64,000 nt of DNA. It comes from Chara braunii (lineage: Eukaryota; Plantae; Charophyceae). Location of the stretch: NCBI GenBank assembly GCA_003427395.1, contig BFEA01000030.1:3350171-3414170 (forward strand), written 5' to 3'. The notes beneath the pieces were generated by a model. The model ran no database searches. It was not told the origin of the DNA and saw only the letters and a list, made by a program, of their open reading frames with translations. This document shows, piece by piece, positions 1 to 64,000 of this stretch; within the stretch, counting starts at the first letter, position 1, and every line of letters begins with the position of its first letter. The position numbers and the translations under genes were made by a program.

Positions 1-40280: not shown

Positions 40281-41085
40281 AAAACGTTCCCGAAAATTCT
40301 TCCCTTTTTTTTTTTTTTTTTTTTTTTTTTTCCTTTCGTTGTAGCGCTTTCCCGCGTGCGGACGCCATGTCATTTCAAAGTTTCCGACAAGCTGATTTCG
40401 TCGCAAGAACCTGGTGCATAGGCGGCCGGCCTGCCTGTTTTCATATAGCGGCCGCGTGTCATCTTACCCCCGCCCCTGCCCGCCAGATGAAACACCAAAG
40501 CAGTCCCGGTTTCAAAAAATACGAGTCCCTGGGTCGTAGGCCTGCTGGGCGCCGACCTACGGAGAAAACTGCTCCGCAAGGCCAGGGATGGTGGATTTCG
40601 GTGTATTTCGGCCGGCGGGGGTAGTGGTGGTTTAAAGATGATGTATCCATGCGACGCTGGACCTGGTTTCCAGCAGGTGACACATCCCACCAATGGATGG
40701 AGCAGCCCTTTTGTGAAGACCTCAATTCCAGTGGGTCTCTCACCACCACTGGGATAGAGGCCTTGCAACAGAAAAAAAAGAGAAGAACGGAAGAAGAAGA
40801 AGAAGAATAAGCCCGAGTGCTCAGATGGAGGTTCCACACCCCCCCCACCGATGTGGGGGGGGTTCCTGTCGAGGTGGCGATGATAGGAGGGGTGAGCAAA
40901 AAAAAAGAAAAAACTGGAAAGAAAAAAAGAAACAGAGCGCTCAACAGCAGCAGGGTTTCAAGTTTGGGAATGGGCATACCGTCCCAAAATGGGTATTTTG
41001 CAATCGTATCGTTGGGGAAAAAAAAGGCAAAACAAAAGGAAAGGGAAAGAAGAAAAGAAAAGGAAAGAAAACTCTTGAATACTGG

Positions 41086-41252
41086 GGGGAGTGTCCCACT
41101 AGCAACTGGATAGGATTGAACGCGTGAATCTGGACGCGTTTGTGGAAAGGTGCAGCAAATCCATTATTGAACTACTCCTCTGCATCTCTGCTTAAAACAC
41201 GTCCAGATTCAGGCGTTGAATCCAATCCTCTTTGCTAGTGGGACCTCACCCC
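41086..41252. mobile_element. Palindromic MITE
   Basis: gtcccactagcaa..ggattgaacgcgtgaatctggacg versus cgtccagattcaggcgttgaatcc..ttgctagtgggac. Confidence 0.75.
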
Positions 41253-42243
41253 TGATTCCTCTTCCCCACTTTTGATAAATCTAAGTTGTGCCCTAAATCC
41301 CACAATAAATGTCCAATTCCGTTGCTCATATGATAGCTACCCACAGCTTCCCCACAAAAAAAGAACCTCCCCATTTCATGCCCTTCTTATTTCTGTCCCT
41401 CTCTCTTTTAATCAGACCATTGGTGGGTAATCCAGTCACGGAAGGTGATCCAGGCATCCTCCAGGGGTCTCTCTCCACTGCTCACCAAATGGGCAAAATG
41501 AGAATAAACCTTCCACTAGAACATGGCGAGACACACCGTGACACCGCCATATTTTTTGTCTTTTATGCATGTGGTGAGCAGTAGAGCGAGGCACCAATGT
41601 GATGGCCACCGCCTTTCTATTGGTGGGGAGCTGCGCCTGCGTGAAACCAGGTGCGGTGTCCCATACAGAAGATCCGAGCAGAAATAGTTGATGGGGTCAA
41701 AAGAAACAAAACAAGACAAATCCTTTTTGTTATAATATGCAAATGACGAGGTTGGGGACGACGGGACGTCACAATTCTACCCGGAACAGTACCAGGGCCA
41801 TCACCCGGCTTCAATTTGATCAGAGGCAGGGTCCTCTCGCAGAGGCTCTTCCCCCGGGAGCCTGTGCCCAAAGGCCAGAAGGACATTCCCCAACCATAAG
41901 CCTATGCCCCCAACCTGAGGAGATAAACACACCCCTCCCCGAAATGATGTCCCACTTGTCACTGAACATTCCACCACCATCTGCGGCTCTATTTCTCCCG
42001 CTTCCAGTTCCCAATGAGGCTCGGAGAACGTGGCTATTATTCCCCCATATTGGATACCATCCTTGCCACTGTCCAATCCACCTGTAAAAGTGGAGAAAGG
42101 GAACACCAGAGGGGGCAGTCGGGAGAAAGCATTGGGGGGGGGGGGGGGNNNNNNNNNNNNNNNNNNNNNNNNNNNNNNNNNNNNNNNNNNNNNNNNNNNN
42201 NNNNNNNNNNNNNNNNNNNNNNNNNNNNNNNNNNNNNNNNNNN

Positions 42244-42307
<64 letters not shown>

Positions 42308-44097
42308 GGGGGGGAACCCATGAGTGTGACTTCGTTACAACTGATTTCTTTCTTTTTGCCACTCTAAATTGAGACTCCTTTTCCACAGGGAAAACATCTT
42401 GCATACATAGTCTCCAACACAAAAAGGATCATTGAGAAGTAGGACACTACTACCAAGGCGGCACTGAGAAGGTGCTGGTACACCATTTAACAAAAAGTGA
42501 GGGCATATGACCATCTGGGAACGCGTCGCTTTTTTTTTTTTTTTTTTTCAACCACCAGTCCTACAGGGGGGTGCTACGAGCAGCCCCTCCTACTAGACCA
42601 GCCGGTGCTCAAATCTATTGGTGGGGAGCAACACCTGCTGGAAAACGGTTCTAGCGTCTCAATTTCGAGCAGTGAAAAAAACAAAAAGGGGTAACTACGG
42701 TGCAGTCACATTTTCAGTTCGGAATCCACTTCAGGCATCCCTCGAATACAACACATCCCCACCCAACCCTAAAGCTGGGTTGGATACATTCACGATTTTC
42801 CTTGCTTTGGAGTAAAATTCGTGAAACCCTGACTGAAACGCATTTAAAACTGAAAACCTTGACTGTGCCCTAATTTTCCCAAACAAGGGGTAAAAAAAAT
42901 CACTTTGAAAAATTTGGGGTTGAGGGGGCAAGGCGAGATCCAAGGGGGGGGGGAAGGGGCGGGAGGAGAGCATCCAAACATCATAACCACAAATGGCAGC
43001 TTCCAGGAAAGCAGAAGATGGATTTGGTCCACTGACTTGCATCCAATTAGTGTGGTTAATTCAATTGGGGCAAATGTGATTTGCATCTAATCTAAATGTA
43101 TGATTAATTGAATTTAATTCTAGAATTCTGGAGAACAGCACCACCTCAGCTCACCACTGGCCAAGACTTTCCAAGATTTGACACTTGTCTGCAAATATCT
43201 CACTCGTCTGTTATTGGCCAGGTTCATGACCTTAATTGGAAATCTGGAAATGAAGTGAGAAAAGGGAAAGAAGCTAGGCTACCAGCCGGGCTGCCCGGGT
43301 CACCTTGTTTGCCCGGGTGGCCCGGCCGTGCAAGGGNCCTTCTAGGTCCCAGCAAAAAAAAAAAAAAAAAGCCAATCGAAAAACTCTCAAAAACAGAAAT
43401 GCTTTCAGAAATATGAACTGAACAACTTTTTTTTTTTTTTTTTGTTATATAACTGGGAAATGGGCTCGGGGTCCCTTACATCATTTGCTGCGGCCAAACG
43501 GGCTAAGCAAGGCACTATCGGCCAAACCGATCCCTACTGCAGCCCCACAAGGTCATGACATCCAATCCCAATCCCAACCCTAAAACAAAAACCGCATTCC
43601 CTTATTTAAGAAACCGAAATCCTTATCCACCCCTTCTGCCAAACCGGCATTATTAAGCAATCCTAATTTAGCGAATTAAGCAATCCTAATTTAGCGAAAT
43701 CCAAGCCAGGTAACAAATCACCAACCAAAAGCACGAAAACAAGATTGTCAATGATCAAATCCTAGCAACTTTTGCCTCAGGGTCACATCGAAATTCTTTG
43801 TCGAATTCACACTGTGACCCTTTGTACATATGTACGAGTAGATGGGGTGAGGTGGACTGCATAATGCCGTATAATAAGGGTAATTGACGAGTGTAGATAA
43901 GTATCAGGGGATCTTTTGACACTCGGATAGGATAATCAGATAGGACACGGTTACCTTTTATAGGATTGTGGCTTTTTTCTATAGAGTACGAGTAGTGACA
44001 TATGTGACTGACTGTGTGGAAACTCAGATAGGATATGGGTAGCCTTAAAGCTGAGAAGGCCCTCTGTCTTGGAGTTCCCACCTCCCTTCCATACTTG

Positions 44098-44129
<32 letters not shown>

Positions 44130-44639
44130 NNNNNNNNNNNNNNNNNNNNNNNNNNNNNNNNNNNNNNNNNNNNNNNNNNNNNNNNNNNNNNNNNNNNNNN
44201 NNNNNNNNNNNNNNNNNNNNNNNNNNNNNNNNNNNNNNNNNNNNNNNNNNNNNNNNNNNNNNNNNNNNNNNNNNNNNNNNNNNNNNNNNNNNNNNNNNNN
44301 NNNNNNNNNNNNNNNNNNNNNNNNNNNNNNNNNNNNNNNNNNNNNNNNNNNNNNNNNNNNNNNNNNNNNNNNNNNNNNNNNNNNNNNNNNNNNNNNNNNN
44401 NNNNNNNNNNNNNNNNNNNNNNNNNNNNNNNNNNNNNNNNNNNNNNNNNNNNNNNNNNNNNNNNNNNNNNNNNNNNNNNNNNNNNNNNNNNNNNNNNNNN
44501 NNNNNNNNNNNNNNNNNNNNNNNNNNNNNNNNNNNNNNNNNNNNNNNNNNNNNNNNNNNNNNNNNNNNNNNNNNNNNNNNNNNNNNNNNNNNNNNNNNNN
44601 NNNNNNNNNNNNNNNNNNNNNNNNNNNNNNNNNNNNNNN
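44130..44639. other. Assembly gap (further gaps at 22495-23027 and 42149-42243)
   Basis: N runs. Confidence 1.
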
Positions 44640-47600
44640 ACCAATTTTCCCCCCTTGTGGGCCCCCAAGCCAATCGCGGCTGAATTCTTGAGTGTGCTTC
44701 CTGATTTCACTTGTTGAGTGCAGATGTTGGATTTTTTCTTTAACATTGTCCCATTGTGCTCTGATAACTGTTTGTATTTGTTGTATAATAGAGTCAGTGA
44801 ATTCAGGACCATCTAACCTCACCCCTTCCATCTCATTGGTACATCTCCTCGTCCATATGGCCCAAAGTACCGCTCTTCTTCCGGTTGTGAATAAGTTATG
44901 AGTAAACTCATTGTATGGTTCTGGTTCCCGTGATTCCAGCAATATGGCCCTCCATTCCCAGGGCCACTGGCAACATGTACCTAATGTATCCCAAATCCTG
45001 TCCCACCATCTCCACAACCAAATAACCCCTGGTCATTGTAGGAAGATATGCTCGATTGTTTCAGGGATTATTCTAACCGGGAAAGCAGTCTTACAAAATC
45101 GACACTAGGGAAGAGCTAACCCTTTCTGTTCCAGAGTGGTTCTACTAATCAACCAGTCATTTGTGGGAAGGCAGCGATGTTCTATTTGCCATTGTAATGA
45201 GGCTACTTTGGTTGGTTTACATTTCATCTTTCGGAACCATTTAATTGATCTTAGGATCTCTCTGCTTAGATTCAGCTGCTTTATCCATTTTTCTCCCACC
45301 CTGTCTTTTATGTTTACACTAGGTCTTAACATCCTATATGTCGATTTGACAGACAAGGTGTGAAGCATTCTCTTATATTTGCGACCTCTCCCTCTTGCTG
45401 AGGTCCACACCCAATTCTTGGGATCCAATGCAAGGCACTGGATTGGTATGTTGGGTTTGAAAGCCAACCATGTAGTGTTAAATTTCAGGACTCTGATCCT
45501 GAAAACTTGCTCTCCATCAACCCATCTGGTCTCCTCATCAGGATTAAGAGTGATTGTATGATCCTGTGTTAACCTATATAGGGTCAACAGATAATCACCA
45601 TTGGGGTTGATTTGCAAAATATTCCCAATTAAACTAGATTGGTTTATTATGGATACCCGATCTCCTTCTTCCAGTTTAGGCCCTTTTCTGAGGATCTTAA
45701 TCCAGTCCAATGGGATTAATTCCACAATTTGTTCAAGCGTTGTCGAGCGCATCGGCCCTCGCGCGAAAACGAGGGCCCTCCCGGCCATGTCACGCAGGAG
45801 TTTATCTAAAAACATTATCAAGAGACAACTCGGGAACGACGCATTACGAACCGCCGAGACGGACGCGGTTGCATCGCTCCTTCGCCGCTCTAGCCGGGTA
45901 CGCCAGCTATACATCCCACGCTCCACTACGACAGGATAGGTTTTCGCGGGGCATAAGCTTGCATCCCTAAGGGGCTGTCACCACCCTTAGGGCGTATCCC
46001 TACCGAGCTATTAACCCACGTGCGAAGGCTTTTAAATGCAATCGCAGAGGTAGATCAGCCGAGGGCGTTTGCTCGTCTCGCTGCAGTATAGGAGTCGCTT
46101 GGTTAACGCCAAGTGGACCCAACGCCGTTCGTCCCCCAGAGCGCTGATCTCCGAGGTAGGAAGCGGACGTAAGTCGACTAGGAATGTCTCAACCAAGAGT
46201 GAAACCCTTCATTAATCCTAGTCCCTTAAACATAAAGTCAAACGAAAGTTACGACCACCATACATATAATTATATCTAATGGGATCGATCGTAGCCGACA
46301 CGAATAAATATTCTCAGTATGAAAAGATAACTGAAGAAAAAAAAAATACAAATCATCATTTTATACATCAAATAACACAAGATCAAAAACTATCCGGCCA
46401 CCTCAGGTCGAATACCACAAAACAATCAAAACAACTGCCAACGAAAAGTTGGCTAATCGAAAATAATATTGATGTTGCCAACATGGTAGTCGGACAACCT
46501 CAGTTTTGACTGGATGAGATGCGTTACCAAAGTCATTCATTCCATCCTATCGTCGATCTAAGATTCGACGCGCATACCTGTCTTCGTTCATTTTCAATAT
46601 TTTTGGATGACAAACCGCTTGCACATGATTTTTGATTAGGGGCATTGCTTGACGTGAAGCATGCCTCTTCCTCTAGGAAGCAGTTTGGGGTACTCCTCCT
46701 CGTCCGAGCACAAGACTCGGATCTCAGAAGTCGGACCGTCTCCACCGAATCGGCAAGTACCCCCCCGTAGAACTGTCCACTCTGGATCGCTAACAGGGTC
46801 GGCTCCTGAAGCAACGAACCCCCGTCCCAGATGCTTCCTAGAGATAGCGGATGCGTCCATCGCAAGTAGCTTTGAAATTCACATATATATATATTTTTTC
46901 TCCTAAGTCTTGGGGTAACTTAAACGAAAAAAACTCAGAAGAGATAAAGAAAATGAGAATCATTTAGACAAGTACAGGTAGATAAGGTCGTTCCGGATAG
47001 AATGGGTCAATCCTTGGGAAAAGCTAAATCCGTTTGACCTTATCTGCTTTATTTCAATAAAATTCGTTCTTTGACACACGTTGAATAACATTTTTCCAAA
47101 AGAACGAGTTCTTTTTGACAAGCAGGCAGGTGAAAGGAAGAAAGAAGACAATCCTTTTCCTTTTCTCCAACAAGCGAAGTCAATCTCCATAGCAGGCACC
47201 CTTCTACCTACCTGCACAACATGCAAAAAAAACAAGTTCAAAGGAAAACAGTACAATCCCATACTCGAGTCAGACCACTCCATTCACATGCATGACTCAC
47301 ACAACTTTCTTCTGCCTTTTCTTTTGAACATTCAAATGATAAGGTCAAGCAAAGTGCGGGTTCACACAGGTGTGAAGGGAACTGAATCAGGTTAACTGAC
47401 CTTGAGTGAAGTTTGAACGGTACACTCAAGAAGACCGTATAAACTTTTCGTTCTCCTGACGAGAAGGTTATCGTACCCAGTCGTCACCAAAGTGATCGAC
47501 ACCACTCTCTTGTGATGACTGCCTGCCAGAGCATCCTCTCGGCACTCAATCACTTCCCAATGTTGAGGCAGCGTTACCCTGTTACCGCCACTTGGCTTCA

Positions 47601-47756
47601 AAANACGGCGTCTCCGCGGCGTCACCCTCACGCCACTTCAAAGTAAAACACCGCTTGACGCACCTTCTCTGTGTCAACGTCCCACCTCCACTTTCTGCAA
47701 AAATACTGCAGTTACTAGTGCCGTCGCTGTAAGAATCCGATACTGACGCCGTAAAA

Positions 47757-48188
47757 AAAAATCCGGCAGCGCTTCCGCACTACCGCCGAAAAAGCCAGAA
47801 CCACTGCCACAAAAATCGGGCAGCGCTTCCGCACCACCGCTGAAAAAGCCAGTGCCGCCGCCGCAAAAATTGGGCAGCGCTTCCGCACCACCGCTGAAAA
47901 AGCCAGTGCCGCGGCTGCAAAAATCCGGCAGCGCTTCCGCACCACCGCCGTAAAAGTCCGCGTCGCCGCTGCAGAATTTCAGCAGCACTTCCGTACCGCC
48001 ACAGTAAAAACCCGCGTTGTTGCCGCAGAATTTCGGCAACACTTCCGTATCACCGCCGTAAAAATCCGCGTCGCCGCTGCAGAATTTCGCAACACTTCCG
48101 TACCACCGCAGTCAAAACCCGCATCGCTGCCGCAGAATTTCGGCAGCACTTCCGTACCACCGCTGTAAAAACCGGAGTCGCCGCCGTA
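47757..48188. repeat. 54-bp minisatellite, ~8 units
   Basis: aaaaatccggcagcgcttccgcaccaccgctgaaaaagccagtgccgccgccgc grading into an agaatttcggcagcacttccgt... variant. Confidence 0.9.
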
Positions 48189-49064
48189 GTCCTGCAGCGT
48201 CCTTGGTTCCGTCCCGTTGGACCAGTGTCAGCTGAAAGGGAGGGAAGCAGAGTGCTCCCTGCCTTGGCTATGGCTGCCCAGTTCTCCTCCTTGCGCTCCT
48301 CTGCAGATCTCCAGCCTCCTCCAGCAGCAGTCCTCCAGCTCCCTCAGCTTGCGCCCCAACAAATGAGGCAAGTGTGTTGCCGCATACTGGCAGCTGGAGG
48401 CAAGTGTGAGGCAGCTGAGGGGCAGCTGCCTTTTTTATAGTGGCTAAGGAGGGCAGCAGCAGCCTCAGCTGCCCCTAGGCAAAATTCGTCACTTGCCTGG
48501 GGCCCTTGATCTGAGCACGATCAAGGGTCTGAGGTCGTCGCACCTCAGCCACACACTTAGGGAGGCAGTTGTACTCAACTGCCTCTTTCATTTTTCCTTC
48601 TTTTCCCTGCACTCATCTCTTTTCTGAGTACAGGTACATCAACAAAGAAGTTGCACGAAGTCACTTTCCCCCTCTGACCCTTTAGTTCAAATTTCTGGCC
48701 TGAATGACTCCATTCAGGCCAGTTGTTCCTGAATGTGGTGCATGGCCGCGGCCACGTTCGCGGCCGTGACTGTTCTTTTCCCTCCCCTTGTCTTCTTTTC
48801 CTTTTTTCCCCTGCCCTCCCCTCAAAACGGGGATGACAGTTGTCAGATTGGGAGAGGTAGGGCCTCCTTCTCCCGTCCCCTCCCGTTTCTCTCTCCCTCT
48901 CTGCTGCCCCTCAGTCCCACTCCCAACGCGCACGTTGTGGGCCGCGAGATCTAGGCCACGAATATTCGTGCCAGACGAGACTGGGAGCTCATCCTGCTCC
49001 CACACAGTTGAAAAGACTGTGTTTCTAACTGTGAGGCACAAAGGCCTCGTTTTTGTTTTGTTTT

Positions 49065-49127
<63 letters not shown>

Positions 49128-49410
49128 GTTTTTAGTTTTTGTTTTCACCCTTCTCGTTTTTCCCTGTTAGTCGTGTTCCAACGGTTGCGAACGGGGAGGG
49201 AGAAGACAAAAAAAACTCAAGAGAAGAAAAAAGAAAGAAAAAAAAAAAAAAAAAAAAAAACTTACCTGTAATGATGACTGGCGACCGTAGCAACAGCAGT
49301 GGCCTTGGCCACTGCCTGCGGGCTGTATTCTCCCGCGTTCTGGAGGGAGATTCATTCGATTTTGCTCATCCTATTCGTGGAAGTACCACAGGGCCAACCA
49401 CCAGGTGGGT

Positions 49411-49444
<34 letters not shown>

Positions 49445-49484
49445 CACCCGTATCTAGGTGCGTTCAGCGCCACATTTAGGCGCA

Positions 49485-49553
49485 GTGCAGTTCGTCGAGA
49501 TCCAACCTCCTGATGAGTCGGTGAAACCCGACGAAACAATCTGTGAGCTGCAC
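49485..49553 (+). ncRNA. Type III hammerhead ribozyme
   Basis: GUC (49494-49496), stem I gag/ctc, CUGAUGA (49510-49516), stem II gtcgg/ccgac, GAAAC (49533-49537), stem III gtgcagttc/gagctgcac beyond a 7-nt bulge. Confidence 0.8.
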
Positions 49554-49785
49554 GAACGGACGTTTATAGGAAAAGAAACTAAAAAGAAGAATAAAACAAA
49601 AAAACTAAGAGAAAATCTAAAAAACAGAGAATCTAAAAAAAATCTAAGAACAAAAAAAACAAAAAAAACAACTAACCTCCATAGGCAAAACGGGTGCTCG
49701 TTTTCAACGGGCGCCTTCTGGATCCTTTGGGGACTGTAAGTCCCCAACTTCTTCATACAGCGCCATCTTGCGCGTTCGTGGATCA

Positions 49786-49823
49786 CCACGAACTGTTGAG
49801 ATACAGACCCGAGTTCGATTCCC
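49786..49823 (+). repeat. tRNA-like module (same family as 18048-18085 and 56011-56072)
   Basis: gaactgttgagatacagacccgagttcgattccc with B-box. Confidence 0.7.
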
Positions 49824-49835
49824 TGCGGGGAATCG

Positions 49836-49895
49836 AAAAAAAATTCGAACCATTTCTCGAATTATGCGTGTTATCCTTGCGCAGGGGCCATGCTA
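49836..49895 (-). pseudogene. U6: U6 snRNA 3' half including the oligo-U end
   Basis: Reverse complement tagcatggcccctgcgcaaggataacacgcataattcgagaaatggttcgaatttttttt. Confidence 0.92.
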
Positions 49896-52800
49896 CCATC
49901 GCGCGGCTGATCTCAGCCGCGAGATCTTACGATCGGACGACCGAGATCGGCCGCGCTTGGATACATTGGGCTGCTCCAAAAAGGAGCAAGCACCAGTGGA
50001 TACGTTTCTTCATACTCGATCCCAGTATCAGTCAAGTAGTAATCTGCTGTCATAACCCACTGGGCTAGCTCTTATCACAACAGTGATAAAAGCTGCTCTT
50101 CTATATGAAGAGCTGCCCAGTCACTTCTGCCCCCATGCCGTAGCTTCGCAAGCTCTGTCTGCCTGCGGCCCTACAGGCACTACTTACCTGTGGTCGTGCA
50201 GACCCGCTTGCGGTCCTGCGGCCTTGCTCGCGGCTGTGCTGCCCTGCGCGCAGCTCTGTAGCTTTGTGTAGGGCCCTGTTGCTGGCGAGCCAATCTGTCG
50301 TTAAGACGACAACTGTCTGATGGCACGGCACACATGCCACAGCCACAACCACTTATTGCACCTGCTAAACCCTAAATCGCGCGGCCTACGGTCGCGCACT
50401 ATCTTTTAAGGTAGAATAATCTAACTCAAATTCTAGACGTCTGCATGCTTTTGCGGCTTCAGCGAAATTAAAATATCGTTATTTCCGGACATGAGACGCG
50501 TCCGGACCAAAGTCTAAAATTTTAACTTCTCAGTCATAGGTCTGGTCTGAATAAACTTTTGGTAAACGTCAGTCTCATCAAGTCCTTTAATCCAACGAAA
50601 GAGTCGGACAACATCCGACGTTTAAAATTCGACAGCGCTTCCTTTGAATGATGGCAATAACGTAGCTGCCCTTGTAATTCATCCACTGATATCCAGTCTT
50701 TATGATCCACATTCCAAATGTCTTTAATTCGCATGACACCCCTCTTAATCCAACTTTTCTATGGTGAATCCATATAATTGAGAACATATCCTTGTGAATT
50801 CCTGATCCTACCATTATTGAAAAAGGGTTGTCGGTACACTTCTTCCCATCTATCAGAAGCTACTTTATCTGGCAGGGGAAGTTCTCTCCAGGTTTTTAAC
50901 AAGGTAGGCTAAAACGGGTCTTTATTCAAATCCTTTCGAGCTGCACTATGATCTGAGATAACTCGATCTTCTACTTCATTTGATGCTTTCCTGGGAATAG
51001 TCCATGATGTATTTTCTAACCATATCATAGGATCTATATTATCAGGGGCTTCTGGAGCTAGTCGTCTAATTTGTTCCCATGCCAATTCTTTCCATGGAGT
51101 CTGAGGATTAAATAGTAATCTCTTAATCCACTGGATAGACAACGTCATTCCTTGTGTTCCCGGGTCAATAATTCCCAGCCCCCTTTTGACCTTTGGCTGT
51201 ATCACTGATTGCCAGGCCATTCTAATGATGACGTTTTGATATTCATGATTTCCACGCTAAAGAAAAACTACCGCCTGTCTTTGTAGAGACTTTGTCGCTG
51301 TTTTATCCATTGGCCATATTGTTGATTTGTACCAAGAAGAAGTCAACACTACATTGTTAATGATGATTGCTCGTCCCATTACTGAGGTATGCTTATTTTT
51401 TCATAATTCTAGCTTTGTTTGTGCTGGTTGAGTAATTCATTCATTATTCGTAAGTGGCTTTCCTTCTGCAGTGAGTGATATACCCAGCACTCTAACTGGA
51501 GTGTCTAATGAGACCCATTTCACTCTAGGCTGCTCAGGAGGTCGTACTCCCTGATAGTGGATCCACCATCCTAAGGTCTTATTACCCCAGTTGACCCTCA
51601 TATCAGAAAGGCGATAAAAGTTATTCATCATTCTCTGTACAACTGTCAGATTTTCATGTTATGCTTCTATCATGAGAGATAAATCATCAGCAAATAGGGA
51701 ACATACTGGTATAGCTTCTTCAGGTATAGATGTGACTTGGATGCGTTTGATGTCCTTATGTTTCCTTAGATTAGCTGCTAACGCTTCCATTATAATGATA
51801 AACAGGAAAGGCGCGATCGGATCTCCTTGCCTGACTGATCTTTGTAATGAGATAGGTGGAGCGACATTACCATTGATCGTTACTCTAGTAGTGGCATTAT
51901 GGTGCAGAATATCAATCAATCTCCTGAAAATATGACCAAACTCAAGCTTTTCAAGACACTTGTCCAAGAAATACAAATCCACATGATCATATGTTTTCTC
52001 AAAAAATCTATAAAAAGAATAACCGCATTATGTTTAGATTGGTGAGATAATTTAATCATTTCATTAATTAATAAGACGTTGTCCCGAATATTCCTCTCAT
52101 TTATGAACCCAGTTTGAGCTGGGTGGATAATATTCATTATGACTTTATTTAATCTGTTTGCTAGGGCTTTCGCTATTAACTTATAAACGACTGTGAGTAG
52201 GGTGATCGGGCGGTAATTGCGAATATTAGATTTACTTCTTTTTTTATACAATAAAGTTAGTACTCCTTGACCAACTATTTCCCCCATTTCACCCGTTCTC
52301 CATACTGTTTGGTAGAAATCCATTAGGTCGTGAGAAAAAAAATCCCAACTAGATTTCCAGAATTCCTTTGGGAAACCATCAATACCTGGTGTTTTCTCGT
52401 CTTCCATTAACATTAAGGCTGTCCAGATTTCGTCGTTAGAAAGAGGCAATTTAAGCATCTTCTGTTGTTCCTTTGTCATATTCTTAGTTAGTGGTGATAG
52501 GAAGTCCTCAATTTCCTCATTGCGTTGATGTCTTGGAATATCTCCAGTTCCTGATTGAAATAATTAAAAAAAAAAATATCTCGCTATCTTAGTACATGCT
52601 GCCGAGGATGTAACCATCTCACCATCATTACTTTGTGGGTCAGTTAATGCTTCTATCACTGTTCTTCCAGTCCTTATTCTAGTCATTGCAAAGAAACGAG
52701 CATCCATTGATCCTTTCGTATAATGTTTTCTGAGTTTTCCTATGATCTTATTCCCTTGCCAACGGTACTCAATGTGGCTTAATAGTTCCTTTTCTAGCTT

Positions 52801-54851
52801 AGTGATCTCTGATGCTAGGGTTTTCATGACTTCTGCATCTTCTTACTTAGTTTCCTGATGCTGTAATTCTTGAATTTGCTGTAGGATGTATATTTCCTTA
52901 GAATGACGTTCTACTGCTAATGCTTTTGAATACTCATTAATATTTACGACTTAAAAACATTAGGCCGTTGTTGAACCATTTAACATTATCATTTATCATT
53001 TCCTTTTGTTCCTTCCAGAATTTTCAAACGTCCTTAAGATAGTTTCTAAAATTGTCAATTTTAAGATGAGAAGTGTTGAGTTTGTAGAACCCTTTCCCCT
53101 GATCCGTTTTTTCCTAAACGAGAATATAGCCACACTCATCGCATGATCAAGACCTAGAAAGGGGGAGCGAGGAAAAATTCCCGCCACCTGTAATGCTCCT
53201 TGCATCTCTTTTGATACTAATATTAGATCAATACGAGACTTAGTGTTCTGACCTGCTCTCCCTTTCCTAAAACACGAGAATGTCTTTTGTGTTGGATTAA
53301 TCCTCCAATAGGAGTCAAATGACTTCATTCATTGGCATAGATTAGATATAATCAACTAATCTGACTCTATATAGTCAGGGCATGGGGAAGGGAGTCTCTA
53401 TCTATCTTGATAACGGTTAGGTGCTGCGTTGAAATCCCCAGCTATAATCACTGGGATACCAACAGGTAGCTGAGGGAGGGAAGAAGTGAAGAATCTTTGA
53501 CGATTGCCAACCTCATTGGGTGCATAAATACATAATATACTAACAACCTCTATTTCAAGCATCGCCAGAATGTTTACCCATCTACCTTCCACTTTATCAC
53601 CTTCCCAATTTATCACCTTCACTTTGGAGTCTGGAGGGATCCATATAGCCACCCCTGCGCTCCCTGGTCTGNAAAGCTCAGGAAAGCACACAGCGTCTAC
53701 GAGCTGCCGCTCTGGTCAAACTGGTCATACGTTCCTCGGCGCCCAGACAATGAGCTAAGCTTCAAATCCAGCAAGAACTTATGGTTGTTCTTGTCAAGGT
53801 TCCAATACCCAAAAGGCTTGACTGGCTGCCTCCACTGCTCCTTAGTTTTCTCACACTTGTCTTTCATCTCATATATGTGCTCACGGAATTTCTTGTCGCG
53901 CTCCTCTGGGTCCTCCATCCCTTGCCTAATTAAGGCCTCTGCGAACTCCAGGATGAAAGACATTCCGCCGTCCGTCCGCTCAAATAGCACCCCCTGTGCG
54001 ATTCGGTGTTGCACGCAGCTTACAACAGGATAGACTGTGGCAAACCACAAACAAAGCAGGCTCCTTCTGGAAGCAGAGCAAACAAAACTTTTTCCTTTCT
54101 GGGGTGAGTGTGAATAGCACTCCACATCATCAGGCAGAACACCGCAGGCACTGACATACGGCGTGGCCGCGGGCTCGCAGCCCATTGTCGAGTGGAGTGA
54201 CGAAACGCCGGCAGCAGAGTAGAGCCCTCGAAGTACGTAATGGCCACCTACCTATCTGTGCTAAGAATCATCATCGTCAAACCCCAACAGGCAATCTACA
54301 AACACGCCACCAACGAAACCCTGAACAATCCTCCTCCCGCCGGAGGGGCGACCCTCCCCCTTCTTGATTGAGCTTGCAGGTAACGTGGCATACGTGGCAT
54401 GAAAAAAATGGAATTTTCTTTTTTTTCTTTTCTTTTTCCCCCCTTCTGCACGGGGATTGGTCCTGCCAGTTCGAGGATTGGCCCTGGGGCTCAAGGGCAA
54501 CGTTTTCAAGCATAGGTTCTTGGGACTGCGGAGCGAAAAAACGAGTTAGGGAAAATTAATCACCTTCCCGGAGTTAGGGTGCCCTTGAAACTCAAGTATT
54601 TTCAACTGGTGTCGAACAAGGCCCTCTTTCCTCCTCTCATTTTTCTACCTACTTTTCTCCTCTTTTCCTCTTTTCTCCTTACTTTTCTCCTTTTTTTTCT
54701 CTTTTTTGGAGTTTGTTTCCTTTTCTTGTTCCACTCTCTGACACAAGTGCCAACAATTAGGAGTAGTGGTAGGTAGGTAGTGTGAGGTGAAATTGAGAGA
54801 AGAACATAGCTTTTTTTTTTTTTAAGTGGTTTTAAATAAAAGAAAAAAAAA

Positions 54852-55047
54852 GGGGTAACTTCAGTAGAGTCACAAACACGAGTTATCATTTTGCGCTACG
54901 GGGCAAGATACAGTCTGCAATTGCACTTCAGGCACACTACCTGACCAGAAAGCTGGGTTGTATACATTGCCCAAACTGCAATTCGAAACTCTATCTTGGC
55001 CCATACTGCAATTCTAACTCATTTTTGCGACTCCCGCGTAGTTCCCC
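54852..55047. mobile_element. MITE, GGGTAACT-terminus family
   Basis: Colinear with 7253-7446; imperfect TIRs. Confidence 0.75.
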
Positions 55048-55239
55048 CCCCCACCCCCACACCCACCCACAAGGCGGAACTTCAGTAGATGGTAGCACCA
55101 GGGTTGTCTGTGGCTCCTCGGAAGGTGCGGGTTGATGTAGGTCTAGGTCTAGATAGAGAGGTCTGGTTCGCACCGCTATAGGGCTCGACTTGCGATAAGA
55201 TTAGGATATAACAGGTCACGAATGAGCGCCTGAACCAGA

Positions 55240-55294
55240 TTGGAAACAGCTTGGAAACAGCTTGGAAACAGCTTGGAAACAGCTTGGAAACAGC
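55240..55294. repeat. 11-bp tandem repeat (TTGGAAACAGC)x5
   Basis: Visible; the homologous segment at 57125-57180 has a single unit. Confidence 0.9.
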
Positions 55295-56010
55295 TACCTC
55301 TTCACCCACTTGAGCGGGCGCCAGATCGTTGAGTACGACCACAGGCACCTCCCGAGGCCTAGCATCCACAAGCGGTTAACGGGCTCTATACATTGGTGTG
55401 GAGTTTGCTTGAAATGGCCTTATGGTTTTCTTATAAACTAAGGTGAAAAATGGGGGGTCGGTTAACCGGCTCTCCCCTGGAGGACAAAAACGACTGTCCC
55501 TGGGGTTGACGCCAACCATCTGATCTCCTCACTGGTTGAGTACGACCACAGGCACCTCCCGAGGCCTAGCATCCACCCTCTACTACAAACATGGACCTTT
55601 ATATATATGTATAAATATAAATACAAATATATAAAAGGGAGAAAGTGGGAGTAGAAACTGATGGAAAGTGTGGCTTGGAGTGTGGCTCCACTGCACAGCA
55701 TTCAACATGTATTTGGACCTACCTGGTAATGGACTCAGTACATTCAAAATGGCTGATCTTCTGGCATGTATGTGGTCCACATAGCAGTCCATATACCAGT
55801 CGGCTGCGGAGTAGTGGAGGGAGGTCCTTAGATGGAAGACGGCATACAGAGACACTGGTTCTCTTCAGAGATGGGTTGGCAAGGATTGCCCTTTTTTTTG
55901 TTTTTTGGTTCCTTTTATTTTGGGGAAAGGGCGATAGCCTTGAGATATCATCATAGAACTGACCAGCCCCAGGTAATTCAGGATTGTCCTGTTCTGTGCA
56001 TCTCATTGCG

Positions 56011-56072
56011 TCAGGATTCAAACTTGGGGTCTGTATTTCAACAGTTCAGGGGTGTACCAACTGAGCTCGGCC
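56011..56072 (-). repeat. tRNA-derived SINE head
   Basis: Reverse complement ggccgagctcagttggt...ctgttgaaatacagaccccaagtttgaatcctga has A- and B-box-like motifs. Confidence 0.65.
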
Positions 56073-56947
56073 TGTTGGTGGGAGTGCCTTTGAGCGTGTA
56101 ATAGGGAGTGCCTTTGAGCGTGTAATAGGGAGTGCCTTTGTGTATTTGGCAGGGAATGCCTTTTGCATCTGGCCATTACACTGTAGGTGGATTCCGTAGG
56201 GTCATACTCAGTCTGGTAGTATGGGCCTTGCTCCAGTACACTACATTCTACAGGCATTAGGATGCTTTCTGGACCAGGTTCATTCGGACGAGTCCACCAT
56301 TTTGAATGCATCGGGTCCCGAAAGCGTGCAAATGCATGTAGGACTGGCTGGGCGGGGAACAAGGGGGGTGGATCGCAAAGGTTGTGTGGAAAGGAAGGGA
56401 GACAGGGGGGGGACGAAGTAGGAGATGGGGAAACAGAGTACTGTCTATGCTTTCGAGACTGGACGAAGGTTGACCCCTCTATCCCACCTCGGCCTCTGTC
56501 TGATTTGTTGAGTTTTCCCCACCCCACCCCTGGCTTTGGTGAACATGGAATGGTATGGGGGGGGCAGTGGGTAAAATGGCAGAACATAGGAAAGGAGGTA
56601 GGGGGTTGAGCAAAGGCAGGGCTAGCTAGGGAGGGGGGAGCTCGAGGACTAAGGGGTCAGATTTCAATTGGCCATGGAGTATGTACCTGCAAGAAACTCT
56701 ATTTTCTATTCTATGACGCTGGACCCGTTTTCCAGCAGGTGACGCTCCCCTCTAATAGATGGAGCCTCCCCGGCAGTACTAGAGGTCTCTGCTCCTATCA
56801 GCACCACTAGTTCTTCATCAGGTTGTTTTTCAAAAAAAAAAAAAAAAAAAAAGAAAGTGTTGGGTAGTGGAGCGAGGCCCTATGTCTGGGTAAAGCAGGT
56901 AGGAAAGTTGATGACCTGATCTGGTACAGGTTACGTGGACGTGAAGC

Positions 56948-58475
56948 TTTTTTTTTTTTTTTTAAACGAAACCACCCGGGTAGATGTTAAGGGTGCTGGT
57001 AAGAGCAGACACCACTAGCATTCCCAGGTGGGCTCCATCTATTGGTGGGGAGCAGCACCTGCTGGAAAACGGGTCAAGCGTCCCTTGAAAACAACTTCTG
57101 ACATTCCAACATAAGTTGATGTGTGCCTGAACCAAATTGGAAACAACTACCTCTTCACCCACTTGAGCGGGGGCCAAATCTAACCATATCAAGTTAGTAA
57201 CTATTCCAAGACACTGATTTAGCTATTCTTCCAAAACACCTAGACTTTGAGATCCAGCATCTTCCGGAGGTCAATCATATCTGTACCAAGAACTTCTGGG
57301 CGACAAAATTTATCCATCATTCTCTGTACAGCTGTCAGATTTTCATAGACATTGGCGGTGGAGGGAAGGGATCTGATTTCGCGAAGGGAAGGGATCTGGG
57401 AACACCTAGAAGCTGTCAGATTTTCATAGACATTGGCGGTGGAGGGAAGGGATTTGGTAATCCCCAGTTAGTAACTATTCCAAGGCACTGATTTAGCTAT
57501 TCTTCCAGAACACCACTTTTTTTCTGTTGAACTTGGGACCATAGACATTGGCGGTGGAGGGAAGGGATCTGGGAAACCTGCGACAGAGCGAAGGGGGATT
57601 GAAGGGTCCACCACTATCCAATCAAGGAAAAACAATTTGTAATCTCTGCAAAATCCTTCATTTTTCGGACTCTTTCCCCCTTCCCATTTAATTTCCCCCA
57701 ACTTTCTTCCCTGGTTCCCACCGAAACAACTATGACTGAAATGTTTTATATGTTTGAGAATTTCAGATTTAGAGGATAGATGTTATATTTTATTTTTTGT
57801 TCGTTCCCATTCATTGAGAAGCTCCGTTTGGATCTGCTGTTTGATTGTTTCAGTGAACTCGGGGCCATCTAATCTGCCTCCTTCCATTTCGAAGCTGCAT
57901 CTCCTTAACCATATAGCCCACATGACCGCCCTCCTTCCAACAGTGAATAGATTTGTGTGAACTCTTCAAAAGGTTCAGGCACCCAAGATTCTAGTAAGAT
58001 AGCTTTCCAGTCTCATGGCCAGGGGATCGAAGGGTGAAGTTCATATTCGGTCCCACCATCTCAACAGCCATATGGCTCCAGGGCATTGCATGAACATATA
58101 TTCTATTGTTTCTGGAATGCCAGAGGATGAATGGGTAAAGTTGACTCCGTATTCGGTCCCACCATCTCCACAGCGAAATGGCTCCAGGGCATTGCATGAA
58201 CACATATTTCATTGTTTCTGGGATCAACTTACTAGGAAAAGCAGACTTACAAAAATGACACCAGCGTGTAGCAATTCCTTTCTGTTCTAGAGAGAATCTA
58301 TCTATTACCCAATCGTTAGTGGGGAGACACCTATGCTCAATTTGCCATTGAAGGGATACAAACTTTGCTGGTTTTGCTCTCATAAGTCTCAACCATTTTA
58401 TCCGGTTGATTTCTTCTTTGTCGAGATTGAGACGTTTCATCCATCTCTCTGATACTTTATCTTTTAGGTCGACAG
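56948..58475 (-). mobile_element. 3' fragment of the same LINE family as 44640-53690
   Basis: LQWQIEHRCLPTNDW...WCHFCKSAFP; structured tail and poly(A) at 56948-57084; internal duplications. Confidence 0.8.
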
Positions 58476-61400
58476 TGGGTGGGCGTAACTTGTTCCAAGC
58501 ATAAAGAATCTGACGCCAAAGCATCAACTTCGCCCAACGCTGAGTAAAGGAAGGAAGACACAAGTACAACCAAATATCTTCATGATGTACTAACTTTCAG
58601 TCTGTACTGCTAAGACAAACCAAAAGGTAGAAAACGCAACAACCGATACGACTATGACCCATCCCAACAAGGAAAAGAACTGGCCTTTCTCCCATGTTCC
58701 TATCTTCTCTATCACTTGATTTCCCGGTAAGTTATCTTGTGTCTGTGCACAATTACTCATAGAGACTTGAACTCCGAGAAACCTTCCAGATGCAGTAGGC
58801 GGGAGAGTCTTCATACCCCAATCCCCTTTGAAGGTAAAGGTCTCAGACGAAGTACAATAGTCATCCAAGACAGGTCGCAGTTACTCGTTGCTTCCGTCGT
58901 GCTCTCGCAGGGGACCATGAGGTCGTCTGAGATGGCATCCCCTTTCCAATGGAAAAAATGAGTCACTCTCGACCTTTTATCTGTTCATTGTGCCTAATAT
59001 TGTCCAACAAAACATCAAGTTGAAGCACAAATAGGAAAGGGGCTAGAGGGCAGCCTTGACGAAGAGGGCGGTATAAGTCAAAGGGACGGGATAAGAGGCC
59101 ATCCACGTTGACTTTCGGTGAGGCCGGGGAGTACATTGCTTTGACAAATTTACAAAAGACTGGCCAAAACCCATGCACGGTAGAGTTGTGGCTACAAATG
59201 CCCAACCTAATTTATCGTAGGCCTTCTCCAAGTCCAAGAGTAGTATGGCTACTTTTTTTCTGAGCCTATCACTTCAAGAGTCTGGATTGTCGCCAATATA
59301 TTTTCAAAAATTGATCTCCCCTTTACAAAAACTCCCTCTTGTGGACCCATCACGTATGGCAAGTACCGTGGCAGTTTTTTTTTTTTTTTTTTTTTTTTTT
59401 AACACGCCCCCACCAGTGTTAGTGGTGTTGATAAGAGCATACACCACTAGCACCTGGGGAGAGGCTCCATGTATTGGTGGGGAGCATCACCTGCTGGAAA
59501 ACGGGTTCAGCGTCCCATATACAGTGTCTGTCTAAAATCAAAGCATATCGGAGAAAAATGCGGGATATTCCTGCCAGCATTGACTACCCCGGGATCCAGG
59601 GGATTAATTGAGTAGGATATTGGAATGGGGGGAGGGAACCTCTTCACCCTGGACCTGGCACCGGATACCTGTTGCTACACACCGATTCCTCCCTCCCCCT
59701 ATCTTTTTTTAGCTACATCTTTATCGATATTGCAGTCCTTTTTACAATTGTTGTGGCCGGCAGGGGGAACATATCAGGAAATTCCCCTGGACTCTTCATC
59801 GAAATGTCGGGATTGACTTGAAGCCATTCATGGAACTCGAGATTGCAGTCCTCGGCGAATTCAATGTCTCCCTTTTTGTTCTCACTTTCCTTCGGACAGA
59901 CGATGTATGCCAACCTGCCTCCCTTTTCCCCTCCCAACCAGTTTGCGCAGAAGATACTGATTTATTTTGTAATGTCTGCTTTCTGTGTCAAGTGTTTCAT
60001 CTTTTCCTGTGTTTTTTTCCATCGCACTCTTATTTTAGTTTCTATAAGCTGTCTAACCATTTCTGTCACGTATCCTTTCCCCATCATGGCCCCTTCCTGA
60101 TCAAACACACATCTTCAGAATCTTATCCATAACGCCCATATCACTGTCTTCCTGGCGGTGACGAACAGATTGTTGGAGAAGTTGGAAGTTGGCAGCCTTC
60201 CCTATATTCCTAGTAGGATTGTTTCCCATGTCCAAGGCCACTCCTCCTCAGTACCCAGTAATGCCACATTAGTATCGCCCCTGGGCACTGGAGGAAGATG
60301 TGTTCACATACTTTGCGACTCGGGAATCCTGCATAGCTGAGTTTACACCATGGGAGAGCCTCCCCTTTTTGTTCCAGATTGGTTCTGTCAATGATCCAAT
60401 TGTTGGTGGGAAGGCATCTATAGAATATCTACCACTTCAGGGCAACAAATTTGGCCGGTCTCTCCTTTACTCCTTTAAACTACTTTATTCCTTTTATCTG
60501 ATCATCGTCCAGGTTTAGGTGTCTCTTCCATCTCTCCCTTACCACTGTCTGCACATCTACCTTGGATCTAATCATTATGTAAGTATTCTTATCGTTAGCC
60601 TAGTGAGCTTGACTTTTTGCCCTGTCCGACCTCTCTCCTATTGCCATTCCAGCGGATCCATGGCTAAACTGGACAGGGGTACTTCTGGGCGATAGACCTG
60701 CTATTCTATCTTACCTCCCTTGTGTATTTGCAGCACCCGTATCCGATTGAGGTTGGCTTTCTCGTGCCACTGGACATAGTTTAGGCGGTACCTTACCAGG
60801 GTGTCATCCCTTTTCCTTTCAAATATATTCACCATAGCTCCTTCAGTTCTCACCTCTACCACACACCCTATTTGTAGGGGGAACCCCTCTGCCGCAATTG
60901 TCACCCAATCCTGTTCCTATAAGGACTGTCCTTTTTTCATGATCACCACCCAGGCTAAGGGAATGAAGAATATTAGTTGTTCCATCCTGTCTGCTAAATT
61001 GCAGGCATGTCGTAGACAGGGTATTATTTATTGGATTGTTTTCCGATCTTCAATTGCCTCATCCCATATATCCCTAACTAGAAGAATCCCGTTTCCAACT
61101 CATGCAACCCACTGAAGGTCCGAGCTACAAAAAGTCCGGCCTTGTCTATCTATGATGACTTTATTCCCAAACAGGGGCTGGTGCATAACTTCTTCCATCC
61201 ATTCTGGGGGGGGGGTATCTGTGATCGGCAGCCTTCTCCAATTCTTGATGAGGTTGGCCCAGAATTGGTCCTTAGCAAGATCTTGTCTTGCTGCTCCTCG
61301 ATCTCCTTCCTCTCGTGAGTGTGAATTGGCTTGTGGGATGGACCAATGCCGGTCCTCAATCCAGGTCAACGGGTCTACTCTCAGGGCGTCTCTTGGGGCC

Positions 61401-63690
61401 AGCCTACGGATCTGTTCCCTGACCAGATTCCACCGAGGAGGGGTTATACCCAAGATTAGTTTCTTAACCCATTGGATTGACAGTGTTGTAGCATGCAGAG
61501 AGGGATCCAACAACCCCATTCCCCCTTTCCTCTTAGGCTAAATCAATGTATCCCAAGCCACTCAGTTTATCACGTATTGCTGGTCCGAGTCCCCTCTCCA
61601 GAGGAAGGGCGCGAGTTGCTTTTTGAGGGATTTTGTACTATTCTTACCAAGTTGTCAGAGGGCCAACTTATACCAGATAGCTCCCAACGCCTCGTTATTA
61701 ATAATTAGCACCCTCCCAAAAATTAAAGTGTTTCTGTTTTTCCACTTTTGCATTTTCTCTAGAGATGTTTTCGTGAGTCATTCATCATTCCCTTTTGGTA
61801 GTCCCTGCGTTGATAGTTCTACCCCCAGCACGTGAATCGGGTCCTCTAGAGGTCTCCAGTCCACTTTTGGTTGTTTCGGGGACGAACCCCGTAGTAATGG
61901 ATCCACCAACCCTGCGTCTTGCCACCCCAATTGACGGTCATATCTGACACCCGAGTGAAATGCGGCATCAGGGCTTGGATTTCTGCCATATTGCTTTGGG
62001 TGGCTTCTGTTACTATTGTCAAGTCATCGACAAACATCGAGTAAATGGGTATGGCATCTTCAGGGATGCCCGTCATACGAAGTCTAGAAATTTTCTTGTT
62101 TGTTCTCAAATTGGCCCCTAAAGCTCCATTACTATGATGAAAAGGAAGGGGGCTATGAGATCTCCTTGCCGCACAGAGCGTTGCAATCTGAGTTCTTGTA
62201 CAAGCAAGTCAGTCACATGTAGTCGCGTTATTGCGTTGTGGTGAAGGATTCCTTTCCAGTCCCGAAATTGATGGTTAGGGCTTTAGCAAGGATCTTATAA
62301 GCTACGTTTAATACGGAGATGAGTCGCTAGTTGCGAATTTTTGTTTTAGGTCTCTTCTTATATAACAAGGAAATAATGTCTACCGAGAGACCCATGGGGA
62401 GACTTCGTTCCAGGGACGCTACGTTATAGATCCCAGACAAGAGAGGGGCCATGACCTCCCAAGTGGCTGAATACAACTCTACTGAGAGGCCATCAATCCC
62501 TGAACACGTGCCAGTTGACATAATCCTGACAGCTTGGAGTAAATCCTCTTTGGTGAACAGTCTGTCCAGGTCTAATCTGAGTCCGGTCCCAAAAGGTAAA
62601 GGATAAAGACAGATAGAGTCAAAAGAGTCCGCAAGGCGGACTGTTGTTAAAATGTCTGAGAAGTATTCCACAACGTAGTCACACATAGAGGTACTGGTAA
62701 GTGTTGGTGGCATGTCAAAGGAGAACGAGCGATAAAGTTCTCTTAGTAGTGGTTTGGTGCCCTAAGAGAACAAAAGGTAATTTAGTCATGCGATCTTGAC
62801 CTTTCAGGCCCCGCACCTTTAGCCATTCCAGCCACTGTTTCTAACGTTGCGTTTCTTGCACCTCCAGCTGGACTAGTAGAGGTCCCTGTATGGGTCCTGA
62901 TCCAATTTGGATTCTGCATCTCGGATGGTTTGTTTTCTGCTTTCGCTAACCCGCCTTAGTCTGGGAGAAGACATCTAATGCCGAATGCAATATAGCAAAG
63001 CCAATATCCACCCAATCATCGTAGTTGGAGAGGCCCCTTCGCTCCCTCCCATTTCAATACCTGATCTTTATCCCAGTTGATGATGCCCACATCTTTTAAA
63101 TGAGACACATTTAGTCTGAAAGTCCTTTGAAATTTCCTCACTTGGTCCCTGGACAAAACGTAGTTTGACCATAGGCAACGCTCCCAAAGGACCCCACAAA
63201 CAAACAACATATCCAACCTCCGGCCAAGAGGCGGGGTATGCTCATCAGGCACTGCTCCAAACCACGAAAACCCAAAAGTATCCGGGTTGAGGACACGAAA
63301 GATGTATACTAGGAAGTGGGCAACCATTAGTTCGAGCAAAGTCGTAGTGTCTGCGCGGATCGGGTTCAGTCGGGGTGAGTCCAGACCCAGAGTTAGGGTC
63401 GTGTTCCAGTCCCCGACAACCAGTAAGTGCTCTGTGTCTGGGAGAAAGGCCGGGAGATCGGCAAAAAAATTACAGTGGACTAGGAAATTGACTGGCGCGT
63501 AGACGGACATAATACCCCAATCCTCATTTCCCACAACGATGTTTACCCATACAAAACGGCCCGAAGTGTCCACAAAGTTGTCGAAAATTTCCACGTTCAG
63601 ATACTTGTGAAAAATCATCGTCATCCCCCCTTTCGAATCACCCACCGGGGCCAAAAACTGTGGGTCCGGCCACCATCTCACACAGTCTGC
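58476..63690 (-). mobile_element. Older L1-like LINE (APE + RT) interrupted by 59375-62270
   Basis: APE SVYAP, VGDWN, RRLD (63016-63681); RT YKILAKALTI (~62271) continues as LPRYLP..FVKGRSIFEN, DLEKAYD, LRQGCPLAP left of 59374. Confidence 0.85.
59375..62270 (-). mobile_element. 5'-truncated LINE nested in another LINE
   Basis: RT VRQGDL, FVDD; similar to 50635-51980; ends in the structured tail and poly(A) at 59375-59516. Confidence 0.85.
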
Positions 63691-64000
63691 AGACAGAGAG
63701 TGGACACGTTAAGCTTCGTTTTTGGTAGACATATGATATTTGCAGACAGAGAGTGGACACGCGAAGAGAGTCGTAATCTTCAATCCTTGTCGTTTAAACT
63801 TCTCACATTCCAACTAACACGCCGCAGACGGTGTGGTAGGACCATTGTCCAACCTTCCCGCCCTTAGCTTGGATGTGGCGGAGAAAGATGACTGGTAACA
63901 TTTTGCACTTGTCCTCATCCTCATCCCCAAAGTGCAACTGCCTCAGAGCTGCATGTTTCACCCAATCAACTATAATTTGGGTTGAAATGCCCTATGACAA

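Follow-up and report, generated by a model that had tools for sequence, protein, structure and literature searches.

The Chlamys Penelope-like elements (PLEs) of Chara braunii carry a canonical hammerhead ribozyme at their 3' end, are present at very high copy number and show an insertion bias towards (CA)n (Craig et al. 2021, PMC8557442), and short non-autonomous derivatives of PLEs have been described as 'non-LTR retrozymes' (bioRxiv 10.64898/2026.07.22.740005). The LTR retrozymes of plants are composed of two LTRs of 300-400 bp, each with a hammerhead, together with a tRNA-Met primer binding site, a polypurine tract and 4-bp target-site duplications, and produce circular RNAs (Cervera et al. 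2016, PMC4918200). U6 snRNA takes part in another type of chimera, as shown for mammalian U6/LINE-1 fusions, in which full-length U6 lies at the 5' end in the same orientation as its partner RNA, with poly(A) and target-site duplications (Doucet et al. 2015, PMC4476161; Moldovan et al. 2019, PMC6789731).

The locus considered here brings pieces of these kinds together within about 700 bp (49260-49950) of a 64-kb window, the window being the whole stretch of C. braunii DNA that was analysed (64,000 nucleotides). A first-pass annotation had described a leader with a (TC)n-looped stem, a type III hammerhead, an A-rich spacer, a tRNA-like module and an antisense U6 3' half, and had suggested that these could form a single self-cleaving retroelement. 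Following analysis of depth, junctions, RNA models and transcripts, it is considered probable that 49260-49950 belongs to a 1.7-kb block of repeat DNA, old and silent, in which fragments of separate, very abundant families are patched together.

Organization and abundance of the repeated block

Depth was taken from public DNA contigs of the same organism, summed over the window in 60-nt bins; contig stretches were counted only if at least 80% alike, and the summed contig depth is not equivalent to copy number. A repeated block of 1.7 kb spans 48661-50368 between single-copy flanks, with single-copy DNA from about 50369, and its depth per 60-nt bin runs from ~60 to ~90,000 versus ~15-22 in the flanks, contrasts that partly reflect the divergence of this old copy from each family. 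The features of the block are, from left to right:

48661-48904, unstranded: C/T-rich repeated segment at the left of the block, depth up to ~6,700 versus ~15-20 in the flanks
48941-48952, plus strand: GCCGCGAGATCT, first of two exact 12-mers (sequence match)
49048-49260, unstranded: long foldback by inverted repeats, made of a T-rich run (T59, 49066-49124), a G+C-rich hairpin (49144-49205) and an A-rich run (A23, 49238-49260)
49318-49385, plus strand: diverged fragment of a very high-copy element landing in microsatellites, summed depth ~87,000-92,000
49396-49464, plus strand: hairpin with a (TC)14 loop, -21.3 kcal/mol, z -2.95, nearly single-copy (depth ~60-70)
49485-49553, plus strand: type III hammerhead motif, Rfam match 49489-49542, predicted cut after C49496
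49561-49675, plus strand: A-rich spacer, 68% A, three A8 runs and repeated AATCTAAAAAA, depth ~170-300
49676-49785, plus strand: low- to moderate-copy linker with a hairpin (GGGGACTGTAAGTCCCC) and a remodelled D-arm region (GTTCGTGG atca CCACGAAC)
49786-49835, plus strand: SINE-like tRNA-derived fragment with box B and without box A, depth ~11,000-14,000
49836-49843, unstranded: plus-strand A8, read on the minus strand as the U8 tail of the U6 fragment; junction of the tRNA-like piece with U6
49839-49896, minus strand: U6 snRNA 3' half (Rfam), 5'-truncated, from about nt 50 to the end, closing in a U-run
49897-50368, unstranded: right part of the block, with the second GCCGCGAGATCT, a CGAGATCGGCCGCG motif and a high-copy patch at 50064-50124
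49916-49927, within the right part of the block: GCCGCGAGATCT, second exact 12-mer

Loose ends, at which other contigs run on into sequence unlike that of the locus, occur at nearly every module border, with 70-178 records at each of 49337, 49348, 49385, 49786, 49849 and 49895, so most copies of each module have different neighbours. Among RNA reads, 29-58 loose ends fall at each of 49506 and 49542. Each module at 49260-49950 is worn relative to its own family, U6 lacking its 5' half, the tRNA-like piece its box A, and the hammerhead having weakened stems I and III, and the orientations of the modules are mixed. The inter-module stretches stand at ~4-25 times single-copy depth.

Self-BLAST found no second copy of 48600-50400 in the 64-kb window, matches being confined to the U6 piece and a high-copy fragment of 43 nt, and low-stringency BLAST among the three parts of the block gave nothing significant. 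No LTR pair, primer binding site, polypurine tract or terminal repeats lie next to the block, and none of the modules could be assigned a target-site duplication, the candidate 10-mers all being at chance level. Repeated 10-mers (ACTTACCTGT, CTGCCTGCGG and others) were also ruled out as signs of circular permutation on the same counts. The surrounding DNA is repeat-rich, with a LINE nearby and other nested repeats.

The left leader, sub-repeats and hairpins

The left segment is itself repeated elsewhere, a paralogous contig spanning 48694-48859 at ~83% identity, as is the right part, for which a contig spans 50163-50309 at ~94%. The short repeats noted earlier were borne out by GCCGCGAGATCT, found exactly at 48941 and 49916, where ~0.1 such 12-mer pairs would be expected by chance in 1.8 kb; it represents a GGCC..CGAGAT.. 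sub-repeat type with four more occurrences upstream of the other U6 copy in the window (17930-18050). The G+C-rich hairpin within the foldback folds at -22.8 kcal/mol (z -2.3), and the stem with a (TC)n loop was recovered as the (TC)14 hairpin listed above. U1 snRNA identity was considered for the ACTTACCTG start at 49260 and rejected, as no Rfam U1 match was obtained at E<=10.

The fragment at 49318-49385 belongs to an element whose other copies begin just after (CA)n and extend beyond 49385. Its core gave no exact-pattern match in metagenome contigs, and a second copy in the window lies at 1890-1945 on the minus strand, beside (CA)n. Homology to the local sequence is visible in some of the loose ends (63% at 49318-49347), and the leader and hammerhead could therefore be one diverged element rather than two.

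The hammerhead motif and its family

The Rfam Hammerhead_3 model (RF00008) scores 42.5 bits at 49489-49542 (E 6.7e-6 for the window), below the gathering threshold of 48.5. The conserved core CUGAUGA...GAAA is present at 49510-49536 (CUGAUGAG at 49510-17, CGAAAC at 49532-37), with a GUC triplet at 49494-96, and stem II is a perfect 5 bp, whereas stem I has 3 bp and stems I and III each contain two non-standard pairs. The type III hammerhead called at first pass thus stands in its core and stem II but is weakened in its other stems. An outer helix of 9 bp pairs 49485-49493 with 49545-49553; the in-register fold is at -8.9 kcal/mol, and the fold with a shifted outer helix at -20.7 versus a minimum free energy of -22.4. 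It is the only hammerhead in the 64 kb at E<=0.05, no other credible core being found.

Contig depth over the motif is ~1,900-2,700. RNA reads of the hammerhead family share only 49506-49542 with the locus, have a canonical stem III (AGATTG/CAATCT) and span the predicted cut site, and 49485-49553 is a decayed member of this expressed hammerhead family. In about ten contigs, the hammerhead and the high-copy segment lie 16-36 nt apart over a CA-rich linker, which, with the fragment beside (CA)n at 1890-1945, fits a stacking of both in microsatellites. Copies of the hammerhead family adjoin CA-rich linkers; the local one has (TC)14 upstream and no tandem partner. The motif would most likely derive from the hammerhead-carrying Chlamys PLEs, either as their 3' end or as a non-autonomous derivative. 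The A-rich spacer that follows was present as claimed and is read as either a retroposon-type tail or simple sequence.

The tRNA-like fragment and the U6 3' half

The proposed tRNA-like module (here 49786-49835) is upheld in part by its box-B-like GAGTTCGATTC, which lies inside two perfect hairpins (z -4.4) and within a perfect 10-bp palindrome (TTCGATTCCC/GGGAATCGAA), and by its membership of a repeat family, but it was rejected as a tRNA both by ARAGORN and by the Rfam tRNA model (E<=10). No T-run follows it on its own strand. Most family copies bear a box A/D-arm (GCTCAGTTGGTA) just upstream, as judged from contig loose ends, and the loose ends before 49786 read ..GGGCCTAGCTCAGTTGGTACAC. 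A fuller copy in the window (56073-55895, minus strand) has both box A and an A-rich tail, with no Rfam tRNA match at E<=1, and alignment revealed a core common to this copy, the local one and a third at 18 kb.

The antisense U6 3' half with its U-tail was confirmed by Rfam (RF00026; 45.7 bits versus a gathering threshold of 44), the match covering model positions ~50-105 only. There is no ACAGAGA box and no 5' half in this copy, and no upstream sequence element was matched with up to two mismatches at 49897-50000 on the minus strand, using a land-plant consensus that may not apply to this alga. The U6 piece has a contig depth of ~55,000-69,000. The local copy differs from the majority at two bases, almost every other copy having 49861 A>T and 49872 T>C, and most of the others run on behind 49895 into the rest of U6. 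On the U6 strand no poly(A) follows the U8; the antisense tRNA-like piece is found there instead. The second U6 copy in the window (18069-18181) adjoins the same 27-nt tRNA-like core in antisense, with 23 of 27 positions identical.

Expression of the local copy

Transcription was assessed from two poly(A) runs, in which small or circular RNAs could be missed. The two runs held no read at least 99% identical to 48600-50400, and 1 and 11 reads, respectively, at 95-99% identity. Neither the RNA ends at 49496/49497 nor the circular junctions that had been proposed as checks appeared: no end pile-up was seen in the two runs, nor any circular back-joint, for which poly(A) libraries are poorly suited. 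The copy at 48661-50368 is silent in these two poly(A) runs.

Recurrence of the combination and its proposed origin

Paralogous pieces of the mosaic take the form of short contigs, each spanning part of it. Low-depth contigs at 80-94% identity cross the junction of the pre-tRNA sequence with the tRNA-like piece, that of the tRNA-like piece, A8 and U6, and that of U6 with the downstream sequence, and the junction of hammerhead and spacer is likewise crossed by low-depth contigs. Identity is ~93-94% for the junction-spanning contigs at 49451-49597, 49610-49746 and 49718-49841, and ~80% for those at 49794-49920 and 49862-49987. Together with the inter-module depth, these crossings suggest that the mosaic recurs as a low-copy composite, and at least some form of the combination is thus present elsewhere in the genome, contrary to the refuting case named at first pass, in which the modules are found together nowhere else.

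This bears directly on the possibility that the locus is a one-off local pile-up of independent insertions and rearrangements, the combination having no other copy. The lack of a second copy in the 64-kb window, the very different abundances and borders of the modules, and the nearby LINE and nested repeats are all in keeping with such a history, which is nevertheless regarded as rather unlikely, given that contigs at 80-94% identity cross the three right-side junctions as well as that of hammerhead and spacer, and that the inter-module stretches are several times single-copy depth.

The same junction-crossing contigs, the ~4-25x background depth across the block and the second adjacency of tRNA-like and U6 sequence in the window argue for the proposal of one non-autonomous, self-cleaving retroelement family composed of a hairpin leader, a hammerhead, a tRNA-like Pol III head and an antisense U6 tail. 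Such a family is judged unlikely, slightly more so than a one-off pile-up. Every module is truncated, and the much larger family to which it belongs has different neighbours; the modules do not share one orientation; box A and a following T-run are both missing from the tRNA-like part; and the hammerhead, the only one present, has decayed stems and falls below the Rfam cut-off. Terminal repeats, a primer binding site and a target-site duplication are lacking, and the local copy is unexpressed, with no cleavage ends or circles in the two poly(A) runs. The idea of a combined element in the first-pass annotation hence survives in the co-occurrence of the modules elsewhere, as in the junction-crossing contigs and the U6 copy at 18 kb, but one coherent element is not supported, each module mostly having other neighbours and being truncated or decayed.

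On the patchwork reading, the constituents would be (a) part of the high-copy element found in microsatellites (49318-49385), (b) a decayed member of a family of short, hammerhead-bearing retroelements (49485-49553), (c) a tail rich in A, (d) a SINE-like fragment of tRNA origin that lacks box A and (e) a 5'-truncated U6 retro-pseudogene on the opposite strand. A single A8/U8 run is common to the tRNA-like piece and the U6 half, for which target-primed reverse transcription would be the simplest mechanism: an A-tailed SINE-like RNA may have been primed on the oligo-T of the U6 pseudogene, which would give the minus-strand order U6, U8, antisense SINE 3' end, as seen. Once formed, the composite may have been copied as a passenger of a larger repeat, reaching ~4-25 times single-copy depth, and a Ty3/gypsy-type element might have supplied this carrier in the form of its long LTR. 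One candidate within the window, the gypsy element at 29965-40310, was discarded because its LTRs are short and stop at the 30282 primer binding site, a long way from the block.

Cassandra TRIMs are LTRs that carry Pol III genes (5S rRNA). By a bolder reading, the hammerhead, tRNA-like unit and antisense U6 half would together be cargo, conserved as a cassette that a Ty3/gypsy family amplifies in its long LTRs and that serves in the life cycle of the element, for example through ribozyme processing of read-through RNA or borrowed Pol III/terminator signals, a Cassandra-like capture of several host RNAs and a ribozyme. The block is moderately repeated, as such cargo would be, but beside it there is neither an LTR pair nor a primer binding site nor a polypurine tract, the paralogues are just 80-94% alike with differences spread along the block, the motifs are decayed and the local copy is unexpressed, all of which makes a conserved cassette improbable. 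It is highly improbable that the region is an exon/intron part of a minus-strand host gene with incidental RNA motifs, as perfect 5' splice-site matches (CAGGTAAGT, minus strand, 49260-49268 and 50182-50190), two ACTTACCTGT 10-mers and small minus-strand ORFs might suggest, given that no RNA-seq read at 99% identity or above maps to 48600-50400 in the two poly(A) runs, the ORFs are short, with no homologue for that at 49694-50065, and chance alone would give ~1.5 repeated 10-mers in 1.8 kb.

As a patchwork, the locus alone carries little weight, being silent debris in an alga whose hammerhead-bearing retroelements are already published. It is, however, one data point in a genome-wide pattern, in which the depth of U6-derived sequence is thousands of times that of single-copy DNA, and hammerhead elements, tRNA-like units and U6 halves are repeatedly found side by side. 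Should this pattern stem from LTR or LINE reverse transcriptases having captured and amplified such sequences, the genome would hold a rich natural record of template switching and small-RNA-tail priming outside mammals.

Comparison with known systems

Unlike in Cassandra TRIMs, no LTR pair was found near the locus, and the U6, present as half a copy, runs antisense to the adjoining sequence and has no promoter elements. The tRNA-like family resembles tRNA-derived SINEs in that its copies have box A (GCTCAGTTGGTA) and box B (GTTCGA..), with an A-rich tail in the 56-kb copy, whereas the local piece has no box A, is rejected by tRNA models and ends in a 10-bp palindrome and A8 rather than in a SINE body and tail. 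In contrast to the mammalian U6/LINE-1 chimeras, the local U6 lacks its 5' half, has neighbours in the opposite orientation and is not followed by poly(A); as with mammalian U6 retro-pseudogenes, it is a promoter-less U6 copy dispersed by reverse transcription, and U6-like sequence is hugely amplified (summed depth ~55,000-69,000 versus ~15-20). With plant LTR retrozymes the locus shares a type III hammerhead in non-coding, repeated streptophyte DNA, but it has one hammerhead in 64 kb, no direct repeats, no nearby primer binding site and no circular joints in poly(A) RNA; the sole tRNA-Met primer binding site in the window (TGGTATCAGAGC, at 30282) is part of the unrelated gypsy element.

The Chlamys PLEs, compared here by their published description, differ from the locus in that the latter has no PLE ORF, pseudo-LTR or tandem copy and that its stems I and III are degraded. 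Common to both are heavy truncation and a canonical hammerhead core set in a non-coding repeat that is dispersed at high copy number, and the (CA)n bias of these elements may have its counterpart in the local hammerhead family, whose copies adjoin CA-rich microsatellite sequence.

Composition of the mosaic and its borders

With moderate confidence, we favour a reading of the small-RNA mosaic at 49260-49950 in which retroposed pieces of separate families came to lie side by side and were later duplicated along with a larger, moderately repeated element that carried them. The comparison drew on two sets of DNA contigs and two of poly(A) RNA reads from the same organism, aligned to 48600-50400 at 80% likeness. 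Besides the U6 piece and a 43-nt fragment (1895-1937), no second copy of 48600-50400 was found in the 64-kb window.

Summed contig depth along 48600-50400 in 60-nt bins. Summed depth is not copy number and also varies with the divergence of the local copy from each family.
Flanks, 48600-48660 and 50369-50400 (single-copy level): 15-22
49332-49392: ~87,000-92,000
(TC)n hairpin: ~60-70
Hammerhead: ~1,900-2,700
A-rich spacer: ~170-300
tRNA-like piece: ~11,000-14,000
U6 half: ~55,000-69,000
49942-50002: ~400

The loose ends of the aligned records are more telling than the depth figures. At each of 49337, 49348, 49385, 49786, 49849 and 49895, 70-178 records continue into a consensus unlike the locus, which indicates that the modules here are truncated or decayed representatives of much larger families, most of whose members have other neighbours. 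Related copies inside the window (56073-55895 and 1890-1945) agree with this separate-family picture.

The first-pass annotation had described a (TC)n-loop hairpin, an A-rich spacer and GCCGCGAGATCT-type repeats, and all were found: the hairpin with a (TC)14 loop (z -2.95), a spacer of 68% A and two exact GCCGCGAGATCT 12-mers. Its tRNA-like B-box module survives in part. A box-B-like GAGTTCGATTC lies inside a 10-bp palindrome without mismatches, an equally perfect hairpin of 8 bp stands before it (z -4.4), and copies elsewhere carry a box A/D-arm (..GGGCCTAGCTCAGTTGGTACAC) immediately before 49786, but ARAGORN called no tRNA at the locus and the Rfam tRNA model gave nothing there at E≤10, so identity as a tRNA was rejected. 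A fuller copy at 56073-55895 (minus strand) follows three 24-nt repeats (cacgctcaaaggcactccctatta). It combines box A and the shared core with a ~100-nt body and an A-rich tail, is devoid of U6, has no Rfam tRNA match and is probably a tRNA-derived SINE.

Recurrence of the mosaic

Judged from contig sequence, the mosaic recurs at low copy number. The modules do occur together elsewhere, as low-depth contigs span their junctions, and the depth of the inter-module stretches is roughly 4-25 times single-copy.

Low-depth contigs crossing module junctions, with identity to the locus.
49188-49358: ~90%
49451-49597: ~94%, hammerhead into spacer
49610-49746: ~94%
49718-49841: ~93.5%, linker, tRNA-like piece, A8 and U6 start
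49794-49920: ~80%, from the tRNA-like piece across the U6 half and past it
49862-49987: ~80%
49929-50068: ~91%
50163-50309: ~94%

Next to the U6 copy at 18069-18181 the 27-nt tRNA-like core occurs again, in antisense and with 23 of 27 positions identical, and near that U6 copy lie GGCC..CGAGAT.. sub-repeats like those flanking the 49260-49950 locus. No LTR partner for the repeated block (~48661-50368) was found within the 64-kb window, and the sole tRNA-Met primer binding site in the window belongs to an unrelated gypsy element (29965-40310).

The U6 half and its junction with the tRNA-like piece

Across the 64-kb window Rfam matched U6 twice, and the second match bears out the antisense 3' half with U-tail that had been proposed.

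Rfam U6 matches in the window.
18069-18181, plus strand: near full-length U6, 79.8 bits
49839-49896, minus strand: U6 3' half with terminal U-run, spanning model positions ~50-105, 45.7 bits (gathering score 44)

The fragment, half a molecule with no promoter element, was rejected as a U6 gene. Most U6 copies elsewhere run on into the remaining U6 behind 49895, and at 49861 and 49872 nearly all differ from the local one. Read on the opposite strand, the U-tail of the fragment appears as the A8 at 49836-49843; the tRNA-like piece and the U6 half thus meet in one homopolymer run, which suggests priming on the U6 oligo-T. An A-tailed, SINE-like RNA would have been primed there by a LINE-type endonuclease and reverse transcriptase, a process that would also account for the antisense order of the two pieces. 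Template switching was rejected as the origin of that order because it leaves both RNAs in the same orientation (Doucet et al. 2015, PMC4476161; Moldovan et al. 2019, PMC6789731). The minus strand has a degenerate LINE, with domains for endonuclease and reverse transcriptase, at a distance of 1 kb; nothing ties it to the proposed priming event.

U6-like sequence at 49820-49880 reaches a summed depth of ~55,000-69,000 against ~15-20 for single-copy sequence, and in most copies an A-run follows on the U6 strand, pointing to massive amplification of U6 retro-copies in the genome. At a loose end at 49893, sixteen reads of poly(A) RNA run X7 fuse the U6 3' half to ..GTCATCCGGCCCCTCGGGACATCC (U6 strand), which resembles the U6 5' stem-loop and suggests an expressed U6-like RNA that has lost its middle, ACAGAGA box included. 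The copy at 18069-18181 is flanked by inverted repeats of 101 nt (17669-17769 and 18434-18534, 85-87% complementary), and upstream of it are a T-run, A17, the antisense tRNA-like core and four GGCCACGGCCGAGATGT sub-repeats of ~36 nt; 17669-18534 has the look of a U6-bearing foldback or MITE-like unit.

Other features of the window

29965-40310: Ty3/gypsy LTR retrotransposon; LTR pieces 29965-30270 and 40006-40270 (93-98% alike), tRNA-Met primer binding site 30282-30293, RT and RNase H 35400-36743
50909-54185, 43755-45926 and 63016-63681, all minus strand: degenerate LINE copies, endonuclease/reverse-transcriptase domains broken by stops and frameshifts
27173-27347, 56948-57097 and 59380-59529, also 19853 and 20533: short repeat family of three to five copies (73-90% identity), opening with a T-run on the plus strand, hence A-tailed on the minus strand; probably another SINE
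47703-48190: 54-bp tandem repeat, ~nine units, 70-88% identity, adjoining the repeated block on its left
15409-15602: near-perfect palindrome, 96-nt arms, 96% complementary, 2-nt gap; strong but spurious miRNA-model scores

Expression

With 6% and 12% of the two poly(A) runs read, no read matched the locus at ≥99% identity; 1 and 11 reads, respectively, matched at 95-99%, and all aligned RNA is paralogue-derived. RNA ends at the predicted cleavage site (49496/49497) and circular joints had been suggested as evidence to look for; neither an end pile-up nor back-joints were seen in these poly(A) runs, libraries which small or circular RNAs would escape. Hammerhead-family reads continue across the predicted cleavage site.

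The hammerhead and its relation to known elements

The type III hammerhead annotated at 49485-49553 holds up in its core (CUGAUGAG ... CGAAAC) and its 5-bp stem II, both intact, but stem I is limited to three pairs, two mismatches interrupt stem III, and the Hammerhead_3 match at 49489-49542 (plus strand), the single match added by a permissive Rfam scan, stays at 42.5 bits, below the cut-off of 48.5 (E = 2.3e-7 in a 2.2-kb scan, 6.7e-6 in the whole window). The in-register ribozyme fold reaches only -8.9 kcal/mol; an outer helix in shifted register (49485-49493 with 49545-49553) gives -20.7 kcal/mol against a minimum of -22.4 and can hold the junction together. No other credible core occurs in the 64-kb window. 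Family copies elsewhere share only 49506-49542 with this one; upstream they read ..GCAGATTGTC followed by AAGGGTTCAG, forming a perfect stem III with CAATCT, and downstream ..ATCATCATGGTG and then a T-run. The local hammerhead, though its score is sub-threshold, is homologous to an expressed type III family and belongs to it.

On its leader side, the high-copy segment (49318-49385) lies ~100 nt away at the locus, with the (TC)14 hairpin between. Elsewhere this segment begins right after (CA)n and extends beyond 49385; before 49348 the family consensus is 63% identical to the local sequence (manual count), so the local copy, which is old, reaches beyond the aligned part. Some ten contigs link 49368-49374 to 49501-49509 through a 16-36-letter CA-rich linker ending ..GATTGTCGGGGTCTCAG, which makes segment and hammerhead often close neighbours, either as parts of one short element or as two elements stacked in the same microsatellite target. 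At 1890-1945 (minus strand), a 52-nt fragment of this very high-copy element has a long microsatellite of (CA)n/(CG)n on one side and T12 with (GATT)n on the other, a setting that fits a microsatellite-targeting retroelement.

A plant retrozyme was rejected, the locus having one hammerhead and neither an LTR pair nor a primer binding site (cf. PMC4918200). According to Craig et al. (2021, PMC8557442), Chara braunii contains very many copies of Chlamys-type Penelope-like elements, one type of which has a canonical 3' hammerhead, and Chlamys elements insert preferentially at (CA)n and (C)n.

Follow-up and report, generated by a model that had tools for sequence, protein, structure and literature searches.

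The window, a 64-kb stretch of the Chara braunii genome, contains in retroposon-rich surroundings a solitary, non-coding copy of the type III hammerhead ribozyme. Here it is proposed, with somewhat better than even confidence, that this lone and weakened copy descends by retroposition, as a relic, from the retroelements of Chara that carry hammerheads. A ribozyme-carrying RNA, derived from the Penelope-like Chlamys-2 or PLE-X elements or from their non-autonomous derivatives, would have been reverse-transcribed and inserted beside a (CT)n tract, leaving an A-rich tail at its end. The core stays intact, stem I is reduced to 3 contiguous pairs, and stem III is broken by 7 nt after its second pair; a transcript of this copy would mostly fold as a competing hairpin, 17 pairs long, that hides the cleavage site, and self-cleavage after C49496 would be slow or absent in the monomer. 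Neither relatives nor the context of this lone copy point to a function, and no sign of a host function was seen at the locus.

The sequence at 49485-49553 (+) reads as a type III hammerhead in which every core nucleotide is canonical. In hammerhead numbering, these are C3-A9, G12-A14, A15.1-U16.1, C15.2-G16.2, C17, G10.1-C11.1, and G1.1-C2.1, with C17 occupying position H17, which must not be G. Three helices surround this core, I and II closed by loops and III open. As a first-pass annotation of this DNA had described, GUC, CUGAUGA, and GAAAC follow each other in order, the GUC at 49494-49496 predicts a cut after C49496, and stem I has 3 bp. These 3 bp can also be read as closed by a 7-nt loop. 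Stem III has 5 of 7 pairs in the Rfam register and takes, in an alternative register, the form given by that annotation, with 2 bp, a 7-nt bulge, and 9 bp (Table 1).

The Rfam type III hammerhead model, RF00008, aligns to 49489-49542 over model positions 1-54/54 without indels and scores 42.5 bits, with an E-value of 4.7e-8 in a local search of 451 nt and of 6.7e-6 for the whole 64-kb window, both strands, and 4227 families. The covariance-model search proposed in the annotation thus returned a significant match, although one that lies 6 bits under the gathering score of RF00008 (48.5 bits), and an Rfam scan at the gathering threshold gives no hit. Stems I and III account for this shortfall, and the Rfam alignment shows their mismatches. 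For the strict pattern CTGATGAG-N(8-36)-CGAAAC, the window has a single match, compared with an expectation of 0.01 from shuffles. The covariance-model search found no second hammerhead in the window at E up to 5; the flanks of the ribozyme are not repeated in the window, and no direct or inverted repeats, pseudo-LTR, or tandem arrangement bracket it, in agreement with the earlier remarks that a single copy is visible and that it does not lie in paired LTRs. The sequence at 49485-49553 is a genuine hammerhead-derived type III ribozyme sequence, below the curated threshold.

Table 1. Parts of the hammerhead domain and features in its surroundings (positions in the window).
Feature	Position	Strand	Evidence
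Second A-rich tract	49203..49261		sequence
(CT)14 microsatellite, abutting the structured domain on its 5' side	49414..49441	+	sequence
Flanking CGUUC (49461-65), pairing with GAACG (49554-58) and enclosing the hairpin GCGCC-ACAUUUA-GGCGC (49467-83)	49461..49483	+	folds
Whole hammerhead domain, type III topology	49485..49553	+	sequence; RF00008 match 49489-49542
Stem III, outer part, 5' strand; pairs with 49545-49553, 9 bp including one G.U	49485..49493	+	in MFE and constrained hammerhead fold
GUC triplet (G16.2, U16.1, C17), predicted cleavage after 49496	49494..49496	+	sequence; Rfam alignment
Stem-loop I: GAG/CUC 3 bp, A49500.C49506 mismatch, U49501-A49505, loop CCA	49497..49509	+	mismatch marked in Rfam alignment
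Conserved core CUGAUGA (C3-A9)	49510..49516	+	sequence; Rfam alignment; pattern
Stem-loop II: GUCGG/CCGAC 5 bp, 6-nt loop UGAAAC; close to RF00008 consensus	49517..49532	+	sequence; alignment; fold
Conserved GAAAC (G12, A13, A14, A15.1, C15.2)	49533..49537	+	sequence; Rfam alignment
7-nt bulge AAUCUGU, 3' strand of stem III	49538..49544	+	MFE structures
Stem III, outer part, 3' strand	49545..49553	+	sequence; folds
A-rich tract directly downstream, possible retroposon tail; repeat family D4	49570..49672	+	sequence; repeat analysis
Truncated U6 snRNA, 3' half, 45.7 bits	49839-49896	- (antisense to ribozyme)	Rfam
Decayed 5'-truncated LINE, APE then RT remnants	~53691 to ~50534	-	domain search

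The folding of the copy was analyzed with nearest-neighbour energies, which leave out two drivers of real hammerheads, tertiary contacts and co-transcriptional folding. The hammerhead fold has -17.0 kcal/mol versus -22.4 kcal/mol for the MFE structure, a gap of 5.4 kcal/mol, and in this energy model, without tertiary contacts or co-transcriptional folding, the hammerhead pairs have an ensemble probability of about 3e-5. The MFE structure is a long competing hairpin in which the bulge at 49538-49544 pairs with the GUC and the stem I strand (49494-49501); the outer helix 49485-49493/49545-49553 is present both in this structure and in the constrained hammerhead fold, and stem I by itself is not stable. 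The claim in the annotation of three closable stems holds for the type III topology and is qualified by the covariance-model score below the cut-off, the instability of stem I alone, and an active fold that the energies strongly disfavour against the hairpin formed with the bulge.

As controls, metagenome contigs supplied 18 distinct hammerheads of type III that match in core and stem II pattern; these were treated identically. All of them (18/18) have a stem I of 4-5 bp, and the hammerhead is the MFE structure in 13, with a median probability near 0.45 and one outlier at 5e-6; the window ribozyme has a probability of 1.5e-4 under the control set-up. Rescoring of three control loci with Rfam (5 matches) gave 53-56 bits, compared with 42.5 for the window ribozyme. 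When the 7-nt bulge is deleted in silico, stem III becomes a continuous helix of 11 bp and the hammerhead becomes the MFE structure (P 0.69); repair of the A.C mismatch alone brings no gain (P 1e-4). The copy thus resembles an ordinary type III ribozyme whose stem I is damaged and whose stem III carries 7 additional nucleotides. Efficient cleavage in vivo needs loop-loop contacts between helices I and II (PMC5680766, PMC6155905); the 3-bp stem I leaves little room for contacts between loop I and loop II. Self-cleavage of the 49485-49553 RNA as a monomer is predicted, from the energy model, to be weak or absent. At a larger scale, the 111-nt domain at 49455-49565 is more structured than shuffles (z = -3.4), and the larger unit at 49262-49565 is not clearly so (z = -1.9).

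Neither relatives nor covariation of the ribozyme were found in the metagenome, prokaryotic-genome, and viral collections. No matches were obtained in the metagenome contigs with a pattern allowing 0-12 nt between GAG and CUC, in the prokaryotic genome contigs with an exact 28-mer, or in the viral contigs with the short-stem-I pattern. The general pattern of core plus stem II matched 4 viral and 39 metagenome loci, all of them unrelated, ordinary hammerheads, which were used solely as controls. Word searches with the spurious ORFs that span the ribozyme on both strands retrieved no protein, and an exact look-up of four window ORFs retrieved nothing.

The main rival reading, which we regard as unlikely, is that of an active ribozyme with a conformational switch, the bulge being a deliberate alternative partner of the cleavage-site strand. 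By analogy with viroid and satellite hammerheads, cleavage would occur co-transcriptionally and the stable hairpin would form afterwards, in the RNA of a live low-copy element or in a host transcript. The intact core, the perfect stem II, and the 9-bp outer helix are consistent with a working ribozyme, as is the structure of the 111-nt domain above that of shuffles (z = -3.4), but stem I is too short for the usual contacts between loops I and II (PMC5680766, PMC6155905). The pairing of the bulge with 49494-49501 in the MFE structure also speaks for a switch, but it consists of only 4 contiguous plus 2 pairs, attainable by chance, and the reading is further opposed by the lack of relatives or covariation in the collections searched, of a second copy, and of coding or genic context on the + strand. 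Still less probable is a conformationally gated type III hammerhead in which the 7 nt after C15.2 are no damage and have been selected as an off-switch through their pairing with the cleavage-site strand. If true, this streptophyte alga would have a domesticated ribozyme or a low-copy element of a kind not described so far. For the retroposed relic, the intact core together with the perfect 5-bp stem II and the 9-bp outer helix is more than expected of an old, freely decaying copy; the argument from the intact core is weakened by ascertainment, since intact cores are what gets flagged.

The unusual shortness of stem I also suits a dimer-type hammerhead, in which a short, loop-less, palindromic stem I works only as a stem-I-swapped dimer, and without the 7-nt loop the strands of stem I would read GAGCUC, a palindrome. 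As it stands, however, stem-loop I (49497-49509) is not self-complementary, and it thus lacks the feature that defines the dimer type. An intermolecular duplex yields the same 3 + 1 pairs as the hairpin, and the two-molecule cofold has an MFE of -48.6 kcal/mol versus -44.8 kcal/mol for two monomers, with no double-hammerhead arrangement. A hammerhead of this dimer type is held to be quite improbable.

The surroundings of the ribozyme are retroposon debris, consisting of LINE remnants, a truncated U6, A-rich tracts, a T75 homopolymer, and (CT)14. The T75 tract (49050-49124) faces the A-rich tract at 49203-49261 at a distance of 79 nt, as a potential long hairpin or as back-to-back retroposon tails. 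No coding sequence was found around the ribozyme, and a coding exon is ruled out by the six frames, all of which are interrupted or of low complexity. The 4.8 kb upstream of the ribozyme contain no RT or GIY-YIG ORF on its strand, and Pfam returned nothing for the + strand ORFs in 44692-48954; the RT and APE domains nearby are of LINE type and lie on the strand opposite the ribozyme. A second copy of the decayed LINE, with about 45% amino-acid identity, lies at ~61118-63681 (-). An ORF at 53700-54185 (-) with an NDUFB11 domain is 96% identical over 99% of its length to CBR_g8533, a hypothetical protein of Chara braunii, a match that assigns the window to this species; this NDUFB11-domain ORF (53697-54185, -) has the decayed LINE within a few bases downstream of it on the minus strand.

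A tRNA-like module near the ribozyme was ruled out with ARAGORN, which found no tRNA-like gene there. The sequence that we take to be the tRNA-Met PBS motif has a single exact match in the window, at 30282 inside a Ty3/Gypsy element, and no exact match within 4 kb of the ribozyme. Some possible boundaries of an inserted unit were also considered and rejected. These include a terminal inverted repeat at 49442-51/49690-99, a 10-bp perfect match of which about 0.45 are estimated to occur by chance in the region, and a 17-nt inverted match at 49488-504/49779-95, which is marginal and incompatible with the former; a TSD-like AACCTCC repeat is at chance level. Downstream of the truncated U6, 49834-49792 (-) is 74% similar to 18037-18079, the stretch just upstream of a full-length U6 (18069-18181, +) and overlapping its start; this similarity suggests that 49792-49896 is a fragment of a tandem or U6-derived repeat unit.

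Two types of Chlamys Penelope-like elements in C. braunii had been reported to bear canonical hammerheads (Craig et al. 2021, PMC8557442), Chlamys-2_cBra, in which the hammerhead is 3', and PLE-X, which lacks the endonuclease. Both are distributed genome-wide, with a bias for inserting in microsatellites (PMC8557442). The window ribozyme, likened to them by description only, shares with these elements the species, the retroelement setting, and the adjoining microsatellite, and differs from them in having no RT/endonuclease ORF, pseudo-LTR, or tandem arrangement and in that the microsatellite is (CT)n. A Penelope-like element in place was rejected, as there is no same-strand RT ORF in the 4.8 kb upstream and no pseudo-LTR, tandem, or inverted arrangement. 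Alternatively, a Chlamys-2 or PLE-X copy may itself have left the ribozyme here as its 3' end after 5' truncation, in which case there would be no separate non-coding retroposon. This alternative is given little credence. The canonical 3' hammerhead of Chlamys-2_cBra and the frequent truncation of PLE copies and their location in microsatellites (PMC8557442) argue for it, as does the (CT)14 abutting the structured domain, but the reports for Chlamys concern (CA)n and (C)n microsatellites and not (CT)n, no PLE coding remnant lies upstream, and the A-rich tail is more typical of LINE-type retroposition. The retroposed-relic reading has points against it too, namely that no relative was found in the collections searched, that no same-strand RT/GIY-YIG ORF lies within 4.8 kb, and that there is no tandem or pseudo-LTR arrangement. 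That the core motifs arose by chance in an ordinary inverted repeat, which would agree with the score under the Rfam gathering cut-off and with an MFE structure that is a plain hairpin, is already very unlikely given the E-value of 6.7e-6 after correction for the window and 4227 families (about 4e-5 when rescaled to one family over the C. braunii genome, which we take to be ~1.75 Gb), the gap-free alignment of 54/54 model positions, and a stem II and loop close to the consensus.

As in the type III hammerheads of RF00008, known from viroids, satellite RNAs, and plant genomes, the window ribozyme has the same core, GUC triplet, G10.1-C11.1 pair, and topology, with stem II and its loop near the consensus; it differs in the 3 contiguous pairs of stem I (4-5 in the controls) and in the 7-nt bulge of stem III. 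The active fold is the MFE structure in 13 of the 18 controls, but not in the window ribozyme. In plant LTR retrozymes, the type III hammerheads lie in paired LTRs (Cervera et al. 2016, PMC4918200), and the trait in common is a type III hammerhead in a non-coding streptophyte element; the window ribozyme, however, is one ribozyme with no direct LTRs and no PBS near it, and an LTR retrozyme was rejected for the lack of both around it. Like the non-LTR retrozymes, such as the type I retrozymes of animals (PMC7229834), the window ribozyme is a short non-coding hammerhead unit next to a microsatellite, probably mobilised in trans; it differs in being lone and not tandem and in having a (CT)n microsatellite and an A-rich tail. 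Solitary genomic motifs of Arabidopsis thaliana have been called canonical type III hammerheads (Przybilski et al. 2005, as cited in PMC6155905). As far as that citation describes them, they share with the window ribozyme the isolated, canonical-core type III motif in a nuclear genome of the green lineage; the window ribozyme differs in its weakened stems I and III and is known here from its sequence alone.

A single copy matters little in itself, as it adds one hammerhead to a genome whose Penelope-like elements were already known to have them. It is also an example of how a perfect core can go with a compromised structure, a caution for ribozyme calls based on the motif only. Recurrence of the short stem I and the bulged stem III across Chara copies would define a type III design, gated or atypical, in an early-diverging streptophyte, and such a recurrent design, if true, would bear on the relation of the plant retrozyme and viroid-type hammerheads to the Penelope-like elements.

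Other parts of the window also contain repeats and structured elements. The full-length U6 snRNA at 18069-18181 (+), with 79.8 bits, lies between inverted repeats of about 100 bp (17669-17769/18434-18534) that are 87% identical, and upstream of it there is a T-rich tract and 3.2 copies of a 36-bp tandem repeat (17933-18049); the whole, 17669-18534, resembles a foldback or TIR-type unit with a U6 as its cargo. The Ty3/Gypsy LTR retrotransposon spans 29965-40270, with LTRs at 29965-30246 and 40006-40270 (86% identical), the exact tRNA-Met PBS motif at 30282-30293, and RT, RNase H, and integrase ORFs at 35400-37516. A near-perfect palindrome of 334 bp at 15345-15672, 92% self-complementary, gives spurious miRNA-model matches on both strands. 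Additionally, a tandem array at 47757-48186 consists of 8 copies of a 54-bp unit, with a 108-bp higher-order period and about 82% matches.

The metagenome contigs include a group of hammerhead-bearing units of their own. Contigs L027, L023, L018, L029, and L040 and about 15 similar ones, of ~2.0-2.2 kb, have one type III hammerhead each; those of L020, L023, and L027, rescanned with Rfam, score 53-56 bits. The two that were checked, L027 (1-2143) and L023 (1-4209), are terminally redundant, with units of 2028 nt and 2011 nt, respectively, and L023 has 3 mismatches over its 1299-nt overlap. The longest stop-free stretch has only 116-154 aa. These contigs look like ~2-kb non-coding circular or tandem hammerhead replicons.
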